This document shows, piece after piece, positions 1 through 64,000 of a stretch of DNA of 64,000 nucleotides. Made by a program: the position numbers and the translations under genes. Under the pieces are notes generated by a model that saw only the letters and a list, made by a program, of their open reading frames with translations, was not told where the DNA came from and ran no database searches. Numbering within the stretch: position 1 is the first letter of the stretch; each line of letters begins with the position of its first letter. The stretch comes from Gemmatimonadaceae bacterium (lineage in GTDB: Bacteria; Gemmatimonadota; Gemmatimonadetes; Gemmatimonadales; Gemmatimonadaceae): assembly GCA_050998915.1 (NCBI GenBank), contig JBPCPS010000141.1, forward strand, positions 5,878-69,877, written 5' to 3'.

Positions 1-663
1 CTCATCCGGAAGGACTCGCCGGTGCACATCGGCCCCCTCGGGACGTTCCTCGGTACGCCCGTGCTCGGCATCGCCGCGGGGTCGAGCGCCGCCCCGCAGG
101 CGCAGCCTGGCGACACACTCTACGCCGGCGCGTTCCGCGCGTCCGAAGGGGTGATGGCGCAGATGGCGACGGTGGGACGCGACCTCGACTCCCTGAAGGA
201 AGAAATCACCGCCGTCGTGGCGGACATGAAGATTGCGCGCGGTACGTTCGGCGCGATGGCCGTGGAAGGGCCGCGCGACATCGGCCGCGTCGGGGCCGAC
301 TTCTCCCGCTTCCACGCGCGCGTCAGTCGCGGCGGCGGAACGGTCGGCATGATCATCAACGATCCCAAATTCGGCGCGCGGTTCGGCGCGATCCGCGCCG
401 ACGTGGACTCCATCCGGCTCCTCGTCACGTCGGACCGCGGGAGCGTTGGCAAGTTCCGGAGTGACAAGACGCTCGCAGTCGCCGTGCAGGGCGTGCGCGA
501 CGAGGTGGCCGCATTGCAGCAGGCACTGGACCAGTCTCGCGGGACCGCGGGCCGGGCGATGAACGACAAGGCGGTTCAGGAGGAGCTGGCCGCGCTCCGC
601 CGGCAGCTCGACGAGCTCATCGCCGACATGAAAAAGAATCCGTTCCGCTACATCCGGCTCTAG
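1..663 (+). CDS. MlaD/Mce-family protein, C-terminal part (5' end outside window)
   Basis: Frame is open from base 1 (LIRKDSPVHIGPLG...), so the listed 22..663 ORF is a truncated view. Has a GTVGMIINDPKF Mce-type motif and a helical tail. TAG stop at 661-663. Confidence 0.65.
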   Translation, partial: LIRKDSPVHIGPLGTFLGTPVLGIAAGSSAAPQAQPGDTLYAGAFRASEGVMAQMATVGRDLDSLKEEITAVVADMKIARGTFGAMAVEGPRDIGRVGADFSRFHARVSRGGGTVGMIINDPKFGARFGAIRADVDSIRLLVTSDRGSVGKFRSDKTLAVAVQGVRDEVAALQQALDQSRGTAGRAMNDKAVQEELAALRRQLDELIADMKKNPFRYIRL

Positions 664-718
664 CTTGACCCTGGCGCCGGGCTGACGTAGGTTCGGCGCT
701 TCGGAGGCACTGAACGTG

Positions 719-770
719 CCTTCTCCCCTGGCACCCCGCGCGACACCCCCTCCCGCACCAACTCTCCTCC
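719..770 (+). promoter_or_regulatory. C-rich, G-poor tract in the rho leader (rut-like, possible autoregulatory attenuator)
   Basis: ccttctcccctggcaccccgcgcgacaccccctcccgcaccaactctcctcc lies 30-80 nt upstream of the rho ATG. A small GGCAC/GTGCC hairpin at 706-720 precedes it. Confidence 0.3.
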
Positions 771-800
771 ATTGAATCTGCTGAGCGCCACGCGCTCGTC

Positions 801-2078
801 ATGACGACAATCCCCCCGCAGGTGGACATCTCCGACTTGAAGCGCAAGTCGGTCACGGATCTGCAGCAGATGGCCGACGGACTGGCGATCCCGAACGTCG
901 GCACGCTGCGCAAGCAGGAGCTGATCTTTCGCATCGAGCAGAGCCTGCTCGACACGAAGATCACGCTGCGCGGCGACGGCGTGATCGAGCTTCTGCCCGA
1001 GGGATACGGCTTCCTCCGCAGCCAGAATTGGAATTACCTGCCCGGCCCGGACGACATTTACGTCTCGCCCTCGCAGATCAAGCGCTTCAACCTGCGGACG
1101 GGCGACGGCGTGTACGGCCAGGTCCGTCCCCCCAAACCGTGGGAGAAATACCTCGCCCTGCTCAAGGTCGAGCAGATCAACGGTGACGACCCCGAGCGGG
1201 CCAGGGACCGCGTCGCGTTCGACAACCTGCGCCCCAAGTACCCGGACGAGCGCCTCCGTCTCGAGACCCAAGACGGAGATCTCAGCATGCGGGTCGTGGA
1301 CATCATCGCGCCGATCGGCAAAGGGCAGCGAGGGCTGATCGTCGCCCCTCCCCGGGCCGGAAAAACGATCCTGATCGAGAAAATCGCGAACGCGATCGCG
1401 GAAAATCACCCCGAGGTGACCATAATCGTCCTATTGATAGACGAGCGGCCCGAAGAGGTGACCGAGATGATCGCGACCGCGGTTCGCGCGGAGGTGATCA
1501 GCTCGACTTTCGACGAGCCGGCTGATCGTCACGTGCAGGTTGCCGACATGGTGCTCGAGAAGGCCAAGCGACTGGTAGAGCACGGCCGGGACGTAGTCGT
1601 GCTGCTCGATTCGATCACCCGCCTCGCGCGCGCGCACAACACGGTCGCGCCGCACTCGGGTAAGATCCTGTCGGGCGGAGTCGAGGCGACCGCGCTGCAC
1701 AAGCCGAAGCGATTCTTCGGGATGGCGCGCAACATCGAAGGCGGCGGCTCGCTCACCATCATAGCGAGCGCGCTCGTCGAGACGGGCTCGCGGATGGACG
1801 ACGTCATCTTCGAGGAGTTCAAGGGAACGGGCAACATGGAGCTGGTGCTCGACAGGAAGATCGCGGACCGGAGAATCTTCCCGGCGGTCGACATCCTGAA
1901 GTCGGGAACGAGAAAGGAAGAACTGCTGCTGACGCAAGCCGAGATCAACCGCGTCTTTTTGCTGCGCAACTTTCTGTCGGACATGCCGGAAGCGGAGCAG
2001 ATCGAATTCCTGCTGAAGCAGATGAAGCGCACCAAGGACAACAAGGAGTTCTTCGTGCAGATGGCTCAGGGTGGCTGA
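801..2078 (+). CDS. rho: Transcription termination factor Rho
   Basis: N-terminal [15 protein letters not shown] Rho_N motif, RNA-binding domain, Walker A APPRAGKT, and conserved C-terminal [12 protein letters not shown]-like tail. Confidence 0.95.
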
Positions 2079-2100
2079 AGCCACGGAGGAGCGACGGGTC

Positions 2101-2520
2101 ATGGGGATAGACTATGGCGAGCGGCGGATCGGAATCGCCGTCAGCGATCCGTCCGCGATGATTGCGGCTCCGGCCGGCTTCATCGCGCGGCGCCGCGGGA
2201 AGCGTGTCCCCGTGAACGAGATCGTCGTTCGCGCCCGCGAGCTGGGCGTGCGGGAGTTCGTGCTCGGCTTGCCGCTCGACGGCGAGGGGAACGAGACCGA
2301 GCGCACCGCGGAGGTGCGCGCGCTGGCGCGGGAGCTGGAGAAGCGCACGGGTCTGCCGGCGCGGTTCGTGGACGAGCGGTTCACTACCGCCGCGGCGCTG
2401 CGCGCGGTCCGCGAAATGGGCGGGAGCACCCGAGGCCGCAAGGGCGACGTCGATTCGCTCTCCGCCGCGATCCTGCTGCAGTACGCGCTCGATTCGGCGC
2501 CGCGAGGGGGCGAGACGTGA
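2101..2520 (+). CDS. ruvX: Holliday junction resolvase-like nuclease RuvX/YqgF
   Basis: MGIDYGERRIGIAVSD N-terminus is typical of YqgF. GGAGGA lies about 11 nt upstream of ATG 2101. An alternative GTG at 2071 overlaps the rho stop. Confidence 0.85.
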   Translation: MGIDYGERRIGIAVSDPSAMIAAPAGFIARRRGKRVPVNEIVVRARELGVREFVLGLPLDGEGNETERTAEVRALARELEKRTGLPARFVDERFTTAAALRAVREMGGSTRGRKGDVDSLSAAILLQYALDSAPRGGET

Positions 2521-3533
2521 TTCGCCTCCTGTTGCTGGTGTCGCTGGTGCTCGGCTGCAGCCGCCCGCAAGGACCGCCGATCCGCGTCGTGATTCCCGAA
2601 GGTTCGACGATGCGCATCGCCGCCGAATCGCTCGCCGCTGCGCGCCTGATCTCTTCCTCCACGGGCTTTCGCATTTATGGACGCATCGCGGGCAACGACC
2701 GATCGCTCAAGCCCGGCACGTATCTCATGAAGCGCGGGACGCCGTGGCCCGAAATCATGCGGGCGCTGATCGGCGGGCGCGGGTTGGTGCGGAGCGTGAC
2801 GATACCGGAAGGCCTCTCGCTCGTTCAGATCGCGGAGCTGGTCGGCAAGGCGCTCGACGTTCCCCCCGATTCCGTGATCGCCGCGGCGAAGGACACTGCG
2901 CTTCTTCGCCGACTGAACGTCCCTACACCGACGCTGGAGGGCTATCTCTTCCCGGACACCTACGCGTTCCCCGAAGGTACCGATCCCGCGCGCGCCATCG
3001 CCGAAATGGTCCGGCGCTTCGAGCGCGAGTGGGATCCGAAATGGGACGCGCGGCTCACGCAGCTGGCGATGAACAGGCAGGACATCGTCGCGCTCGCGTC
3101 GATCATCGAGGAGGAAGCCAAGCTGCCGCAGGAGCGGCCGATAATCTCCGCCGTGTACCACAACCGGCTCAAGATCGGCATGGCGCTGCAGGCTGATCCG
3201 ACGGTGCAATACGCGCGCGGGGCGCATGCCGAGCGTGTGACGTTCAAGGACCTGGAGATCGACTCGCCGTACAACACCTACAAGTATCCCGGACTTCCCC
3301 CGGGGCCGATATCGTCGCCGGGCGGCGAGAGCCTACGCGCCGCGCTCTTCCCCGCGAACGTGGACTACCTCTATTTCGTGGCTTACCCCGACGGCCACCA
3401 CGAATTCAGGCGTACGCTCGACGAGCACAACGCCGTGCGAGCGAGGCTCCGCGCCGACAGCAACCGGCGCGCTGCCGCGCGCGCCGGGGCGGCATCCCCC
3501 ACTGCCGCACCAGCTGCCCCGCGTAAGCGCTGA
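2517..3533 (+). CDS. mltG: Endolytic murein transglycosylase MltG (YceG family)
   Basis: N-terminal lipobox-like LVLGCS and YceG motifs (LEGYLFPDTY, ASIIEEE, ADPTVQY, YNTYKYPGLPPGPI). 4-nt overlap with ruvX. Confidence 0.9.
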   Translation: MIRLLLLVSLVLGCSRPQGPPIRVVIPEGSTMRIAAESLAAARLISSSTGFRIYGRIAGNDRSLKPGTYLMKRGTPWPEIMRALIGGRGLVRSVTIPEGLSLVQIAELVGKALDVPPDSVIAAAKDTALLRRLNVPTPTLEGYLFPDTYAFPEGTDPARAIAEMVRRFEREWDPKWDARLTQLAMNRQDIVALASIIEEEAKLPQERPIISAVYHNRLKIGMALQADPTVQYARGAHAERVTFKDLEIDSPYNTYKYPGLPPGPISSPGGESLRAALFPANVDYLYFVAYPDGHHEFRRTLDEHNAVRARLRADSNRRAAARAGAASPTAAPAAPRKR

Positions 3534-4140
3534 GTCGCTCCGGCTCATCGCGGTCACGGACGAGCCTGAATCCGATCTTGGCGTCTGGATCGGCCGGGTC
3601 GCGGCCGCAGTGCGCGGCGGCGCGACCATCGTGCAGGTGAGAGCCAAGCAGGCTTCACCTCGCGATCTTCTCGACATCGTGAAGCAGCTGGTTCCGGCGC
3701 TCCCGGTCCCCGTGTTGGTGAACGATCGCGCGGACATCGCGATCATGGCCGGAGCGGCCGGGGTGCACGTCGGCGCGGACGACGTTCCCATCGCGCCGAT
3801 CCGCGCATTCGCCCCTCCGGCTTTCATCATTGGCGCTTCGCTCGGATCACGCGCGGAGCTGGAGACGGCGCGCGGGGCCGACTACGTCGGGATAGGGCCC
3901 GTTTTCTGTACGGAATCGAAAGCCGACGCCGGCTCACCGTTGGAATTCGGGGAGATCACGGAGCTGCAGCGGCTCGCCGGCGTGCCGGCCGTCGCGATTG
4001 GGGGAATCTCCGTGGCCAATGCTCGCGAAGTTCTCGATGCTTGCCCCTGCCTCGCCGGGGTCGCGGCGCTCAGCTCGCTTTTCGGCGCCGCCGACGTCGA
4101 GACCGCCGCGCGGGCTTTGCGGGACGCCATCGGAAGATGA
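3514..4140 (+). CDS. thiE: Thiamine-phosphate synthase (ThiE paralog 1); start uncertain, probably CTG
   Basis: LRLIAVTD ... ATIVQVRAK ... LVNDRADIA ... GVHVG ... IGPVF ... AIGGI. The conserved LRLIAVTD strand (3538-3561) lies upstream of the first ATG/GTG/TTG (3610). In-frame CTG codons sit at 3502 and 3514. Confidence 0.75.
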   Translation: MPRVSAESLRLIAVTDEPESDLGVWIGRVAAAVRGGATIVQVRAKQASPRDLLDIVKQLVPALPVPVLVNDRADIAIMAGAAGVHVGADDVPIAPIRAFAPPAFIIGASLGSRAELETARGADYVGIGPVFCTESKADAGSPLEFGEITELQRLAGVPAVAIGGISVANAREVLDACPCLAGVAALSSLFGAADVETAARALRDAIGR

Positions 4141-4888
4141 GGTCGGGCGCGGACTGAATCTGCTCGCTGCGGCGGTTTTTTCCCTTGACCCGCCCACCCG
4201 GCGTGATCCGGATGTCGGCGACGCACTCCTGCACCATCGGCGAGAGAAACAGGTCCACCAGATCGGGGTCGAAGTGCGTTCCGCGCCCCGCTAACAGCGC
4301 TTCGGTCGCGAAGCGCAGACTGTGCGCGCGGCTGTACCGGCGGTGTTGCGTGATCGCGTCGAACGCGTCCACGATCGCGACGATCCGCGCCGACTGCGGA
4401 ATCCGCCTCCCTTTCAACCCCCGTGGGTATCCGGTCCCGTCCCAACGCTCGTGGTGCGCGAGCACGCCCGCGGGCAGATCGGGGTAGAACGCTGCCAGGG
4501 GCCGGAGCACCTCCGCACCGCGCTTGGGGTGAGTCATGATCTCGCGCCGCGCCTCGGGTGAAAGCTTCGAGGTATCGTGCAGGATGTCGAACAGCGCTTC
4601 GTGGACCTTGCCGATGTCGTGAAAAAGCGCGACCCGCTCGACGCTGCGCTTCTCGTGCTCCGAAAGCCCGGCGGCGTCCGCCAGCTCGAGCGCGTAATGC
4701 GCCACCCGGCGCACGTGATGGCCGGTCTCCTCGTCGTTCGCGTCGATCGCGTTCAACAGCGTCTCGAGCGTCGCCGCGCCGAGCCGAAGCGCTTGTCTGT
4801 AGGTGCGCCGCTGGCGCATGACTAGCAGGGCCGCGGCGGCGCCTACGGCAAAATTGAAGATCGGAAGCATTCGCACTATGCGCTCCAA
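4070..4888 (-). CDS. HD-GYP domain phosphodiesterase (membrane-anchored, no receiver domain)
   Basis: N-terminal hydrophobic helix, then HHVRRVAHY ... HDIGK ... HHERWDGTGYPRGL (HD-GYP signature). The basic C-terminal tail overlaps the thiE 3' end. Confidence 0.85.
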   Translation of the reverse strand: MERIVRMLPIFNFAVGAAAALLVMRQRRTYRQALRLGAATLETLLNAIDANDEETGHHVRRVAHYALELADAAGLSEHEKRSVERVALFHDIGKVHEALFDILHDTSKLSPEARREIMTHPKRGAEVLRPLAAFYPDLPAGVLAHHERWDGTGYPRGLKGRRIPQSARIVAIVDAFDAITQHRRYSRAHSLRFATEALLAGRGTHFDPDLVDLFLSPMVQECVADIRITPGGRVKGKNRRSEQIQSAPDLIFRWRPAKPARRSRRRRRRKAS

Positions 4889-4938
4889 TGCAATAACCGC
4901 GGCACCTGCGTTGGCCCCCGGCGCGCTAACTTTAGCTC

Positions 4939-6102
4939 GTGGAATCGGTCATCGTCAACCGGAAGGGCGAGAAGCGCTGGGAAGCCGGCCACCCGTGGAT
5001 CTTCCGCAGCGACGTGCTCGAGCGCCCGGAGGCCCCCGCTGGAACCGTGCTGGTGACATCCGCCAAGGGAAGACCTCTCGGCGTCGCGCTCTGGAGCCCG
5101 AAGTCGGAGATATCGCTCCGCATGATCGACACCGATCCGCGCGCCCAGATCGACGGACGGTGGTGGCACCGCCGTCTGGCGACGGCGATCGGCCGCCGCG
5201 CGGCAGTGGCCGCCGAGGCCACGGCCTACCGCCTCGTGCACGGCGAGGCCGACGGCTGTCCTTCGCTGGTTTGTGACCGGTACGGGGAATACGTCGTGGT
5301 GCAGCTGCTCAGCGCAGGCATCGACAGCTACCGCAGGGAGATCATCGAGGCGCTCGTCGACTTGCTCCACCCCGCGGGGATCCTCGCGCGCAACGACGTC
5401 CCGGTCCGCACGCGTGAAGGTCTGCCGCGCGCCGTCGAAGCGCTCCACGGGGAGGTGCCGCGCGAGATCGAAGTTGAAGAGAACGGCGTGCGCTACCTCG
5501 CCGCGCCGTGGGACGGGCAAAAGACCGGTGCGTTTCTCGATCAACGCGAGAACCGCGCTCTTGCGGGTACGGTATCCCGCGGCCGGGCACTCGATTGCTT
5601 CAGCTATCACGGCTCGTTCGCGCTGCATCTCGCGCGCGGTGCCGACACAGTTACCGCGCTCGACTCCTCCGCGCCGGCGCTCGAGCGCGCGCGGCTGAAC
5701 GCGGCGCTGAACCGATCCACCAACATCGACTTCGTAGAAGCGGATGCGTTCGACTTTCTGCGCGCGGCCGACGCCCGCCGCGAGCGGTACGACACGATCG
5801 TGCTGGACCCGCCCGCGTTCGCGAAGACGAGACAATCGCTCGCCGGCGCCATGCGCGGATACAAGGAGATCAACCTGCGGGGGATGAGGCTCCTGGCCGA
5901 GGACGGCTACCTTTTTACGGCGAGCTGCAGCTTTCATCTCAGCCGGGAGCTTTTTCTTCAGATGCTGCTCGAGGCCGCCGCCGATTCCGGCAGGACGCTG
6001 GCGATCCGCGCGCTCACCGGCCAGCCGAGCGACCATCCGGAGATCCTCACCATTCCGGAAACAGGCTACATCAAAGGCGCGCTGCTACAGGCACTCGACT
6101 GA
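4939..6102 (+). CDS. Class I SAM-dependent rRNA methyltransferase with PUA-like N-terminus (RlmI/YwbD-like)
   Basis: GHPWIF PUA-type N-terminus, KTGAFLDQREN, ALDCFSYHGSFAL, IVLDPPAFAK. Confidence 0.85.
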   Translation: MESVIVNRKGEKRWEAGHPWIFRSDVLERPEAPAGTVLVTSAKGRPLGVALWSPKSEISLRMIDTDPRAQIDGRWWHRRLATAIGRRAAVAAEATAYRLVHGEADGCPSLVCDRYGEYVVVQLLSAGIDSYRREIIEALVDLLHPAGILARNDVPVRTREGLPRAVEALHGEVPREIEVEENGVRYLAAPWDGQKTGAFLDQRENRALAGTVSRGRALDCFSYHGSFALHLARGADTVTALDSSAPALERARLNAALNRSTNIDFVEADAFDFLRAADARRERYDTIVLDPPAFAKTRQSLAGAMRGYKEINLRGMRLLAEDGYLFTASCSFHLSRELFLQMLLEAAADSGRTLAIRALTGQPSDHPEILTIPETGYIKGALLQALD

Positions 6103-6169
6103 CGTCGCTGATTTATTTTACTTGCGCGGTGCACCGGGTGTCCTACCTTTGGATTTTTCGGAAGTGCTG

Positions 6170-6940
6170 ATGCCGCAACATGTGCTCCGGTCGTTAAGGC
6201 ACGAATACCAGGTCTTCGTCGAGTCCGAGATCGAGCGCTACAAGGACTCGGTGTCGCGGCATTCGCTGCTCGGCATCGCCGACGAAGCGGTCACCGCGCT
6301 CCGCTCGCAGGCGCAATACGAGCCGGAAGAGCTATCGCTGTGCGCTGAAGTCGACCGGCTGATCGCGCGCCGCATCAAGCTTCCGAAGTACACCACCTGG
6401 CAGCGCAAGCGGCTCAAGCGGCTGGCGGAGTATCGCAAGCCGGAGACGTGGGGCATTGCGCCGGACGGCCCGCTGGTTCGCGAGATCAAGCCGGGCTCCG
6501 ACACTCACGTGCTCGTCACCGGCGCGGAGTGCGAGCGCGCCGCGATCTATCTCGCCGCGCATGGTTGCGCGGTAACCGCGATCAACGAGGAAGAAGACTG
6601 CGTCGATCGCGTCGTGGCAGCGGCCGCCGCCGCAGGCCTCAACTCCCGCATCCACGCGTGTGTCGCGGACCTTGGCACCTGGTCGCCCAAGCCCCTGACC
6701 GCCGTGGTGTGTCCCAGCGACAGCCTCGCGTCATTGACGCCCCACGACCGGACGCGCGTCATCGAGCTGTTGCAGCACGCAACGAAAGCCGGCGGCGTTC
6801 ACCTGTTCGAGACCATTCTCAACGGCAGCGGCTCTCTCACCGTGGACGAGCTTCGGGCGCGCTATTCGGGGTGGACAGTAGCGGTCGAGCGGGAGAGCGG
6901 GACGGCCCGAAGCTTCCTCGCTCGGAAAGCCGCCGCGTAA
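6170..6940 (+). CDS. Hypothetical protein; C-terminal Rossmann/methyltransferase-like half with degenerate motif I
   Basis: High GC3 ORF. VLVTGAECERAAIYLAAHGCAVTAINEEE resembles MTase motif I-II but lacks the Gly-rich loop. ATG 6170 preferred over TTG 6122. Confidence 0.5.
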   Translation: MPQHVLRSLRHEYQVFVESEIERYKDSVSRHSLLGIADEAVTALRSQAQYEPEELSLCAEVDRLIARRIKLPKYTTWQRKRLKRLAEYRKPETWGIAPDGPLVREIKPGSDTHVLVTGAECERAAIYLAAHGCAVTAINEEEDCVDRVVAAAAAAGLNSRIHACVADLGTWSPKPLTAVVCPSDSLASLTPHDRTRVIELLQHATKAGGVHLFETILNGSGSLTVDELRARYSGWTVAVERESGTARSFLARKAAA

Positions 6941-6946
6941 CGTATC

Positions 6947-6985
6947 GACACAGGTGGAAGCCGAAAACGTGTCAGTATGCGACAC
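6947..6985. promoter_or_regulatory. Alternating GACAC/GTGTC/GACAC pentamers (candidate enhancer-binding-protein site)
   Basis: GACAC at 6947-6951, GTGTC at 6969-6973 and GACAC at 6981-6985, about 75-110 nt upstream of the sigma54-type promoter. Confidence 0.3.
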
Positions 6986-7057
6986 TTTCAGTTGGTCGCA
7001 GCTCCTATGTATCAGGCTAACTCTTTGTTAATTAACGACTTAGGTTAACCGAGGCAC

Positions 7058-7074
7058 TTGGCACCGGCCGTGCC
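7058..7074 (+). promoter_or_regulatory. Sigma54-type (-24/-12) promoter candidate
   Basis: TTGGCACCGGCCGTGCC: TGGCAC at 7059-7064 and GTGC at 7070-7073, with the canonical GG-N10-GC spacing. It sits about 37 nt upstream of ATG 7110. The AT-rich AATTAACGACTTA (7030-7042) resembles an IHF site. Confidence 0.5.
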
Positions 7075-7109
7075 TTTGTGGGGGCGTACACAGCACCCTA
7101 CGAGGCCAC

Positions 7110-7262
7110 ATGAAGAAATCGAGTGTCAAGTCTGAAGCGTTCGAGCCGATCGGCATCGTCATCTCGCGTGGCGAGCGATCCGAGCCCGTCCCCGTGGTCC
7201 TCGAGTACGTCTGGGGACCCGCCCCCGTGGAAACGGCGCCCGCCAAAGTCCGGGCTGCCTGA
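7110..7262 (+). CDS. Small ORF (50 aa), unknown function; below the ORF-track cutoff
   Basis: MKKSSVKSEAFEPIGIVISRGERSEPVPVVLEYVWGPAPVETAPAKVRAA. GAGG lies 6 nt upstream of the ATG and third positions are GC-rich like neighbouring genes. It is bracketed by the sigma54-type promoter and a hairpin-plus-U terminator. Confidence 0.45.
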   Translation: MKKSSVKSEAFEPIGIVISRGERSEPVPVVLEYVWGPAPVETAPAKVRAA

Positions 7263-7335
7263 CGCCACTACTATAGGAAAGAACCGGCAGCAGGAATAGA
7301 ACCGGCAGCCGGTCCTCTTTGGGACACCACAGACT

Positions 7336-7363
7336 CCGTCGCGCGCAGCGGCGGGGTTTTCTG
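7336..7363 (+). terminator. Rho-independent terminator-like hairpin after the small ORF
   Basis: CCGTCGC (7336-42), loop GCGCA, GCGGCGG (7348-54; one G-U pair), then GGTTTTCTG. Confidence 0.45.
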
Positions 7364-7384
7364 CATCCTTGGGCGGTATGACCA

Positions 7385-8425
7385 TTGCCCATAGGCGCCA
7401 ACGTGACCTCTGACGGCGACTGGGAAGTCGAGCGCGAGCGGCTCCTCTCGCAGCGTATCTCGGACATCGGCCTTTCCCTGGAAGGGACGGTCCTCGAGAA
7501 GCTCGTCACCCAGCTGTACGTGGAGCTCGATCAGCGCGGCCTCGCGTTCCGTCCGCCCGTGTACCTCAGCGACCAGTGGGGGTGCCCCGACGGCACGCCG
7601 CTCATCGGCGTTCCCTTTTATCTCGCGGATCCGCGGCTTGCGCGCATCGAGGAAGACTTCGCGCTCGAGATCGAGAACGAGAACGATGTGATGCGGTTTC
7701 TTCGCCACGAAGCCGGGCACGCTTTCAACTACGCCTACCGCCTGCACGACCGCGCCGACTGGCACGAGGTGTTCGGGCCGTACTCCCGGCCCTACCGGGA
7801 CCGGTACCGGTCCGATCCGTTCACGCACCAATACGTCCGCCACATTCTCGGCTGGTACGCGCAGAAACACCCCGACGAGGATTTCGCGGAGACGTTCGCC
7901 GTGTGGCTGACGCCCGACATCGACTGGCGCGCCGATTACGAGGGCTGGGGAGCGCTTCGAAAGCTCGAGTACATCGACTCGGTGATGCGTGAGGTCGGCA
8001 AAACGCAGCCGGAGACTCCCGAGCTCACCGACGACGACCTTCCTGTCGCAGCGATGCGTTACACGGTGGCCGAGCATTACCGCGACATGGACGACCCCCT
8101 TCCGGTCAGCGATCCGCGTATCTTCGATGGCGACCTGCGCACGCTTTTCGGGAAGGCGTCGGACATGCCTGACAAGGACCGCGCCGGCGAGTTCATCCGC
8201 CTGCACCGGCGCGAGATCGCGGGACGGATCGCGTATTGGACGGGGGAGCCTGCCACGGTCGTGCGCAAGTTCGTGGATTTGATCGCCGATCGCGCGGAAA
8301 CGCTCGGCCTCGCGGTCCGGGGCCGCGAGGCGTCCACGCTCATCGAGCTTACGGCGTTCGGCACCGCCGTCGTGATGAACTACCGTTACACCGACGACTT
8401 TACTGGAGAACGGCCGGCCGAATGA
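7385..8425 (+). CDS. Putative zinc metallopeptidase (HExxH; Peptidase_Mx-like)
   Basis: RHEAGHAFNY HExxH motif, plus a later DEDFAETFA acidic motif. 4-nt ATGA overlap with the downstream ATP-grasp gene. The true start may be GTG 7403. Confidence 0.7.
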   Translation: MPIGANVTSDGDWEVERERLLSQRISDIGLSLEGTVLEKLVTQLYVELDQRGLAFRPPVYLSDQWGCPDGTPLIGVPFYLADPRLARIEEDFALEIENENDVMRFLRHEAGHAFNYAYRLHDRADWHEVFGPYSRPYRDRYRSDPFTHQYVRHILGWYAQKHPDEDFAETFAVWLTPDIDWRADYEGWGALRKLEYIDSVMREVGKTQPETPELTDDDLPVAAMRYTVAEHYRDMDDPLPVSDPRIFDGDLRTLFGKASDMPDKDRAGEFIRLHRREIAGRIAYWTGEPATVVRKFVDLIADRAETLGLAVRGREASTLIELTAFGTAVVMNYRYTDDFTGERPAE

Positions 8426-9405
8426 AGATCACTCTGCTGCACACGCAGGACGCGCTGGAGGATCCGCTCGATCCGGTGCTTGCCCAGATCGACGACGCGC
8501 TCGTGCGTCTCGGGCACGAGCCGTCGCGGATCGTGGTAGACGACAAGGTTCAGCCGGTCGTCACGGCGCTGGCGCAGTCGCCACCGGATCTGCTATTCAA
8601 CTTGTGCGAGTCGTTCGGCGGGCGAAGCGCGCTCGAATCCAACGTCGCCGCGCTGCTCAACCTGCTCGACCTGCGGTACACCGGTTCGAGTCCGGCCGGG
8701 CTCATCGTCGCCGGCGACAAGACGCTCACGAAGAAGGTGCTTTCCTTCCACGGTATCACCACGCCGAAGTTTGCCACGGTCTTTCGCGGCACCGTGGACT
8801 GGGCCGGCGACGTCGAGTTCCCGCTCATCGTGAAGCCGCCGCAGGAAGACGCGTCGCTCGGCATCACCGGCAAGTCGGTAGTGCGCGACGTGAAGGAGCT
8901 ACTGGAAACCATGAGCTCGCTGCAGACGGAGTACAAGTCCGCGGTGCTCGCCGAGCAGTTCATTGAGGGGCGCGAGTTCTACGTGGGAGTGCTCGGCAAT
9001 TCCAGTCCGGAAGCTCTTCCCGTGATCGAGCTGGACTTCACGGGATTCCCTCCGGACAAGCCGCGGATCGCGAGCTGGGCGGCCAAGTGGGGCGATGAAG
9101 GGGATGAATCCGGCGCCGAGTTCGCGGGCACGAAATCGGTATTCCCGACGGACGTGAGCGAGGATTTGATCGTTGCCATGCAGCAGGTCGCGGTGGATTC
9201 CTTCAATGCGCTGCGCCTGCGCGACTACGCGCGCATCGACCTGCGCGTCACCGACGCGGGCGAAATCTACGTGATAGAAGCGAACCCCAACTGCTACCTC
9301 GAGGCCGGGAGCGAGTTCGCGCGTGCGGCGGCTGAAGCCGGGATGCAATACGATCAGCTGATCGAGAAGATCATGGAGTTGGCCACTGCGAGATACTCGC
9401 GCTAA
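8422..9405 (+). CDS. ATP-grasp ligase, D-alanine--D-alanine ligase-like
   Basis: MKITLLHTQ..., FPLIVKPPQEDASLGI, AEQFIEGREFYVGVLGN, DYARIDLRV...IYVIEANPN (ATP-grasp Mg/ATP motifs). ATG 8422 overlaps the peptidase stop. Confidence 0.8.
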   Translation: MKITLLHTQDALEDPLDPVLAQIDDALVRLGHEPSRIVVDDKVQPVVTALAQSPPDLLFNLCESFGGRSALESNVAALLNLLDLRYTGSSPAGLIVAGDKTLTKKVLSFHGITTPKFATVFRGTVDWAGDVEFPLIVKPPQEDASLGITGKSVVRDVKELLETMSSLQTEYKSAVLAEQFIEGREFYVGVLGNSSPEALPVIELDFTGFPPDKPRIASWAAKWGDEGDESGAEFAGTKSVFPTDVSEDLIVAMQQVAVDSFNALRLRDYARIDLRVTDAGEIYVIEANPNCYLEAGSEFARAAAEAGMQYDQLIEKIMELATARYSR

Positions 9406-9407
9406 TG

Positions 9408-9436
9408 AAAAAAGCCGGCGACCGGCCGGCTTTCCT
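9408..9436. terminator. Bidirectional terminator hairpin between convergent genes
   Basis: AAAAAAGCCGG-CGACCGG-CCGGCTTTCC: 8-bp stem flanked by an A-run and a T-run. Confidence 0.55.
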
Positions 9437-9472
9437 CTTCATCTATTCCGCCGACGAGCGGCGGCAGCGCCT

Positions 9473-9616
9473 CTAGCGCTTGCGCTTCTTGGCCGAGCTC
9501 TTCCGCGCGCTCTTGCGGGCGGTCTTGCGGCCCGTGCTCTTGCGGGCGCTCTTGCGGGCCGTCTTGCGGCCGGCGGTCTTTTTCCGACCCGAGCTCTTCT
9601 TCTTTCTGGCTGCCAT
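9473..9616 (-). CDS. Small highly basic Lys/Arg-rich protein (47 aa; histone H1-like or nucleoid-associated)
   Basis: MAARKKKSSGRKKTAGRKTARKSARKSTGRKTARKSARKSSAKKRKR with an internal GRKTARKSARKS repeat. GGAG lies 8 nt upstream of ATG 9616. The longer 77-aa ORF start is unlikely. Confidence 0.6.
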   Translation of the reverse strand: MAARKKKSSGRKKTAGRKTARKSARKSTGRKTARKSARKSSAKKRKR

Positions 9617-9680
9617 CGTCTCGCTCCATTCAGGAGTGAATTTCTCACCTGTCCACCGGTGGACCGGCGAGCATAGCGAA

Positions 9681-9742
9681 TGCAACTTCGAACGTTGCAC
9701 GATCACGGTGCTTGCACGAACAACATGTTTGCAACCGTGATC
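9681..9742. promoter_or_regulatory. Two adjacent palindromes (operator-like) upstream of the basic-protein gene
   Basis: TGCAAC-N7-GTTGCA at 9681-9699. GATCACGGT...ACCGTGATC at 9701-9742 (9-bp perfect arms). TTGCA recurs four times. Confidence 0.35.
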
Positions 9743-9960
9743 GACGCGAATATATGAATCGACGTGTCAATCACGCAATAGCAAATCTTTCACGCCGGAT
9801 TTTGGATTTTGGTTTTTGGTTGCGTCCTTCATCTTGTATTTGCGTCGGGATCATCGTGTTTCGCACCTCCTTGTTGCTTGTCAGTTGACGGCGGGGATGC
9901 TTTCTTCTTTCCTACCATGATCATTGACGAACCACAAACAACAATCCACATACCGCTCCG

Positions 9961-10986
9961 GTGAAGGCTCTCGTGAAGGACACGGCGGCGCCGGGGTTCG
10001 TCTTGCGCGACGTGCCCGTGCCAAAGATCCGCGACGACGAAGTCCTCATTCGCGTGCGGCGCGCGGGCGTCTGCGGCACCGACGTTCACATCTACGAGTG
10101 GGATCGCTGGGCCAGCAGCAGGTGCAAACCGCCGTTCGTCGTCGGGCACGAGTTCGCCGGCGAAGTGACGCGCGTCGGCAAGCTCGTCACCGACGTGCAC
10201 GAAGGTGATCGCGTGACTGCCGAAGGCCACATCGTTGACGGCAGGTGCCTGCTCTGCCGCACGGGCAACGCCCACGTCTGCCCCCACACGAAGATCATCG
10301 GCGTGGATCGCGACGGGTGTTTTGCGGAGTACATCGCGATGCCGGCCAGCAACGTGTGGCACCTCGACGACGCCATTTCGTTCGACGTCGGCGGCATCCA
10401 CGATCCCATTGGCAACGCGGTGCATACCGCGCTCACGGCGGACATTCCGGGCGCGATCGTGCTCGTGACGGGGTGCGGGCCGATCGGCCTCTTTGCCATC
10501 GGTGTTTGCCGCGCGGCTGGCGCGGCGCGGGTCATTGCGTCCGACGTGAACGACAAAAGGCTGGACCTCGCGCGCACCATGGGTGCGCACACGGCGGTCC
10601 ACCCAGCCGACCTGAAGGCCGCGGTGATGAGCGCGACCGACGGACTGGGCGCCGACGTCGTGCTCGAGATGTCCGGAGTCGATCCGGCGGTGCATCAGGC
10701 GCTCGCGCTCGTGCGCGTCGGCGGACGCGTACAGCTGCTCGGCATACCGGCGGCGCCGATCGAGATCGATCTCGCTTCGGAAGTGATCTTCAAGGGGATC
10801 ACCATTTACGGCGTGGTCGGTCGCAAGATGTACGACACCTGGCACCAGGTCACCAGACTGCTTCGCTCGGGACAGTTCGACCCGGCCCCTGTGATCACGC
10901 ACCGCTTTCCGCTGGAAGAGGCCGACGCTGCGATCGCGGCAATCAAGTCCGGCGACGCGGGAAAGGTCATTTTCGCGATAGCCTGA
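9961..10986 (+). CDS. tdh: L-threonine 3-dehydrogenase
   Basis: Zn-ADH family: GVCGTDVHIYEWD, GHEFAGEV, CGPIGL Rossmann motif. Directly followed by kbl, the classic tdh-kbl pair. Confidence 0.92.
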   Translation: MKALVKDTAAPGFVLRDVPVPKIRDDEVLIRVRRAGVCGTDVHIYEWDRWASSRCKPPFVVGHEFAGEVTRVGKLVTDVHEGDRVTAEGHIVDGRCLLCRTGNAHVCPHTKIIGVDRDGCFAEYIAMPASNVWHLDDAISFDVGGIHDPIGNAVHTALTADIPGAIVLVTGCGPIGLFAIGVCRAAGAARVIASDVNDKRLDLARTMGAHTAVHPADLKAAVMSATDGLGADVVLEMSGVDPAVHQALALVRVGGRVQLLGIPAAPIEIDLASEVIFKGITIYGVVGRKMYDTWHQVTRLLRSGQFDPAPVITHRFPLEEADAAIAAIKSGDAGKVIFAIA

Positions 10987-10996
10987 GAGATCCCAC

Positions 10997-12205
10997 ATGA
11001 CATTGAACGCGAAGTTCACCGCGCAGATCGAGGAGCGAATCGATCAGCTCCGGGCCGAGGGCGTGTACAAACGCCTCAACCACCTCGACTCGCCGCAGGG
11101 CGCGCGCGTCATCATGGAAGGCCGCGGCGAGGTTCTCATCCTGTCGTCGAACAACTATCTGGGTCTCGCCGCCCAGCGCGAAGTCGTCAACGCCGGCAAG
11201 CTCGCGCTCGACAAGTTCGGCGCCGGCACCGGCAGCGTGCGATTCATATGCGGCACTTTCACGATCCACCGCGATCTCGAGGCGGCGCTCGCACAGCTCG
11301 TCGGCACCGAGGCGTCGCTGTCGTACGTCTCGGCGTGGAATGCCAACGAAGGGCTGACGGCGACCATCGTCGAGCAGGGCGACTTCGTCGTTTCCGACGC
11401 GCTCAACCATGCGTCGATCATCGACTCGATGCGGTTGGCGAAAGCGATCGGCAAGTGCGAAACGGGTGTGTACAAGCACTCCGACATGGATGACCTAAGG
11501 CAGCAGCTCGTGGCCGCCCGGAGCGCGCGGCGCCGCGTCATCTGGACGGATGGCGTCTTCTCCATGGAAGGAAGTATCGCGCGACTGCCCGAGATCCTGC
11601 AGATCGCGCGTGAGCACGACGCGGTCGTCGCCGTGGACGATTCGCACGCGACCGGCGTTCTCGGCGCTACCGGCCGCGGGACCCCGGAGCATTTTGGCGT
11701 GGTTGGAGAGGTGGACGTGATCACGTCTACGCTCGGCAAGGCGCTCGGGGGGGCTGCCGGCGGTTTCGTGGCCGGATCAGCCGCGCTGTGCGACATGCTG
11801 ACGCAGCGGTCGCGCCCCCAGCTGTTCTCGAATGCGTTGCCGCCGACCGTCGCGGCCAGCGCGCTAGCCTCGGTGAACTTCCTTCGGGCCAACCCGGGAC
11901 GCGTCACCACTCTCCGGGAGAACGCGAATTACTTCCGCGCTGCCATCACCGAAGCGGGATTTGCCCCGCTCGCCGGGGAGACGCCCATTGTCCCTATAAT
12001 CATCGGAGAAACGGCCACCGCCATGAGAATGAGTGACATGTTGCTGGAGGAGGGCGTCTTCGTAACGGGCTTCGGCTTTCCGGTCGTGCCCCAGGGGGAG
12101 GCGCGCATCCGATGTCAGGTGAGTGCGGCCCACACCCGTGCAGACCTGGACGAGGCGATCGCCGCGTTCAAGGTTGTAGGCAAGAAGGTCGGACTTCTCA
12201 AATGA
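10997..12205 (+). CDS. kbl: 2-amino-3-ketobutyrate CoA ligase (glycine C-acetyltransferase)
   Basis: Alpha-oxoamine synthase family: NNYLGL, DDSHATGVLG, STLGKALGG (PLP lysine). Confidence 0.92.
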   Translation: MTLNAKFTAQIEERIDQLRAEGVYKRLNHLDSPQGARVIMEGRGEVLILSSNNYLGLAAQREVVNAGKLALDKFGAGTGSVRFICGTFTIHRDLEAALAQLVGTEASLSYVSAWNANEGLTATIVEQGDFVVSDALNHASIIDSMRLAKAIGKCETGVYKHSDMDDLRQQLVAARSARRRVIWTDGVFSMEGSIARLPEILQIAREHDAVVAVDDSHATGVLGATGRGTPEHFGVVGEVDVITSTLGKALGGAAGGFVAGSAALCDMLTQRSRPQLFSNALPPTVAASALASVNFLRANPGRVTTLRENANYFRAAITEAGFAPLAGETPIVPIIIGETATAMRMSDMLLEEGVFVTGFGFPVVPQGEARIRCQVSAAHTRADLDEAIAAFKVVGKKVGLLK

Positions 12206-12858
12206 GGAACGTCATGCCTCTGGGCTCTATTATCCGCGCGTTGGGCATCACCGCTTTGCTCGCGACGACCGTGCAGGCGCAGGAATCGCGACCGTTTCGT
12301 GACTCGTGGTTCTGGGGCGCGAAGATCGGGACGCTGTCCGTCGGCACGACGGAGACGGGCCGCACCTGGGCGCCGAGCATCGGTGCGGAGTGGCTGATCA
12401 CGCGCAGCGCCGGCGGGCTGTGGGTGTTCGCGGACCACACGAACTTCGACATCCGGACGTCGGTGGCCGATCCGGCGGCTACGGGCGGGCGGCGCGACGT
12501 GGACCTGCGCAATCTCCGGCGCTTTGGATTCGCCGCGGTCGTGTCGCCGCGCGCGTTCGGGATCGTCCGGCCATATGCCGGGCTGGGCATGTCGCTCAAC
12601 GTGATCGGGCGGGCCATCGCCGCCGTCGATAGCGCGGGAAATCCGGCGGATAATTCCCTGCGCACCTCGATAGAGGATCAGCGCAGCCGCGCCTCGGTGC
12701 TCGGACTCGCGGGCGTGCAAGCGCAGCTCTCCCGGGCGGCACTGTTCACGCAGCTCACGGCGACTCCGGCGAGCACGAGGTTCCTGCTGAACGACGGGCC
12801 ACTGGTCGGCGTAGATGTCGGTGTCCGTTTCAATTTTGGAAGTTCAGTAGCGAGGTAA
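12202..12858 (+). CDS. Secreted protein, probable outer-membrane beta-barrel
   Basis: Signal peptide ALGITALLATTVQAQ followed by alternating-hydrophobicity strands. ATG overlaps the kbl stop. Confidence 0.5.
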   Translation: MRNVMPLGSIIRALGITALLATTVQAQESRPFRDSWFWGAKIGTLSVGTTETGRTWAPSIGAEWLITRSAGGLWVFADHTNFDIRTSVADPAATGGRRDVDLRNLRRFGFAAVVSPRAFGIVRPYAGLGMSLNVIGRAIAAVDSAGNPADNSLRTSIEDQRSRASVLGLAGVQAQLSRAALFTQLTATPASTRFLLNDGPLVGVDVGVRFNFGSSVAR

Positions 12859-12880
12859 GGGCCGAGCCTCGGAGCGTCAC

Positions 12881-13015
12881 CTGGCTCCTGGAATATTCCC
12901 ACCGGGATGCAAGCCGTGAGTGAGAGTTGATGAGTTTGGGTTCGGAGTGAGACCCCCATCACCCTGACTCATGAACTCATAACCCACAGCTTGCATCCCG
13001 GTTGGAATATCCATG
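12881..13015. repeat. Palindromic intergenic element, family A, copy 1
   Basis: Arms CTGGAATATTCCCACCGGGATGCAAGC (12888-12914) and GCTTGCATCCCGGTTGGAATATCCATG (12989-13015). The first ~55 nt are near-identical to 60093-60147. Lies between convergent genes. Confidence 0.8.
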
Positions 13016-13020
13016 AGCTT

Positions 13021-13644
13021 CTAGCCCCTCGACACGAAATCGTTGTTCCTTATGTACCATCGAAGCGGCCAGTCGGCCGCTTTTTTTATCCCTATGCGAG
13101 GAGCAACCACGACCTCGCGGTCAGCGACGCGCTCGCCTTCCCGGATGACCAGCGACCCGCGCTGCAGGCTGGCCTCGTTGTGCTCCCGGCCGATGCCAAG
13201 AGCGATGCACAGCTTCCCCGGCCCGTTGGTGAGCTCGCGATCGGATCGGACCTGCCCCCGGCGCGCGCGCATAAGGTCGATCCCGGCGAGCGGCTCCAGC
13301 GCACGGATCAGCACCGCGCTCGGCAATCCCTCCGCGCGCGTCACGGCATTGACGCACCAGTACATGCCGTAGATGAAGTACACGTACGCGGTGCCCGGCC
13401 TGCCATACAGCGGACCGGTGCGCTTCGTCCTGCCCGCGGCCGCGTGACAAGCGGGGTCGTGCTCGCCGATGTACGCCTCGCTCTCGACGATGATCCCCGA
13501 CGCCTTCCCTCCGGGTGCGGTGCATTCCAGAACGCACCCGAGCAGATCGCGCGAAACGAGTTCCGTATCGCGGTCGTAGAACGCCGCGGAAAGGATGTTC
13601 CCTGAACGAGAACGCCGCGCGGAGAGCGCGGCGTTCGTTTTCAA
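13021..13644 (-). CDS. DNA-3-methyladenine glycosylase (Mpg/AAG family)
   Basis: LLGCVL, ESEAYIGEHDPACHA, GTAYVYFIYGMYWCVN, NGPGKLC. Confidence 0.85.
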   Translation of the reverse strand: MKTNAALSARRSRSGNILSAAFYDRDTELVSRDLLGCVLECTAPGGKASGIIVESEAYIGEHDPACHAAAGRTKRTGPLYGRPGTAYVYFIYGMYWCVNAVTRAEGLPSAVLIRALEPLAGIDLMRARRGQVRSDRELTNGPGKLCIALGIGREHNEASLQRGSLVIREGERVADREVVVAPRIGIKKAADWPLRWYIRNNDFVSRG

Positions 13645-15056
13645 CCTTCGCTCTCCGCGCCTGAAGACGCGGGAGGCGCACCCGCATCTTTCTTTTTTCT
13701 CCTCGGCGCGCGTGGCTTCTTCGCCGCGCTCTGTCGGGGCGCCGGAGCTTCGGCGCCGGAAGTCTTCTCGCCGGCGGCCTTCTTCGCCGCACCGCCGCGC
13801 GTACGGCCCCGCCTGCGCGGGCGCGGTGATGCCGGCGCGTCACCGGCGGCCGGCACGTCGCCATTCTCCGCCGGGCTGCCGGCCGGCGGTGCGTCATTCA
13901 ACTCGACAACGCCAACCGAAAGCAGATCTGCCGGAGGTGCTCCGCGGCGTCCACGGATCGGTGCCCGCCCGCGGCTGATTCCGCGCGCGCGCGCAGCGGA
14001 TTCGGCAGGCGCGGTGCGCGATGCCGCTGCGAGCCCAAGTTGATCGCCTACGGTAAACTCCTGCGGCACGCTGGTCGCGACCGGCGGAGTGGATTCCACG
14101 TTACCGGGCGCGCCCTTGCCGCGGCCGCGGCCTCCACGGGACCGGCTGCCCCTGCCCCCGCGCTCCCGCGCGGGCTCACCCGGCCGCGCGGCCTGCGCCG
14201 TCGGCGCGGCGTCGGCCTTGGCGTGGATTCCGGCGCTCGGCGCGTCAATCTCGATTTGGCCGTTCTCCATCTTCTTGAGCGTCAGCAGCTTGCGCTGCGC
14301 CGCCTCGGTCACGAACCGGGAGAACTTGGACATGCCGAGATTCTTCTCGTCGAACGAGCTGTCCATCTGCTGCATGACCTGCTTCAGCCGGTCGGCCCGC
14401 ATCACGTCGCCATTCTTCTTCATGTGGGCGACGGCCGCGCTGACGAGCTCCCACGGGTCGCGCGGAACGACGTCTTCGTCGCCGCTCTTCACCAGCCCCG
14501 CGAGCGCGTTGTAGCTTTAATACTCGTCGCAGTTCTGGACGAGCAGATCGCTCGACGACTCGCGGATCCCGACGCCGATAACGTACTTGCCGTATTCCTT
14601 GAGCTTGATGACCAGGCTCGAGAAGTCGGAGTCGCCGGAGAGCAGGATGAACGTACCGATCTCGGGACGCGTGAACACCAACTCCAGGGCGTCGATCGCC
14701 AGCCGGATGTCGGTCGCGTTCTTCTTGGATGACCCGTACGCGGGCGCGAAGATGAGATCGATGGACGCTTCGGCGAGCGGCACGATGTACTGCGGGTACC
14801 GGCGCCAGTCCGCGTACGCGCGCTGAACCGAGACCTTTCCCTTGACTATCTCGGAGGAGAGGAGGTTCTTCAGCTCGCTCTGGAGATCCGACCGGATGCC
14901 CATCGTGACGTTGTCGAAGTCGATGAGCAGCGCCGCGTTCGGAGCGTGATGAACGGGCGAGCCGACGGGGTGTGACAGGGCCTGGGGCCCGCGATAAACG
15001 GGTTTTACCGGAGGACGCGATTGATTCGGCGTCGTCCGCATGGAACTTGGACTCAT
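13641..15056 (-). pseudogene. NYN (LabA-like) + OST-HTH/LOTUS domain gene interrupted by an in-frame TAA
   Basis: 14520-15056 encodes the NYN domain (LLIDFDN ... ILLSGDSDF ... VIGVG). A TAA sits at 14517-14519. The same frame continues SYNALAGLVKSGDEDVV... into a LOTUS domain and an Arg/Ala/Pro-rich tail down to 13641. Confidence 0.7.
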
Positions 15057-15127
15057 ACCTTCCTGAGGAGAAATACGTCGTGCCGCAAACTTCTATAACT
15101 TAGCCAAGTCACTGTGAATAGGTAACT

Positions 15128-16417
15128 TTGGCGCCCAAATTGGCTTCCCGCCCGCCCCGATTCCGCACGCGGCTGCTGGTCATCCTCCTGGCCTTCGCGC
15201 TCGCGCCGGCCGTGCTGCTCACGCTTGCCTGGAGCGGAACGGTCCGAACGGCCGTGCCGCTCATCACCGGATCCGGAGGTTGGGAGAACGTCACCAGCAG
15301 CGGCCGGGCGGTCATCGCGGTGGCGCGGGACAAGCGTCTGACGGACGCCGAGCGCCGGATCGTCGCAACGCACGAACAGGAGCTCGGGGCCTCGCTGGAG
15401 CAATCGCGGCGCTACCGGTACGTCGCCGAGCGAGCCGCGCAGGTCATCGGCATTCTCGCGCTCATCACGCTGATCGTATTCACTCTGATCGCATCGAAGG
15501 TCGCCGGCCACCTCAGCCGGCAGCTCAGCCGCCCGCTGCACGAGCTCGTGCGCTGGGCCGAACTGATCTCCCGCGGCGAGCCCCTTCCGGAAACGGTGAG
15601 CAGCAGAGGAGCGCCCGAGTTCGAGACCCTGCGACAGCGCATGCGCCGGATGGCGATCGAGATCGCCGAAGGCCGCCGCCGCGCCGTGGAGCAGGAGCGG
15701 CTGCAGGCGCTGCGTGAAAGCGCAAGGCAGTTCGCGCACGAGCTGAAGAATCCACTGACGCCGATTCGATTCGCGGTCGACCGGATCGCCGCCGCCGCCC
15801 CCGCCGATATGGCCGAGAGCATCGACGTACTCAAAACGGAGACGCGGCGTCTGGAGCGGATGGCGCGCAGCTTCGCCGATTTCGGGCGGCTGCCGGCCGG
15901 AGCCGTGGCGGAGATTGACGTCGGCGAGCTCGTGCGATACGCCGCGAGTGCCAGCGTACCGCACGACTTCGCGCTGGACCTCGAGATCGCGCCGAATCTG
16001 CCGCACGTCCGAGGCCACCATGACGCGCTCGCGGCGGCGCTGTCGAACGTTTTCATCAATGCCGTCGAAGCCTGCGCCGGTGCCGGTGCCGGTGCCGGTG
16101 CCGGTGCCGGTGCCGGAAAAATCACTGTGCGCGTGAGCGAGGAGCGCGGGAACGGGGCAACGTCGGTACGCATATCCGTCACGGACAACGGCTGCGGGAT
16201 CGCGCCCGAGAAGCTCGACGCCATCTGGGAGCCGTATATTACGAACAAGCCGGGTGGCACCGGCCTCGGCCTCGCGATCGCGCGGCAAACCGTGCTCGCG
16301 CACGGAGGAAACGTTTCCGGGTCCAGCCGCCCGAGCGAGGGCACCACGATCGGGATCACACTGCCGGTCGCAGACCAACCGCGAGTCGCGGACCCTGCGT
16401 CCACTGCCACAGGATGA
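15128..16417 (+). CDS. Sensor histidine kinase, NtrY/NtrB-like (2 TM, HAMP, HisKA, HATPase_c)
   Basis: Two hydrophobic segments, H-box FAHELKNPLTPI, N-box LSNVFINAVEA, G2 box GGTGLGLAIA. Confidence 0.88.
   Translation: MAPKLASRPPRFRTRLLVILLAFALAPAVLLTLAWSGTVRTAVPLITGSGGWENVTSSGRAVIAVARDKRLTDAERRIVATHEQELGASLEQSRRYRYVAERAAQVIGILALITLIVFTLIASKVAGHLSRQLSRPLHELVRWAELISRGEPLPETVSSRGAPEFETLRQRMRRMAIEIAEGRRRAVEQERLQALRESARQFAHELKNPLTPIRFAVDRIAAAAPADMAESIDVLKTETRRLERMARSFADFGRLPAGAVAEIDVGELVRYAASASVPHDFALDLEIAPNLPHVRGHHDALAAALSNVFINAVEACAGAGAGAGAGAGAGKITVRVSEERGNGATSVRISVTDNGCGIAPEKLDAIWEPYITNKPGGTGLGLAIARQTVLAHGGNVSGSSRPSEGTTIGITLPVADQPRVADPASTATG
16076..16117 (+). repeat. Hexanucleotide tract (GCCGGT)x6+GCCGGA encoding (Ala-Gly)7 inside the kinase ATPase domain
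   Basis: Read directly from the sequence; in frame; lies immediately after the N-box helix. Confidence 0.95.
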
Positions 16418-16424
16418 ATCATCG

Positions 16425-16556
16425 ATGAACATTCCGGGCGAGTTGATCCCGATAGTCCTGTTCATCATGATTGGGTTGACGTTCGTGTTCCATCCGAGAA
16501 GGCACCAAGCGGCCGCGCTCCCCGCGGGCGCCGACAGGTCCGCCGCCCCCCGCTGA
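16425..16556 (+). CDS. Possible 43-aa single-pass membrane peptide between kinase and regulator
   Basis: MNIPGELIPIVLFIMIGLTFVFHPRRHQ... starts 8 nt after the kinase stop. Codon usage is less GC3-biased than neighbours, so support is weak. Confidence 0.25.
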   Translation: MNIPGELIPIVLFIMIGLTFVFHPRRHQAAALPAGADRSAAPR

Positions 16557-16569
16557 CCTCCCGATCAGC

Positions 16570-17937
16570 GTGGCGAGCGTCCTCATAGTCGACGACGAGC
16601 CGAATATCCGGCGAATGGTCGGCGCGCTGCTGAGCGCCGAAGGTTACGACGTGCGCGAAGCGGAAGACGGCACGGCAGGACTGGCCGCAGCCGAGCAGCA
16701 GGAGCCGGACGTCGTACTGCTGGATCTGCTCATGCCGGGCGCGCTCGACGGAATGGCGACGCTCACCAGGCTTCGCGAAGCACACCCCGACATTCCCGTG
16801 GTCATGATGAGCGGGCGCGCCGGACTCGGCGACGCGGTACGAGCCACCAGACTCGGCGCGTTCAACTTCCTCGAGAAGCCGCTCACGCCCGAGAGCGTAT
16901 TGCTGACCGCATCCGCGGCGGCGGAGCTGCGCCGGACGAAGCTCGCCGCGCGCGCCCTGCGCGAAGAGCTCGGGCTCGGCGGACGGATGGTCGGGAGCAG
17001 CCCACAGATGCGGGCGGTGCGCTCGCTGATCGAGCGCGTGGCGCCGTCCGATTCGCGGGTGCTCATAACGGGCGAATCCGGCACGGGGAAGGAGCTGGTA
17101 GCCGCCGCCATCCACGATGCGAGCAGGCGACGGGACCGCGCGTTCGTCCGCGTCAATTGCGCGGCGATCCCGCGCGATCTCGTGGAGAGCGAGATGGTCG
17201 GCCACGAGCGGGGCGCGTTCACCGGCGCGACTCAAACGAGGATCGGGCGGTTCGAGCTGGCACATGGCGGGACGCTCTTCCTGGACGAGATCGGCGATCT
17301 GGGCGCCGAGGCGCAGGCCAAGCTGCTGCGCGCGATCGAAGCCAAGGAGATCCAGCGCGTCGGCGGGAGCAAGCCCGTTAACGTCGACGTCAGGATCATC
17401 TCCGCCACCAACCACGATCTCGCGCGCGGCGTCGCGGAGGGCGTCTTTCGCGAGGACCTGTACTTCCGGCTCAACGTCATTCCGCTCACGCTCCCGGCCC
17501 TGCGCGAGCGGGACGGCGACGTTGTGGAGCTGGCCAGGTATTTCACGGAGCTGCACCACTCCAAGACCGGTCGTCCGCGGGTGATCTGGAGCGCCGACGC
17601 GCTCGCCGCCGTCGAGGAATACGCTTGGCCGGGGAACGTGCGCGAGCTGGCGAACATCGTCGAGCGGATGGCAATTCTTCATCCCGGCGAAGAGCTGACG
17701 CGCGCGCACATGGCCGCCGTCCTGCCAACTGGCGGCGATGGCGGTCCGGTAGGCGCACTCCCGTCCGGGGATGTTCCGCTCACGGACGCTTTGGACGATT
17801 ACGAGCGGCGCCTGATCCTGCGCGCGCTCGACGAGGCCAGGTGGAACGTGGCCGATGCCGCGAGGCGACTTCGGACCGACCGCCCCAACCTGTATCGGCG
17901 CATGAAGCGGCTCGGAATCGACGACCCGCGTGTATAA
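16570..17937 (+). CDS. Sigma54-dependent response regulator (NtrC/NtrX family)
   Basis: Receiver domain (VLIVDDE...DLLMPG), AAA+ Walker A GESGTGKE, GAFTGA loop, C-terminal HTH. Confidence 0.92.
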   Translation: MASVLIVDDEPNIRRMVGALLSAEGYDVREAEDGTAGLAAAEQQEPDVVLLDLLMPGALDGMATLTRLREAHPDIPVVMMSGRAGLGDAVRATRLGAFNFLEKPLTPESVLLTASAAAELRRTKLAARALREELGLGGRMVGSSPQMRAVRSLIERVAPSDSRVLITGESGTGKELVAAAIHDASRRRDRAFVRVNCAAIPRDLVESEMVGHERGAFTGATQTRIGRFELAHGGTLFLDEIGDLGAEAQAKLLRAIEAKEIQRVGGSKPVNVDVRIISATNHDLARGVAEGVFREDLYFRLNVIPLTLPALRERDGDVVELARYFTELHHSKTGRPRVIWSADALAAVEEYAWPGNVRELANIVERMAILHPGEELTRAHMAAVLPTGGDGGPVGALPSGDVPLTDALDDYERRLILRALDEARWNVADAARRLRTDRPNLYRRMKRLGIDDPRV

Positions 17938-17944
17938 CGGGATC

Positions 17945-19354
17945 ATGGGATACTCCAGGACCACGCTCGTGGCGGCGGGCACGCTGCTGGCGCTGTCCGT
18001 CTCCGCCAGCGCGCAGACGCCGGACACGCTCGCCACCGATTCGATTCCGGATGCACCCGCGCCGGCGCGTGCGCCGCGCAACACCGCGACGATTACCGTC
18101 ACGTCCGGCGGTGGCTACAATCGCGTGGAGGGACTCCCCGTGCTGTTCGGCCCGGTGATCGAGACCGGGCTCGGGACGGGTCGGCTGCGCGTCTCGCTGC
18201 TCGGCATCGTTCGGAGCGCAGGAACGTTCCGCCTGGCCAGTGAGAACCTCGGGCACGACATGAAAGTGGCCGCGCTCTTCGATCCTGCGGAGCGGACGTC
18301 TCTCGCCGCACGCGCGTACGACATCGTGGACGCGGTCGAGGACTGGCAGATCCCACGGGACGAAGCCGGCCTGGCCGCGTTTTTCTTTCGCAGCGACTTC
18401 CGCGACCACTATGGGCGGCACGGCGCCTCACTATCGGCCACTTACGCGGCATCGAGACGGGCCACGCTGACGGCTTCCGTCGCGCGCGAGCGGTGGCACA
18501 CGAGGGAAGTGCGCGACGTGCTCACCGTTTTTCGTAATGGGAAAGCGTGGCGGCCGAGCCCCTCCATGGACGAAGGCCTCTTTCGCGTCGCGACCGCCGG
18601 TCTCGAGTACGACAACCGGAACGATCCGCGCCGGCCTGCGACCGGTTGGCTGGTGCGAGCGGAGTACGAGCTCGGGTCGGGGCGCATCGATGCGTTCGGC
18701 GCCGCCTCGGAGAACGCGCGCAGTGGCTCACCGAGCGCCGACACCAGATACGGTCGCCTGTTCGCGGATGCGCGCCGCTACTTCCGACTCTCCCCGACTA
18801 CGCAGCTGAGCGGCCGCGTGGTGCTCGGCGGCTGGCTGCACGGCGAGGAGCTGCCGCTGCAGCGCCGTCTGTCCGTGAGCGGAGTGGGAGCCATACCTGG
18901 AATCGACTTCAGGGAGCCGTCTCTCGGCCCGGACGTCGGGCAGTGCAGCACGGCGCCGGCGCCAGCGGGGGATCCCGCGCAATGTGAGCGCGCCCTCCTG
19001 GCGCAGCTCGAGTACCGGGTCGGGCTCAAGTCCCGACCCGGCAGCATCATCGGCCGTACGGTGCGTATTCGAAGCCGCGCATTCACGCTCAATCCCGCGC
19101 TCGTTCTCTTCGCCGATGCGGGGAGAGGTTGGCTGCTCGACCCGCGCAGCAATGATATTCGGGCGAACGGGACGCTGGCGCCGCGCCCGCGCGACCTCAT
19201 CTACTCGGCGTCGGCCATCCCGCCGCTGGGAACTTTCCGGACTGACATCGGAATCGGCGTAGACCTAGGACTGTTCGGGATATATGCCGCGAAATCGCTT
19301 TCGGAATCGGGCGAGCCGGTCAACATCTTTCTGCGCGCGCGACGCCGGTTCTGA
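17945..19354 (+). CDS. Omp85/BamA-family outer-membrane protein (surface antigen domain)
   Basis: Signal peptide ...ALSVSASAQ, LSVSGVGAIPGIDF resembling the Omp85 GG-x-x-RG motif region, beta-strand periodicity, C-terminal Phe (RARRRF). Confidence 0.6.
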   Translation: MGYSRTTLVAAGTLLALSVSASAQTPDTLATDSIPDAPAPARAPRNTATITVTSGGGYNRVEGLPVLFGPVIETGLGTGRLRVSLLGIVRSAGTFRLASENLGHDMKVAALFDPAERTSLAARAYDIVDAVEDWQIPRDEAGLAAFFFRSDFRDHYGRHGASLSATYAASRRATLTASVARERWHTREVRDVLTVFRNGKAWRPSPSMDEGLFRVATAGLEYDNRNDPRRPATGWLVRAEYELGSGRIDAFGAASENARSGSPSADTRYGRLFADARRYFRLSPTTQLSGRVVLGGWLHGEELPLQRRLSVSGVGAIPGIDFREPSLGPDVGQCSTAPAPAGDPAQCERALLAQLEYRVGLKSRPGSIIGRTVRIRSRAFTLNPALVLFADAGRGWLLDPRSNDIRANGTLAPRPRDLIYSASAIPPLGTFRTDIGIGVDLGLFGIYAAKSLSESGEPVNIFLRARRRF

Positions 19355-19359
19355 CGAAA

Positions 19360-20001
19360 GTGAACGCTCTGTCGCGGGTGGCGCTCACTCTCACGATCGC
19401 GGCCGCGCCGGCATTCGTGGAAGCGCAGGAGCCGGACATCGAGGTGCGGCTTGCGGCACCGGCAGCGCGCGCGACCGAGTCGCCGTTCACCAGGACGTCG
19501 GGGCTGCTGCGAGGGCCGATGAGCGAGCTCATGCAGAGCGGGTTCCCTGCCCGCATCCGCTACAAGATCGAGCGCTGGGCGGTCGGCGGCTGGGCGGATG
19601 ACCTCAAGGCGACCAGAGAGTGGAACGTCATAGTTCGCTACGACCAGATCGCGCGCACGTTCCGGGTGGTGCGTGTGTTCAGGAGTACCGCGACCGCACT
19701 GGGCGAATCGCCCACCATTGCCGGCGCCGATTCGATCGTGGCGCGGCTGACGCGCACACCCATGCCTCCGCCCCGCCGCGGCGAGCGGTCGTACTACACG
19801 CTGTCGATCGAGCTCGAGATGCTGTCTCTGAGCGATCTCGACGAGCTAGAGAACTGGCTGCGCGGCGAGTTTCGCCCCGCAGTGCGCGGCGAGCGGAATC
19901 CCGGCACGGCGCTTACGCGGGGCATTCGAACTTTGGTAGTGCGGTTGCTCGGAGGAGAGAAGCGGCGCTACGAAGCGCGCTCGCCGACGTTCACACCGTG
20001 A
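19360..20001 (+). CDS. Secreted hypothetical protein (possibly DUF4390-like)
   Basis: Signal peptide LTIAAAPAFVEAQ. Layout recalls the DUF4390 proteins that accompany ntrYX in Betaproteobacteria; this is from memory and was not checked against an HMM. Confidence 0.45.
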   Translation: MNALSRVALTLTIAAAPAFVEAQEPDIEVRLAAPAARATESPFTRTSGLLRGPMSELMQSGFPARIRYKIERWAVGGWADDLKATREWNVIVRYDQIARTFRVVRVFRSTATALGESPTIAGADSIVARLTRTPMPPPRRGERSYYTLSIELEMLSLSDLDELENWLRGEFRPAVRGERNPGTALTRGIRTLVVRLLGGEKRRYEARSPTFTP

Positions 20002-20012
20002 AGATTAAGGTC

Positions 20013-20061
20013 CTGAGCTGTTAGCCAAGAGCCAACAGCCAATAGCCAACAGCTAACTCAG
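20013..20061. repeat. GCCAAYA heptamer/hairpin element, copy 1
   Basis: ctgagctgttagccaagagccaacagccaatagccaacagctaactcag. AGCTGTTAGC can pair with GCCAACAGCT. It overlaps the HNH stop codon and lies between convergent genes. Confidence 0.75.
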
Positions 20062-20655
20062 TAGCGTCACCCGCTCATGCCGCGGATGCCGGTGCTCCAG
20101 GTCCTCGAGATGGTGGAGCGTCTCCTCGCCGTAGAACAGCTTGATGTACCGCGCCTGCGTCGGCGTGAGACGGCGCACCGCCCAGCTCAGATGCACGAAG
20201 TGCGGCTCGACCGGAGCGTGCAGCGGATGCATCCCGATCTCGCTCGGCAGGTGGTTCGCCTTCTTCGTGTTGCACGGGCTGCAGGCCGTGACGACGTTGG
20301 TCCAATCGTTGGAGCCGCCGCGCGAAATGGGGACCAGATGATCGCGCGTCAGCGATTCCCGCGGCTTCAGTTCCAGCTGCATCTTGCCGCAGTACTGGCA
20401 GCGATACCGGTCGCGCGCGAATAGAAACGTGTTGGTCACCTGGCGCCGGAACTTGCGCGGAACGTGCACGAACTTGCGCAGCCGGATGACGACGGGCCGC
20501 GGAAGGCTCAGCCGCTCGGATCGGACGTGACGATCCGGATCGGCTTCGACGATTTCCGCCTTGCCGTCTATGACGAGCCGTAGTGCGCGCCTGAGCGGCA
20601 CCATGGTCAGAGGCTCGAATGACGCGTTAAGTGCCAGACAACCCAGCACCAACAT
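20053..20655 (-). CDS. HNH endonuclease
   Basis: CQYCG ... DHLVPISRGGSNDWTNVVTACSPCNTKK (HNH/Zn motif). Confidence 0.85.
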   Translation of the reverse strand: MLVLGCLALNASFEPLTMVPLRRALRLVIDGKAEIVEADPDRHVRSERLSLPRPVVIRLRKFVHVPRKFRRQVTNTFLFARDRYRCQYCGKMQLELKPRESLTRDHLVPISRGGSNDWTNVVTACSPCNTKKANHLPSEIGMHPLHAPVEPHFVHLSWAVRRLTPTQARYIKLFYGEETLHHLEDLEHRHPRHERVTLLS

Positions 20656-20686
20656 CTCCTACGGGAGTTCGTGAGGTCAATATAAG

Positions 20687-21667
20687 CTACGCGTAACTCT
20701 TCACAGTAGACGTTTCTGCGCCCCTGGAGGGCACAGACCCCCTGCCCGGCACCGGTGTGCGCCAGCCATACCGGTCCGGCAGCTTGCCGGTCGCCAGACC
20801 CATGTACTGCTCCTGGATGGCGAGACTGATGGGACCGGGCTTTCCCGTGCCGACGGCGACACGATCGACCGACTTGATGGGAGTGATCTCCGCCGCCGTC
20901 CCGGTGAAGAAAAGCTCGTCGGCGATGTACAGGATCTCGCGCGGCATCACCTGCTCCACGACTTCGTACCCGAGATCGCGCGCAATGGTCAGCACGGAAT
21001 CACGGGTGATTCCATTGAGAATGCCGGCGCTGATCGGGCTCGTCATGAGCTTGCCGTCATGCACCACGAACAGGTTCTCGCCGCTTCCCTCGGAGATGAA
21101 CCCGAAGGAATCGAGCATGATCCCTTCGACATATCCATCGGTGCGCGCTTCCATCTTGGAGAGCTGGGAGCCGAGGTAGTTGCCGCCGGCTTTGGCGAGC
21201 GTCGGCGTAGTACCGGGAGAGGGGCGCCGCCAGCTCGATATGCACACGTCCACCCCGGCTTCCAGCGCGTCCTTGCCGAGGTACGCGCCCCACTTCCACG
21301 GAATGATGAATGTCTCTACGGGGACATCGATGGGCAGAACGCCCATCTGCATGCCGGTTCGCATCGCCACCGGCCGCAGGTAACAGTGGGGCAGCGAATT
21401 TTCCGCGACGGTGGCCACGCATGCTTCCACCAGATCGTCGACCGAATGCGCCATCGGCATCCGGTAGATGCGACACGAATCGTGAAATCGCTCCATGTGT
21501 TCGCGCAGACGGAAGATCGCCGGGCCGTCCGGAGTCTCGTAGCAGCGAATGCCCTCGAAGACGCTCGAGCCGTAGTGCACGACGTGGCTGAGTACGTGAA
21601 TCGTGGCGTCCTGCCACGAAATCATCTTGCCGTCGCGCCAGATCTTGTGGTCCGGTGCCGGAGTCAT
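20687..21667 (-). CDS. ilvE: Branched-chain amino acid aminotransferase
   Basis: Class IV aminotransferase motifs: VHYGSSVFEGIRCY, KAGGNYL, EGSGENLF, ITRDSV. ATG 21667 preferred; ATG 21718 is possible. Confidence 0.9.
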   Translation of the reverse strand: MTPAPDHKIWRDGKMISWQDATIHVLSHVVHYGSSVFEGIRCYETPDGPAIFRLREHMERFHDSCRIYRMPMAHSVDDLVEACVATVAENSLPHCYLRPVAMRTGMQMGVLPIDVPVETFIIPWKWGAYLGKDALEAGVDVCISSWRRPSPGTTPTLAKAGGNYLGSQLSKMEARTDGYVEGIMLDSFGFISEGSGENLFVVHDGKLMTSPISAGILNGITRDSVLTIARDLGYEVVEQVMPREILYIADELFFTGTAAEITPIKSVDRVAVGTGKPGPISLAIQEQYMGLATGKLPDRYGWRTPVPGRGSVPSRGAETSTVKSYA

Positions 21668-21687
21668 CTGTGCCTTCCGTGCTTCGG

Positions 21688-23040
21688 TCAGTGAGAAGTC
21701 GTCGCCGCGCCGTGCCACGCGCGGAGCGCTCGTCCGGCCGCTGCAATCCGGCCGGTTAGTTCCTCATCCACGCCCAGCACGCGTCCATCGCGGACCAGCG
21801 GCCTGCCTGCGACCGCGACGAACCGCGCCGCGGCCCCGCCCAGCGAGAATATAGCCGCCGCGACGGGATCCCCGACAGGAAGCGACGCCGCACCCAGCTC
21901 GAAGACGGCGAAGTCCGCGTCCTTGCCGCGCTCGAGCGTGCCCACGCGGTCCTCTAGCCGTAGCGCTCGCGCTCCGCCCACCGTAGCGAGCTCGAGCGCC
22001 TGCGCCGCCGGCACCGCGTCGTGCGACCGGAGCCGCGCGCGTTGCTGCAGTACCGCGGTACGCGCCTCTTCCAGGATGTGCATCCGGTTGTTGCTCGCCA
22101 CGGAGTCCGACCCGAGACCCACCGCGAGCCCGGCGGCGAGCATTTCGGTGAGGGGCGCGACACCGTGTCCCAGCTTGGCGTTCGACACCGGGCAATGCGC
22201 GACCGCGCATCCCTTCTCCGCCATGATCGACAGGTCTCGCTCGTCCACGTGCACGCAGTGGATCAGCAATGTCTCGCGTCCAAGGGCGCCGAGCGAATCC
22301 AGCAGAGCGATCGGGGAGCGCGCGCGAACAGGAGTCGCGATGCCCCGCGCCGAGAGCCGCGTAGCGAGCGCGCCGGCTCCCCGGCACACGAGGTCACATT
22401 CGGCCGCGCTCTCGGCCACGTGCACGGCCATGAGCAGGCCGGCCTCCCGCGCGTACCGGGCCACGTCGGCGTACAGGTCGTCGGAGACCGTGTAAGGCGC
22501 GTGCGGCGATACGCCGAGCGTGACCAACGATCCGTCGCCGGACGAAAGGCCCGCCGCGTCGATCCGGACGCGCAGCTCCTCCATGGCACCGACGCGCCGC
22601 TCCGGCGCGGGCCCGAAGACTTCCTGGTACATGATTCCGCGCACGCCCATCTCGAGCATCGCCGGGAGCGCGACGCCGCTGGCGCACGTATCGGCATATG
22701 TCGTGATCCCCGCCAGCAAACCTTCGGCGATCCCGTGGCGCGCCGAATCGAGCAGCATCGCGTCGGACAGAATCTCGTTCCGGCTCGCGCGGAGCTTGTT
22801 GATCCAGTCCGGAAAATCGAGCTCTTCCAGCGAGCCGCGCATGGCCGTCAACTCGAGGTGCGTGTGCGTGTTGATCAGGCCCGGCAGGAGAATAGCTTCC
22901 CCAAAATCGACTTCCTCTCCCTCAGGCGCACTGGCAGCCGGGCCGACATACTCGATGCTGGCGCCGCTGACTCCGAGCACGCCGTCCTCGATGGGCGCAC
23001 CGCTGACGGGAATCAGCCAGCGCGCGCGGTACCGGATCAC
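21688..23040 (-). CDS. Amidohydrolase, MtaD/TRZ-ATZ (nucleoside/aminopurine deaminase-like) family
   Basis: LPGLINTHTHLELT, HVAES, HCVHV, GLGSDSVASNN metal-ligand motifs. GTG 23040 forms a GTGA overlap with the PBP1A stop. The listed 769-aa ORF is an upstream out-of-frame extension. Confidence 0.82.
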   Translation of the reverse strand: MIRYRARWLIPVSGAPIEDGVLGVSGASIEYVGPAASAPEGEEVDFGEAILLPGLINTHTHLELTAMRGSLEELDFPDWINKLRASRNEILSDAMLLDSARHGIAEGLLAGITTYADTCASGVALPAMLEMGVRGIMYQEVFGPAPERRVGAMEELRVRIDAAGLSSGDGSLVTLGVSPHAPYTVSDDLYADVARYAREAGLLMAVHVAESAAECDLVCRGAGALATRLSARGIATPVRARSPIALLDSLGALGRETLLIHCVHVDERDLSIMAEKGCAVAHCPVSNAKLGHGVAPLTEMLAAGLAVGLGSDSVASNNRMHILEEARTAVLQQRARLRSHDAVPAAQALELATVGGARALRLEDRVGTLERGKDADFAVFELGAASLPVGDPVAAAIFSLGGAAARFVAVAGRPLVRDGRVLGVDEELTGRIAAAGRALRAWHGAATTSH

Positions 23041-25355
23041 GGTTCGCGCGACGGTATCGTATCGCGTGGCACGCCTGGCCGGGGCAGCGGCGCCGATCCC
23101 GGCTGTATGCGCGTCACGGGATCGGGCTGCCTCACCGGCTGCGTCGGTGGCACCTCCAGCTGCGGTTGCGGTTGCGGTTGGCTCGGTACTCCGCCGGTCG
23201 TGTCGTAGTACGGCGAATAGATCGCCGGCATGCACTCGCGCGTCGGCTCCGTGCCGGAGATGAAGAACTCCGTGACTACGGGACCCCCACCGCAATACGG
23301 TGAGGCCAGCAGTCCGGAGCGCAGATCGACTTCGCGCACGACGATCCCCGGGGGGCGCGGCCAATCCGGCGGCGCGGGCTTCCGCCGGTAAACCTCCTGC
23401 ATGAACGCCGCCCACGCGGGCGCGGCAAGGATTCCACCCTGCGCATTCGCTTTGATCTTCCGCGGCCGGTCGTAGCCCATCCAGACACCCGCGACGAGGT
23501 CGGCGGTGTATCCTACGAACCAGACGTCGGTGCCGTCGTTGGTTGTTCCCGTTTTTCCGCCCGCCGGGCGACGAAAGCCGGACGCCCATACGCCGGACCC
23601 CGTGCCCCGCCGCACGACGTCTTTCATCATGTCCACCATCAGCCACGCTTCCTCCGCGGTCATCACCTGCGAGTGCGTGGGCGTCGGCTGCCAGAGGATC
23701 TCGCCGCGAGCGTTCTCGACGCGAACGATCGCATGCGGCGTAGCGCGGATGCCGAGGTTCGCGAACGCCGAGTATGCAGAAATTATCTCGAGCGGATACA
23801 CCTCGGCCGCGCCGATGTGGATGGAGGGGAACGGCGGAATCGGCGACGTGATTCCGAAGTTGCGCGCTTCCCCGATCACGCGCTCCTCCCCCAGCTCCAT
23901 TCCGAGGTTGATGGCCGCGAGGTTGCGCGACATGTACAGCCCGCGCCGCATCGGGATCGGCCCTTCGAACCGCCCGTCGAAGTTGCGCGGCGACCAATCG
24001 CTGCCGCCCATGTTCGCCAGATTGATCGAAGTGTCCATCACCACGTACGAGGGCGGGCGACCGTTCTTGATCGCGGTCGCGTACACGAATGGCTTGAAGG
24101 TCGAGCCCGGCTGCCGCATGGCCTGTACGGCGCGATTGAACTTGGAGTCGTCGAAGTCGCGCCCGCCGACCATCGAGCGAACCGCGCCGCTCTGGGGCTC
24201 GAGCGCGACGAACGCCCCCTGCAGGTACGGGGAGTTGCCGGGCGCCGTCTCATCGCCGGAGATCTTTCGGGCGATGTAACGCTCGTAACTCTCCTTACCG
24301 AAAGCGCCGTACCGACCGCTCTCGATGGCCCGCAGCTGCTGCTCGAGCGCGCGCTCGGCCGCGGACTGCATGTCGAGGTCGAGCGTCGTATACACCTTCA
24401 GCCCCTGCTCGTACAGCTGCCGGCCGAACTGATCGTCCAGCTGTTGCCGTACCCATTCCACGTAATACGGCGCTATGTCGCCGGACTCCGTGCGCTCCGC
24501 GACGCGCAACGGGTAGGCCTTCGCGAGGCTCGCATCCGCGTCGCTCACGACTTCCTCCCGGCGCATCAGCTCGATGACCGTGTTCCTGCGCTGGATCGCG
24601 CGCTCGGGGTAGCGGCGGGGGTTGTATCGGGAAGGCGCTTTCGGCAACGCGGCCAGCATCGCCGCCTCGGCGAGATTGAGGTCGCGCACGGACTTGCCGA
24701 AGTACCGCTGCGACGCGGTCTCGACACCGTACGATCCGCTGCCCAGGTCGATCTGATTGAGGTACAGCTCGAGAATCTTGTCTTTGGTGAAGCGGTCCTC
24801 GATCCCGCGCGCGACTTTACCTTCCTTGATCTTCCTGACTAGCGTCTTCTCGCGCGAGATGGATTCCGGGAAAATGTTACGCGCGAGCTGCATCGTGATG
24901 GTGGAGAAGCCTTCCCGCCATCCGCCGGCCAGGACGTTGTGTGACGCGGCGCCGAAGACTCTGAGCCAGTCGAGGCCCGCGTGCGAATAGAACCGCTTGT
25001 CTTCCGTGACGACGAATGCGTCCTTCACCACCTGGGGGATCTCGTCGAGCTTGACGAGCGTACGGCGCTCGACCCCGATCTCGGCGATGAAGCGGCCATC
25101 CACGGCGTACAGCTTGGAAGTTTGGTTGGGCGTGTACTCGTCCAGCTCTTCGATGGCGGGGCACTGGCCGCCGCGACATACGAGGGCCCACGACGCGTAC
25201 AGCAGCCCGATCCCGAAAGAGACCACCAGCGTGGTGCCGAGCGCGATGGCGCGGAGCAGGACCGGATGGTTCTTCCTGAACGACGCAAACCGGCCGCGCG
25301 GCCTTCCCCGCGGCTGGCCCCGGGGAGCAGGGGGTGACATGATCGAAATGTACAA
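23037..25355 (-). CDS. mrcA: Penicillin-binding protein 1A (bifunctional transglycosylase/transpeptidase)
   Basis: GT51 motifs EDKRFYSH and RKIKE; transpeptidase STFKP and KTGTT; Pro/Gln-rich C-terminal tail. Confidence 0.92.
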   Translation of the reverse strand: MYISIMSPPAPRGQPRGRPRGRFASFRKNHPVLLRAIALGTTLVVSFGIGLLYASWALVCRGGQCPAIEELDEYTPNQTSKLYAVDGRFIAEIGVERRTLVKLDEIPQVVKDAFVVTEDKRFYSHAGLDWLRVFGAASHNVLAGGWREGFSTITMQLARNIFPESISREKTLVRKIKEGKVARGIEDRFTKDKILELYLNQIDLGSGSYGVETASQRYFGKSVRDLNLAEAAMLAALPKAPSRYNPRRYPERAIQRRNTVIELMRREEVVSDADASLAKAYPLRVAERTESGDIAPYYVEWVRQQLDDQFGRQLYEQGLKVYTTLDLDMQSAAERALEQQLRAIESGRYGAFGKESYERYIARKISGDETAPGNSPYLQGAFVALEPQSGAVRSMVGGRDFDDSKFNRAVQAMRQPGSTFKPFVYATAIKNGRPPSYVVMDTSINLANMGGSDWSPRNFDGRFEGPIPMRRGLYMSRNLAAINLGMELGEERVIGEARNFGITSPIPPFPSIHIGAAEVYPLEIISAYSAFANLGIRATPHAIVRVENARGEILWQPTPTHSQVMTAEEAWLMVDMMKDVVRRGTGSGVWASGFRRPAGGKTGTTNDGTDVWFVGYTADLVAGVWMGYDRPRKIKANAQGGILAAPAWAAFMQEVYRRKPAPPDWPRPPGIVVREVDLRSGLLASPYCGGGPVVTEFFISGTEPTRECMPAIYSPYYDTTGGVPSQPQPQPQLEVPPTQPVRQPDPVTRIQPGSAPLPRPGVPRDTIPSREP

Positions 25356-25382
25356 GTGTGGCGGAGCACGTACCTTTGTCGC

Positions 25383-26648
25383 ATGGCCAAGGGCGCGAAT
25401 TTGATCGAGGAGCTGTCATGGCGGGGGCTCCTGTATCAGCAGACGGATGGCGCGGCGAAGGCGCTCGCCGCGGGCACTCTCTCGGGCTACGCGGGGTTCG
25501 ATCCCACAGCGTCGAGCCTGCACGTGGGAAGCCTCGTACCGATCATGGGCCTCGTCCATCTGCAGCGCGCGGGACACACGCCGGTGGCGCTCGTGGGCAG
25601 CGGCACCGCCCTGATCGGTGATCCAAGCGGAAAATCCAGCGAGCGGCAGCTGCTCGATGAGGAAAACGTCCGAGCGAATGGCGCGGGGATCCTCGCGCAG
25701 CTGGAGCGCTTCCTGGATTTCTCCGGTCCGCATGCGGCTGTTTCGGCCGACAACTCGGAGTGGCTGCGGGGACTGGACCTGCTCGAATTTCTCCGCGACA
25801 CAGGCAAGCACTTCACCGTCAACTACATGCTGGCCAAGGAATCGGTGAAGGCCCGGATCGAGACCGGCATCTCGTTCACCGAGTTCTCGTACATGCTCCT
25901 CCAGGCACACGACTTTCTCGAGCTGCACCGACGGCACGGAGTTACGCTCCAGCTCGGCGGCAGCGATCAGTGGGGGAACATCACCGCTGGCATCGAGCTC
26001 ATCCGCCGCGCCCACGGCGCGGAAGCGCATGGGATCACGCTGCCGCTCGTCAGTACGGCGGACGGAACGAAGTTCGGCAAGACCGAAGCGGGGACGATCT
26101 GGCTCGACCCCGCGCGCACGAGCCCGTACCAGTTCTTTCAGTTCTGGATCAACACCGAGGATAGGGATGCCGGATCGTACCTCCGGATGTTCACGCTCCT
26201 CTCGCGCGGCGAGATCGAGGAGCTGGAGTCGCAGTTGAAAGCGCACCCGGAGAAGCGCGAGGCGCAGCGCGCGCTTGCAACCGACGTCACGACACGCGTG
26301 CACGGCGTTGAAGCCGCGCGGATCGCCGAGGAGGTTTCCTCGGTGCTGTTCGGCAAGCGCGAGGCGACCGAGCTTTCACTACCGGTGATCAAGGCTTTGT
26401 CGCGGGAGATTCCGTTTTCCGAGATCACTCTGGCCGACGCGGGATCGGTCGCAGACTTCGTCGTGACTTCGGGTCTTGCACCTTCGAAAGGAGCCGCTCG
26501 AAGGCTACTCGAGCAAGGCGGGATCTACGTCAACGGGCTGCGCGCGACGGCAGATCTTGATGTCTCGGCAGTAAGTCCGCTGCCAGAAAACCACCTGCTG
26601 CTGCGTAAAGGGGCCAGGCAATACGCGTTGATCAAGCTCCGGGGATAA
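25383..26648 (+). CDS. tyrS: Tyrosine--tRNA ligase
   Basis: HVGS (HIGH) and KFGKT (KMSKS) motifs, C-terminal S4 domain. Confidence 0.92.
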   Translation: MAKGANLIEELSWRGLLYQQTDGAAKALAAGTLSGYAGFDPTASSLHVGSLVPIMGLVHLQRAGHTPVALVGSGTALIGDPSGKSSERQLLDEENVRANGAGILAQLERFLDFSGPHAAVSADNSEWLRGLDLLEFLRDTGKHFTVNYMLAKESVKARIETGISFTEFSYMLLQAHDFLELHRRHGVTLQLGGSDQWGNITAGIELIRRAHGAEAHGITLPLVSTADGTKFGKTEAGTIWLDPARTSPYQFFQFWINTEDRDAGSYLRMFTLLSRGEIEELESQLKAHPEKREAQRALATDVTTRVHGVEAARIAEEVSSVLFGKREATELSLPVIKALSREIPFSEITLADAGSVADFVVTSGLAPSKGAARRLLEQGGIYVNGLRATADLDVSAVSPLPENHLLLRKGARQYALIKLRG

Positions 26649-26651
26649 CGC

Positions 26652-27152
26652 TCACGACGCCGGCTTCCCGCTCGCAGCCACACTCTCGAGAGAATCTCCC
26701 GTCAATCGGTAGGTCAGCCACTCGCTGACCGGCTCCGCCCCGATCGCGTCGTACACGCGAATGGCAGACTCATTCCAACTCAGCACCACCCACTCCATCC
26801 GCCCATACCCGCGCTCCAGCGAGATGGAAGCAAGCTTGGCGAGCAAAAGCCTCCCGATCCCCCGCCCGCGAAGATGCTCTCGCACATACAGGTCCTCGAG
26901 GTGCATCCCCCGCCGGCTCAGATGCGTCGAGTAGCTCTCGAAGTACAGCGCGAAGCCGGCCGGCTCCTCGCCGATGAACGCGAGCACTACCTCGGCGGCG
27001 GGCCGGTCGCCAAAAAGATTCTCCCTTACCGACGTGTCGTCGGCCACGCACGTGTGCGCGAGCTTCTCGTACTCCGCGAGCTCGTGTATGAGCCGGGTGA
27101 TCAGCGGGACGTCTTCCGTCGTCGCCGGACGCAATCGCGCCTCTGCGCTCAC
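26652..27152 (-). CDS. GNAT family N-acetyltransferase
   Basis: LRPATTEDVPLI..., RGRGIGRLLL acetyl-CoA loop. GTG 27152 forms a GTGA overlap with the upstream gene stop. Confidence 0.8.
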   Translation of the reverse strand: MSAEARLRPATTEDVPLITRLIHELAEYEKLAHTCVADDTSVRENLFGDRPAAEVVLAFIGEEPAGFALYFESYSTHLSRRGMHLEDLYVREHLRGRGIGRLLLAKLASISLERGYGRMEWVVLSWNESAIRVYDAIGAEPVSEWLTYRLTGDSLESVAASGKPAS

Positions 27153-28318
27153 GGCGCGGGGATCAGCTTGCCTATCGTCCCGCTGTGCGAGATCACGTAC
27201 AGCTCGCCGCGCCTGTCTTCGCCGAACGACGTGATAGTCGCGCCGACGCCGGCGTTCCACTCCCGCACGTCGGTGGCGGCACCGTTGACCAGGCGAAAGC
27301 TCCGCAGGCCGCCCTTGCAGTAATCGGAAAAGAAGTACAGCCCCGCCACCTGCGGGATCGCGCTTCCGCGATACGCGAAGCCCCCGGTGACCGCGCAGTT
27401 CCCGCCGGCCGTCGGATACTCGTGAACCGGCAGCGTCAGCCCGCTCTTGTCACAGAGCAGCATCGGGCTGAAGCAGCCCAGTCCCTCCATGATCTTCCAA
27501 CCGTAGTTGACCTCGGCCTGCGTGTGCGGCACCGCGTTGACTTCTTCTTTGTTGCTTTGCCCCACGTCGCCGATGTACAGGATGTTCCCGACCCGATCGA
27601 ACGAGAACCGCCACGGATTGCGCAGGCCGTACGCCCAGACCTCTGGACGAGTGTTGGGCGTGTTGACGAACGGATTGGTCGGCGGAACCGAGTACGCCGC
27701 TGAACTGGCCGGATTCACGTCGAGCCGCAGGATCTTCCCCAGCAACACGTTGCGGTTCTGCGCGTTGTTCGGCGGGTCCCCGCCAGACCCGCCGTCCCCA
27801 GTTCCGATGTACAGGAACCCGTCCGGGCCGAAAGCGAGCTGTCCGCCGTTGTGGTTGGGGTTGGTCGGATGCGGAACGTTGATGATGGGGCTGGCCGACA
27901 GCGGATCCGCGACGTTCGGCGACGCTGCCAACGCCGTGTAGCGGTCGATCTGGAGGTCGCCCCCGTTGTCGGTGTAATAAACGTAGAAATGCCGGTTGGT
28001 CGCGTATGAAGGATGAAAGGCGACGCTCAGCAGCCCCTGTTCACCGCCGCTCAGTACCTTCGCATCGATATCGAGAAAGGGCGTGGACAACAGAGAGCCG
28101 TTCTGGATGATGCGGATCCGTCCCGTCTGCTCGACCACGAACAAGCGGTCATCGTTCGGGGGCGAGGCCAGATGCACCGGCGAGCTCAGCCCGCTCGCGA
28201 TCGGCTGCAGCGCGAGATCGACGTTCGACGGGACGGTGCCGGGATCTCCTGGATCTCCGTTGCCACCACAGCTGAGAGCGAGCAGCACCGCAGCGATCTT
28301 CATGGAAGAATTCCTCAT
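27149..28318 (-). CDS. PQQ-dependent sugar dehydrogenase (SGDH family) lipoprotein
   Basis: Lipobox LLALSCGG. HNGGQLAFGPDGFLYIGTGDGG and NPWRFSFD are beta-propeller motifs. Confidence 0.8.
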   Translation of the reverse strand: MRNSSMKIAAVLLALSCGGNGDPGDPGTVPSNVDLALQPIASGLSSPVHLASPPNDDRLFVVEQTGRIRIIQNGSLLSTPFLDIDAKVLSGGEQGLLSVAFHPSYATNRHFYVYYTDNGGDLQIDRYTALAASPNVADPLSASPIINVPHPTNPNHNGGQLAFGPDGFLYIGTGDGGSGGDPPNNAQNRNVLLGKILRLDVNPASSAAYSVPPTNPFVNTPNTRPEVWAYGLRNPWRFSFDRVGNILYIGDVGQSNKEEVNAVPHTQAEVNYGWKIMEGLGCFSPMLLCDKSGLTLPVHEYPTAGGNCAVTGGFAYRGSAIPQVAGLYFFSDYCKGGLRSFRLVNGAATDVREWNAGVGATITSFGEDRRGELYVISHSGTIGKLIPAP

Positions 28319-29256
28319 GGCAGTGTCCCCGACTGTGGGGCGGCGGACGTCGCCAGCTCGGCCTCATTCGGCAGTCCTGTGTCTTCGAGCGTATCCGCGG
28401 CGGCCGGCATCTTCGTTTCGACGTAGCGCGGATCCAATGCGTCACGCAGGGCATCACCCAGCAGATTGAAGCCGAGCACCGACGCGCCGATCGCCACGCC
28501 GGGAAATACCGACGTCCATGGCGCGTTGCGCAGCTGGTCAAGATCGCGCCCGTCGGCGATCATCGACCCCCAGCTCGGCGTCGGCGGCTGTACGCCAAGC
28601 CCGAGGAAAGACAGCGCGGCCTCCGCCATGATCGCGCCCGCGACGCCGAGCGTTGCGGCGATGACGACCGGCGCGATGACGTTCGGCAGAACGTGCTTCA
28701 CGATGATGGTCCTGTCCTTCGCCCCGAGCGCGCGAATGGCCTGGACGTACTCGAGTTGCCTGACCACCAGCACCTGGCCGCGTACGAGCCGCGCCATGCC
28801 GGCCCAGCCCACGATTCCAATCGTGGCGAACACTACCACCATCGAAGGCTGCAGGGCCGCGACCATCGCGATCAGCAACAACAGTGTCGGAAAGGCGAGA
28901 GTGACATCAGCGAGGCGCATCACCAATTCGTCGATCCAGCCACCGTAGTAACCCGCGACCAAGCCAAGCAACACGCCGAGGAAGAGTGCTATCCCCTGTG
29001 AGATGACACCGACCGCGATCGACACGCGGGCGCCGTAGACCAGCCGTGCCCAAACGTCGCGCCCCTGAATGTCGGTTCCCATCCAGTGATCGCCCGACGG
29101 CCCTTCGAGCATGCCCGCCAGATCGATTCCGACAGGATCGTGAATCGCGAGCAGCGGCGCGAAGACCGCCGCGCCGATGATCATCGCGACGATCACCAGC
29201 CCGATCTGCGCGCGCCGGTCGCGCATCAATCGGCGGCGCTGCTTGGGATCTAGCAT
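28315..29256 (-). CDS. ABC transporter permease, OppC/DppC type (no partner genes nearby)
   Basis: BPD_transp_1 EAA-type region LEYVQAIRALGAKDRTIIVKHVLPNV. Six hydrophobic segments. ATGA overlap with the downstream gene. Confidence 0.85.
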   Translation of the reverse strand: MLDPKQRRRLMRDRRAQIGLVIVAMIIGAAVFAPLLAIHDPVGIDLAGMLEGPSGDHWMGTDIQGRDVWARLVYGARVSIAVGVISQGIALFLGVLLGLVAGYYGGWIDELVMRLADVTLAFPTLLLLIAMVAALQPSMVVVFATIGIVGWAGMARLVRGQVLVVRQLEYVQAIRALGAKDRTIIVKHVLPNVIAPVVIAATLGVAGAIMAEAALSFLGLGVQPPTPSWGSMIADGRDLDQLRNAPWTSVFPGVAIGASVLGFNLLGDALRDALDPRYVETKMPAAADTLEDTGLPNEAELATSAAPQSGTLP

Positions 29257-29260
29257 CGTG

Positions 29261-30190
29261 TCATTCGGTCTCGGCCGCGGGGTCGCGCAGCTCCGGCGGA
29301 GTATCCGGCGGCTGCCTGCGCCATCTGCGATGTTGCCAGAAATATTGCTCCGGCGCACGGCGCACCCACTTCTCCAGCACCTGAGTGAAACGGAGCACTA
29401 CGCCGTCCACGTCACTTTCGCGGTCGCCCGTGTCGCTGACGGGGATCTCCTCGAAGCCTACGAGATAGCTGCCATCCGGCTTGCGTAACGCCGTGGTGAA
29501 GATGACCGGCGAGCCGAAGCGCAGCGCGAAAACAGCGGCGCCTCGGGGCGTCTTCGCCGGCCGGCCGAAGAACGGCACGAACGTCGAGGCCAGGCCGCGG
29601 ACTCCCTGGTCCGCGACGAAGCCCACCGCCCGACCCTGTCTCAGCGCTCGCGGCGTATGCCTGACGGCTTGTGCATCATAGACCACGGTCACCCCGAGCT
29701 GCTCCCGCGTCCGGTTCAGATATCTGTCGAAGAATGGATTCCCCATCCGACGCACGATCACGTCGAACGGCACTCCGCGCGCCGCGATGTATGCCGCCGC
29801 CAGCTCCCAATTCCCCAGGTGGCCGGCAACGACGATTATCCCCTTTCCCGCAACCTGAGCCCTCTCGACAATGTCCCAATTCTCTACCGAACTGACCAGT
29901 CGCAAAACACCTGCCTGACCGAGTCCCGGTAGCAGGGCCGTCTCGATCGCGGACTGCCCCAGGTGCTCGTACGATCTCCGCGCCATCCCGGTTACTTGTG
30001 CAGGCGTAAGCTCGGGGAATGCGGCTGCGATCTGGCGCTCTACGACGCGTCGGCGGACGCCGAGTGGCCTGAACCCTACGGCACCCACACTCGCCCCCAC
30101 CCGGCCGGCCCGGTCCCAGGGGACCGCGCCCAGAGCGCGAACGAGTCCGCGCAAGGCGCCGTACTCTGCGCGATGTTGCAGTGATTTCAT
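29261..30190 (-). CDS. Lipid A biosynthesis lauroyl/myristoyl acyltransferase family (LpxL/HtrB-like)
   Basis: VVAGHLGNWELAAAY (HX4-type acyltransferase motif), FVADQG, YFWQHRRW. Confidence 0.8.
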   Translation of the reverse strand: MKSLQHRAEYGALRGLVRALGAVPWDRAGRVGASVGAVGFRPLGVRRRVVERQIAAAFPELTPAQVTGMARRSYEHLGQSAIETALLPGLGQAGVLRLVSSVENWDIVERAQVAGKGIIVVAGHLGNWELAAAYIAARGVPFDVIVRRMGNPFFDRYLNRTREQLGVTVVYDAQAVRHTPRALRQGRAVGFVADQGVRGLASTFVPFFGRPAKTPRGAAVFALRFGSPVIFTTALRKPDGSYLVGFEEIPVSDTGDRESDVDGVVLRFTQVLEKWVRRAPEQYFWQHRRWRRQPPDTPPELRDPAAETE

Positions 30191-31350
30191 CGTCGCGTAA
30201 CCTCGCGCGCGAACTGGCGGGTGTCACTCGCCCCGCGGTCCCAGTTGTAATGCGTCTCTACTGCGACTCGACCCGCCCGACCCATCTCCGCGCGCAATTT
30301 TTCGTCGCGCAGCATCAGCGCGAGTGCGCCGGCGACGGCGCCGACATCGGACGGCGGAACGAGCAGCCCGGTCTCGCCGTCCCGCACGGCGGAGCGTACC
30401 CCGCCCGAATCCTCCGCGACGGATGGAAGTCCGCACGCCGCGGCCTCGATGAAGGAAATGCCGAACCCTTCCACGTCGAAGTCGCGATCGACTCGCGACG
30501 CGCCGAGATACACGGTCGCGGTGGAATACGCCTCGGGCAGCTCCACATCTTCCAGCACGCCGGCGAAGACGACGCGATCGGCAAGCCCGAGACTCTCAGC
30601 GAGGCCGAGCAGCCGTTGCTCTTCGGGCCCCTCGCCCACCAGCACATAGCGCAGCTCCGGAAACTGCGGCCTGAGCCGGGCCAGCGCCTGAATCCCTATG
30701 TCCTGTCCCTTGTGCGGCACGAGCCGCGCGACCGTGACGACGAGCGGCGCGCTCCCGACCTTCCACCGTGCGCGCAGCGCGCCCGTGTCAGCGCGCGGAT
30801 GAAACCAAGCGGGGTCGGTACCGAGGTCGAAGGCTCTCACCGGCGGAGGCTTGCGGACTCCTACCAGATCCATCACCTCGGCGGAGAGCTCGGCTACCCA
30901 GCGTGACGTCGCAAAGATGCCGGCCGCGGACGAGAATATCCGGCGCGCCGCGAGTCGCCCCGTAAGACTCTTTGCTTTGCGCTTCTCGCGCAGCAGATCG
31001 CCGCCATTCACGTAGACGAGGTACGGAATGCGTGCGCGACGCGCCCACCACCAGGCCGCATAGCCTGACGCGCGGATGTTGCCGGCGTGAATTACGTCGA
31101 AGCCCGGTGACATCGCGGCCAGATCCCGAGCCCAGCGAATTCGATTGCCCACCCGGTTCGCTTGCGGAAAGCCGAACCCCTGCCGGCGGATCGGATACTC
31201 CTCGCCTCGATCGAAGCTACCTGCGTCCGTCGCTGCCACCGTGGACACCGTCACGGAGTCAGGCGAAAGCCGGCGGCATATCTCCACGTGTCGCCTGGCC
31301 ATGCCGCCCAGGTCGGAGCCGTAGTCCTGCGTGACGAACAGGTGCCTCAC
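30187..31350 (-). CDS. Glycosyltransferase family 4
   Basis: EGFGISFIEAAACGLPSVA...GETGLLV (E-x7-E region). GTG 31350 (VRHLFVTQDY...) preferred over the longer ORF. Confidence 0.85.
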   Translation of the reverse strand: MRHLFVTQDYGSDLGGMARRHVEICRRLSPDSVTVSTVAATDAGSFDRGEEYPIRRQGFGFPQANRVGNRIRWARDLAAMSPGFDVIHAGNIRASGYAAWWWARRARIPYLVYVNGGDLLREKRKAKSLTGRLAARRIFSSAAGIFATSRWVAELSAEVMDLVGVRKPPPVRAFDLGTDPAWFHPRADTGALRARWKVGSAPLVVTVARLVPHKGQDIGIQALARLRPQFPELRYVLVGEGPEEQRLLGLAESLGLADRVVFAGVLEDVELPEAYSTATVYLGASRVDRDFDVEGFGISFIEAAACGLPSVAEDSGGVRSAVRDGETGLLVPPSDVGAVAGALALMLRDEKLRAEMGRAGRVAVETHYNWDRGASDTRQFAREVTRR

Positions 31351-31369
31351 GGAGAAGGCGCGCGGTTGC

Positions 31370-32485
31370 TCACTTCTGCGGCGACTTTCCCCGCTTGCCT
31401 TCGCGCGCCAGCGACGCGGCGCGATCGAACCCTTCCAGCATGCTCCCCTCCCCGAGGTCACGCGCCACACGCGCGCGCGCCGCCTCGCCCATGGCGTCGA
31501 TTCGCTCCGGGCTGGCGAGCATGCCCGCAACCATCCCGGCCGCGAGCGCGGCATCTCCCCACGGCACGACCAAACCGGTGATGCCGTCGGCGACGTACCG
31601 GCGTGCGATGGCGTCTTCCGCGGTCACGACCGGCACGCCCAGCGCCATCATGTCGAGCATCGCGAACGCAGCCTAGTCACCCTCGCACGCCACCCAGCCG
31701 AGATCCGCCGCAGCGATCAGCGCCGCGACGTCGTCCCGCTCGCCGAGCAGACTGACGCGCGACAGCAAGTCGACGGCGGCGATGTGCATTCGCACATCCT
31801 CGTAATCAGACCCCGGCCCGACGACGAACAGGTGCACCGCGGGATGCCGCGTAGCGAGCATCGCCAGCGTTCGGATCGCCATGGCCGCGCGGCCGCGCGC
31901 ATGCAGGTCGTAGATGCAGAGGAAATGCGACCCCTTGTCGCGCTCCGCGGTCGCCGCGTCCGCCTGCGCCAGCTCCTCGCCTTCCAGATCCACGGGATAC
32001 CGCGCGGGATCCACGCCCAGCTCGGCGACAATCGTGCTCGCGCCGCGGGGCAGCACCGCGGCGCGCACGTCTGCTTCGTGCGTGAAGAGGTAGACCGTCC
32101 GCCGCAGTCGAGCAGCGAATCGCGCACCGAATCCCATGTACAGGCGGGTACCCGCAGGCGTACGCCGAACGACGCCGGCGCGCCGCGCGAGCCAGCACGC
32201 CACTCCCGCGATGAGATGCTCGCGATCGGTGTGCACGAACACCACGTCCGGATTCTTCTGCCGCAGGATCCTTCTCAGTCCCAGCGCGGCGTTCAGCCAC
32301 CCGCCGCTCGCGTCCAGCTCGCCGATCTCGAAGCCCGCGCCGGGAACGTGCTCCTTCACGTGTGCCTGCGGGTCCACCACGAACGTCACGGGATCGCCGG
32401 CCTCCGCGAACGCGCGCGCCGCGACGGAAAAAGCCCGCGCCGAGCCTGACCACTCCACTCCCGTGTACAGGAATATTGCGCGCAT
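31370..32485 (-). pseudogene. Glycosyltransferase (GT-B fold) interrupted by an in-frame TAG
   Basis: 31676-32485 encodes the N-terminal half and ends ...GWVACEGD. A TAG sits at 31673-31675. The same frame continues AAFAMLDMMALGVPVVTAED...GITGLVV to 31370. Confidence 0.7.
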
Positions 32486-34308
32486 CAGACCCCGGCTCCG
32501 GAGCCGACGACTTCGGGCTCGCGGAACTGCAGCGAGTACAGCCTGTTGTATACGCTCTGTTTAGCCATTAGCTCGGTGTGAGTGCCACGCTCGACGACTA
32601 CTCCCCGGTCCAGCACAAGGATGATATCCGCGTGCACGATCGTAGATAATCTGTGCGCTATCACGAACACCGTGCGACCGGCGAGCAGCCGCTCGATCGC
32701 CTCCTGTACCAGGCGCTCCGATTCCGTGTCCAGCGCGGAAGTCGCCTCGTCGAGTATCAGAATCGGCGGATCGTGGAGCAGCGCGCGGGCGATCGCTATG
32801 CGCTGTCTCTGCCCGCCCGACAGTCTCGTTCCGCGCTCGCCAAGCAGCGTCTCGTATCCCTCCGGCAACTCGGAGATGAACTCGTGCGCGTTCGCCGCCC
32901 TTCCCGCCTCCTCGATCCGCTCCGGCGAGAACTTTCCCGGAGCGCCGTACGCGATGTTGCTCCGGACCGTGTCATTGAACAGGATCGTGTCCTGCCCGAC
33001 AATGCCCATGAGGCTCCGCAGCGCGTCGAGCCGGATCTCCCGCGTGTCCACTCCGTCGATAGTGATCCGCCCGCGATCGGGCTGATAAAAGCGAGGGATG
33101 AGGTCGACCATCGTCGTCTTGCCCGCGCCGCTCGGACCAACCAGCGCGACCACGAAGCCCTTGGGGGCCGCGAAGCTGACGTTCTGCAGCACCGGCTCCC
33201 CGTCGTACGCGAACGACACGTTCTCGAACGCCACTTGCCGCTCGAATCGCGCGGCCGTGACCGTTCCCTTATCGAGCTGAGTCTCCGCGGGCGCGTCGAG
33301 GACGTCGAACAGCCGCTCGGCGGATGCCAGCGATGATTGCGCGATGGTCGGAGCCTGGGAGAGCTGCTTCAACGGGTGCAGCAGCCGGAGTACGTACATT
33401 AGAAAGGCGATCAGGTCGGCGCCGGACATCGTCCGGTGCAGGAGCACTTCCTGGGCGCCGATCCATAGCAGGAACAGCGCCATGATGGTCCCGACGACTT
33501 CCGCGAGGGGCGGGGCAAGGTAGGCAAGCCGGGTGAGCTTGATCGTGCTGGCCGCGTACTTCCCGCTGGCGTCGTAGAATCGGCCTTCCTCGTAGGCTTC
33601 GGCGCCGAACGACTTGACCAGCCTTATCCCGCCGACGGTCTCCTGCACCACACTGGTCATCTCACCGTGGACGTTACCGCGGCGGCGCGCGCCCTTCCGC
33701 AGCTTGCGCAGCATCGGCTGCATGGCGCCGATCAGAATTGGCGCCACGAATAGCGCGATGAGCGTCAGCTTCCACGATATGCCGATCAGAAACGCGACGT
33801 ACGCGGCGATCATCGCCACGCTCTGCAGCGAATGCGTCATCAGATGCGTGAGCACCAGGCGCGTCTCGGACGTGTCGTTGATGACCCGCGAGAGGATCTG
33901 CCCGCTCTTCATCCGGGTGAAGTAGCCGAGCGGAAGCTTCACCAGGTGCCGGTACAGCGCGTTGCGGAGATCGCGCGTGACATATTCCTGGAGAGTGGCC
34001 CCGAGCGAAGCGCTCACCCAGACGAGCAGGTTTTTCACCAGCATCGCCGCGACGACCAGGAGGATGACCTGGCGCAGCGAGCCCATCTTGTCGGCGGGGT
34101 CCAGCAGAGCGCCGACCGTGGCGTTGAGCAAGTCGCTGACCCAGCCGGCCTTGAGCGAGATCGGCGGCTGATCGAAGAGGATGTTGAGGAAGGGGATCAG
34201 CAGCGCCAGCGAGAACGCGTCGAGCAGCGCCGCCACGATGTTGCACAGCATCGTGGCACCCATCCGCCACGCATGCGGTCGCAGGTAGGGCAGCAGGCGG
34301 CGGTACAC
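32485..34308 (-). CDS. msbA: Lipid A export ABC transporter MsbA-like (fused permease/ATPase)
   Basis: Six-TM ABC_membrane domain, Walker A GPSGAGKTT, signature LSGGQRQR, Walker B ILILDEATS. Confidence 0.9.
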   Translation of the reverse strand: MYRRLLPYLRPHAWRMGATMLCNIVAALLDAFSLALLIPFLNILFDQPPISLKAGWVSDLLNATVGALLDPADKMGSLRQVILLVVAAMLVKNLLVWVSASLGATLQEYVTRDLRNALYRHLVKLPLGYFTRMKSGQILSRVINDTSETRLVLTHLMTHSLQSVAMIAAYVAFLIGISWKLTLIALFVAPILIGAMQPMLRKLRKGARRRGNVHGEMTSVVQETVGGIRLVKSFGAEAYEEGRFYDASGKYAASTIKLTRLAYLAPPLAEVVGTIMALFLLWIGAQEVLLHRTMSGADLIAFLMYVLRLLHPLKQLSQAPTIAQSSLASAERLFDVLDAPAETQLDKGTVTAARFERQVAFENVSFAYDGEPVLQNVSFAAPKGFVVALVGPSGAGKTTMVDLIPRFYQPDRGRITIDGVDTREIRLDALRSLMGIVGQDTILFNDTVRSNIAYGAPGKFSPERIEEAGRAANAHEFISELPEGYETLLGERGTRLSGGQRQRIAIARALLHDPPILILDEATSALDTESERLVQEAIERLLAGRTVFVIAHRLSTIVHADIILVLDRGVVVERGTHTELMAKQSVYNRLYSLQFREPEVVGSGAGV

Positions 34309-34313
34309 TGGCC

Positions 34314-35882
34314 TCAGGGACGCGGAGTCAGAAGGGCCAGCGGGAGAATTACTTCTTCGGGCGTGACTCCGCCGTGCAGAAAGGATCCCCGGTACCTGCT
34401 CTGGTACTCACGCAGCTTCGTGGGATACACGAAGAAGCAGTCCCCCGTGGCGAGCAGCGTATTCGCGCCGCGCCCTTTCTTCGGCAGCTTGATCGCCTCT
34501 TCATGGGGAAACAGCAGCGCCTGCTCGGGGCGCTCCGCGCGCAGATCTTCGCCGAACTTGTACCGCAGATTGAGCGTCGCGTCCCGCTTGGCGAACACCG
34601 TCGCGGGCGTATTACAGTGAATCGACCCGTGATCGGTGGTGAGCAGCACCGACACTTTCCGGCGCGAGGCTTCCTTGAGCAGACTGAGCAGCGCCGAGCG
34701 CTGAAACCACTGGCGCGTGATCTGGCGGAGCGCGATCTCGTCGCGCGCAACCTCGTACAGTATCTGCGATTCGCTGCGGCCGTGCGTGAGCAGGTCGACG
34801 AAGTTGAAGACGAACGCGCTGATCCCCGTCTGCGCGATCGCCGTACCCATGTGGCGCTCGAGCTCGTCGGAGTTGGCGGCTGTGGAGATCTTGCTGTAGC
34901 GCACGCCACCGCCCCCGCCGAGATCGGCGAGATGTTTTTCCAGTAGCTGCCGCTCGTGGGCGTTGAGCGATTCATCTTCCCGCTCCGGCGTGCCCCACCA
35001 GTCAGGGTAACGGCTGGCGATCTCACCCGGAAACAGACCGCTGAACAGCGAGTTTCGCGAGTACGGAGTCGCAGTCGGCAGCACGGCATAGTAGTGCGTA
35101 GTCTCGACGTCGAAGTGCGGAGCGAGGAGCGGCTCGAGCACGCGCCACTGGTCGAGGCGAAGGCAGTCCACGACGATGAAGACCGCCGCTTTCTCGCGCT
35201 GGAGAATGGGGACGAGAAACTCGGAGACGATGTCGACTGACAGCGGCGGCCGGTTCCCGCCGAGGTCGGCGAGCCATGCGGGGTATGCCTCCTTCATGTA
35301 CGCCGCGAACTCGCGGTGCATGTTGGGATACAGCCCTCGGAGCGAATCGTACAGGCCCATCTCGCCGGATGCCGCGAGGTCCACGTCCCAGCGCATGAAT
35401 TCGTCGAACCGCTCGATCCAGCCGCGCCAGTCGAGGTCGCGCTCGCGCTGGGCTTCGAGGTCGCGAAACCGCTCGACGAATGACCGGCTGACCGCCTGTT
35501 GTCTGATTTTCGGGCCGTCCAGGATCCTGGTTATGACGGAGAGGACCTGTCGCGGGTTGATCGGCTTGATCAGGTAGTCCAGGATGTTGACGCCGATGGC
35601 CTCGCGGAGCGTGGAGTCCTCCTCGCTTTTCGTGACCATCACGACGGGGAGGTTCGGCGCCAGCTCGCGGACTTCGCGGTAGGCCTCGAGCCCGCGCTTG
35701 CCCGGCATCTGCTCGTCGAGGAGCAGGATGTCGAACGGGCGGCGGCGGAGGAGCTCGACGGCATCGTCCGCATTGCTGGCCCACTCGACTTCGTACCCTT
35801 TCGAGCGCAGAAAAATCCGGTGCGATTCGAGCAGGTCGCTCTCGTCGTCCACCCACAACACCGATTTCGCGGCATGCGACAT
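34314..35882 (-). CDS. Response regulator with C-terminal PglZ/alkaline-phosphatase-like domain (PorX-like)
   Basis: Receiver VLWVDDE...ILLLDEQMPG...VVMVTKS, then a long PglZ-type domain (TTDHGS). ATG 35882 preferred. Confidence 0.82.
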   Translation of the reverse strand: MSHAAKSVLWVDDESDLLESHRIFLRSKGYEVEWASNADDAVELLRRRPFDILLLDEQMPGKRGLEAYREVRELAPNLPVVMVTKSEEDSTLREAIGVNILDYLIKPINPRQVLSVITRILDGPKIRQQAVSRSFVERFRDLEAQRERDLDWRGWIERFDEFMRWDVDLAASGEMGLYDSLRGLYPNMHREFAAYMKEAYPAWLADLGGNRPPLSVDIVSEFLVPILQREKAAVFIVVDCLRLDQWRVLEPLLAPHFDVETTHYYAVLPTATPYSRNSLFSGLFPGEIASRYPDWWGTPEREDESLNAHERQLLEKHLADLGGGGGVRYSKISTAANSDELERHMGTAIAQTGISAFVFNFVDLLTHGRSESQILYEVARDEIALRQITRQWFQRSALLSLLKEASRRKVSVLLTTDHGSIHCNTPATVFAKRDATLNLRYKFGEDLRAERPEQALLFPHEEAIKLPKKGRGANTLLATGDCFFVYPTKLREYQSRYRGSFLHGGVTPEEVILPLALLTPRP

Positions 35883-35951
35883 TGTGAGCGCAATGTAAGC
35901 CCGGTGGCCGGGGTCCGGTGAGGGAGAAAGCGGCCCATGGCGTAAGGCGGC

Positions 35952-36062
35952 GGAATCCAAGAAATGAGAGGTTAGAGGCTCACACAACCAGACAGCCAGA
36001 AGGGGCGCCGTCTATCTCCCTTCCGGCCATCTGGCTGTCTGACTTCTCATTTCTTGGATTCC
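35952..36062. repeat. Palindromic intergenic element, family C, copy 1
   Basis: Outer arms GGAATCCAAGAAATGAGAG (35952-70) and TCTCATTTCTTGGATTCC (36045-62). Inner arms CCAGACAGCCAGA and TCTGGCTGTCTG. Lies in a divergent promoter region. Confidence 0.8.
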
Positions 36063-36111
36063 CCGTCCAGCGGCATGTGCTATCCATGCTCGCCAACCCT
36101 AGATTCCATAA

Positions 36112-36507
36112 ATGCCCGTTAACGCGCCCCCGTACGCGCTCGCGCAGACCCCGTTCCCCCTCCCCGCGCTGGCCGCGCATGCGGGGAAAGCCGCGCTGGG
36201 CGGAGACCGGGAAGTAGCGATCGCCTGCTTCGTAATCGCACGGCTGGCCGGCGCGCTGCTCCCGCCGTACGCGCTCCCGACGGAGCTGCGCCAGCAACGC
36301 GCGGCGGCGTGCCGCACATGGTTGGCGTCCCAGGCGATCCCCCCGGCGATCCGCGCGAACTTGCTGGCGGCCGTTGACTCCACAGCGTCCGCGGAGCGCT
36401 CGGCAATCCCGGCTGCGCTCCGCGCGCTGCGGGCACACGCTGCGAAGCACCTCGACGGCGCCTCGGGACAAGAGCTGGATTCCCTGGCTGCGCGATTAGG
36501 CGGCTGA
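36112..36507 (+). CDS. Hypothetical protein (Ala/Leu/Pro-rich, helical)
   Basis: High GC3 ORF with no recognisable motif. Competing antisense ORFs look like GC shadows. Confidence 0.4.
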   Translation: MPVNAPPYALAQTPFPLPALAAHAGKAALGGDREVAIACFVIARLAGALLPPYALPTELRQQRAAACRTWLASQAIPPAIRANLLAAVDSTASAERSAIPAALRALRAHAAKHLDGASGQELDSLAARLGG

Positions 36508-36565
36508 TGACGGTCTCATTCGTATATTGAGAGCGCCAGGCCACAGCAGTAACGGCGGGGTTTTT

Positions 36566-36624
36566 GGCTAACAGCCAACAGCCAATAGCCAACAGCCAAT
36601 AGCCAACAGCCAATAGCCAACAGC
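36566..36624. repeat. GCCAACA/GCCAATA heptamer array, copy 2 (about 8 units)
   Basis: ggctaacagccaacagccaatagccaacagccaatagccaacagccaatagccaacagc followed by TTTTTT, 16 nt before the yebC ATG. Confidence 0.9.
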
Positions 36625-36639
36625 TTTTTTCGAGGTCCC

Positions 36640-37383
36640 ATGGCTGGTCACAGCAAGTGGAAACAGATCAAGCGTTACAAGGCGGTCACCGACAACAAGC
36701 GCGCCGCCCATTTCACCAAGCTCATTCGCGAGATCACGATGGCCGCGAAGCTGGGTGGCGGCGATCCAGCCGGTAATCCGCGCCTGCGCACCGCGATAGA
36801 AACCGCGCGCGCCGCATCCATGCCCAAGGAGAACATCGAGCGCGCAGTGAAGAAAGGCACGGGCGAGCTCGAGGGCGTCGAGTACACCGAGGTCACGTAC
36901 GAGGGTTACGCGCCGGGCGGAGTCGCGCTCATGATCTCGGCGGTCACCGACAACCCCACCCGCACAGTCGCCGACGTCCGGCTCAAGCTATCGCGCGGCG
37001 GCGGCAATCTCGGCGCCACTAATTCCGTAGCGTGGATGTTCGACCGGAAAGGCCAGATATACATCGGCGCGGACAAGCTGGACGAAGACAAGGTTCTCGA
37101 GATCGCATTGGAGGCCGGCGCGTCCGACTTCGCGCGCGAGGGCGATCAGTTCGTAGTCAGCACCGAGCCCGCCGACCTGCACTCGGTGAAGTCGGCGCTG
37201 GAGGAAAAAAAGCTGGCCATCGCCGAAGCCGAGATCGCGTGGATCCCAAAGAACACCGTGAAGGTCGAGGGCGATGTCGCCGAGGAAGTCCTCAAGCTCG
37301 TGGAAGAGCTCGAGGATCTCGACGACGTGCAGAAGGTGGACGCGAACTTCGACATGGACGTCGAGGAGATGGCGCAATCCTGA
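36640..37383 (+). CDS. yebC: YebC/PmpR family DNA-binding transcriptional regulator
   Basis: MAGHSKWKQIKR N-terminus. Conserved position upstream of ruvC. Confidence 0.92.
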   Translation: MAGHSKWKQIKRYKAVTDNKRAAHFTKLIREITMAAKLGGGDPAGNPRLRTAIETARAASMPKENIERAVKKGTGELEGVEYTEVTYEGYAPGGVALMISAVTDNPTRTVADVRLKLSRGGGNLGATNSVAWMFDRKGQIYIGADKLDEDKVLEIALEAGASDFAREGDQFVVSTEPADLHSVKSALEEKKLAIAEAEIAWIPKNTVKVEGDVAEEVLKLVEELEDLDDVQKVDANFDMDVEEMAQS

Positions 37384-37393
37384 CCAGCGCGAC

Positions 37394-37945
37394 GTGATCG
37401 TGCTCGGGGTAGACCCCGGTACGGCCGTCACGGGCTATGGCGTGGTGCGCCGCGACGAAGGCGCGCCGGCGCTGGTCGAGTGTGGAATCATCAGGACCCG
37501 GCCGAAAGACCCGTTGCCCGACCGCCTGTGCGCTATCCACGACGGGATCGCCGAGCTGATCGCCCGCCACAGGCCGGACTCCATGGCGATCGAAGACGTT
37601 TTCTACGCGCGGAATGTTCGCACGACGATCGTGCTGGGCCACGCGCGGGGCGTCGTGCTTTTGTGCGGCGCGAAGGCGGGGCTCGAGATCGCCGAGTACA
37701 CGCCCGCGGAGATCAAAAAGGCAGTGTGTGGGAGAGGCAGCGCGACCAAGGAGCAGGTGCAGTTCATGGTCGGAAGCCTGCTGCGGCTGAAAGCGCCGCC
37801 CCGCCCCGCCGATGCCGCCGACGGAGTGGCCGCGGCACTGGCGCACGCGCTCAACGCGGTGATGGGGCGCAAGCTCGCGGCTGCCGCGATCATGCAGCAG
37901 GAGGCGGACACAATCGGCGCCATGGCCGCGGCGTTGAGTCGATGA
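37394..37945 (+). CDS. ruvC: Crossover junction endodeoxyribonuclease RuvC
   Basis: VLGVDPGTAVTGYG, AIEDVFY, ADAADGVAAALAH catalytic acidic residues. GTG 37394. Confidence 0.9.
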   Translation: MIVLGVDPGTAVTGYGVVRRDEGAPALVECGIIRTRPKDPLPDRLCAIHDGIAELIARHRPDSMAIEDVFYARNVRTTIVLGHARGVVLLCGAKAGLEIAEYTPAEIKKAVCGRGSATKEQVQFMVGSLLRLKAPPRPADAADGVAAALAHALNAVMGRKLAAAAIMQQEADTIGAMAAALSR

Positions 37946-38538
37946 TCTCGCGCGTCGCCGGCAAGGTTGCATCGCGCTCGATCGACCGCGTGGAGATCAT
38001 GACCGGCGGCGGCGTCGCGTACGAGGCGCAGATCCCGCTGAGCGTGGTCGAAGTTCTGCCGAAGGTCGGCGAAGACATCTCCCTGCCTACGCACGTCGTC
38101 GTGAAAGACGACGGCTGGCAGCTGTTCGCTTTCAGCTCGGAGATGGAGCGGCGGCTGTTCCGGAAGTTGCTGACCGCCAATGGCGTGGGTCCCGCGCTCG
38201 CGCTCGGCATGCTCTCGGCACTTTCAGCGAGGCGGTTGATCCGCGCGCTGCAGGAAAAGGACATCGCCACGCTCCAGAGCGTGCCTCGCGTGGGCCGCAA
38301 GACGGCCGAGAGGATGGTGCTCGATCTCGGCGACAAGCTGGACGACGTGCTGGAAGGTGAGGAGCTGACAGGCGAGCCAGTGCGCGGAGCCGGCAGCGAG
38401 GACGCGATGCGCGCGCTGATCTCGCTCGGCTACTCGCAGGGCGACGCCGAGCGGGCGGTGCGCGCCGCGCTCGATGGCGGAGGCAAGAGCGTCCCCGAGG
38501 TGATCAGGGGCGCCCTTGCAGAGCTGGGAAAAAGGTAG
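37942..38538 (+). CDS. ruvA: Holliday junction DNA helicase subunit RuvA
   Basis: MISRVAGKV..., HhH motifs LLTANGVGPALAL and LQSVPRVGRKTAERM. ATGA overlap with ruvC. Confidence 0.9.
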   Translation: MISRVAGKVASRSIDRVEIMTGGGVAYEAQIPLSVVEVLPKVGEDISLPTHVVVKDDGWQLFAFSSEMERRLFRKLLTANGVGPALALGMLSALSARRLIRALQEKDIATLQSVPRVGRKTAERMVLDLGDKLDDVLEGEELTGEPVRGAGSEDAMRALISLGYSQGDAERAVRAALDGGGKSVPEVIRGALAELGKR

Positions 38539-38547
38539 AATTCGCCT

Positions 38548-39705
38548 ATGCACACCGCCGCCCGTACCGCCACCTTCGCCGAGTCAATGATTCGGGAGAT
38601 GACCCGCGTCGCCAACCGGACCGGCGCCGTGAACCTTGCGCAAGGCTTCCCGGATTTCCCGATGCCCTCGCCGATGAAAGACGCCGCCTGCGCGGCGATC
38701 CACGGCGACGTCAACCAGTACGCCATCACATGGGGATCGCCCGCGCTACGGCTCGCGATCGCGGAGAAATACCGCCGTTGGTACGGGATGGAAGTGGATC
38801 CGGAGACCGACGTGACCGTGTGCTGCGGCGGTACCGAAGCCATGGCGTCGGCGTTTCTCGCACTGGTGGATCCCGGTGACGAGGTCGTGGTCATCGAGCC
38901 GTACTACGAGAACTATGGCCCCGACGCGATCCTGTCCGCGGCCAGGCCAGTCTACGTCCCGCTCGAGCCGCCCAACTGGACTCTCGACGGCGACCGGCTC
39001 CGCGCCGCGTTCTCGAAGAAGACGCGCGCGATAGTCGTCAACACGCCGCACAACCCGAGCGGCAGGGTGTTCACGCGCGAGGAGATGTCGTTGATCGCGG
39101 AGCTGTGCATCGAGCACGACGCGATCGCGATCACCGACGAGATCTATGAGCACATCCTGTACGCGGGAAATCACCACGTGCTGGCGACGTTCCCCGGGAT
39201 GAAGGACCGCACCGTCACGATCTCGGGCCTCTCCAAGACGTTCAGCTGTACCGGCTGGCGCCTCGGCTACGCCATCGCGCCGCAGCTCGCTTCGACCGCC
39301 ATAAGGAAAGTTCACGATTTTCTCACCGTCGGCGCACCGGCGCCGCTGCAGGCTGCCGGCGCGATCGGCATGGCGTTCGACACGAGCTACTACAACCACA
39401 TGGCGCTCGAATATCGCGCGCGCCGCGATCTCATCATGCCCGCGCTGCACGATGCCGGCTTCAAGTGCACGGCGCCCGAGGGCGCGTACTACGTGCTGGC
39501 GGACTTCTCGGAGCTGAGCGATCTCGCCGACGTTCCATTCGCGATGTGGCTCGCGGAAGAGATCGGCGTGGCGACCGTGCCAGGCTCTACCTTCTACCAC
39601 GACGCGGGCACGGCGAAGAACTACACGCGCTTCGCCTTCTGCAAGAAGCTCGAGACACTGGAGCGCGCGGCCGAGCGATTGTCGAACCTGGCGGCGCGGG
39701 TCTGA
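38548..39705 (+). CDS. Class I/II PLP-dependent aminotransferase (methionine/kynurenine aminotransferase-like)
   Basis: [34 protein letters not shown] (PLP lysine). Inserted between ruvA and ruvB. Confidence 0.88.
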
Positions 39706-40745
39706 TGAGCCGCACTGAAATCACTACGCCCGAAGCACTCATTGAGGAATCGGTGGTCGAGCTGTCGCTCCGCCCGCAGGCGCTGAACGAGTTCATCGGT
39801 CAGGACCGGGTCAAAGAGAGCCTTCGCATCTATATAGAAGCGGCCCTCGCGCGCCGGGAAGCTCTGGACCACACGCTCTTCTTCGGTCCCCCGGGGCTCG
39901 GCCAGCCGACGCTCGCCGAGTTGATCGGACGCGAGCTGGGCGTGAACGTGCGGCAGACTTCGGGCCCTGCGCTGGAAAAGCCCGGCGATCTCGTCGGCAC
40001 ACTGACCAACCTGCGCGAGCGCGACATCCTGTTCATCGACGAGATCCACCGTCTGCGGCCGATCATCGAGGAGTTTCTGTATCCCGCGATGGAGGACTAC
40101 CGAATCGATATCCGCCTGTCGGAAGGACCGAAGGCGCAGACCATCACGATGCCGGTAGAGAAGTTCACGCTGATCGGCGCGACGACGCGGCTCGGCTTGC
40201 TCACACCCCCACTGCGCGCGCGGTTCGGGATCGAGCAGCGGCTGAACTACTACCCCACCGCCGACCTCGAGCAGATCGTGCGTCGCACCGCCGACGTGCT
40301 CGGTGTTTTTGTCGACGACGAGGGGGCTGTCGAGATCGCGGCCCGCTCGCGCGGGACGCCGCGCGTCGCCAACAGGCTGCTGCGCCGCATCCGGGACTTC
40401 GCACAGGTGCGCGCGGACGGACGCATCACGCGCGCGGTCGCGCACGAGGCACTGCAGCTGCTGGAGGTGGACCAGTTCGGGCTCGACGAGATGGACACGC
40501 GGCTGCTGCGTGCGGTGATCGAGAAGTTCGACGGCGGGCCGGTCGGGATCGGCTCCATCGCGGCCGCGGTCGGCGAAGACGCGGACACGATCGAAGAGGT
40601 GTACGAGCCGTTCCTCGTGCAGAACGGATTCCTGCATCGCACGCCGCGCGGGCGCGTCGCCACCGCCCAGGCGTACCGCCACTTCGGATTCACGCCGCCC
40701 GCCGGCACCGGCGGCGGGAGCCAGCCCAGTCTCTTCCAGCGCTGA
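39705..40745 (+). CDS. ruvB: Holliday junction helicase RuvB homolog with an aberrant Walker A (GPPGLGQPT)
   Basis: Collinear with RuvB throughout ([40 protein letters not shown]). Codons 39903-39908 read CAG CCG (Gln-Pro) where Lys-Thr is invariant. Confidence 0.88.
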
Positions 40746-40759
40746 GCGCTGAGCGCGGG

Positions 40760-41794
40760 ATGCCGGCGGGCAGCCGGACGGCGGACTACGACTTCGAGCT
40801 GCCGCCCGAGCTCATAGCCCAAACCCCCGCCGGGCGCCGGGACGAGAGCCGGTTGATGGTGTTGGATCGCGCGGCACGGACAATCGCCCATCTCAAGTTC
40901 ACCGACCTTGCCGGGTTTCTCTCCGCCGGCGACGCGCTCGTGCTCAACAGCAGCAAGGTCATTCGCGCGCGGCTGCTCGGCACGCGCGACAGCGGCGCGC
41001 CCGCCGAGGTGATGCTGATCAAGTCGCTCGGCGCGGGTCGGTACGAGGCCATGGTGCACCCGGGTGGGAAGCTGAAGCCCGGCCGGCGCATTACGATCTC
41101 ACCGCAGCTCGGGGTCGAGATTCTGGAGACCACCCAGCGGCGGACCCGGATCGTGCAGCTGCACAGCGAGCTGCCGTTCGATGAGGCCATCGAACGCTTC
41201 GGCCACATTCCCTTACCGCCCTACATCCGCCGCGCGGACGAGAGCCACGACGCGACGCGGTATCAGACAGTGTACGCGTGCGAACCGGGCTCTGTCGCGG
41301 CCCCAACTGCCGGACTGCACTTCACCGACGCCGTGCTCGACGACATCCGGAAGCGCGGCGTGAACATCGCAGAAGTCGTGTTGCACGTGGGAGCAGGGAC
41401 GTTCAAGCCGGTGGAGGCTGAGGATCCCGCCGAGCACGTGATGCACGAGGAGTGGTACTCCATCCCGCCTGCGACCGCCGAGACGCTGAACGCGGCGCGA
41501 GAGTGCGGCGGGAAGATCACCGCCGTCGGGACGACCGCGGTTCGGACGCTGGAAACGGCGATGTCCGAGGGACGATTCGTCCCGGCGGCGGGCGAGACGG
41601 AGATATTCATCCGGCCGGGGTTCGAGTTCGAGGCGGTGGATCGCTTGCTCACGAACTTCCATCTACCGCGCTCGACCCTCCTCATGCTTGTCGCAGCTTT
41701 CGCCGGATACGAGCTGGTTATGGAGGCCTATCGCACCGCAATTCGTGAGCGGTACCGGTTCTACTCGTACGGCGACGCAATGCTGATACTCTGA
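40760..41794 (+). CDS. queA: S-adenosylmethionine:tRNA ribosyltransferase-isomerase
   Basis: DYDFELPPELIAQ, GHIPLPPYI, AAPTAGLHFT, TNFHLPRSTLLMLV. Confidence 0.92.
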   Translation: MPAGSRTADYDFELPPELIAQTPAGRRDESRLMVLDRAARTIAHLKFTDLAGFLSAGDALVLNSSKVIRARLLGTRDSGAPAEVMLIKSLGAGRYEAMVHPGGKLKPGRRITISPQLGVEILETTQRRTRIVQLHSELPFDEAIERFGHIPLPPYIRRADESHDATRYQTVYACEPGSVAAPTAGLHFTDAVLDDIRKRGVNIAEVVLHVGAGTFKPVEAEDPAEHVMHEEWYSIPPATAETLNAARECGGKITAVGTTAVRTLETAMSEGRFVPAAGETEIFIRPGFEFEAVDRLLTNFHLPRSTLLMLVAAFAGYELVMEAYRTAIRERYRFYSYGDAMLIL

Positions 41795-41952
41795 AGGAAA
41801 GGAGAAGCGGCGCGCGGTGTGCGGGCCCCGTCTTCTGCTGGTCCGTCGGGACGTAAGAGGCGTAGGGTTGAACGGGACAGCCAAACGACGTGTGAACGGT
41901 AAACTCACACCGCGCCAATCGAGCCCCAGGGGGATTGCAATAGATTTCCTCG

Positions 41953-43113
41953 ATGTTCGCATTTGAGGTTGACGCCACCGCCGGTCCAGCCAGGGCCGGC
42001 GTTTTCTCGACCCCCCACGGCCCCGTCCAAACTCCGGCCTTCATGCCCGTCGGCACCCAGGCGACGGTCAAGGCGCTCGACCCCACCGAGCTGAAAACCG
42101 CGGGCGTGCAGCTACTCCTCGCGAACGCCTACCATCTCTACCTCCGCCCCGGCGACGACGTCGTGCGCGACGCGGACGGGCTGCACCAGTTCATGCAGTG
42201 GGACGGGCCCATCCTCACCGACTCCGGCGGATTCCAGGTCTTCTCACTCGCCAAGCTGTGCACCGTGACGGAGGAAGGCGTCGAGTTCCGCAGTCACATC
42301 GACGGCTCCACGCGGCGCTTCACGCCCGAATCGGTCATGCAGATCGAGCGTAACCTCGGGGCCGACGTGATCATGCAGTTCGATCACGTGATCCCCGGCC
42401 GGTCGGACCCCGCGACATCCCGCGACGCGAGCGAGCGGAGCCTCCGCTGGCTCGCGCGCTGTAGAAAGGAGTGCGCGCGTCTCGGACAGCACGAGCCCGC
42501 GAAGAACCAGGCCCTCTTTCCGATCGTCCAGGGCGGAATTCATTCCGACCTCCGTCGCGAAGCCGCCCGCGCGGTCACGGACATGGGCGACTGGCAAGGT
42601 TTCGGGATCGGCGGGCTGTCGGTTGGCGAAGAGAAGCTCGCGATGTACGAGATGCTCGAAGTCGTGGACGAAGCTCTGCCGCGCGACCGGCCCCGCTATC
42701 TCATGGGCGTCGGCTTCCCGGCCGACCTGATCGAGGGCGTGCGCCGGGGGGTGGATCTGTTCGACTGCGTCGCCCCCACGCGCATGGGCCGGAACGGCAC
42801 GGCCTTCGTCCCCGACGGCCGCATCAACGTCCGCAACGCCGAGCTGAAGACCGACAACCGCCCGCTCGACGAAAGCTGCTCCTGCCCTACCTGCGCGCGC
42901 TTCAGCCGCGCCTACCTGCGCCACCTTTTTACGTCGGATGAGATGCTGGGACCCCGGCTTCTCTCGCTGCACAATGTACATTTTCTGGTGCAACTCATGC
43001 GCACCGCGCGCGAGACCATCCGCGACGGCACGTTCGACGGCTGGAGCCGCGACTGGCTGCAGCGACACAACCCAACGCCCTCCCATTCCCGAACAGGGAC
43101 CAACGGTCAATGA
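41953..43113 (+). CDS. tgt: Queuine tRNA-ribosyltransferase
   Basis: TPAFMPVGT, TDSGGFQV, LFPIVQGG, FDCVAPTR, and Zn site CSCPTC...H. Confidence 0.93.
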   Translation: MFAFEVDATAGPARAGVFSTPHGPVQTPAFMPVGTQATVKALDPTELKTAGVQLLLANAYHLYLRPGDDVVRDADGLHQFMQWDGPILTDSGGFQVFSLAKLCTVTEEGVEFRSHIDGSTRRFTPESVMQIERNLGADVIMQFDHVIPGRSDPATSRDASERSLRWLARCRKECARLGQHEPAKNQALFPIVQGGIHSDLRREAARAVTDMGDWQGFGIGGLSVGEEKLAMYEMLEVVDEALPRDRPRYLMGVGFPADLIEGVRRGVDLFDCVAPTRMGRNGTAFVPDGRINVRNAELKTDNRPLDESCSCPTCARFSRAYLRHLFTSDEMLGPRLLSLHNVHFLVQLMRTARETIRDGTFDGWSRDWLQRHNPTPSHSRTGTNGQ

Positions 43114-43469
43114 CAACGATCACCTTCGCCGCCCTCGCCATCTTCGCGCCCGCCGGCGGCAATCCGATGCTCGGTCCGCTGTTCATGTACGGCGCGATCT
43201 TCATCATCTTCTACTTCGTCCTCATCCGCCCCGGCCAGAAGCAGCGCAAGGCGCACGAGGCGCTGATCAAGGCGCTCAAGAAAGGCGACGAAGTCGTGAC
43301 CGCCGGCGGAGTCGTCGGCGAAGTGCTGCACATCAAGGAAACGATCAACGAGGGCACACCGGCCCCGACGATGGATGACCGCGTGACGATCCGCTCCGGC
43401 GAGTCCAAGATGGTCATCGAGCGCGGCCGCATCACCAAGGTCATCCGGTCCACGACAGCCGGGGCCTGA
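43110..43469 (+). CDS. yajC: Preprotein translocase subunit YajC
   Basis: Single TM plus LIRPGQKQRK...LKKGDEVVTAGG motif. Confidence 0.85.
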   Translation: MTTITFAALAIFAPAGGNPMLGPLFMYGAIFIIFYFVLIRPGQKQRKAHEALIKALKKGDEVVTAGGVVGEVLHIKETINEGTPAPTMDDRVTIRSGESKMVIERGRITKVIRSTTAGA

Positions 43470-43474
43470 CAGGC

Positions 43475-44050
43475 GTGAAGACGCTCGACATCCGCGTACT
43501 CGGCGATCCTATCCTCCGTCAGGATACGACGCCCGTCGCGGAAGTCACCGACGAGCTGAGGCAGCTCATCGAAGCCATGTTCACGACGATGTACGCCGCC
43601 GAAGGAATCGGGCTCGCGGCACCGCAGGTAGGACGCACCGAGCGCCTCGCCGTCGTGGACGTCGAAGGCGCGAAGTACGCGCTCGTCAATCCGGAGATTC
43701 TCACGCGCGACGGCTCGGCCCGGGCCGAAGAAGGGTGCCTCTCGATTCCTGACGTGTTCGGCGAAGTCGAACGGCCGCAGCGCATCACGGTTCGCGCGCT
43801 CGACGCGGAGGGCAGGCCGTTCGAGCTCGCAGCGGACGAGCTGCTCGCCCGCTGCATCCAGCACGAAGTCGATCACCTGCACGGCAAGCTCTTCCTCGAC
43901 TACCTCGGCGTCTTCAAGCGCCGCTCGGCGCTCGCTCAGTGGGAGAAGCTGAAGCAGGATTATCCGGGGTTGATCCGCAAAGTCATCCCGGGCGCCGAGC
44001 AGAAGCCGCGGAGCGCGGAGCACTCCCCTACGGCGGCGGGCGAAGTCTGA
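43475..44050 (+). CDS. def: Peptide deformylase
   Basis: GIGLAAPQ, EGCLS, QHEVDHL. Confidence 0.93.
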   Translation: MKTLDIRVLGDPILRQDTTPVAEVTDELRQLIEAMFTTMYAAEGIGLAAPQVGRTERLAVVDVEGAKYALVNPEILTRDGSARAEEGCLSIPDVFGEVERPQRITVRALDAEGRPFELAADELLARCIQHEVDHLHGKLFLDYLGVFKRRSALAQWEKLKQDYPGLIRKVIPGAEQKPRSAEHSPTAAGEV

Positions 44051-44976
44051 TGCGCGTCCTCCTCTGGGGAACGCCCGACTTCGCCGTGCCGGCGCTCGCC
44101 GCGCTGCTCGGCGAGGGGCTCGACGTGATCGGAGTCGTCACCCAGCCGGACAAGCCGCGGGGCCGGTCGAGGTCGAGCGTCGTGGCATCCCCGGTAAAAA
44201 CCCTCGCGCTGCGCGAGGAGATCCCGGTGCTGCAACCCGTCAAAGCGCGCGACCCGCAGTTCATCGCAGAGGTCACAAAGCTCGAACCCGACATCTCCGT
44301 CGTCGTCGCATACGGCCAGATCCTGACGAAGGAAGTCATCGACCTGCCGAAGCACGGCACGCTCAACATCCACGCCTCATTGCTGCCGGCGCTGCGCGGC
44401 GCCGCTCCCATTCAGGGGGCGATACTCGGCGGCCTCGCCGAGACCGGGATATCTATCATGCGGATGGTTCCCGCACTCGATGCGGGACCGGTGCTGCATC
44501 AGGTGAGCACGCCGATCGGACCGGACGAGACTTACGGCGAGCTGGCGATGCGCCTCTCCGAGCTCGGCGCGCTCGCAATCGTCCAGGCGCTCGCGCTCAT
44601 GTCCGCCGGCGCGGCGACCCCGAAGGAGCAGGACCACGCGCTGGTAACGCTCGCGCCGAAGGTCACGCGCGGCGCGGCACGCATCGACTGGGCGCAGGAT
44701 GCATCGCACGTGTCGCGCGTGATCCGGGCGCATGATCCACGGCCCGCGGCGTTCACGACCGCGAACGGATCGGAAGTGAAGCTGTTTCATCCCTCGCTCG
44801 CGGAGGGTCTCTCGGGAAACCCCGGTCAGGTCCTGGAGGGGGGTGACGAGCTGGTCGTGGCATGCGGGGAAGGAGCGGTAAGAATCTCCGAAGTCCAGCC
44901 GGCGGGTCGGCGGCGCATGGCTGCCGGCGACTGGACGCGCGGGAGAGCGGTCGCGGCCGGTGACGTCCTCGGCTGA
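44050..44976 (+). CDS. fmt: Methionyl-tRNA formyltransferase
   Basis: MRVLLWGTPDFAVP, NIHASLLPALRGAAPI. Start overlaps the def stop. Confidence 0.92.
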   Translation: MRVLLWGTPDFAVPALAALLGEGLDVIGVVTQPDKPRGRSRSSVVASPVKTLALREEIPVLQPVKARDPQFIAEVTKLEPDISVVVAYGQILTKEVIDLPKHGTLNIHASLLPALRGAAPIQGAILGGLAETGISIMRMVPALDAGPVLHQVSTPIGPDETYGELAMRLSELGALAIVQALALMSAGAATPKEQDHALVTLAPKVTRGAARIDWAQDASHVSRVIRAHDPRPAAFTTANGSEVKLFHPSLAEGLSGNPGQVLEGGDELVVACGEGAVRISEVQPAGRRRMAAGDWTRGRAVAAGDVLG

Positions 44977-45622
44977 GCCCGCGGTCTGGCACGTTCCAGT
45001 CGTCCACGCCGTCACGAACGACGACAAGCTGCTCGACTCCGCTTTCATGCGCCAAGCCACTGATGTAATGACCGCGCTCGGCGCGCGCGGCGCGATTCAC
45101 GTGCGCGCACGCTGGCTTCCCGACCGCCAGATCGTGGAAATCACGGCGGCCATGGTCGAGGCGGCACGGAAGACCGGATGCGCGATCGTCGTGAACGATC
45201 GCGCGGACATCGCGCTTGCGGGCGGCGCTGCCGCAGTGCAATTGACGTCCCGTTCCGCCGGGGTCAGCGATGTGAGAGGAATGGCGCCATCGCTTCGCAT
45301 CGGGTGCAGCGTGCATTCCGCCGCGGCGGCCAGGGACGCCGGGTTCTTCGGCGCCGACTGGTGCGTCGCTGGGCACGTATTCGCGAGCGGCTCGCACGCG
45401 GGGGAGCCCGGCCGCGGACTTGGCTTCGTGCGTGCCTGTGCGGACGCTGCGGAGGTCCCGGTCATCGGCATCGGGGGCGTCACACCCGGCCGCGTCCGGG
45501 AGCTGGTAGAAGCCGGCGCCCGCGGCGTCGCAAGCATCAGCGGGATCTGGGACGCCCCGAATCCCGGTGAGGCAGCGGGTCGCTATCTTTCGGAGTATGT
45601 CGCAGCAGAGCGTCGCGGATGA
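44960..45622 (+). CDS. ThiE/TenI-family protein (paralog 2, adjacent to thiS-thiG)
   Basis: VVNDRADIALA, GCSVHS, PVIGIGGV. Position next to thiSG suggests a TenI-like role, but this cannot be decided from sequence alone. Confidence 0.7.
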   Translation: MTSSAEPAVWHVPVVHAVTNDDKLLDSAFMRQATDVMTALGARGAIHVRARWLPDRQIVEITAAMVEAARKTGCAIVVNDRADIALAGGAAAVQLTSRSAGVSDVRGMAPSLRIGCSVHSAAAARDAGFFGADWCVAGHVFASGSHAGEPGRGLGFVRACADAAEVPVIGIGGVTPGRVRELVEAGARGVASISGIWDAPNPGEAAGRYLSEYVAAERRG

Positions 45623-45830
45623 TACGGTCTCCCTGACCGTCAACGGCGAAGACAGAGAGCTTCCCGCCGGTTCGAGCGTCGCGGATCTGCTCCGTGCCCA
45701 CGGGCTCGATCCCCGCATGGTAGTCGTCGAGCACAACCGCGTCGTCCTGCGCGATCGCGACGCCTATCCGCGCATCGCATTGAGCATGGGTGACGTCATC
45801 GAGATCGTCCACTTCGTGGGGGGCGGATGA
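45597..45830 (+). CDS. thiS: Sulfur carrier protein ThiS
   Basis: LTVNGEDREL..., C-terminal VHFVGGG (Gly-Gly end). Overlaps thiG by 4 nt. Confidence 0.8.
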   Translation: MSQQSVADDTVSLTVNGEDRELPAGSSVADLLRAHGLDPRMVVVEHNRVVLRDRDAYPRIALSMGDVIEIVHFVGGG

Positions 45831-46624
45831 CCACGGCCACGCTTCCGCTGAGTGACGTGCCGTTCGAGATCGCGGGACGCGACTTCCGCTCGCGCCTGAT
45901 GGTCGGCACCGGCAAGTATCGCTCGAACGAAGAGATGTCGGCCGCGCTCGAGGCGTCCGGCGCGGAGGTCGTCACCGTCGCCGTGCGGCGAGTCGACCTG
46001 AGTCGCGCCAACGACGAAGGAATGCTGCACCATCTCGATCCCGAGCAGTACTTCCTGCTCGCCAATACCGCCGGCTGCTATTCCGCCGACGAGGCAATCC
46101 GGTACGCGCGGCTCGCGCGCGCGGCGGGATTCAACGAGTGGATCAAGCTGGAGGTGATCGGCGACGAGGAAACGCTGCTTCCTGACGTGGCGGGACTGCT
46201 GGAAGCGACGAAGGTGCTCGTCGATGAAGGCTTCAAGGTGATGGCGTACACGAACGAAGACCTGATCACGGCGTTGCGCCTGGAGGAAGCGGGCGCTGTC
46301 GCGGTCATGCCGCTGGCGTCTCCGATCGGATCCGGACTTGGGCTCCTGAACCCGCAGGCGATTCGCACGATCAAGCGCCGGTTATCGGTGCCGGTGATCG
46401 TCGACGCCGGAGTCGGGTGCGCGACCGACGCGTGCGCGGCGATGGAACAGGGTGTGGACGGAATTCTCATGAACACCGGGATCGCCGCGGCTTCGGATCC
46501 CGTGCGCATGGCGCACGCAATGAAGCTCGCCGTCGAGGCCGGACGCGCGTCGTTTCTCGCGGGCCGGATGCCGAAGCGAGAGACGGCGATGCCGTCTTCT
46601 CCGCTCGAGGGGATGCTCGACTGA
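45827..46624 (+). CDS. thiG: Thiazole synthase
   Basis: SRLMVGTGKY, IKLEVIGD, VMPLASPIGSG, VDAGVG. Confidence 0.93.
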   Translation: MTTATLPLSDVPFEIAGRDFRSRLMVGTGKYRSNEEMSAALEASGAEVVTVAVRRVDLSRANDEGMLHHLDPEQYFLLANTAGCYSADEAIRYARLARAAGFNEWIKLEVIGDEETLLPDVAGLLEATKVLVDEGFKVMAYTNEDLITALRLEEAGAVAVMPLASPIGSGLGLLNPQAIRTIKRRLSVPVIVDAGVGCATDACAAMEQGVDGILMNTGIAAASDPVRMAHAMKLAVEAGRASFLAGRMPKRETAMPSSPLEGMLD

Positions 46625-47970
46625 TGCAGTCGCGCGGCGGCATTCAGCTCGCGGTCCAGGGCGGGGTGACGGAAGCGCGCGTCCTCGCCGCCGACGTGTG
46701 CGCCGACCTCCGCAACGGCGAGATGCTGGATTCGTCGTTCGAGCGGCGCGCGACGCCGCTCGACTCGCGCGACCGCCGCTGGATGCAGGAGCTGGTGTAC
46801 GGGATGCTCCGGCGCCGCGCGCGGCTCGACGCAATTCTTTCGGCGCGCGTTCGCGGCGGTCTCGCGCGATTGGATCCCGACCTGATCGATCTACTCCGGC
46901 TCGGCGTGGACCAGCTGCTGTACATGGGCAGCGTTCCCGCGTACGCGGCCATCGCACAGACCGTTGAGCTCGCCAAGCGCAGGCACGGGATCGGCGCGAG
47001 CAAGCTTGCGAACGCCGTGCTTCGCCGCGTCGACCGCGAGCGGGAGGATCTTGCCGTCCGGGTCGACGGCGACGAAGTGGACCAGCTCGCGCTCGAGTAC
47101 TCGCATCCCCGTTGGATCCTGGCACGCTGGCTGGACCGGTTCGGCCGGAGCGAGACGGTCAAGCTGTTGGAGGCGAACAACACCGAGCCGCCGTTGATCG
47201 CCCGTCCCTACGGAATCGTGCGCGAGCAGCTCGAGGCGACGCTCGAGGCGGCCGGCGTCCGAGTCGGCGACGCGCCGCTCGTGAGCGACAGCATCGAGCT
47301 GCAGGGCGCGGCCGCGCTGACGGAGCTCGGCGCGTACAAGCAGGGCCTTTTCTTCATCCAGGATCCCGCGTCGACCCTGGTATCGCGGTATGCGGCAATA
47401 TCGCCGGGCGTCATCGTCGCGGATCTGTGCGCGGCGCCGGGCGGGAAATCGCTGGAGATGACGCGCGTCGCCGGAGCGGTGGTGGCGAGCGACCGCTCGC
47501 AGAGCCGGCTGCAGCGGGTGATCGCCAACGTGAAGCGGCTCGACGCTCGCGACGTGCTGGCGTTCGTCGGTGACGCGCGGCATCCCGCGGTTCGGCCGGT
47601 CGACGTCGTATTGATCGACGTCCCGTGCACGGGTACCGGCACGTTCCGCCGCCATCCGGACGCACGCTGGCGGCTTCGGCCGTCGGATCTCGCGGTGATG
47701 ACCAACCTGCAGCGCGCGATCTGCCGCGGCGCGGCTCGCGTGGTCAAGCCCGGTGGATTGCTCATCTACAGCACGTGCTCGCTGGAGCCAGAGGAAAACG
47801 AGGAGCAGGTCGCGACATTTCTGAAGGAGCACCCGGACTTCGTGCTCGAGCCCCCGACCCCGGGCGAGATCCCCGCCGCGGTCCTGGACGCAGGCTGTCT
47901 ACGCGTGCTCCCGCAGCGACATGGCACCGACGGCGCATTCGCGGCACGGCTCAGAAGGGTCGCCAGGTGA
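46624..47970 (+). CDS. rsmB: 16S rRNA (cytosine-C5)-methyltransferase RsmB/Sun-like
   Basis: NusB-like N-terminus, DLCAAPGGKS, DVPCTGTGTFRRHPD, YSTCSLEPEENE. ATG 46624 overlaps the thiG stop. Confidence 0.88.
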   Translation: MQSRGGIQLAVQGGVTEARVLAADVCADLRNGEMLDSSFERRATPLDSRDRRWMQELVYGMLRRRARLDAILSARVRGGLARLDPDLIDLLRLGVDQLLYMGSVPAYAAIAQTVELAKRRHGIGASKLANAVLRRVDREREDLAVRVDGDEVDQLALEYSHPRWILARWLDRFGRSETVKLLEANNTEPPLIARPYGIVREQLEATLEAAGVRVGDAPLVSDSIELQGAAALTELGAYKQGLFFIQDPASTLVSRYAAISPGVIVADLCAAPGGKSLEMTRVAGAVVASDRSQSRLQRVIANVKRLDARDVLAFVGDARHPAVRPVDVVLIDVPCTGTGTFRRHPDARWRLRPSDLAVMTNLQRAICRGAARVVKPGGLLIYSTCSLEPEENEEQVATFLKEHPDFVLEPPTPGEIPAAVLDAGCLRVLPQRHGTDGAFAARLRRVAR

Positions 47971-48737
47971 AGTTGCGCGCTGCGCCGCGCAGCGCATTCC
48001 CGTACCTCATGACCGCCGCGGGCGGTTTTTTGCTCGCGTACCTCGTGATCTTCCTGTTCGCGTTCCCCGCGGAGGTGATCCCCGACGACGCGGACGTGCC
48101 GAACGTGGTCGGGCTGATGTATGCCGATGCCGCGCAGCGGATCGAGAAGGCAGGCTTTCAGGCCGTGCAAGGCGAGTCGCGCTTTCACCCGCGCGCCCCG
48201 GAAGGCGCCGTACTGCAGCAGGACCCGCCGGCGGAGAGCAGCCAGAAACGGGGGATAGACGTCCGGCTCGCGGTGAGCGCCGGACAACGCAGCGCGCCGG
48301 TGCCGCAGCTGACCGGCTTGGGCGAGCAACAGGCGCGTGTGTCCATCGCGAACGCAGGCTTCGAGCTGGGAACGGTACGACGCGAAGCCAGCGATCAGCC
48401 ACGCGGCTCGATCATCGCCAGCACCCCGCCGTCTGGCGAGGTGCTGCAGCTGCCCGCGGCGGTGAACATCGTGGTGAGCGACGGTCCGGCGATCGTGCTG
48501 GCGCCGGATCTCTTGGGCAGGACGCTACCTGACGCACGATCGATGGTGGAGCAGATCGGGCTTCGTATCGGCGCGGTCGGCCGGGACACCAGCTCGTTCC
48601 AACCGGAAAACACCATCCTCTCGCAGTCTCCGCCGGCCGGCCAGGCGGTCTCCGCGGGCGGGCGGATCAACGTGACCGTATCTCGCTTCCCGCCAGTCAG
48701 TCCGCTGACCGTTCCGCCCACACCCGATCCCCGCTGA
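47967..48737 (+). CDS. Membrane-anchored protein with three PASTA repeats and no kinase or PBP domain
   Basis: One TM (GGFLLAYLVIFLFAF), then three VP-x-[LV]-x-G...A...L...G repeats. GTGA overlap with rsmB. Confidence 0.75.
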   Translation: MKLRAAPRSAFPYLMTAAGGFLLAYLVIFLFAFPAEVIPDDADVPNVVGLMYADAAQRIEKAGFQAVQGESRFHPRAPEGAVLQQDPPAESSQKRGIDVRLAVSAGQRSAPVPQLTGLGEQQARVSIANAGFELGTVRREASDQPRGSIIASTPPSGEVLQLPAAVNIVVSDGPAIVLAPDLLGRTLPDARSMVEQIGLRIGAVGRDTSSFQPENTILSQSPPAGQAVSAGGRINVTVSRFPPVSPLTVPPTPDPR

Positions 48738-48744
48738 TTCGACG

Positions 48745-49410
48745 ATGACGGTTCGAATCGCGCCGTCGATACTAAGCGCCGACTTCGCACGGCTCGCGGA
48801 TGAGATCGCGATGTGCGAGGCCGGCGGTGCCGACTGGATTCACATCGACGTGATGGACGGGCACTTCGTGCCCAATCTGACTTTCGGCGCGAAAGTCATC
48901 GACACGGTGCGCAAGCTCACCGATCGGCCGCTCGACGTGCATCTCATGGTGCTCGAGCCGGAGAAGTATTTCGACAGCTTCGCGAAGGCGGGCGCGACGA
49001 CCATGACGATCCACGTCGAGACGTCGCCGCACCTGCACCGGCAGCTCATGCGGATCAAGGAGCTGGGGTGCCGCGCGGGGGCGGTGGTGAATCCGGCGAC
49101 TCCGGTTGAAGCTCTCAACGATGTGATCGCCGACCTCGACCTGCTGCTGATCATGTCGGTCAATCCGGGATTCTCCGCGCAGAGCTTCATCCCCTCTTCA
49201 CTCGGAAAGATTGCCCGAGCGAGAGAGATGTTGAACGCGGCCCGCAGCGCCGCGGACCTGGAAGTGGACGGCGGCATCGGGCGCGACACGATTCGTGACG
49301 TTTGGCGCGCGGGCGCTGACACTTTCGTCGCCGGAAACGCGATCTTTGGCGCAGAGGATCCGCGAGCCGAGATCGCGGTGTTGCGGAAGTTGTGCAGCGA
49401 AACCGCCTGA
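48745..49410 (+). CDS. rpe: Ribulose-phosphate 3-epimerase
   Basis: IAPSILSADF, HIDVMDGHFVPN, DVHLMV, MSVNPGF, VDGG. Confidence 0.93.
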   Translation: MTVRIAPSILSADFARLADEIAMCEAGGADWIHIDVMDGHFVPNLTFGAKVIDTVRKLTDRPLDVHLMVLEPEKYFDSFAKAGATTMTIHVETSPHLHRQLMRIKELGCRAGAVVNPATPVEALNDVIADLDLLLIMSVNPGFSAQSFIPSSLGKIARAREMLNAARSAADLEVDGGIGRDTIRDVWRAGADTFVAGNAIFGAEDPRAEIAVLRKLCSETA

Positions 49411-49411
49411 C

Positions 49412-49957
49412 ATGACGACGAAGCGCGTGCGGTTCGTGCTCGCTCTGGTGGTGATTGGAGTCGGAGGCGTTTTTGGAGTCCGCGCCCTGCGGCAGGATCT
49501 GGTGACGGTCGGCGTGGGATCGCAAGCGCCCAACTTCACCGCGACGACGCTGGATTCCGTTCCCGGCACGAAAACACTCGGCGACTATGAGGGTCAAGTC
49601 GTGCTGCTCAACCTCTGGGCTACATGGTGCGGGCCCTGCCGCGTCGAGATGCCGAGCATTCAGAATCTCCACGATGCGTACGCGTCACGCGGTCTCAGGG
49701 TCGTGGCCGTGAGCGTGGACGCGGGCGGCGCCGAGGAGCAAATCCGGAGCTTCACCGACTCGCTCGGCCTCACGTTCGAGATCCTGCATGATTCAGCAGG
49801 AGCCATTCAGCGCGCGTATCGCACGACCGGGGTGCCGGAGACGGTAGTCATCGGCCGTGATGGGGTGATCCGGAAACGCGTCCGCGGAGCAGTGCACTGG
49901 GATTCGCCGGCCAACCGCGCGCTGGTGGAGCAGCTGCTGGCGAAACCGGCGAGCTGA
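49412..49957 (+). CDS. TlpA/ResA-like thiol-disulfide oxidoreductase
   Basis: N-terminal anchor and WATWCGPC thioredoxin motif. Confidence 0.82.
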   Translation: MTTKRVRFVLALVVIGVGGVFGVRALRQDLVTVGVGSQAPNFTATTLDSVPGTKTLGDYEGQVVLLNLWATWCGPCRVEMPSIQNLHDAYASRGLRVVAVSVDAGGAEEQIRSFTDSLGLTFEILHDSAGAIQRAYRTTGVPETVVIGRDGVIRKRVRGAVHWDSPANRALVEQLLAKPAS

Positions 49958-51015
49958 TGACGCGGATCCTCGGAGTCGAGACGTCGTGCGACGAGACGTC
50001 GGCGGCGGTCATCGAGCAGAAGCGCCCGGAGCAGCGACCCGATCTGTGTTCGCTGGTGATCCTGTCGCAGGACGTGCACGCCGTGTTCGGCGGCGTGGTA
50101 CCGGAAATCGCCGCCCGCGCGCACCTGACCAGCATCGTTCCCGTGGTCAACAAGGCGCTCGCTGACGCGAACGTCGCCTTCGGCGACCTGGATGCGGTCG
50201 CGGTCACCCACGCCCCCGGCCTGATCGGCGCGCTTTTAGCCGGTGTGTCATACGGCAAGGCGCTCGCATGGTCGCTCGGAATACCGGTCGTCGCCGTGCA
50301 TCACATGGAGGGCCATCTCTTCGCGGCGTCGATCGAGGATTCCGAGGCAGAGCCGCCGTTCATGGCGCTGCTCGTATCCGGCGGGCACACCATGCTGATC
50401 GACTGTCCTGGCTGGGGCAGCTACGAACTGCTCGGTGCGACTCGCGACGACGCCGCGGGGGAGGCGTTCGACAAGGTCGCCAAACTCCTCGGACTCCCCT
50501 ACCCGGGCGGCCGCTACGTCGAGGAGCTCGCTATGAGCGGGACGCCCGGCCGTTTCAAGTTCAAGCCGCCGATGCTCGACGGGAGCTGGAAGGAAAATCA
50601 GCCGGGATACCACGACGTCTCTTTCAGCGGACTCAAGACGGCCGTATTGAACGCCGTTCGCGGCTCGAAGGACATCGAGGGTGATCGCGCCGACATCGCA
50701 CGCGGCTTCCAGGATGCGCTCATCGAGACGCTGGTCGAGAAGACAGTGCGCGCCGCCGACGAGCGCGGCCGCTCGCGCATCGTCCTGGGTGGAGGCGTCG
50801 CCTGCAATCGCACCCTCGTGGCGGCGGCACGCAAGCGCGCGGAAAGGATCGGCGCGACCGTCCACAGCGCCTCGCCGCGGCTCTCCACGGACAACGCCGC
50901 GATGATCGCACGCGCCGGGCTGTTTCACTTCGAGCGGGGCGAGCGCGCAGATCTGGCGCTGAACGCCTACGCCACACTGCCAATTCCAGGACTGAAAACC
51001 GCTGTTGGCTCTTAG
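49957..51015 (+). CDS. tsaD: tRNA N6-adenosine threonylcarbamoyltransferase
   Basis: ILGVETSCDETS, HHMEGH, LLVSGGHT, GGGVACN. The last codons and TAG stop lie inside the heptamer-repeat arm. Confidence 0.92.
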   Translation: MTRILGVETSCDETSAAVIEQKRPEQRPDLCSLVILSQDVHAVFGGVVPEIAARAHLTSIVPVVNKALADANVAFGDLDAVAVTHAPGLIGALLAGVSYGKALAWSLGIPVVAVHHMEGHLFAASIEDSEAEPPFMALLVSGGHTMLIDCPGWGSYELLGATRDDAAGEAFDKVAKLLGLPYPGGRYVEELAMSGTPGRFKFKPPMLDGSWKENQPGYHDVSFSGLKTAVLNAVRGSKDIEGDRADIARGFQDALIETLVEKTVRAADERGRSRIVLGGGVACNRTLVAAARKRAERIGATVHSASPRLSTDNAAMIARAGLFHFERGERADLALNAYATLPIPGLKTAVGS

Positions 51016-51132
51016 CTCTTGGCTATTGGCTGGTTTTTAGCGATCTCCAGTTCGTGGTACGCTGCTAGCTGCTAGCTGCTAGCTGACATATCATTGCCCC
51101 AGGCCAACAGCCAATAGCCAACAGCCAATAGC
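51001..51132. repeat. Heptamer-repeat hairpin element, copy 3 (inverted GCCAAYA arms plus GCTGCTA x3 core)
   Basis: Left arm 51001-51033 (gctgttggctcttagctcttggctattggctgg). Core gctgctagctgctagctgctagctg at 51061-51085. Right arm 51102-51132 (ggccaacagccaatagccaacagccaatagc). Confidence 0.85.
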
Positions 51133-51140
51133 TCACCCTC

Positions 51141-51977
51141 ATGTCTCCCTACATCGTCCACCAGCCGTTCCTCTACGACCTCGGACCGTTCAAAGGCATC
51201 GGGGGTTTCGGCCTAGCGATGCTGATGTGCTTCGTCACCGGGCAGATCCTGCTCACGCGCGAGCTCATGAGACGCGGGCACGACCCGGCGCCGGTGGGCG
51301 ACCTGGTGTTCGCGGCCGCCATCGGCGGACTGCTGGGCGCGAAGATCTACTACGCGATTCTCACGCAGGACATGGGCGCGCTGTTCAGCCGCGCGGGCTT
51401 CGTGTTCTGGGGCGGGCTGATCGGCGGGATCATCGCAACGAGCCTCGTGGTGCGCTTCAAGAAGCTCCGCTGGAGCACGATCAGCGACGCGAGCGCGATG
51501 AGCCTCGCCGCGGCGTACGCCGTGGGACGCACCGGATGCTGGGCGGTGGGCGACGACTACGGCCGGCCGTGGGACTCACCATTCGCGGTGCAGTTCCCCG
51601 AGGGCGCGCCGCCATCGACGGCGGCGAACATGTCGCAGATGTTCGGAGTCAGCTTTCCAGCGGGAACGGATCCGTCGGCCGTGATTGCGGTGCACCCGAC
51701 GCAGATCTATGAGGTCGTCCTCGGCTTCGTGATGTTTCTGATCATCTGGCACTTCCGCGATCACAAGCACGCGGCGGGCTGGTTGTTTGGGATGTACGCC
51801 GTGCTCGCCGGGCTCGAGCGATTCATCATCGAGTTCGTCCGGGCGAAGGACGATCGGTTCTTCGGCGGGCTTACGCTGGCCCAGGTGATCGCGATTGGCT
51901 TTGTGGCCGCCGGCGTGGCGTGGATGTACGCTCGCCGGGAAATCGGACCGGGGAGACAGGGGATCTACGCTTCTTAA
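51141..51977 (+). CDS. lgt: Prolipoprotein diacylglyceryl transferase
   Basis: Multi-TM protein with GRTGCW..GDDYG and HPTQIYE motifs. Confidence 0.9.
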   Translation: MSPYIVHQPFLYDLGPFKGIGGFGLAMLMCFVTGQILLTRELMRRGHDPAPVGDLVFAAAIGGLLGAKIYYAILTQDMGALFSRAGFVFWGGLIGGIIATSLVVRFKKLRWSTISDASAMSLAAAYAVGRTGCWAVGDDYGRPWDSPFAVQFPEGAPPSTAANMSQMFGVSFPAGTDPSAVIAVHPTQIYEVVLGFVMFLIIWHFRDHKHAAGWLFGMYAVLAGLERFIIEFVRAKDDRFFGGLTLAQVIAIGFVAAGVAWMYARREIGPGRQGIYAS

Positions 51978-52001
51978 GTACGGCTACCGGGATTCTGAAG
52001 G

Positions 52002-52096
52002 GGAATCCAAGTTCGGAGTGTGGCAGTTTGGAGTGAGGAGTACGGGTTCCCTTCCAGACTGCAACCTCCAGCCTGCCACACTCCCTACTTGGATCC
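52002..52096. repeat. Palindromic intergenic element, family C, copy 2
   Basis: GGAATCCAAGT (52002-12) pairs with ACTTGGATCC (52087-96). GGAGTGTGGCAG (52015-26) pairs with CTGCCACACTCC (52073-84). It overlaps the stop codon of the ligase-like gene. Confidence 0.8.
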
Positions 52097-53377
52097 CGCC
52101 GAAGCCGTAGCTCGAACTCTCCTCGAGCGACGCGGCCGGCCGATAGGGTTGAGCTTCTCCCACTCCGCCAAGTGATCAAGCAAGTAGTCGAGTGAGAATA
52201 CGTGCCGTGTCCCGTCCTCGCGCCGCCTGAAAACCACTCTCGACCAGCCCTTCATTCCCGTCGGCTTGTACCACATGCCGTTCATGTGCAGCTCTTCCCC
52301 CCTGATGGCCCGGATCAGCACCCGCTCGTACCGCGAGCGCGGCAATACCCGCTCGGAAAAGAGATTGTCCCACCGGCATAGCCGGCCGATGTCCTGGTAC
52401 CCGTCCGGCCGCTCGTCGAGGTCGAGCAGAGACGGCACGCGCCCCCGCAGAACCGAGCCGATCAAACGCAAAGTGAACGGATCCGATACGCGCCGGATCG
52501 ACGGCCAGAAGTGACGCGCGGTCAGCCCCGCGATCTCCCGCAGCGCGAGCGTGCGCCCGTCGCGCGTCGGCCACATCGCGGCATCCACGTCGCACTGAAA
52601 CGGATTCTCGCTGAAGCACGTGAATCGGGCGAGCCAGCCCTTGCGCGACGTGTGCCGCATCGGCCGGAAGCTCGCCAGCACGGGCAGCCGCTTCTTCTCT
52701 AGCATCTCGAGCTCGAAGCTCTCCCACCGCATGACGGAGCGCACGATCCCCACGATCAGCGTAGCCGTGGCGATCATCAGCGAAGCGCTCGGCGTGAAGT
52801 CGGCAGTCACTTCGATTCGATTGCCGCGCGGACGCACCCCGATCCCGGTGGACTCCCGGTTGGCCGCCAGCAGCATCACCGGCATCGGCAGGATGTATGA
52901 CAGCAGCAGCGCCAGCTTCTCCACGCTCTTGCCGTTGCCCCGCTCGTGTGGCGGCAGGTCGAACGAGATGTTGTAGTGCGCGCTGAAGCCGGTGAGCTGA
53001 ACCTTGCTCCCGTTGGATTTCTCCCAGGCATCCAGCTCGTCGCGCAGAAAAAGGATGCTTTCCCAGAGCGAGCGGCCAGCCCGCGCACCGCACCCCTTCG
53101 CGATCTCGATGACCGGCGTCGCGACTTCGATGACGCCCGTGTCGAAGTAGACCGCACCGCCCGTGGGGAGGTGATACGAGCGACCGACGCGATGCATCAA
53201 GGGGCCGCGGATGATGTTGCGCGGGCTCCCGAACACGTCCTCGGGCCGCACCTGCTCGCCGTCCACGATCACCGCGAATTCGGCTTCGAGTCCGATCGCC
53301 GCGAGCGCGATCCGGTCCGATCCCGCGCGCTTGTCGCCGCCGTCCGACTTCTTCCGATTCCGTGTGCTCTGCGCCAT
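52085..53377 (-). CDS. Hypothetical protein with carboxylate-amine ligase (PafA/Dop and GCS2, glutamine-synthetase-like) motifs
   Basis: IGLEAEFAVI (compare GxExE of GCS2/PafA). GGAVYFDTGVIEVATP (compare PafA NGARxYVDxxHPEYSTPE). GFSAHYNISF (compare GCHENY). GVRPRGNRIEVTADF (compare GCS2 D-x-RP...VE-x-R). No signal peptide. About 200 aa of unassigned Arg/Trp-rich C-terminus. Confidence 0.5.
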   Translation of the reverse strand: MAQSTRNRKKSDGGDKRAGSDRIALAAIGLEAEFAVIVDGEQVRPEDVFGSPRNIIRGPLMHRVGRSYHLPTGGAVYFDTGVIEVATPVIEIAKGCGARAGRSLWESILFLRDELDAWEKSNGSKVQLTGFSAHYNISFDLPPHERGNGKSVEKLALLLSYILPMPVMLLAANRESTGIGVRPRGNRIEVTADFTPSASLMIATATLIVGIVRSVMRWESFELEMLEKKRLPVLASFRPMRHTSRKGWLARFTCFSENPFQCDVDAAMWPTRDGRTLALREIAGLTARHFWPSIRRVSDPFTLRLIGSVLRGRVPSLLDLDERPDGYQDIGRLCRWDNLFSERVLPRSRYERVLIRAIRGEELHMNGMWYKPTGMKGWSRVVFRRREDGTRHVFSLDYLLDHLAEWEKLNPIGRPRRSRRVRATASAGSK

Positions 53378-53443
53378 CTACTGCGACCTCTGGTTCCTTT
53401 CCCCCGAACGGATTCGACCGCGTCCGCCCCGGGGTGAGCGACG

Positions 53444-54061
53444 CTATCGCCGCGCCTTGTCCATCCCGTCGGGCGCGTCGCGCGGTATCGAAACCACGTA
53501 CCCGAAGTCCAGATGCAAATGATCGTCCGCGAATCCGGCGGCCTCCCCCGTCGGGCGCGTCCAGACCGCCGGAAGCGTCTCCCGTGCGACCATGCTGTAC
53601 CGCTCTATCGATTTCTCGTCGTCCAGCCGGGTGGACCCGATCCGATAGATGTTCGCGGCCGTCCCCCAGCAGTGCGGCGAAGCATCTCTACTCAAACGGT
53701 GTACCGGAGACCGGTACCCGCCGTTCGCGGCAATGTGCACGAACGTACCAACCGCCTCACGGAACCTCTCCAGGCACAGGGCGAGCAGAGTTATCGCGCA
53801 GGGGACGTACCGCGGAAATCGCCTGAACACATCGACTTCCCTTACGTCGGTCTGGATGAATTCCCAGAGGTAGAAGTGGGGAGACAGCTCCAGCTTCCGC
53901 GCGACGTCCCAGGAGGGAATCTCATAAAAATAACGGGGCAGCTCCCGTTCGCGGCCGGCCGGATCACGCATCGCCTCGCCAGGCCGCAGCGCGTCCCGGA
54001 ATTTCCGGTCCAATGCCAGGCCGTCCACGATCTGGAGCGGAAAAGAGCGATCGTCAGCCAT
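53444..54061 (-). CDS. Peptidase M15 / Hedgehog-DD-peptidase-fold protein (YcbK/DUF882-like) with Asp-to-Asn at the second zinc ligand
   Basis: YLWEFIQTD, NGGYRSP, SPHCWGTAANI (consensus S-x-H-x-x-G-x-A-x-D), DHLHLDFG. No signal peptide. 8-nt overlap with the upstream gene. Confidence 0.6.
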   Translation of the reverse strand: MADDRSFPLQIVDGLALDRKFRDALRPGEAMRDPAGRERELPRYFYEIPSWDVARKLELSPHFYLWEFIQTDVREVDVFRRFPRYVPCAITLLALCLERFREAVGTFVHIAANGGYRSPVHRLSRDASPHCWGTAANIYRIGSTRLDDEKSIERYSMVARETLPAVWTRPTGEAAGFADDHLHLDFGYVVSIPRDAPDGMDKARR

Positions 54062-54935
54062 CCTTTTTTGGGCCCCCGTCGGTCAAAAATTCGTGTACCG
54101 CTTCGGACACCTTGGCGATGGCCTGCTGCCGGCCGGAAGTGCCGGTATCCCATTCCGTAAGGGCCACGAGGACGTACGGATTCCGCCCGGGCAGATAAAC
54201 GATCCCGGCGTCGTGCGCGATGGTCGAGATCTCCCCCGTCTTGTGCGCGACGCGCGTTCGCTTGGGGAGCGGCGCGGGAATACCGCTGTTGAATTCCTGC
54301 GCGTGCAGAATGTCCAGCATCTCCCTGGACAACGTGCGGGAAAACGACCGCTCCTCGGCGATCACCTTGAGCAGCCGCGCGAGGCCGGCAGCAGTGACGC
54401 GGTTGGAGACGCCCGCGTCGAACGCGCGGTTGTCTTCCACCCCGCGCTGCAGCTCGATCCCCTCCTCGACGCCCAGCTCGGCGAACGTCCGCTGCATGCT
54501 CGGGAGGCCCACGTAATCCAGCAACAGGTTGGTAGCGAGGTTGCTGCTGGTCGCGATCATGTGGAACGCGAGCTCGCGAACCTGCATCGTCTTTCCGATC
54601 GCCGCGTGCACCACGGCGTTGGCATCCCGCTCCGGATCGACGCGAAAGATCGAGCCGTCGTCCGCACTCTGGAAGCGGTTTCGCACGTGCAGACGCGACT
54701 GCGGGAGGAGCTCGCCGCCGTGCACCGCGCCGAAGACGCCCACGAGAATCGGGATCTTGATCGTGCTCGCGGCATGGAACCACCGGTCCGATTCGTGATC
54801 GAAGTCGATCGACGTCTCGATGTCGCGAACCGCTACAGCCAGCGCTTCCGCGCCCGAATCGCGCTTGATTTCGCCGATGCGGTCCCGGAGCTTCGCCGAG
54901 TCGTGTGCCTGCCTTTTTTTCGAGTCGTTGCCCAT
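54054..54935 (-). CDS. Class A beta-lactamase-fold serine hydrolase, no signal peptide
   Basis: ASTIK (SxxK), TSSNLA (SxN), RGVEDN (omega-loop-like), HKTGE (KTG). ATG 54935 preferred over the longer ORF. Confidence 0.7.
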   Translation of the reverse strand: MGNDSKKRQAHDSAKLRDRIGEIKRDSGAEALAVAVRDIETSIDFDHESDRWFHAASTIKIPILVGVFGAVHGGELLPQSRLHVRNRFQSADDGSIFRVDPERDANAVVHAAIGKTMQVRELAFHMIATSSNLATNLLLDYVGLPSMQRTFAELGVEEGIELQRGVEDNRAFDAGVSNRVTAAGLARLLKVIAEERSFSRTLSREMLDILHAQEFNSGIPAPLPKRTRVAHKTGEISTIAHDAGIVYLPGRNPYVLVALTEWDTGTSGRQQAIAKVSEAVHEFLTDGGPKKDG

Positions 54936-55010
54936 GCGGTTGCGCTGAAACGGTAGGATATACTTAACGACCGACGTGCAGCCCCCCAACCAAGCCGTGG
55001 AGTCCGCCAA

Positions 55011-56435
55011 CTGCACTACCACCTGATCGGAATCGCCGGGACGGCGATGGCCTCACTCGCTGGACTGCTGAAGGCGGCCGGCCACACGGTCACGGGCTCC
55101 GACGAGAACGTCTACCCGCCCATGTCGCACGAGCTCGAGGCCCTCGGGATTTCGTACCGATCGGGCTTCGCTCCTGCGAATCTCGAGCCGCGGCCCGACA
55201 TCGTGGTCGTGGGCAACGCGATCTCCCGGGGGAATGTCGAGCTCGAAGCCGTCCTCGACCGCAAGCTCCGATACACGTCGGCCGCCGCGGTCATCAAGGA
55301 AGAGTTCATCCGCGGGCGGCATTCGCTGGCGGTCGCGGGCACGCACGGCAAGACGAGCACGAGCTCGCTGCTGGCGTGGGTGCTGGAAGTCGCCGGCCTG
55401 AATCCCGCCTTTCTGATCGGAGGAGTCGCCGAGAACTTCGGCCGGTCGTTCCGGCTCACTGACTCGAAGTACTTCGTGATCGAAGCGGACGAATACGACA
55501 CGGCGTACTTCGACAAGGGCCCCAAGATGTGGCACTACCTGCCCGATACGGCGATCGTGGCCAACATCGAGTTCGATCACGCCGACATCTATCGCGACGC
55601 CATCGCCTACAACTTCGCGTTCGCGCGGTTCATCAACCTGATCCCCGGCAATGGCACGCTGGTGGCCGGCTGGGATTCACCCATCGTCCGCGAGCTTTCT
55701 GGCAGCTCGTTCGCGCCGGTCGAGTCGTTTGCTTATTCGGCGGATCAGCCCGCGGCAGGGGACGGCGCGCACCCGCGATGGCGCGCGGAGAACGTGCGCT
55801 TCGGTCCGGCGGGAACGACGTTCGACGTTCTGCGCGACCGCGCCGGATGGGGCGCGGTGGAATCCCCGCTCGCCGGCGCGTTCAGCGTGCGCAACATTCT
55901 CGCCGTCATCGCAGCCGCTGAAACGGTGGGTGCCGACCGCGAGCGCGTGCGTGAAGGGCTGCGCACGTACAAGAGCGTCAAGCGGCGCATGGAGGTGCGG
56001 GGCGAAGCGCGCGGCGTGACGGTGATCGACGACTTCGCGCATCATCCCACCGCAATCCGCGAGACGATCGCCGCGGCGCGGCAGAAGTACGCCGGCCGCC
56101 GGCTGGTCGCCGTGTACGAGCCGCGCAGCTATACGGCCCAGCTGCGCGAGTTCGAGGGAGCCTACGAGGCCGCGTTCGCCGAAGCTAACGAGATCGTGCT
56201 CGCGGGGCTGTTCCATCCGGAGCGCTACATCGGCAACGCCCTCGACCCGAAGGGGCTCGTGGAGCGATGGCAGAATGCGGGGAAAGCCGCCGCTTACATC
56301 CCCGCCGTTCCCGACATCGTCCGGGTGTTGGAGGGATCGCTGCGCCCGGGAGATGTGGTGCTGATCATGTCGAACGGCGGATTCGGGGGACTGCACGAGA
56401 AGCTACTCTCCGCTCTTGCCCAACCTCCTCGGTAG
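55011..56435 (+). CDS. mpl: UDP-N-acetylmuramate:L-alanyl-gamma-D-glutamyl-meso-diaminopimelate ligase (murein peptide ligase)
   Basis: LHYHLIGIAGTAMASLAGLL aligns with the E. coli Mpl N-terminus MRIHILGICGTFMGG (recalled). GTHGKTSTSS, IEADEYD, DDFAHHPTA. CTG 55011 has GGAG 8 nt upstream; the first ATG is at 55047. Confidence 0.88.
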   Translation: MHYHLIGIAGTAMASLAGLLKAAGHTVTGSDENVYPPMSHELEALGISYRSGFAPANLEPRPDIVVVGNAISRGNVELEAVLDRKLRYTSAAAVIKEEFIRGRHSLAVAGTHGKTSTSSLLAWVLEVAGLNPAFLIGGVAENFGRSFRLTDSKYFVIEADEYDTAYFDKGPKMWHYLPDTAIVANIEFDHADIYRDAIAYNFAFARFINLIPGNGTLVAGWDSPIVRELSGSSFAPVESFAYSADQPAAGDGAHPRWRAENVRFGPAGTTFDVLRDRAGWGAVESPLAGAFSVRNILAVIAAAETVGADRERVREGLRTYKSVKRRMEVRGEARGVTVIDDFAHHPTAIRETIAAARQKYAGRRLVAVYEPRSYTAQLREFEGAYEAAFAEANEIVLAGLFHPERYIGNALDPKGLVERWQNAGKAAAYIPAVPDIVRVLEGSLRPGDVVLIMSNGGFGGLHEKLLSALAQPPR

Positions 56436-56442
56436 AGCAGAG

Positions 56443-56553
56443 GGGATCCTAGCTGTTAGCGGTGAGTCGCCGCTTTATTCACAACTGTCAGTGTATCTCC
56501 GCACGCACTTCCTGCTTACAACTAGTCCACTCACCGCCGACAGCTAGGATCCC
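56443..56553. repeat. Palindromic intergenic element, family B, copy 1 (111 bp)
   Basis: Arms GGGATCCTAGCTGTTAGCGGTGAGT (56443-67) and ACTCACCGCCGACAGCTAGGATCCC (56529-53). Lies between convergent mpl and the FTR1 gene. Confidence 0.85.
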
Positions 56554-56586
56554 GCCAGTCTCTCACCAGGAGCCGACCCGCGGAAC

Positions 56587-57384
56587 TCAGGTCGCTGTCG
56601 GCGCCGAAACTGTCCTCTCGAACACGTACGTTTTCACGATCGCAAGAGCGAACAGCGCCAGCAGAACAACCTGGGCGACGGTAGTCTCGACGGTCGGGTA
56701 GACTCCGAGGAACCCGATCTTCGGAATCGAGAGCGCCGTCTCCGGAATCACGTGTCCTTCCTGCAGCTCATGAATTCCCTTGCCCGTGAACACGAACGCC
56801 ATGTAATACAGCAGGATGCTCGTCACCGCGAAAAACGGACGCAGCGGAATCCTGACGCCGAACCTGTAGAAAAGCGCGAAGATTATCGCCAGCACGACGA
56901 CGCCGGCGACGAAACCGGCCAGCAGCTGCCCCCCCGCGTCGGGCGCGTTCAGGTACATCGCCTGGTAGAACAACACCGCCTCGGCGCCTTCGCGGAATAC
57001 CGCCAGGAACGCGACGAGAGCGAGCGCTCTGCCGCCGCCCTGCTGCATCGCCCGGGAGACCTGCGAGTGAATGAACTGCTGCCATCTCGCGGACTCGATC
57101 TTCGAGATGAGCCAGTAGCTCACGAAGAACAACACCACCGCGGCGAGTAGCATCGTGACCCCGTCGGTGATCTCGGCCGCAGCGGGTGACGCTGCGAGCG
57201 TCGCGCTGAACGCGAGCCCGAGAACGAGACTCGCTGCCAACGCCAGGCCGACGCCTAGCCAGATCGGCCGCAGACGGTCGCGGTTGCCTGTCTTGATGAG
57301 AAGAGTTACAACCGCGCCCACTATGAGGATGGCTTCGAAGCCTTCGCGGACGATTACGAGGAACGATTGCAGTGCGGGAGTCAT
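56587..57384 (-). CDS. FTR1/EfeU-family high-affinity iron permease
   Basis: Two REGxE motifs (REGFEA, REGAEA) in a multi-TM protein. Confidence 0.85.
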   Translation of the reverse strand: MTPALQSFLVIVREGFEAILIVGAVVTLLIKTGNRDRLRPIWLGVGLALAASLVLGLAFSATLAASPAAAEITDGVTMLLAAVVLFFVSYWLISKIESARWQQFIHSQVSRAMQQGGGRALALVAFLAVFREGAEAVLFYQAMYLNAPDAGGQLLAGFVAGVVVLAIIFALFYRFGVRIPLRPFFAVTSILLYYMAFVFTGKGIHELQEGHVIPETALSIPKIGFLGVYPTVETTVAQVVLLALFALAIVKTYVFERTVSAPTAT

Positions 57385-57456
57385 GGCGGACAGTTGAGAA
57401 TGGTTCTCAAAGAGTATGCCGAGTGAATGTATCGGCTTACCCCGACCCGTCAACCG

Positions 57457-58050
57457 TCAAGCTTGCTCGAGATCGTAGCGGTATTCGCCCCGCAGCTCGC
57501 TGGCGCACAGCGCTGTTCGTTCGCCCGTACGCGCCTCGAACCGGCGCGCAAAATCCGGCAGTCGCTCCGCCGTAAACGCTCCCCTGTCCATCCCCAACTT
57601 CCCGATCGCGCTCTCGATCGCGTCCGCGTCTCCCTCGACCTCCACAAGATCGTCCATTCGCGGATAGCGCTCGAACCGCACGGTCGCGCCTCCGACGCGG
57701 TACGTCTGCGCTTCCCGCTCGATCTCGCGCGTCACCACGTAGCCGAGGGCTTCCAGTATCGCCGTGAGGCCGGCGAGATCCGAGACGGCGGTGGTGTGCT
57801 CCTCCCGCACCTTGAGTCCTGACTCTATCCGCGTTGCGCCTTTCCAATCTAGATGCGCGGTCTCGCCATCGGCGCTCACATACACACGGACCCGGAGCAC
57901 CTGGTCGACCGCGGCCAGTGAGCGTTGCGGTGTGTCGTACCGGAGGTCGCGCATCCGTCCCGAGAATATTTCTGTCGCGCCCGCCGAGACGAGTCTCTGC
58001 TTCCGCACGGGCATGTCGTCGACGACAGCCTTTACCTCTACCTCAAGCAT
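57457..58050 (-). CDS. CYTH domain protein (class IV adenylyl cyclase / triphosphatase family)
   Basis: N-terminal MLEVEVKA (ExExK) motif and size typical of CyaB/CYTH. Confidence 0.8.
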   Translation of the reverse strand: MLEVEVKAVVDDMPVRKQRLVSAGATEIFSGRMRDLRYDTPQRSLAAVDQVLRVRVYVSADGETAHLDWKGATRIESGLKVREEHTTAVSDLAGLTAILEALGYVVTREIEREAQTYRVGGATVRFERYPRMDDLVEVEGDADAIESAIGKLGMDRGAFTAERLPDFARRFEARTGERTALCASELRGEYRYDLEQA

Positions 58051-58735
58051 CTGTGATCACGCGCACCACCGCGCTCGTCTCGGCGAGGTTCTCAAATGCG
58101 GCGAACGGCTCGTGTAGTCTCAGCTCTTCGAGGGAATAGTGACCGGTAGCCACTCCGATTGCGCGGGCGCCAATCGCTTCGCCGCACCTGATGTCGGCGG
58201 GCGTATCCCCGATTACATAGATCGCGTCGCCCTCGAGCTCCCGCCCGAGGAATCCTGCCGCACGGCGCTGTGCCACGCCGGGGAGCTCGGGACGATGCTC
58301 GTGGTCCGAGCCGAATGCGTTCACGCGGAAGCGCGAGAAGTCGACTCCGGCCGCGGCGAGCTTCACCCTCGCTCCGGCCTCGATGTTTCCCGTCAACAGA
58401 CCGAGCGTGACGTGCTCTGTGCCCTCGAGCTCGTCGAGCAGCTCGGGAATCCCCGGAAGGGTCCGCGGAATCCGCTCACCCGCTTTCACCTCGCGCGTGA
58501 GTCCCTCGAGGTACAGCTCGAGCAGCGCGTCCATCCTGTCGTCGATGTACTCGTCGTCGTGGCCGTGCCTGCGCATGAGGTCGCGCACGATCTGCTTGTC
58601 GGTCTTTCCGTCGTACCTGTAGGCAGGATCACCCATCGTCCCGAACAGCTCGGTGAGTGCCGCCCGCATGGCTCGCATCCCGGCGCCTTCGCTCGAGAGC
58701 AGCGTGCCGTCGATATCGAACAGGACGAGCTTCAT
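58043..58735 (-). CDS. HAD-superfamily hydrolase (phosphoglycolate phosphatase-like)
   Basis: LFDIDGTL, LTGN, GDTPADI. ATG 58735 overlaps the upstream stop (ATGA). Confidence 0.85.
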   Translation of the reverse strand: MKLVLFDIDGTLLSSEGAGMRAMRAALTELFGTMGDPAYRYDGKTDKQIVRDLMRRHGHDDEYIDDRMDALLELYLEGLTREVKAGERIPRTLPGIPELLDELEGTEHVTLGLLTGNIEAGARVKLAAAGVDFSRFRVNAFGSDHEHRPELPGVAQRRAAGFLGRELEGDAIYVIGDTPADIRCGEAIGARAIGVATGHYSLEELRLHEPFAAFENLAETSAVVRVITDA

Positions 58736-59613
58736 GCGCGCGTGAAGAGAACGCCGGAGATGATCGTGGCCGCGCCGATCGTCTGCCAGAGAGTTGGAAC
58801 TTCCCTGAGGAATATCCACGCGATCGCCAGCGCGATGACGGGCTGAATGTTGGAGTACACGGAGGTCCGCGTCGGGCCGAGCAGCTTGATGCCCCGATAC
58901 CAGAACAGGTACGCGATCACCATGGACACGATGCTCGCGTAGAACACCGCGACCCATGCCGAAAGGGGAATGGCGAGCCAGTCGGTGGCCATGAGCGCGG
59001 GGCCGCTGACCACGAGCAGCGGCAGCAGCCCGCCCATTATTGTTATGGCCGACAGCTTCAGCGGGCTGAACACCAGCGTGTACGGTTGCAGCAGCACCGT
59101 GAAGGTGGTCCACGTCATGACCGCGGCTACCATCAGCAGCGAGCCCGCCAGAGTCGCCTTACCCGCGGGGGACTGCGCGCTGTCGGAGATGATGATACCC
59201 ACTCCGACGACGGAGAGCGCGATGCCGACCAGCATCTTCCGCCGGATAGGCTCGATGCCGCGGATACGGCTCGCGACCATGATGAATGCCGGCGCCGCGG
59301 CGACGATCAGGGCGGCATGTCCGGCGCGCGTGCGTGACAGTCCCTCGACGAAGAGATACTGATACAGGCCGTGTCCCAGAACGCCGATCGCCAGCAAAAT
59401 CAAGAAATCCCGCTTCCCCGGCCACGGACTCTTCGACGCGACAGCGATGACGAGCAACACCACCGCGGCCATTGCGACGCGCAGGCCGGTGAAGGCCAGG
59501 GGCGTGAAAATTCCCGTGGCGAACTTCACGACGCTGAAGTTCACGGCCCAGATGGTGGCCATCATGAACAGCATGAAGTCGGTCGCCGTGAAGCGCCGCT
59601 GTGGCGTGGTCAT
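58732..59613 (-). CDS. EamA/DMT-family transporter
   Basis: Ten hydrophobic segments in two EamA-like halves. Confidence 0.85.
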   Translation of the reverse strand: MTTPQRRFTATDFMLFMMATIWAVNFSVVKFATGIFTPLAFTGLRVAMAAVVLLVIAVASKSPWPGKRDFLILLAIGVLGHGLYQYLFVEGLSRTRAGHAALIVAAAPAFIMVASRIRGIEPIRRKMLVGIALSVVGVGIIISDSAQSPAGKATLAGSLLMVAAVMTWTTFTVLLQPYTLVFSPLKLSAITIMGGLLPLLVVSGPALMATDWLAIPLSAWVAVFYASIVSMVIAYLFWYRGIKLLGPTRTSVYSNIQPVIALAIAWIFLREVPTLWQTIGAATIISGVLFTRA

Positions 59614-59657
59614 GGCGCGAAAGCTAGCCGGGCGAGTGGAGGCACAGCTACTTTGCG

Positions 59658-60086
59658 ATGATGCACATCTCCTTCGCCGTTTTCGCCGACGCGGCCAACC
59701 TCTCGCAGGAAGGCAAGCTCAACATCCTCGGCGTCTTCGACGCCGTGCAGGTGTCGGCGTTCCCCTCGGTCCACCCGCGAACTCACCTGGTAGTGCGGCT
59801 CAAGGGCGACGTGGACGACGTCGGGAAGCACTCGATGACATTGCGCTGGCTCAACCCCTCGGGCGACGAGCTGTGGGTTTCGGGCGGAGAGCTCAACGTC
59901 GGCGCGCCGGCGGACCCGAGCTTCGAGATGGACCTGCCGGTGATCGCGCTGATCGATCTCCCGCTGTCCGAGCCCGGTCGATACGTGATGCAGCTCGAAG
60001 TGGATGGAGAGTTCGAGGGCGAGCTGCCGTTGCTCGTCACCGCCGGAGTGCCGGTCGTGCACCAGGCTGGAGCGTTATACAGCTGA
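59658..60086 (+). CDS. Hypothetical protein
   Basis: High GC3 ORF of 142 aa (FAVFADAANLSQEGKLNILGVFD...). No motif I can name with confidence. Confidence 0.45.
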   Translation: MMHISFAVFADAANLSQEGKLNILGVFDAVQVSAFPSVHPRTHLVVRLKGDVDDVGKHSMTLRWLNPSGDELWVSGGELNVGAPADPSFEMDLPVIALIDLPLSEPGRYVMQLEVDGEFEGELPLLVTAGVPVVHQAGALYS

Positions 60087-60092
60087 AGTAGA

Positions 60093-60232
60093 CTGGCTCC
60101 TGGAATATTCCAACCGGGATGCAGGCTGTGAGTAGGAGTTGGTGAGTGTGAGTTTCGAGAAGAGGGCAGCGCACGAGTCTTCGTTTCATTACCCCCACTC
60201 ACCGACCCCAACTTCAAAACCTGCATCCCGCC
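60093..60232. repeat. Palindromic intergenic element, family A, copy 2
   Basis: The 5' ~55 nt are near-identical to 12881-12935. CCGGGATGCAGG (60114-25) pairs with CCTGCATCCCG (60220-30). Inner GGTGAGTG pairs with CACTCACC. Confidence 0.8.
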
Positions 60233-60248
60233 AGCCAACGTCTCGGGC

Positions 60249-61037
60249 CTACTCTTCAGGCAACACTCTCCTCCCGAACAGAAACCTGTTTTTCAAAGCG
60301 GCGGAAACAGGATCGCCAGAATCCAGCGACTCGACTGCGTACCCTCCTCGAGCCACCGCCAGATGCACGATGTCCGGTCCCCCGGCGGAGATCGCGACGT
60401 GCGTCATCCTGCGGTCATCACGCTCCGAAAAGAAGAGTAGATCGCCCGGCTGGAGCGTGTCGTGTCCTTCCTCGAGCTCGGTGCCGGCGCCGCCCTGTTG
60501 CCACGCGTCGCGTGGGAGAGGGATACCGTGCAGCGCGAAGATCGATTGCACCAGCCCGGAGCAATCCGCGCCCCACGGCGTGACCCCGCCCCACATGTAG
60601 GGCGTGCCCGAGAAAAGCCGGCGCGCCGATGCCACGATCGTTTCGCCGCGCGGAATGAACTCCCTCCGTCGCTCCTCCAGCGTGAGCACTTCTCCCGCCA
60701 CGATCTGGACCTCCCCGGGAACGAGAGCGCCCAACGGCAACGCGTGAATCCCACCGGCGAAGCCCCGCACTACGCAGCCCAGCGAGAGCGGCGCGTCGGA
60801 GTCCCACGCGTGGGCCGGCGCCGCGCCGTTGCGAGCGGGCCCGGTGAGCGTGAGGTACCCGCAATGAATCCACCCTTCGTAGTCGTCGGCGCCGCGGGCG
60901 AGCCACCACGTTCCGCGTTCCTCGATCAGCTCCAGCTCATGGCCGCGGAGCGCCTGACTGAGCTGTGTCGCCGCGACCGTGGGCTCCGCCAGGAGCGGAG
61001 CGACCGCGGTCCTGACCAGCGCCCGGATGTGTCTCAG
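60249..61037 (-). CDS. NlpC/P60 (C40) cell-wall peptidase with N-terminal SH3b-like domain; start probably CTG
   Basis: GTPYMWGGVTPWGADCSGLV (catalytic Cys), HVAI (His). The SH3b-like VRTAVAPLL...GTWWLA...GWI region precedes any ATG/GTG/TTG. CTG 61037 forms a CTGA overlap with the upstream stop. Confidence 0.78.
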   Translation of the reverse strand: MRHIRALVRTAVAPLLAEPTVAATQLSQALRGHELELIEERGTWWLARGADDYEGWIHCGYLTLTGPARNGAAPAHAWDSDAPLSLGCVVRGFAGGIHALPLGALVPGEVQIVAGEVLTLEERRREFIPRGETIVASARRLFSGTPYMWGGVTPWGADCSGLVQSIFALHGIPLPRDAWQQGGAGTELEEGHDTLQPGDLLFFSERDDRRMTHVAISAGGPDIVHLAVARGGYAVESLDSGDPVSAALKNRFLFGRRVLPEE

Positions 61038-61249
61038 TGCTCCGGCCAGTCGATCTTGAGAGGGGTGCGCGCCACGACGGGGGAGAGAGCCTTTGCCTCG
61101 CAGCTCTTGCAGCGTACCACGCCCCGAAACGTGCACATCAGGCAGATGAACGTGCTGCACACGGCGCACGGATAGCCCTCGGACGCGCGCTCCTCCCGCT
61201 CGCAGGAGCGGCAGATCATCGTGTCGCGTTCGGTCAGCTGCTTGGCCAT
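61034..61249 (-). CDS. Small Cys-rich protein with four CxxC pairs (double zinc-ribbon-like)
   Basis: CRSC, CAVC, CLMC, CKSC within 71 aa; coupled to the NlpC/P60 gene. Confidence 0.5.
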   Translation of the reverse strand: MAKQLTERDTMICRSCEREERASEGYPCAVCSTFICLMCTFRGVVRCKSCEAKALSPVVARTPLKIDWPEH

Positions 61250-61317
61250 GAGTCAAAAGTTACTGGTTGCGGGCTGGCATCGCATCGGTCAGAGGCAGCC
61301 TACAGGGATTCGGAAAG

Positions 61318-61573
61318 GGGATCCTGGCTGTAAGCTGTGAGTGGACCAATCAGTGATGAGCTCGGAAGTGATACCTGCGGACTGCCAAGTACTGAGTAAA
61401 GTGAAACGCGTTTCGACATTTGAGCGACGGTAAACTTTACTCGCAACTGCGACAGGCAAGCCCGCATCCGGGGCGTTCGCCGGGAGCGATGCCGCAGCTT
61501 GGCGCGAAGCAAGTCCCGCTGGTACTTCCTGCTTATGACTAATTATCCACTCACTGCCCACAGCTAGGATCCC
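61318..61573. repeat. Palindromic intergenic element, family B, copy 2 (256 bp, with about 200 bp internal cargo)
   Basis: Arms GGGATCCTGGCTGTAAGCTGTGAGTGG (61318-44) and CCACTCACTGCCCACAGCTAGGATCCC (61547-73). The sub-terminal CTTCCTGCTTA... is shared with copy 1. Confidence 0.85.
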
Positions 61574-61603
61574 ATCTCGGAATCCCATTGGGTCGCGTGT
61601 GGA

Positions 61604-64000
61604 TCAAAAGCGCCAGCTGCGAAAAATATCGACGCCCAGCTGCGGCGGTGTCTGCTGAAATCCTCTCGCAGCGGTCGTGCCCGCGCACGCCAGCTCGCCC
61701 GACCCTGGCTCGATACCGCCCTCCGCCGTGAAAGTGCTGCTGATCCTGTACTCCAGCCTGAGTCCGAGGTTCTCCGCGAAATTCGCCCGGCAAAGACCCG
61801 TGCTCAGCCCCAGGAACCACCGCTCGCTCAACTGCTTGCCGAGGATCACGCGCGTTGTGAAGAGACTGCTGAGATACGAGCTGGTGGATCCTCCCGCGCT
61901 CCCTTCTCCGCCGATCGTGCCCGTCTGCACTTCCACGATGTCGAATACGCTGCGCGGAATTCTGCTGCTGATGAACGTGCCCGCCAGCCGCCCTCCGATC
62001 GTGAGCAGTTGCTCCGTGTACTGCGACGAGCTGTTGCTCAGCGCGAACGCCGGCTCGCCCGTGACCAGATAGCTCAACAAGTCGGACTGCGAGAGCGGTA
62101 AGCTGTCCGCGCTCGCGAGCGACAGCACCGGCGCGCCGAGCGTTCCGGTAATGGCCACGAGCACGCGGACGTCTTCGCGGTTGAAGCTCTGCCGCGGGCG
62201 GCGAACCGTGTGAATCGCGCGGATGTCGAGCGACGGATTTACTTCCGGCTCGCCGAAAAAGCGGAGCGTCCCGCGTTCGACTCCGAACGTCGGCTGCACG
62301 ACGCCGAGGTTCAGCACGTACGTGCCCCGCTCGGCGTTCAACGTTCCGGCGAGCGCGAGCTGTGGCGTCGCAACCGATGCTCCCGTAACCGCCGCCTCGG
62401 TGCGTCCGCGCACGAGGCCGAGCTCACCGCCGAGCTTGATGTTCGCCTCGGACGAGCGCAGCCACACGTTCTCCCCCACCGTCACCGAGACGTTGTCCAA
62501 CGTCAGGTTCGTGGCGAAGGCGCTCGGCACTTTTGGCAGGAAGCGGCGCGCCTGCAGCAGCGTGGAATCCACCAGCCCGGAAAACTCGGGGTCGTCGAGA
62601 TCGATGACTTCCTTGCCGAGGAGTTCCGGCAGAAACACCGTGCCCTCGTTCACGACCAACCGGCCGCGCAACACCGCGGCATCGTAGTCCCCGAGCAGCC
62701 GAACCTCGGGACCGGTGGAAACGTCCAGCGTCGCGACGCCCGGCCGCTGCAGCGCCCGGAAATGATCCGCTCGCACGCGGACGTCGAACTTCGGTCGCGT
62801 GTACGTGCTCAGGTCGATGTTGCCGAGTACCGCGGCGTCTCCAATGCGCCCGCCACCGCGCGGCGTGTGCACCGTCAACCCGCGGATGTAGAGCGTGTCC
62901 TGCACCAGCTCGATGTCGCCGTCGAAATTTTCGTACGCCACGCCCGTTGCGGGGATGACGAAGCGGCCATCGGTCACCTTCAGCGTGCCGTTCAGCACGG
63001 GCTGAAAGACAGGACCCGCCGCGCTGAGGTTGATGTCGAGGGCGCCGCGCGCGTTCCGGACCGGGAGCACGCTCTGCACGAAGGACAGGTCGACGCCCGA
63101 GCTCAACACTGTCCCGCGCACCGAGTCATTCGCCACCCGCAGCCCCTGCACGAGGAGAGTGCCGGCCGAGCGGTCGGGCGCGGTACCTTCCCTCGTGAGC
63201 AGCTCGAGTCGCAGAGAGTCCACATCGACGAGATCGCGCGCGAGCGTGATCATCGCGGGCGAAGTCAGCCGGTAATAATGGGCGCTGTCGGCCGCGACCG
63301 ACGCACTGTCGAGCGCGACGAGCAGCGTATCACCCCGCCGCTCGGTGCGCGCGGCCAGCCGCGTGCTTGCCCCGCTGTTGGCGATCAACGTAGCCGACGC
63401 GGTTCCCCACCCGGAGGCGCTCTGGTCCGTCGCGGCTTCCACCGATGCGAGCCGGATCCGCCCGAAAGACACGGTATCGCCCCGCAGCGCGGCGGAGCCT
63501 GCCGTCACCCCATTTTCGCGCCGTACGTCGAAAGTCCCGCCGACGCGCCCGGCGCGTCGCTCTCCGACGGCAATGTCGTTGCCGGAGATGGATCCCTTGA
63601 CGGCGATCGCTTCGCCTTCCATCGTCGCCTTTCCACGCACGACCACGTCGCCCGACGCCGAGGTCTGCCCGAGATACGGTCGAAGCGCCCCGAGCGAATC
63701 GACGCTTAGGACGAAGTCGATCGCTCCATCCGACGCCGGAGTGAGCGCGACGCTACCGGTAGCCGACGCGGTCCCGGCGGGCGACACGATCCTCAGCGTG
63801 TCGATGCGGGCCATCCCGTTCGACATCGCTACCCGGGCGATAGCGCTCTCGATCGTTACCTCGTCGAGCGTGGATCGCGAGGCTGTTATCTGCACCGACC
63901 CTCGCAGATCTTCCGCGGCCGTGCCCACGAGGTCGACGTCGTACCGTGCGTTGAGCGAAGTCCGCGGTAGCTCGAGTGCGGCTAGCAGTCCTCTGGCGTT
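61604..64000 (-). CDS. tamB: Translocation and assembly module protein TamB (DUF490), C-terminal part; 5' end outside window
   Basis: Long beta-rich repetitive protein with C-terminal LSYLVTGEPAF ... motifs. The frame stays open to base 64000. Confidence 0.8.
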   Translation of the reverse strand, partial: NARGLLAALELPRTSLNARYDVDLVGTAAEDLRGSVQITASRSTLDEVTIESAIARVAMSNGMARIDTLRIVSPAGTASATGSVALTPASDGAIDFVLSVDSLGALRPYLGQTSASGDVVVRGKATMEGEAIAVKGSISGNDIAVGERRAGRVGGTFDVRRENGVTAGSAALRGDTVSFGRIRLASVEAATDQSASGWGTASATLIANSGASTRLAARTERRGDTLLVALDSASVAADSAHYYRLTSPAMITLARDLVDVDSLRLELLTREGTAPDRSAGTLLVQGLRVANDSVRGTVLSSGVDLSFVQSVLPVRNARGALDINLSAAGPVFQPVLNGTLKVTDGRFVIPATGVAYENFDGDIELVQDTLYIRGLTVHTPRGGGRIGDAAVLGNIDLSTYTRPKFDVRVRADHFRALQRPGVATLDVSTGPEVRLLGDYDAAVLRGRLVVNEGTVFLPELLGKEVIDLDDPEFSGLVDSTLLQARRFLPKVPSAFATNLTLDNVSVTVGENVWLRSSEANIKLGGELGLVRGRTEAAVTGASVATPQLALAGTLNAERGTYVLNLGVVQPTFGVERGTLRFFGEPEVNPSLDIRAIHTVRRPRQSFNREDVRVLVAITGTLGAPVLSLASADSLPLSQSDLLSYLVTGEPAFALSNSSSQYTEQLLTIGGRLAGTFISSRIPRSVFDIVEVQTGTIGGEGSAGGSTSSYLSSLFTTRVILGKQLSERWFLGLSTGLCRANFAENLGLRLEYRISSTFTAEGGIEPGSGELACAGTTAARGFQQTPPQLGVDIFRSWRF

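What the first reader, a model, noticed from the sequence alone, without database searches (positions are those of the whole stretch)
6947..7363. Self-contained sigma54-type transcription unit encoding an unannotated 50-aa protein
The 440-bp gap before the metallopeptidase gene contains these elements in order:
- Alternating GACAC/GTGTC/GACAC pentamers at 6947-6985.
- An AT-rich stretch with the perfect palindromes GTTAATTAAC and GGTTAACC, and AATTAACGACTTA (one mismatch to the IHF consensus WATCAANNNNTTR).
- TTGGCACCGGCCGTGCC at 7058-7074, with the exact GG-N10-GC spacing of -24/-12 promoters.
- A GAGG Shine-Dalgarno sequence.
- A 50-codon ORF at 7110-7262 with GC3 bias like real genes.
- A 7-bp GC hairpin followed by GGTTTTCTG at 7336-7363.

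This is the textbook geometry of an enhancer-dependent promoter. A sigma54-dependent activator is encoded in the same window (16570-17937). The ORF is below the 60-aa track threshold, so it would be missed by default. It is the only -24/-12 match with correct spacing that I found by eye in the window.
Basis: partly seen in the sequence, partly recalled or inferred. Interest (0 to 1): 0.62.

Follow-up and report, generated by a model that had tools for sequence, protein, structure and literature searches.

The report
Sigma-54-driven gene for a small protein
The gap holds a real 50-codon gene with its own enhancer, sigma-54 promoter and terminator; the unit is conserved across Gemmatimonadales soil bacteria, its layout is textbook, and the protein belongs to an undescribed family of unknown function.

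Summary
Comparative data support the sigma-54 reading.

- **ORF 7110-7262:** it is under purifying selection (dN/dS 0.12). Its product occurs in 68 of 70 sampled genomes of the same family, and more weakly in two sister families.
- **Promoter:** across 77 named Gemmatimonadota loci, TGGCA[CT]-N5-[GCT]TGC lies upstream in 35 (0 on the reverse strand, 0.09 expected).
- **Enhancer:** TGTC-N5-7-GACA palindromes lie further upstream in 59 of the 77 (1.0 expected).
- **Genome and terminator:** rpoN and six activator genes are present. The terminator hairpin is conserved.

- The promoter's matrix score alone is unremarkable.
- The AT-rich palindromes are not conserved.
- The IHF-like site holds only within the genus.
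- The cognate activator is unidentified.

New points:
- The protein has no known family or fold. It ends in Ala-Ala in 79 of 112 relatives, like the host's SsrA tag.
- A second GG-N10-GC element (GGTAT-N5-TTGCC, 7375-7389) precedes the peptidase gene, with a GTG 12-14 nt downstream in all 21 inspected loci. This suggests a near-leaderless sigma-54 transcript.

No RNA data could be consulted.

The parts
6170..6940 (+). Upstream methyltransferase-like gene, the invariable left neighbour of the unit. Its stop codon lies 6 nt before the first GACAC.
   Evidence: Weak Methyltransf_25/TehB hits. It lies upstream on the same strand in 12/12 20-kb contexts and in 63/63 named loci with full flanks.
6947..6985 (.). 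Putative enhancer (UAS): GACAC-N17-GTGTC-N7-GACAC. The 17-bp palindrome GTGTC-N7-GACAC is centred about 108 bp upstream of the predicted start.
   Evidence: Conserved in the genus. TGTC-N5/7-GACA repeats occupy the same place across genera and in two sister families. Present in 59/77 named loci against 1.0 expected. The exact palindrome occurs only twice in the genome.
7030..7042 (+). IHF-like site AATTAACGACTTA in an AT-enriched spacer; a possible DNA bend.
   Evidence: Exact WATCAANNNNTTR in two genus members. Family-wide, 6/30 loci match with at most 1 mismatch against 2.4 expected. Only one HU/IHF-family gene was found. Inconclusive.
7058..7074 (+). P1, sigma-54 -24/-12 promoter TTGGCAC-cggcc-GTGCC (GG 7060-61, GC 7072-73). 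Predicted start about 7085.
   Evidence: GG and GC are invariant, and spacer substitutions break the palindrome in relatives. Strict pattern in 17/30 loci forward, 0 reverse, 0.02 expected, and in 35/77 against 0.09 expected.
7102..7105 (+). Shine-Dalgarno GAGG, 4 nt before the ATG.
   Evidence: CGAGGCC-ACATG is conserved in all ten genus sequences.
7110..7262 (+). Gene for the 50-aa protein MKKSSVKSEAFEPIGIVISRGERSEPVPVVLEYVWGPAPVETAPAKVRAA.
   Evidence: dN/dS 0.12; 45/50 third positions vary against 12/50 second positions. The antisense shadow frame lacks a conserved start and carries stops in about 40% of loci. Present in 68/70 genomes of the family. 220 clusters at 50% identity.
7334..7363 (+). 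Intrinsic terminator: 9-bp GC-rich stem, GCGCA loop, TTTTCTG tail.
   Evidence: RNAalifold consensus of 13 pairs, nearly all kept in 10 sequences. Region identity 0.90.
7375..7389 (+). P2, candidate second sigma-54 promoter GGTAT-gacca-TTGCC (GG 7375-76, GC 7387-88). Predicted start about 7400, 3 nt before the peptidase GTG.
   Evidence: The most conserved block of the gap (identity 0.97). GGTAy-N5-TTGC with a GTG 12-14 nt downstream in 21/21 inspected loci. Motif plus GTG in 51/55 peptidase-linked named loci and 0/8 unlinked.
7403..8425 (+). Peptidase_Mx (HExxH) gene. GTG 7403 is the likely start.
   Evidence: Pfam PF15887. GTG lies at a fixed distance from P2, whereas the TTG at 7385 is not consistently in frame in relatives.
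8422..9405 (+). Ddl-like ATP-grasp ligase gene, overlapping the peptidase stop.
   Evidence: Pfam Dala_Dala_lig_C, 2e-27. Syntenic with the peptidase where present.

Best explanation
Bases 6947-7363 are an autonomous, enhancer-dependent sigma-54 transcription unit.

**Proposed mechanism.**
1. An unidentified bacterial enhancer-binding protein binds the TGTC/GACA inverted repeats at 6947-6985.
2. The AT-enriched spacer bends the DNA, perhaps helped by the single HU/IHF-type protein.
3. This brings the activator to sigma-54 RNA polymerase held at TGGCAC-N5-GTGC (7059-7073).
4. Transcription starts near 7085.
5. The roughly 280-nt mRNA has a 25-nt leader with a GAGG ribosome-binding site and is translated into a 50-aa protein.
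6. It ends at the hairpin/U-run at 7334-7363.

**Shown here by comparison:**
- the ORF is a real protein-coding gene;
- the repeats, the -24/-12 element and the terminator are under selection;
- the genome has rpoN and activator genes.

**Inferred, not shown:** the start site, dependence on sigma-54, and the identity of the activator.

**Function of the protein (inference, about 0.3).** I read it as a short-lived, signal-induced small regulator or adaptor.
- It has a conserved 28-residue core, EPxGIVISRGxRxEPxPxxxxYVWGPAP.
- A variable acidic linker follows.
- Its Ala-Ala C-terminus resembles the host's SsrA tag (ANDNLALAA), so ClpXP-type turnover would make the response transient.

**Second promoter.** GGTAT-N5-TTGCC at 7375-7389 probably co-regulates the downstream Peptidase_Mx/ATP-grasp operon. 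It would start 1-3 nt before that operon's invariant GTG.
For: **Coding.**
- dN/dS is 0.12 in the ORF frame, against 1.7 and 5.2 in the other sense frames.
- ATG, SD and stop are conserved.
- The antisense shadow frame is interrupted in about 40% of loci.

**Distribution.**
- 68/70 sampled genomes of the family, with weaker hits in two sister families.
- 256 loci in named Gemmatimonadota MAGs.

**Promoter.**
- GG/GC is invariant while spacer changes break the palindrome.
- Mean best matrix hit is 9.8 bits forward, 4.0 reverse and 3.3 shuffled.
- The strict pattern occurs in 35/77 loci forward and 0 reverse, with 0.09 expected.

**Enhancer.** TGTC-N5-7-GACA is present in 59/77 loci against 1.0 expected, always just after the stop codon of the upstream gene.

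**Machinery.** rpoN, six activators and an HU/IHF-type gene are present.

**Terminator.** Conserved.

**Degron idea.**
- The C-terminus is AA in 79/112 relatives and [AV]A in 92/112.
- AA is also kept in genomes that lack the ligase.
- The host tmRNA tag is ANDNLALAA.
- clpX is present.

**P2.**

**Published analogue.** The glmY promoter has three TGTC-N10-GACA GlrR sites, IHF sites and a sigma-54 promoter (PMC3045617).
Against:
- The window's own matrix score (10.2 bits) is ordinary for this GC-rich genome.
- The -12 element is GTGC, not the canonical TTGC.
- The matrix was written from my recollection of the published consensus, not taken from a curated file.
- The loci compared are related, so the counts are not independent events.
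- No activator is adjacent. No second UAS-plus-promoter pair outside coding sequence was found in the genome, so the activator cannot be assigned.
- The IHF site is not conserved beyond the genus.
- The protein has no family, PDB or fold match. The AlphaFold model is only moderate (pLDDT 75, no assigned secondary structure). The functional statement is therefore inference.
- P2's -24 half (cGGTAT) is a weak match at 7.7 bits.
- No general excess of sigma-54 sites 11-15 nt before start codons was seen in this genome.
Confidence: 0.8

Rival explanations
1. The GGCAC-N5-GTGCC palindrome is not a promoter. It is a small hairpin or terminator of the upstream gene, or an operator for a dimeric repressor. 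The small gene would then be transcribed by the housekeeping sigma factor or by read-through.
For: In the window the element is a perfect 5-bp inverted repeat followed by TTTGTG. A similar GGCAC/GTGCC hairpin was noted elsewhere in the window by another first-stage note. The matrix score alone is not distinctive.
Against: In relatives the arms are often not complementary while GG-N10-GC is kept, for example TGGCCCCGCCCGTGCT, TGGCACATACGGTGCT and TGGCATTCTCCCTGCA. The strict pattern is strand-specific, 35 forward against 0 reverse. No sigma-70-like promoter was found in 6600-7700, although that scan may not fit this phylum.
Confidence: 0.07
2. The transcript acts mainly as a regulatory RNA, and the ORF is incidental or untranslated, as with the sigma-54-dependent sRNAs GlmY/GlmZ.
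For: It is a short (about 280 nt), terminator-bounded transcript from a sigma-54 promoter with GlrR-like TGTC/GACA repeats, as at glmY. The 3' UTR holds a second hairpin and a genus-conserved CCACTACTATAGGATAGG block.
Against: The codon-position pattern and dN/dS of 0.12. The amino-acid core is conserved at only 44-58% identity across 112 clusters while the DNA diverges. SD and ATG are conserved. No Rfam match was found. A dual-function RNA is not excluded.
Confidence: 0.04
3. The small protein is the ribosomally made substrate, or a tag, of the adjacent ATP-grasp ligase and Mx peptidase. This would be a RimK/Pup-like C-terminal tailing system or a graspetide-type RiPP, with the C-terminal Ala-Ala as the acceptor.
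For: The peptidase-ligase operon directly follows the small gene in 55/63 close loci and in 11 of 28 evenly sampled genomes. It carries its own sigma-54-like promoter. The ligase is Ddl-like and the peptide ends in Ala-Ala. The same idea appears in an unchecked first-stage note (e1-4101175).
Against: The small protein and its Ala-Ala end persist in 17 sampled genomes where the orthologous peptidase is not adjacent. Nine of these have no Peptidase_Mx at all, and the other eight have only a divergent paralogue elsewhere. A terminator separates the genes. The core lacks the Thr/Ser-Asp/Glu-Lys pattern typical of graspetides (from memory, not tested).
Confidence: 0.1
4. The real gene is the antisense ORF 7246-7040, which shares wobble positions with the sense ORF.
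For: The antisense shadow frame shows dN/dS of 0.17 and is open in 9 of 10 genus sequences.
Against: Its TTG start is TTC in three genus members, and one member has an internal stop. About 40% of named loci have stops in that frame. The promoter, SD and terminator all face the plus strand. Shadow ORFs of this frame are a known by-product of high GC3.
Confidence: 0.01

Closest known systems
glmY/glmZ sigma-54 promoters of Enterobacteriaceae (GlrK/GlrR, IHF)
   Same: Several TGTC...GACA inverted repeats lie more than 100 bp upstream, IHF-type sites sit in between, a -24/-12 promoter follows, and the short transcript ends at a terminator (PMC3045617).
   Different: The repeat spacing is N5/N7 here, not N10. 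The product is a translated 50-aa protein, not an sRNA. The phylum differs (Gemmatimonadota). No GlrR orthologue has been assigned.
Canonical NtrC/NifA-type enhancer-dependent promoters (glnAp2; nifH with TGT-N10-ACA and -24 TGGTAT)
   Same: The UAS is a 17-bp palindrome about 100 bp upstream. GG-N10-GC is present. P2's GGTAT resembles the Klebsiella nifH -24 element (from memory).
   Different: The -12 is GTGC at P1. The repeats are TGT-N9-ACA and TGT-N7-ACA. The target is a stand-alone small ORF, not a metabolic operon.
SsrA-like C-terminal Ala-Ala degrons (the ClpX C-motif 1 class; CtrA of Caulobacter)
   Same: A conserved terminal -AA follows a variable linker. The host's own tmRNA tag ends in LAA and clpX is present.
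   Different: The residue before AA is Lys or Arg, not Leu. Degradation has not been tested.
RimK/S6 and Pup/PafA/Dop-type amidoligase-peptidase systems acting on small proteins (Iyer et al. 2009, Mol Biosyst; from memory, paper not held)
   Same: A small protein is encoded next to an ATP-grasp ligase and a metallopeptidase of the Peptidase_Mx family.
   Different: Co-occurrence is not obligatory, the genes are separate transcription units, and there is no biochemical evidence.

Membership tests
Sigma-54 (RpoN) dependent promoter | -24 GG and -12 GC separated by exactly 10 nt, conserved in orthologous positions | tested here: met
   GG 7060-61 and GC 7072-73. Invariant in the genus. The strict TGGCA[CT]-N5-[GCT]TGC occurs in 35/77 loci forward, 0 reverse, 0.09 expected.
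Sigma-54 (RpoN) dependent promoter | Score against the extended consensus stands out from the genome background | tested here: not met
   10.2 bits, about rank 250 of 275 hits of at least 10 bits. Other window hits score as high or higher. The matrix is approximate and written from memory.
Sigma-54 (RpoN) dependent promoter | rpoN encoded in the genome | tested here: met
   Sigma54_DBD at 218.7 bits in a 524-aa open frame on C218.
Sigma-54 (RpoN) dependent promoter | Transcription start 11-13 nt downstream of -12 that depends on rpoN | not testable with these tools
Enhancer-dependent (bEBP-activated) promoter | AAA+ activator with a sigma-54 interaction domain present | tested here: met
   Six genes at 113 bits or more. 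The one in the window is REC-AAA+-HTH_8. The cognate one is not identified.
Enhancer-dependent (bEBP-activated) promoter | Conserved inverted-repeat UAS about 80-150 bp upstream | tested here: met
   GTGTC-N7-GACAC is centred about 108 bp upstream of the predicted start. It is conserved in the family and the order, in 59/77 loci against 1.0 expected.
Enhancer-dependent (bEBP-activated) promoter | IHF site between UAS and promoter | tested here: inconclusive
   Supported at genus level. Family-wide, 6/30 loci match with at most 1 mismatch against 2.4 expected. One HU/IHF-family gene. The spacer is AT-enriched.
GlrR-type activator sites | TGTC-N10-GACA spacing | tested here: not met
   The spacing here is N7 and, in relatives, N5, against N10 in PMC3045617.
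Protein-coding small ORF | Purifying selection in frame, conserved start, SD and stop, and no better alternative frame | tested here: met
Intrinsic terminator | GC-rich stem followed by a U-run, kept in relatives | tested here: met
   The simple scan missed it because the T-run is TTTTCTG.
SsrA-like C-terminal degron | Conserved C-terminal Ala-Ala with ClpX present | tested here: met
   79/112 relatives end in AA. clpX scores 627 bits. The host tag is ANDNLALAA.
SsrA-like C-terminal degron | Degradation dependent on ClpXP | not testable with these tools
   Needs a stability assay.
Graspetide/RiPP precursor or ligase substrate | Obligatory co-occurrence with the ATP-grasp maturase | tested here: not met
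   Nine of 17 unlinked genomes have no Peptidase_Mx at all, and eight have only a divergent paralogue elsewhere. AA is kept in all of them.
Known protein family or fold | Match to Pfam, NCBIfam, PDB sequence or PDB fold | tested here: not met

The most novel reading that the evidence does not exclude
The locus is a two-promoter sigma-54 module.
- P2 fires 1-3 nt upstream of an invariant GTG. To my knowledge a sigma-54-dependent leaderless mRNA has not been described.
- The P1-encoded 50-aa protein, with its Ala-Ala C-terminus, is the acceptor or tag handled by the co-induced Ddl-like ATP-grasp ligase and Mx peptidase. This would be a new C-terminal protein-tailing system in Gemmatimonadota.

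The probability given is for the full reading, tailing system included. The leaderless P2 alone I would put at about 0.35.
Probability: 0.08. Interest if true: 0.8.

Novelty: new member of a known kind. Interest (0 to 1): 0.45.

Why it matters
- **An annotated promoter in a poorly studied phylum.** It gives Gemmatimonadota, which has almost no experimentally defined promoters, a well-supported sigma-54 promoter and enhancer architecture. The local consensus is TGGCAy-N5-sTGC with TGTC-N5/7-GACA repeats, which can seed regulon prediction.
- **A new small-protein family.** It defines a family of about 50-aa proteins conserved across the order, with no Pfam or NCBIfam model. Their strict sigma-54 control and Ala-Ala end suggest a transient signalling role.
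- **A possible leaderless sigma-54 transcript.** The fixed 12-14 nt spacing between a second -12 element and a GTG start codon makes this directly testable.

Tried and rejected
- **Rfam:** only sub-threshold chance hits in 6700-7600.
- **Sigma-70 scan:** nothing found.
- **First alignment:** A1 mixed strands and was discarded.
- **Regulon search in the own genome.** The pairing of GACAC-N16-GTGTC with the best-scoring sigma-54 site on C43 lies inside a coding region. The UAS-plus-promoter pair on C63 lies inside cysS, where the W-H-L-E-C motif encodes TGGCATCTCGAGTGC. Both were rejected as regulon members.
- **Autoregulatory sites near the six activator genes:** two hits, both inside coding sequence. 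Rejected.
- **uORF reading of ATGACCATTGCC at 7378:** neither frame nor start is conserved.
- **TTG 7385 as the peptidase start:** it is out of frame in other genera (and reading).
- **Genome-wide excess of sigma-54 sites 11-15 nt before long ORFs:** none seen.
- **Structure:** AlphaFold with a shallow alignment gave pLDDT 62 and with a deep one 75, with no secondary structure assigned. Foldseek against PDB found nothing, and a profile search of PDB sequences found nothing.
- **Iyer et al. 2009:** the paper could not be read because it is not held.
Full report
**1. The observation**

Direct reading confirms each element.
- GACAC 6947-6951, GTGTC 6969-6973 and GACAC 6981-6985.
- The AT-rich palindromes GTTAATTAAC (7027-7036) and GGTTAACC (7043-7050).
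- AATTAACGACTTA at 7030-7042.
- TTGGCACCGGCCGTGCC at 7058-7074, with GG at 7060-61 and GC at 7072-73.
- GAGG at 7102-7105.
- A 50-codon ORF at 7110-7262.
- A GC-rich hairpin. It is in fact a 9-bp stem at 7334-7356, followed by TTTTCTG up to 7363.

The flanking genes are:
- a weak methyltransferase-like gene at 6170-6940;
- a Peptidase_Mx gene ending at 8425;
- a Ddl-like ATP-grasp ligase at 8422-9405.

**2. Is it more than chance?**

Within the window alone, not clearly.
- An approximate sigma-54 matrix, written from my recollection of the published consensus, gives 10.2 bits.
- There are 275 sites of at least 10 bits in the 2.8-Mb, 66% GC genome.
- Several sites in the window score as high or higher. 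The claim that this is the only -24/-12 match is therefore too strong.
- The strict pattern TGGCA[CT]-N5-[GCT]TGC does occur only once in the window.

The decisive evidence is comparative. The gap aligns with nine same-genus genomes from 7056-7059 rightwards by BLAST. Once the strands were set right, it aligns throughout. Conserved blocks alternate with variable spacers (majority identity):

| Block | Identity |
|---|---|
| UAS | 0.80 |
| Spacer | 0.56 |
| IHF-like site | 0.67 |
| Spacer | 0.55 |
| -24/-12 element | 0.90 |
| Leader | 0.83 |
| ORF | 0.87 |
| 3' UTR middle | 0.46 |
| Terminator | 0.90 |
| Block before the peptidase | 0.97 |

**3. The ORF is a gene**

- Across the ten sequences, 45 of 50 third codon positions vary, against 18 first and 12 second positions.
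- Nei-Gojobori dN/dS is 0.12 in frame, against 1.7 and 5.2 in the other sense frames.
- The antisense shadow frame shares the wobble positions and so mimics this signal (0.17). It has no conserved start and carries a stop in one genus member. About 40% of named loci have stops in that frame.
- Public assemblies already call homologues as 'hypothetical protein'. One carries the label Gemmatimonadaceae.

**4. Distribution**

- A profile of the peptide finds it in 68 of 70 evenly sampled genomes of the same family. Weaker hits fall in two other families of the order.
- Inspection of six of those weak hits shows genuine homologues with the same architecture.
- 220 clusters at 50% identity exist in the 1.8-billion-protein library.
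- 256 loci, all in Gemmatimonadota MAGs, were found in the species-representative genomes.

**5. Promoter and enhancer**

The sigma-54 reading, not a hairpin, explains what is conserved.
- In orthologues GG-N10-GC is kept while the spacer and flanks change, so the palindrome seen in the window is often lost. Examples are TGGCCCCGCCCGTGCT, TGGCACATACGGTGCT and TGGCATTCTCCCTGCA.
- In 30 loci from many genera, the best matrix hit upstream averages 9.8 bits, against 4.0 on the reverse strand and 3.3 in shuffles. The strict pattern is present in 17, with 0 on the reverse strand and 0.02 expected.
- In 77 independently fetched named loci it is present in 35, with 0 on the reverse strand and 0.09 expected.
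- TGTC-N5-7-GACA palindromes lie 100-420 nt upstream of the core codons in 59 of the 77 loci, against 1.0 expected. They always sit directly after the stop codon of the methyltransferase-like gene.
- The window's geometry is textbook. The UAS is centred near -108, the AT-enriched IHF-like stretch lies near -49, the predicted start is at 7085, and the leader is 25 nt.

The genome supplies the machinery.
- It encodes rpoN.
- It encodes six proteins with a sigma-54 interaction domain. One is the REC-AAA+-HTH_8 regulator at 16570-17937.
- It encodes one HU/IHF-family protein.

The IHF consensus itself is well matched only within the genus and is weakly enriched elsewhere. The two AT-rich palindromes are not conserved.

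**6. Terminator**

RNAalifold finds a consensus 13-pair stem followed by a U-run, kept in all ten sequences.

**7. Which activator?**

This remains unresolved.
- The whole block is syntenic across the family: rlmI-like, methyltransferase-like, small gene, peptidase and ligase where present, tdh, kbl, then the histidine kinase and activator. The presence of the NtrY/X-like pair about 9.5 kb away is therefore not specific evidence.
- In two genomes no activator lies within 10 kb.
- No other intergenic UAS-plus-promoter pair exists in this genome. The two apparent ones lie inside coding sequence.
- No autoregulatory site was found.
- The closest published architecture is glmY. There GlrR binds three TGTC-N10-GACA sites and IHF is required (PMC3045617). 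The spacing here differs.

**8. The protein**

- There is no Pfam, NCBIfam or PDB match.
- AlphaFold with 112 diverse sequences reaches pLDDT 75, and 83-90 over residues 21-40, with no assigned secondary structure. Foldseek finds nothing.
- The alignment shows a conserved core EPxGIVISRGxRxEPxPxxxxYVWGPAP, a variable Ala/Glu/Thr/Pro-rich linker, and a conserved end.
- 79 of 112 sequences end in AA and 92 in [AV]A, mostly as KAA or RAA.
- The host tmRNA tag is ANDNLALAA and clpX is present.

From this I infer, without a test, a ClpXP-type degron. The protein would then be a transient, signal-induced small regulator or adaptor. The invariable adjacency of the methyltransferase-like gene (63/63 loci) suggests it as a possible partner.

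**9. Relation to the peptidase and ligase**

- The operon follows the small gene in 55 of 63 close loci.
- In the even sample, 17 of 28 inspected genomes lack it there. Nine of these have no Peptidase_Mx at all. Eight have only a divergent paralogue elsewhere.
- The peptide and its AA end persist in all of them.

The peptide therefore does not depend on the ligase. The substrate or tag idea survives only as a minority reading.

**10.

- The most conserved block of the gap is GGTATGACCATTGCC (7375-7389). It is again GG-N10-GC with a canonical TTGC.
- In all 21 inspected peptidase-linked loci from several genera, a GTG lies 12-14 nt after the -12 GC, although the N-terminal protein sequences differ.
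- The motif plus GTG is present in 51 of 55 linked named loci and in 0 of 8 unlinked ones.
- No consistent SD or -10 hexamer is present.
- The TTG at 7385, the start listed, is out of frame in other genera.

The simplest reading is a second sigma-54 promoter starting 1-3 nt before the GTG, which would give a near-leaderless mRNA. Three caveats apply.
- The -24 half is weak, at 7.7 bits.
- No genome-wide excess of such spacing was seen.
- There are no transcript data.

**11. Verdict**

The regulatory layout is a new example of a well-known kind. The small-protein family is undescribed and its function unknown. The possibly leaderless second promoter is the most unusual feature.

Noticed in passing
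window 7283-7300: Relative to all nine same-genus genomes, the window carries an extra ~18 nt in the 3' UTR. It looks like a tandem duplication (GAACCGGCAGCAGGAATA GAACCGGCAGCC) that disturbs the first, covarying hairpin (GGACCGG/CCGGTCC, or GGGTCGG/CCGATCC in relatives).
   Followed up: partly
window 7263-7280: The block CCACTACTATAGGATAGG directly after the stop codon is conserved in the genus (identity 0.87) but not in other genera. Its function is unknown; it could be a site serving P2.
   Followed up: no
window 19933 and 54529: Two near-identical sigma-54-like sites (TTGGTAGTGCGGTTGCT and TTGGTAGCGAGGTTGCT, 11.8 and 11.7 bits) score higher than the site under study. Their context was not examined.
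   Followed up: no
G000:C43:23567-23680: GACAC-N16-GTGTC lies 97 nt upstream of the best-scoring sigma-54 match in the genome (TTGGCAAGTCTGTTGCA, 17.5 bits). Both lie inside a ~120-aa ORF. They could be an internal promoter for the next gene or chance.
   Followed up: partly
G000:C183:12003: A sigma-54-like site (CAGGCGCCTGGCTTGCA) lies 14 nt before the ATG of an 866-aa ClpB-like ORF, the same spacing as P2. It is a single case and was not tested in relatives.
   Followed up: no
L046-L053 (G167, G278, G084, G116, G113, G047, G242, G299): A second, divergent Peptidase_Mx subfamily (N-terminus ...RLMQLRLRDLGV..., WFSP motif) is encoded elsewhere in genomes that lack the peptidase next to the small gene.
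   Followed up: partly
G000:C195: The single tmRNA gene encodes the tag ANDNLALAA.
   Followed up: yes
window 9473-9706 (-): In genomes without the peptidase-ligase pair, the small gene appears to be followed by a reverse-strand gene that begins MAAKKK (seen only as the reverse-complement string TTCTTGGCAGCCAT). This resembles the Lys/Arg-rich gene at 9473-9706 of the window, which would place the pair as an insertion or deletion between two fixed neighbours.
   Followed up: partly

Follow-up and report, generated by a model that had tools for sequence, protein, structure and literature searches.

What process is served by three co-directional genes that lie beside mpl in a Gemmatimonadaceae bacterium, and that encode a ligase-like protein together with two peptidase-like proteins? 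We analyzed the locus within a window of 64,000 nucleotides and refer to the genes, in the order of transcription, as C, B and A. An initial annotation had proposed that they ligate and trim a small cytoplasmic peptide, possibly derived from the murein stem, or a protein tag.

Layout of the locus

The minus strand carries the three open reading frames at the positions given by the initial annotation (Table 1), with the reported 8-nt overlap between the C stop and the B start (within ATGGCTGA) and a 66-nt gap between B and A. They form one operon. For C, the orthologs favor ATG 54935 over GTG 55022 as the start, as they begin at the equivalent position; their N-termini are charged and lack a signal peptide. 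Based on N-terminal charge and Kyte-Doolittle(15) hydropathy, no signal peptide is evident in A, B or C, in agreement with the earlier claim. In the N-terminal region, hydropathy peaks at 0.44 (B) and 0.86 (C), and the only hydrophobic stretch of A is its GhExE beta-strand. The three proteins are cytoplasmic.

Table 1. Features of the C-B-A locus and its surroundings (window coordinates).
Feature	Position	Strand	Description	Basis or remark
Hairpin	52002..52097	.	Long imperfect hairpin	Between convergent A and lgt; overlaps last codons of A
A	52085..53377	-	430 aa, predicted GS-like carboxylate-amine ligase fold	AlphaFold2, Foldseek, hhalign
B	53444..54061	-	205 aa, putative divergent LAS / Peptidase_M15_3-like metallopeptidase	Family-profile hhalign
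C	54054..54935	-	293 aa, serine hydrolase, class-A-beta-lactamase / PBP-A-like fold	Pfam PF13354
C/mpl intergenic region	54936..55010	.	75 nt, divergent	Presumed site of both promoters
mpl	55011..56435	+	UDP-MurNAc:L-Ala-gamma-D-Glu-mDAP ligase, divergent from C	TIGR01081

The neighboring mpl is a genuine equivalog (406.6 bits versus a TIGR01081 cut-off of 388.7). Its conserved N-terminal motif HYHLIGIAGTA is encoded 5' of the first canonical ATG (55047), and no canonical start exists between the in-frame stop at 54954 and this motif; judging from the sequence, CTG 55011 is the probable start. The divergent spacing of about 75 nt, as originally described, holds only with this start and not with ATG 55047. 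A sigma-70 consensus scan of the intergenic region found no promoter-like site. The stretch around GGTAGGATATACTTAACGAC within it is kept in close relatives, where it appears in the form of conserved pseudo-translations.

At the other end of the operon, the hairpin consists of an inverted repeat with 32-nt arms (84% complementary), and folds as RNA with -63.7 kcal/mol (z-score -5.7 versus shuffles). The arm motif has no further match within the window. The hairpin is probably a bidirectional terminator.

Predicted folds and catalytic residues

C is the only one of the three proteins with a clear family match, to Pfam Beta-lactamase2 (E-value 4.7e-47). Its closest relative in the PDB is PBP-A (Tll2115 of Thermosynechococcus, 2j7v, E-value 2e-19), and hhalign against TEM-1 gives 96.9% probability. 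The motifs quoted for C (STIK, SSN, KTG, with RGVEDN), as well as those for A and B, were all found in the translations, and S57-T-I-K60, S130-S-N132, R164-G-V-E-D168 and K232-T-G234 are kept in at least 97% of 77 orthologs. C thus shares the domain and the SxxK, SxN and KTG motifs with PBP-A and the class A beta-lactamases, but it lacks a signal peptide, scores far under the class A cut-off (NCBIfam bla_class_A, 91.7 bits versus 200 bits), and has an invariant RGVED loop of its own and many further family-specific invariant residues.

For B, the window protein has no Pfam or NCBIfam match, and PF08291 (Peptidase_M15_3) was matched weakly, in 11 of 33 orthologs (best E-value 0.019, under the gathering score). 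The B family profile aligned by hhalign over 123 columns (93.5% probability, E-value 2.3e-7) with a microvirus peptidase that itself belongs to PF08291 (E-value 8e-13). In this alignment, H130 and H183 pair with His, and N137 with the Asp zinc ligand, bearing out the M15 assignment and the Asp-to-Asn exchange that had been read by eye from SPHCWGTAAN and HLHLD. R117, H130, D180 and H183 are invariant, and position 137 is Asn in 107/116 matches and 75/81 loci (~92%), with Asp in the remainder. For B, AlphaFold produced a poor model (pLDDT 67.5), with which no significant Foldseek match was obtained.

From these alignments, B would be a remote relative of the Peptidase_M15 families and not a member at gathering score. 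Like PF08291 and the LAS enzymes (VanX/DdpX, LdcB, MepA, MepK), it keeps the His...His zinc ligands, the conserved Arg (GGYRSP) and the acidic residue at position -3 relative to the last His. It differs in remaining under the Pfam threshold, in the exchanged zinc ligand, in an extra N-terminal extension of ~55 aa, and in its cytoplasmic location; M15_3 proteins are mostly secreted or act as phage lysins. With Asn as second zinc ligand in most orthologs, B might bind instead of cleave.

A has no Pfam, NCBIfam or PDB-sequence match; Pup_ligase remained unmatched even at E-values up to 10, and GCS2 was also unmatched. Of the Pfam families proposed for the three proteins, Beta-lactamase2 was therefore recovered, but not Pup_ligase, GCS2 or, at gathering score, any Peptidase_M15 family. 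The AlphaFold2 model of A (pLDDT 82.5, pTM 0.82) did reveal the suspected likeness to ligases of the GS type: PafA, Dop and YbdK account for all of the 11 best Foldseek matches in the PDB (E-values 9.5e-9 to 4e-4, probability 1.0), with PafA 4bjr at 9.5e-9, Dop 7oyh/5lrt at 1e-7 and YbdK 1r8g at 5e-6, followed by glutamine synthetase and gamma-GCS. A had been split into a ligase-like part of 200 residues and an unassigned C-terminal half; the fold stands, but a confident single model spans the whole protein.

According to hhalign, G29-L-E31-A-E33 of A (IGLEAEF) pairs with GhExE of PafA, the ATP-binding motif of the superfamily (PMC7947786). Y77, D79 and E84 pair with PafA LYLDVGSHPEY, placing D79 at the position of the loop Asp that is described as catalytic in PafA/Dop (PMC3511204), and H134/N136 pair with PafA HEN. 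D79 pairs with PafA D64, a position occupied by Asp in 4b0t and by Asn in the Pup complex (4bjr). Residues invariant throughout the A family include Y77, F78, D79, E84, T87, P88, H134, N136, R182, R184, R187, E189, T191 and D193; the remaining quoted motifs of A are GGAVYFDTGVIEVATP, HYNISF and VRPRGNRIEV.

A therefore resembles the actinobacterial PafA/Dop enzymes in structure (Foldseek E-values 1e-8 to 1e-6, probability 1.0, TM about 0.4-0.5), in GhExE, the catalytic loop Y-x-D...E-x-x-T-P and the H-x-N strand, and its association, as a ligase-fold enzyme, with hydrolytic partners is reminiscent of the PafA/Dop pair. It is, however, only ~12-13% identical to them and shorter (430 versus about 480-500 aa), with an Arg/Trp-rich C-terminal half of its own, and no pup, proteasome or Mpa gene is found near it. 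The fold is also that of YbdK/GCS2 and, with weaker matches, glutamine synthetase and gamma-GCS, and the R-P...E-x-x-x-D strand of A resembles YbdK DIRPSPHFGTVEVRVMD. In contrast to these enzymes, A bears the PafA/Dop-type Asp loop, its invariant T191 replaces the Arg of E-x-R, and hhalign gave no significant alignment to YbdK. On the basis of the model, A appears to represent an undescribed family that has the fold of GS-like carboxylate-amine ligases and is closest to PafA, Dop and YbdK; at the level of profiles it would be a new or remote family outside Pup_ligase and GCS2.

A is strongly basic (pI 10.15, net +9 on the C-terminal half), and both its tails are basic, Lys/Arg-rich and disordered. 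Such features suit a small peptide less well than a partner that is polyanionic or macromolecular.

Conservation of the trio and its linkage to mpl

The three genes are co-localized rather than scattered, as anticipated: 75 of 78 related loci have them in the order C-B-A, and the trio also stays together in a clade with only ~47% identity (loci L091 and L096), in which A, B and C have each diverged to 44-56% identity. Both the fold assignments, by their statistical support, and the recurring gene order exceed chance. The trio is present throughout Gemmatimonadota; the A family extends to a second clade and is absent from Actinobacteria. Between Gemmatimonadaceae and Longimicrobium, A is ~70% identical, the same as Mpl. 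A was not found among 72,556 plasmid and 50,697 phage records, and PADLOC models matched none of the three proteins. The trio is a housekeeping-type, vertically inherited and highly conserved core locus. The only recurrent additional gene, 3' of A, encodes a DUF1697 protein (~175 aa) and is missing from the window. A distant A homolog adjoins genes for a MepA-like LAS peptidase and an NlpC/CHAP-like protein. No description of the module was found in the literature, consistent with the original suggestion of an undescribed pathway; the novelty lies in a new enzyme family and a new gene combination, assembled from known folds.

Of the 28 Gemmatimonadota loci with long flanks, 24 have an mpl homolog no more than ~7 kb away from the trio. 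It occurs in three arrangements: divergently oriented to C, placed convergently behind A, or, in Longimicrobium, 2.5-2.8 kb downstream. Directly upstream, the commonest of these has genes for a peptide-binding protein (SBP_bac_5) and for an ABC permease, a transporter type that, according to PMC9790009, imports muropeptides in Agrobacterium. There is no mpl within 6 kb of the trio in the ~47%-identity clade, nor within 7-8 kb in three Longimicrobium-type loci. The mpl link is thus lineage-restricted: the proposed linkage applies to Gemmatimonadota, but not to the distant trio-bearing clade.

Possible role in murein stem-peptide processing

With a probability of roughly 40%, C-B-A is a cytoplasmic murein stem-peptide processing module beside Mpl. 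Our analysis shows the folds with their conserved catalytic residues, the operon and its cytoplasmic products, and the conserved gene order and mpl linkage, whereas the substrate and each reaction are inferred. The three enzymes would act in sequence on a peptide with D-alanine and a glutamyl side-chain linkage, most likely free murein stem peptide, L-Ala-gamma-D-Glu-mDAP-D-Ala(-D-Ala), that enters the cytoplasm during cell-wall turnover. C, as a serine DD-peptidase like PBP-A that has the class A catalytic set in full, would take the terminal D-Ala off pentapeptides, and B, as a LAS / M15_3-type enzyme, would take off D-Ala4, the LD-carboxypeptidase step carried out by LdcA in E. coli. A would bind ATP-Mg and activate a peptide carboxylate as acyl phosphate, and then either make a new amide bond (as a ligase, like PafA and GCS) or, like Dop, hydrolyze the gamma-D-Glu-mDAP isopeptide or an amidated carboxylate. 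The peptide would thereby be passed to Mpl or dismantled. If true, this would be an undescribed route for processing recycled cell-wall peptides in the soil phylum Gemmatimonadota.

Organisms that use Mpl require a tetrapeptide LD-carboxypeptidase, and in some lineages unrelated enzymes stand in for LdcA (PMC13046382). By analogy with the E. coli set (LdcA, MpaA, Mpl; ddpX-ddpABCDF; pathway according to PMC13046382), the trio may provide D-Ala trimming and the opening or re-use of the gamma-D-Glu-mDAP peptide in the cytoplasm, genetically tied to Mpl. As in the ddp operon, one trio arrangement has a peptide ABC importer next to the LAS peptidase, but A, B and C are not homologous to LdcA (S66) or MpaA (M14). 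The lineage restriction of the mpl link, the basic character of A and the Asn zinc ligand of B speak against this role. In addition, GS-fold enzymes usually act on L-glutamate-type carboxylates; we know of none that acts on murein peptides, or that belongs to the E. coli murein peptide recycling pathway.

The structural matches of A to YbdK/GCS2 and gamma-GCS, its strand VRPRGNRIEVTADF, which by eye is like the YbdK GCS2 strand R-P...E-x-R-x-x-D, and the retention of the trio without mpl in the distant clade would also suit a role unconnected with the cell wall, in which a small cytoplasmic metabolite, such as a gamma-glutamyl or D-amino-acid dipeptide, a thiol or an osmolyte, is made by A as a gamma-glutamyl-type ligase and degraded or proofread by C and B. 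We consider this rather unlikely, as the repeated retention of mpl nearby over three rearranged contexts would be hard to account for, the profile alignment with YbdK lacks significance, the Asp loop is of the PafA/Dop type and not like that of GCS2, and basicity together with disordered basic tails would be unusual in a small-molecule ligase. Pup-like tagging, with A joining a small protein or peptide, through the carboxylate of its C-terminus or of a side chain, to lysines of target proteins, or removing the tag like Dop, and C and B maturing or recycling it by C-terminal trimming, is more doubtful still. A is structurally closest to PafA and Dop and retains their Y-x-D...E loop, its basic surface and tails point to a macromolecule as partner, the very high conservation of A fits a conserved protein substrate, and the open beta-sheet cradle of PafA takes protein substrates (PMC3511204). 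Nevertheless, no annotated neighborhood contains a Pup-like small ORF, a proteasome gene or a Mpa/ARC ATPase gene, the DUF1697 gene being the only recurrent addition; Pup_ligase is unmatched, and the folds of B and C are specialized for D-Ala-containing peptides, not protein C-termini.

It is quite improbable that the trio confers cytoplasmic detoxification of, or immunity against, beta-lactam-like, D-Ala-D-Ala-mimicking or peptide antibiotics from the cell or its neighbors. VanX-type LAS dipeptidases are cytoplasmic resistance enzymes, C has a full class-A-like catalytic set, including the conserved Glu of the omega-loop-like RGVED, and NRPS genes lie beside one distant locus; yet C falls short of the class A cut-off and resides in the cytoplasm, where beta-lactam targets are absent, and the trio is a vertically inherited core locus, missing from plasmids, phages and defense models and with no biosynthetic cluster alongside it in Gemmatimonadota. 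Finally, each fold is widespread on its own, so that A, B and C could be functionally unrelated neighbors with a coincidental common theme. Synteny makes this hardly credible: order and tight or overlapping spacing are identical in 75/78 loci, and the three proteins have co-diverged in the ~47%-identity clade.

The C-B-A operon and its association with mpl

The genes for proteins C (class A beta-lactamase fold), B (LAS/M15_3-like) and A (glutamine-synthetase-like ligase fold) form an operon in the window, where the C stop and the B start share the octamer ATGGCTGA and a 66-nt spacer separates B from A. All motifs quoted in the initial annotation were found in the three translations. The longest ORF of C reaches a GTG at 55022, and its orthologues start at the equivalent of the ATG at the 5' end of the C gene as tabulated. 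G+C content is 62-70% over the region, and the trio shows no compositional break.

Positions, in window numbering, of the trio, its flanking genes and the intergenic hairpin
Feature	Position	Strand	Remark
C	54054-54935	-	ORF, first of the head-to-tail trio
B	53444-54061	-	ORF, between C and A
A	52085-53377	-	ORF, last of the trio
lgt	51141-51977	+	flanks the trio on the A side
mpl	putative CTG start 55011; first ATG 55047	+	flanks the trio on the C side, divergent
Imperfect hairpin, ~96 nt	52002-52097		between convergent A and lgt, overlaps the last A codons
efeU/FTR1 iron permease gene	56587-57453		between mpl and the CYTH-domain gene
CYTH-domain gene	57457-58050		

Co-localization of the trio in related genomes, the lack of which would by the initial annotation have refuted the proposed module, is borne out by a same-strand C-B-A order at 75 of the 78 loci with enough upstream sequence. 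A is ~70% identical between Gemmatimonadaceae and Longimicrobium, equal to Mpl (murein tripeptide recycling ligase), and B and C are 53-60% identical; a conservation as strong as that of this core enzyme implies that A has an important housekeeping role. Two metagenomic lineages of the large ~47% clade likewise have the complete trio, with identities to the window proteins of 46-47% for A, 46-55% for B and 44-56% for C. The partners B and C are missing only from the most distant A homologues (35-48% identity).

The flanking mpl gene is an equivalog of its NCBIfam family. The association of the trio with mpl is lineage-wide: mpl lies within ~7 kb of the trio at 24 of the 28 loci that have at least 7 kb on both sides. 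Three arrangements were found. Either mpl is divergent from C and followed by lgt and tsaD, as in the window, or it is convergent and located downstream of A (0.07-1.1 kb in most loci, 6.2 kb in one), or, as in Longimicrobium and related loci, it lies 1.5-2.8 kb downstream. The second arrangement usually has a DUF1697 gene in between, and SBP_bac_5 and ABC permease genes directly upstream of C. Proximity that outlasts rearrangement argues for a functional tie. However, mpl was not found within 6 kb of the trio in a distant trio-bearing clade, so that the tie is not universal and the linkage proposed at the outset holds in Gemmatimonadota but not in that clade.

The DUF1697 gene (PF08002, ~175 aa; L013:9415-9933 and ~37 other loci, for example L026:9402-9920) is part of the commonest Gemmatimonadaceae arrangement, where it sits on the trio strand between A and the convergent mpl; the window does not have it. 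The SBP_bac_5 gene, for a peptide-binding protein, and a single ABC permease gene precede C on the same strand at L002:3943-6424 and at the 18 other long-flank loci of this arrangement, with no second permease or ATPase gene after the pair. The window lacks this pair, having only a weak permease paralogue at ~28594-28944. Relative to the syntenic loci L085 and L086, the efeU/FTR1 gene is an insertion, and otherwise the neighbourhood keeps a conserved synteny of housekeeping genes, with those for a HAD hydrolase, EamA and DUF6941 on one side and for Lgt, TsaD, a redoxin, Rpe and a PASTA protein on the other.

The start codon of mpl appears to be non-canonical. The codons for its conserved N-terminal motif (L)HYHLIGIAGTA lie in frame ahead of the first ATG, and no ATG, GTG or TTG follows the upstream in-frame stop at 54954-56; the candidate CTG is preceded by GGAG at a spacing of 9 nt. 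The same lack of a canonical mpl start was seen in 10 of 51 related loci (nine CTG, one ACG), and in other clades an ATG lies ~12 codons farther upstream.

Scans of the region for terminators, promoters and Rfam families gave only the hairpin between A and lgt; no promoter-like site and no RNA family were found. The hairpin, with 32-nt arms (-63.7 kcal/mol, z-score -5.7), is probably a bidirectional terminator, and its arm motif has no second match within the window. Its Rfam matches to a miRNA precursor, on both strands, are weak and meaningless.

Protein A, a PafA/Dop-like fold in a family of its own

Searches with A, by sequence and by profile, against Pfam, NCBIfam, PADLOC and PDB sequences returned nothing significant. 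The Pup_ligase and GCS2 matches that the initial annotation had suggested looking for did not appear in Pfam searches: Pup_ligase (PF03136) gave no match to A or 33 orthologues at E-values up to 10, and the distant homologues of A showed no Pfam domain at E-values up to 0.01. Homologues of A number more than 4,000, and those that bear a name are all 'hypothetical protein'. An exhaustive HMMER scan of 1.84 billion cluster representatives recovered no more than 440 clusters, none of which formed a bridge to a known family. There was no match in predicted viral structures (BFVD) or in plasmid and phage collections.

The closest database relatives of A, and also of B, are from Gemmatimonadaceae MAGs, which places the window in Gemmatimonadota. 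When one genome per GTDB species was scanned, 363 loci had a relative of A, the best 80 of these all belonging to Gemmatimonadota (Gemmatimonadaceae, Gemmatimonadales, Longimicrobium). Another large clade of A-like proteins (P0391-P0509) is 43-54% identical to A. Contigs of 2.0 and 4.6 Mb carry some of its members, and for two the MAGs of origin are labelled Verrucomicrobiota/Chthoniobacterales; going by such MAG labels, the family probably extends beyond Gemmatimonadota.

The fold was recognized from structure. An AlphaFold2 model built from a 33-sequence alignment (pLDDT 82.5, pTM 0.82) is disordered only in the basic tails, residues 1-24 and 415-430, and has the curved beta-sheet cradle of the glutamine synthetase (GS) type. 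In a Foldseek search of the PDB, the top 11 matches were all PafA, Dop or YbdK (E-values 9.5e-9 to 4e-4, probability 1.0), at 9.5e-9 for PafA, ~1e-7 for Dop and 5e-6 for YbdK, followed by glutamine synthetase and gamma-glutamylcysteine synthetase. The carboxylate-amine ligase fold that had been assigned to A by eye is thereby supported.

Alignment by hhalign with C. glutamicum PafA, the sequence of which was taken from a PDB alignment, had modest statistics (probability 14-39%), yet paired the expected motifs. G29-L-E31-A-E33 of A (IGLEAEF) falls on PafA GIETEY, the GhExE motif for ATP binding in the superfamily, which serves nucleotide and metal binding (PMC7947786); Gemmatimonadota keep this motif without exception, and its conservation over the wider family is at least 90%. 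A GGAVYFDTGVIEVAT was paired with PafA NGSRLYLDVGSHPEYAT. The invariant D79, within YFDTGVIEVATP, falls on the aspartate of PafA LYLDVGSHPEY. The Pup_ligase catalytic-loop aspartate considered here is D57 in M. tuberculosis and D64 in C. glutamicum PafA; it is Asn in the Pup-complex entry 4bjr and Asp in 4b0t, and has been proposed as catalytic base or nucleophile in PafA and Dop (PMC3511204). From this pairing, D79 is the counterpart of the proposed catalytic aspartate. A FSAHYNISF was paired with PafA YGCHENYLV, which places H134 and N136 opposite H-E-N in this low-confidence alignment.

At 34-50% identity to A, residues Y77, D79, E84, H134, N136, R182, R184, R187, E189, T191 and D193 are invariant. 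The strand with R182, R184, R187, E189 and D193, VRPRGNRIEVTADF, resembles YbdK DIRPSPHFGTVEVRVMD by eye only; the Arg that usually follows the Glu in such a strand is an invariant Thr in A, and hhalign of A with E. coli YbdK was not significant (probability 0.1%). A thus shares the fold, the GhExE motif and the loop aspartate with PafA and Dop but not a PF03136 match, and with YbdK and GCS2 only the fold, with no PF04107 or profile match. It is nearest to PafA and Dop and lies outside the Pup_ligase and GCS2 families. Judging from the model and the residues conserved, A is apparently a catalytically intact member of a new family in the GS-like superfamily. Its pI is 10.15, and its C-terminal half has a net charge of +9.

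The partner proteins C and B

C contains a complete Beta-lactamase2 domain (PF13354, 160.5 bits, cut-off 22, E-value 4.7e-47), as foreseen from its SxxK, SxN and KTG motifs. Among solved structures, PBP-A (Tll2115) of Thermosynechococcus is closest to C (E-value 2e-19), and a profile of 77 orthologues matched TEM-1 with 96.9% probability. At least 97% of these orthologues keep S57-T-I-K60, S130-S-N132, the omega-loop-like R164-G-V-E-D168 and K232-T-G234 (counted from the Met at 54935), together with many further family-specific residues. The N-termini of C and its orthologues, read heuristically, are short and charged and have no hydrophobic core, in agreement with the earlier statement that C has no signal peptide; C is therefore cytoplasmic. 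Against NF033103, the NCBIfam equivalog for class A beta-lactamases, C reached 91.7 bits, below the cut-off of 200. Because C is cytoplasmic and falls far under this cut-off, a role as a beta-lactam resistance enzyme was rejected.

B is more remote from known families. Neither single-sequence nor profile searches of Pfam, NCBIfam and PDB sequences gave anything significant, and no Peptidase_M15 profile reached the gathering threshold; Peptidase_M15_3 (PF08291) matched 11 of 33 orthologues below threshold (best E-value 0.019) and the window protein not at all. The M15 signature first read from the motifs of B was nevertheless substantiated through a microvirus 'peptidase', found by tblastn of B against phage genomes and itself a bona fide PF08291 member (48.9 bits, E-value 8e-13). 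The B family profile aligned with it by hhalign over 123 columns (93.5% probability, E-value 2.3e-7), with H130 and H183 on zinc-binding histidines and N137 on the zinc-binding aspartate, as the initial annotation had also read this site.

The full His-Asp-His zinc triad of LAS/M15_3 proteins is thus absent from the window B. R117, H130, D180 and H183 are invariant in the family. At position 137, Asn occurs in 107 of 116 database matches and at 75 of 81 loci (~92% of orthologues), and Asp in the remainder (~8%). The most divergent trio-bearing lineages are among those with Asp, which is therefore probably the ancestral state. The AlphaFold model of B is weak (pLDDT 67.5), with a disordered putative active-site loop (residues 114-131, pLDDT below 50), and Foldseek with this weak model found nothing significant, Sonic hedgehog ranking 19th (E-value 1.5). 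From its sequence, we regard B as a remote LAS/M15_3-like protein with an unusual metal site, and cleavage by B as putative.

Candidate substrates and significance

The data establish three cytoplasmic proteins of assigned fold with conserved catalytic residues, encoded in one operon that is associated with mpl across the lineage; their substrate is inferred. We tentatively favour, with a probability of about 0.4, a model in which the trio processes a murein stem peptide. Each fold can be matched to one bond of such a peptide: the DD-peptidase fold of C would act on D-Ala-D-Ala, the LAS fold of B on mDAP-D-Ala, and the gamma-glutamyl amide ligase/amidase fold of A on gamma-D-Glu-mDAP, where A might be Dop-like (isopeptidase or deamidase) or PafA/GCS-like (ligase). 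A cell that uses Mpl must remove D-Ala4, as toxic UDP-MurNAc-tetrapeptide would otherwise be formed, and LdcA has been replaced by unrelated enzymes in several lineages (PMC13046382). Three points count against processing of a murein stem peptide: the basic surface and tails of A, which suggest a larger anionic partner, the odd Asn metal ligand of B, and the restriction of the mpl link to certain lineages. It is quite unlikely that A represents, more specifically, a new PafA/Dop-like branch using acyl-phosphate chemistry on the stem peptide, with C and B preparing the substrate. A could then be an ATP- or ADP-Pi-dependent isopeptidase or deamidase, acting on the gamma-D-Glu-mDAP bond or on an amidated carboxylate; more radically, it could ligate trimmed stem peptides to an acceptor, a 'murein-peptide tagging' parallel to pupylation.

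A small-metabolite pathway unrelated to the cell wall is an unlikely alternative to stem-peptide processing; in its favour, the distant clade keeps the trio with no mpl within 6 kb, and against it, the two are close in most long-flank loci. That the trio is a Pup-like tagging system we hold to be quite unlikely. A is kin to PafA and Dop; DUF1697 is the only gene to recur downstream of A, where a Pup-like small ORF was looked for, and in ten annotated neighbourhoods neither the called genes nor the Pfam lists included pup, the proteasome or Mpa. A detoxification module is very improbable. Coincidence of the three genes has a negligible probability, and their chance adjacency was rejected on the synteny evidence.

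In the literature on Gemmatimonadetes peptidoglycan recycling, Mpl neighbourhoods, Pup-ligase-like families and cytoplasmic M15 LD-carboxypeptidases, we found no description of the family or the gene combination; older amidoligase or PafA/Dop papers may mention the family. The folds are known, and we rate the trio as belonging to the amidoligase-plus-peptidase modules. What is new is the family of A, the divergent family of B and the fixed way in which both occur together with a cytoplasmic protein of beta-lactamase fold. Of the three proteins, two represent families with thousands of environmental members, annotated only as 'hypothetical protein', with neither a Pfam or NCBIfam model nor a solved structure, and A takes the PafA/Dop/GCS2 branch of the GS superfamily into Gemmatimonadota and a second clade.

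If the trio acts in murein recycling, a major soil phylum would owe its LD-carboxypeptidase and peptide-disassembly steps to it, provided that LdcA and MpaA are absent from those genomes; peptidoglycan recycling would gain a new enzyme chemistry, and a cytoplasmic beta-lactamase-fold protein a function. Should A use acyl-phosphate chemistry on the stem peptide, peptidoglycan metabolism would have its first GS-fold enzyme, and the LdcA/MpaA steps would have a non-homologous replacement in a whole phylum. If the trio instead tags proteins, it would be a pupylation-like system outside Actinobacteria.

A divergent trio at L091:489-7197 lies 55 nt after a same-strand efflux set of OEP, membrane-fusion protein and MacB/FtsX-type genes. 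One distant A homologue, without B or C, comes after an unrelated secreted protein. The most distant full-length homologue (35% identity; L087:8001-11410), also without B and C, overlaps tail to tail with the gene for a MepA-like LAS protein of 302 aa, which has the motifs SSHKRGIDID and HFDHIHV and a faint Peptidase_M74 match; an NlpC/CHAP-like protein and NRPS genes are close by. At L089:1-7287, a solo A homologue (42% identity) shares an island with QueC, a PTPS (QueD-like) gene and two genes of the DndB family, a gene content as in a locus for DNA modification or defence.
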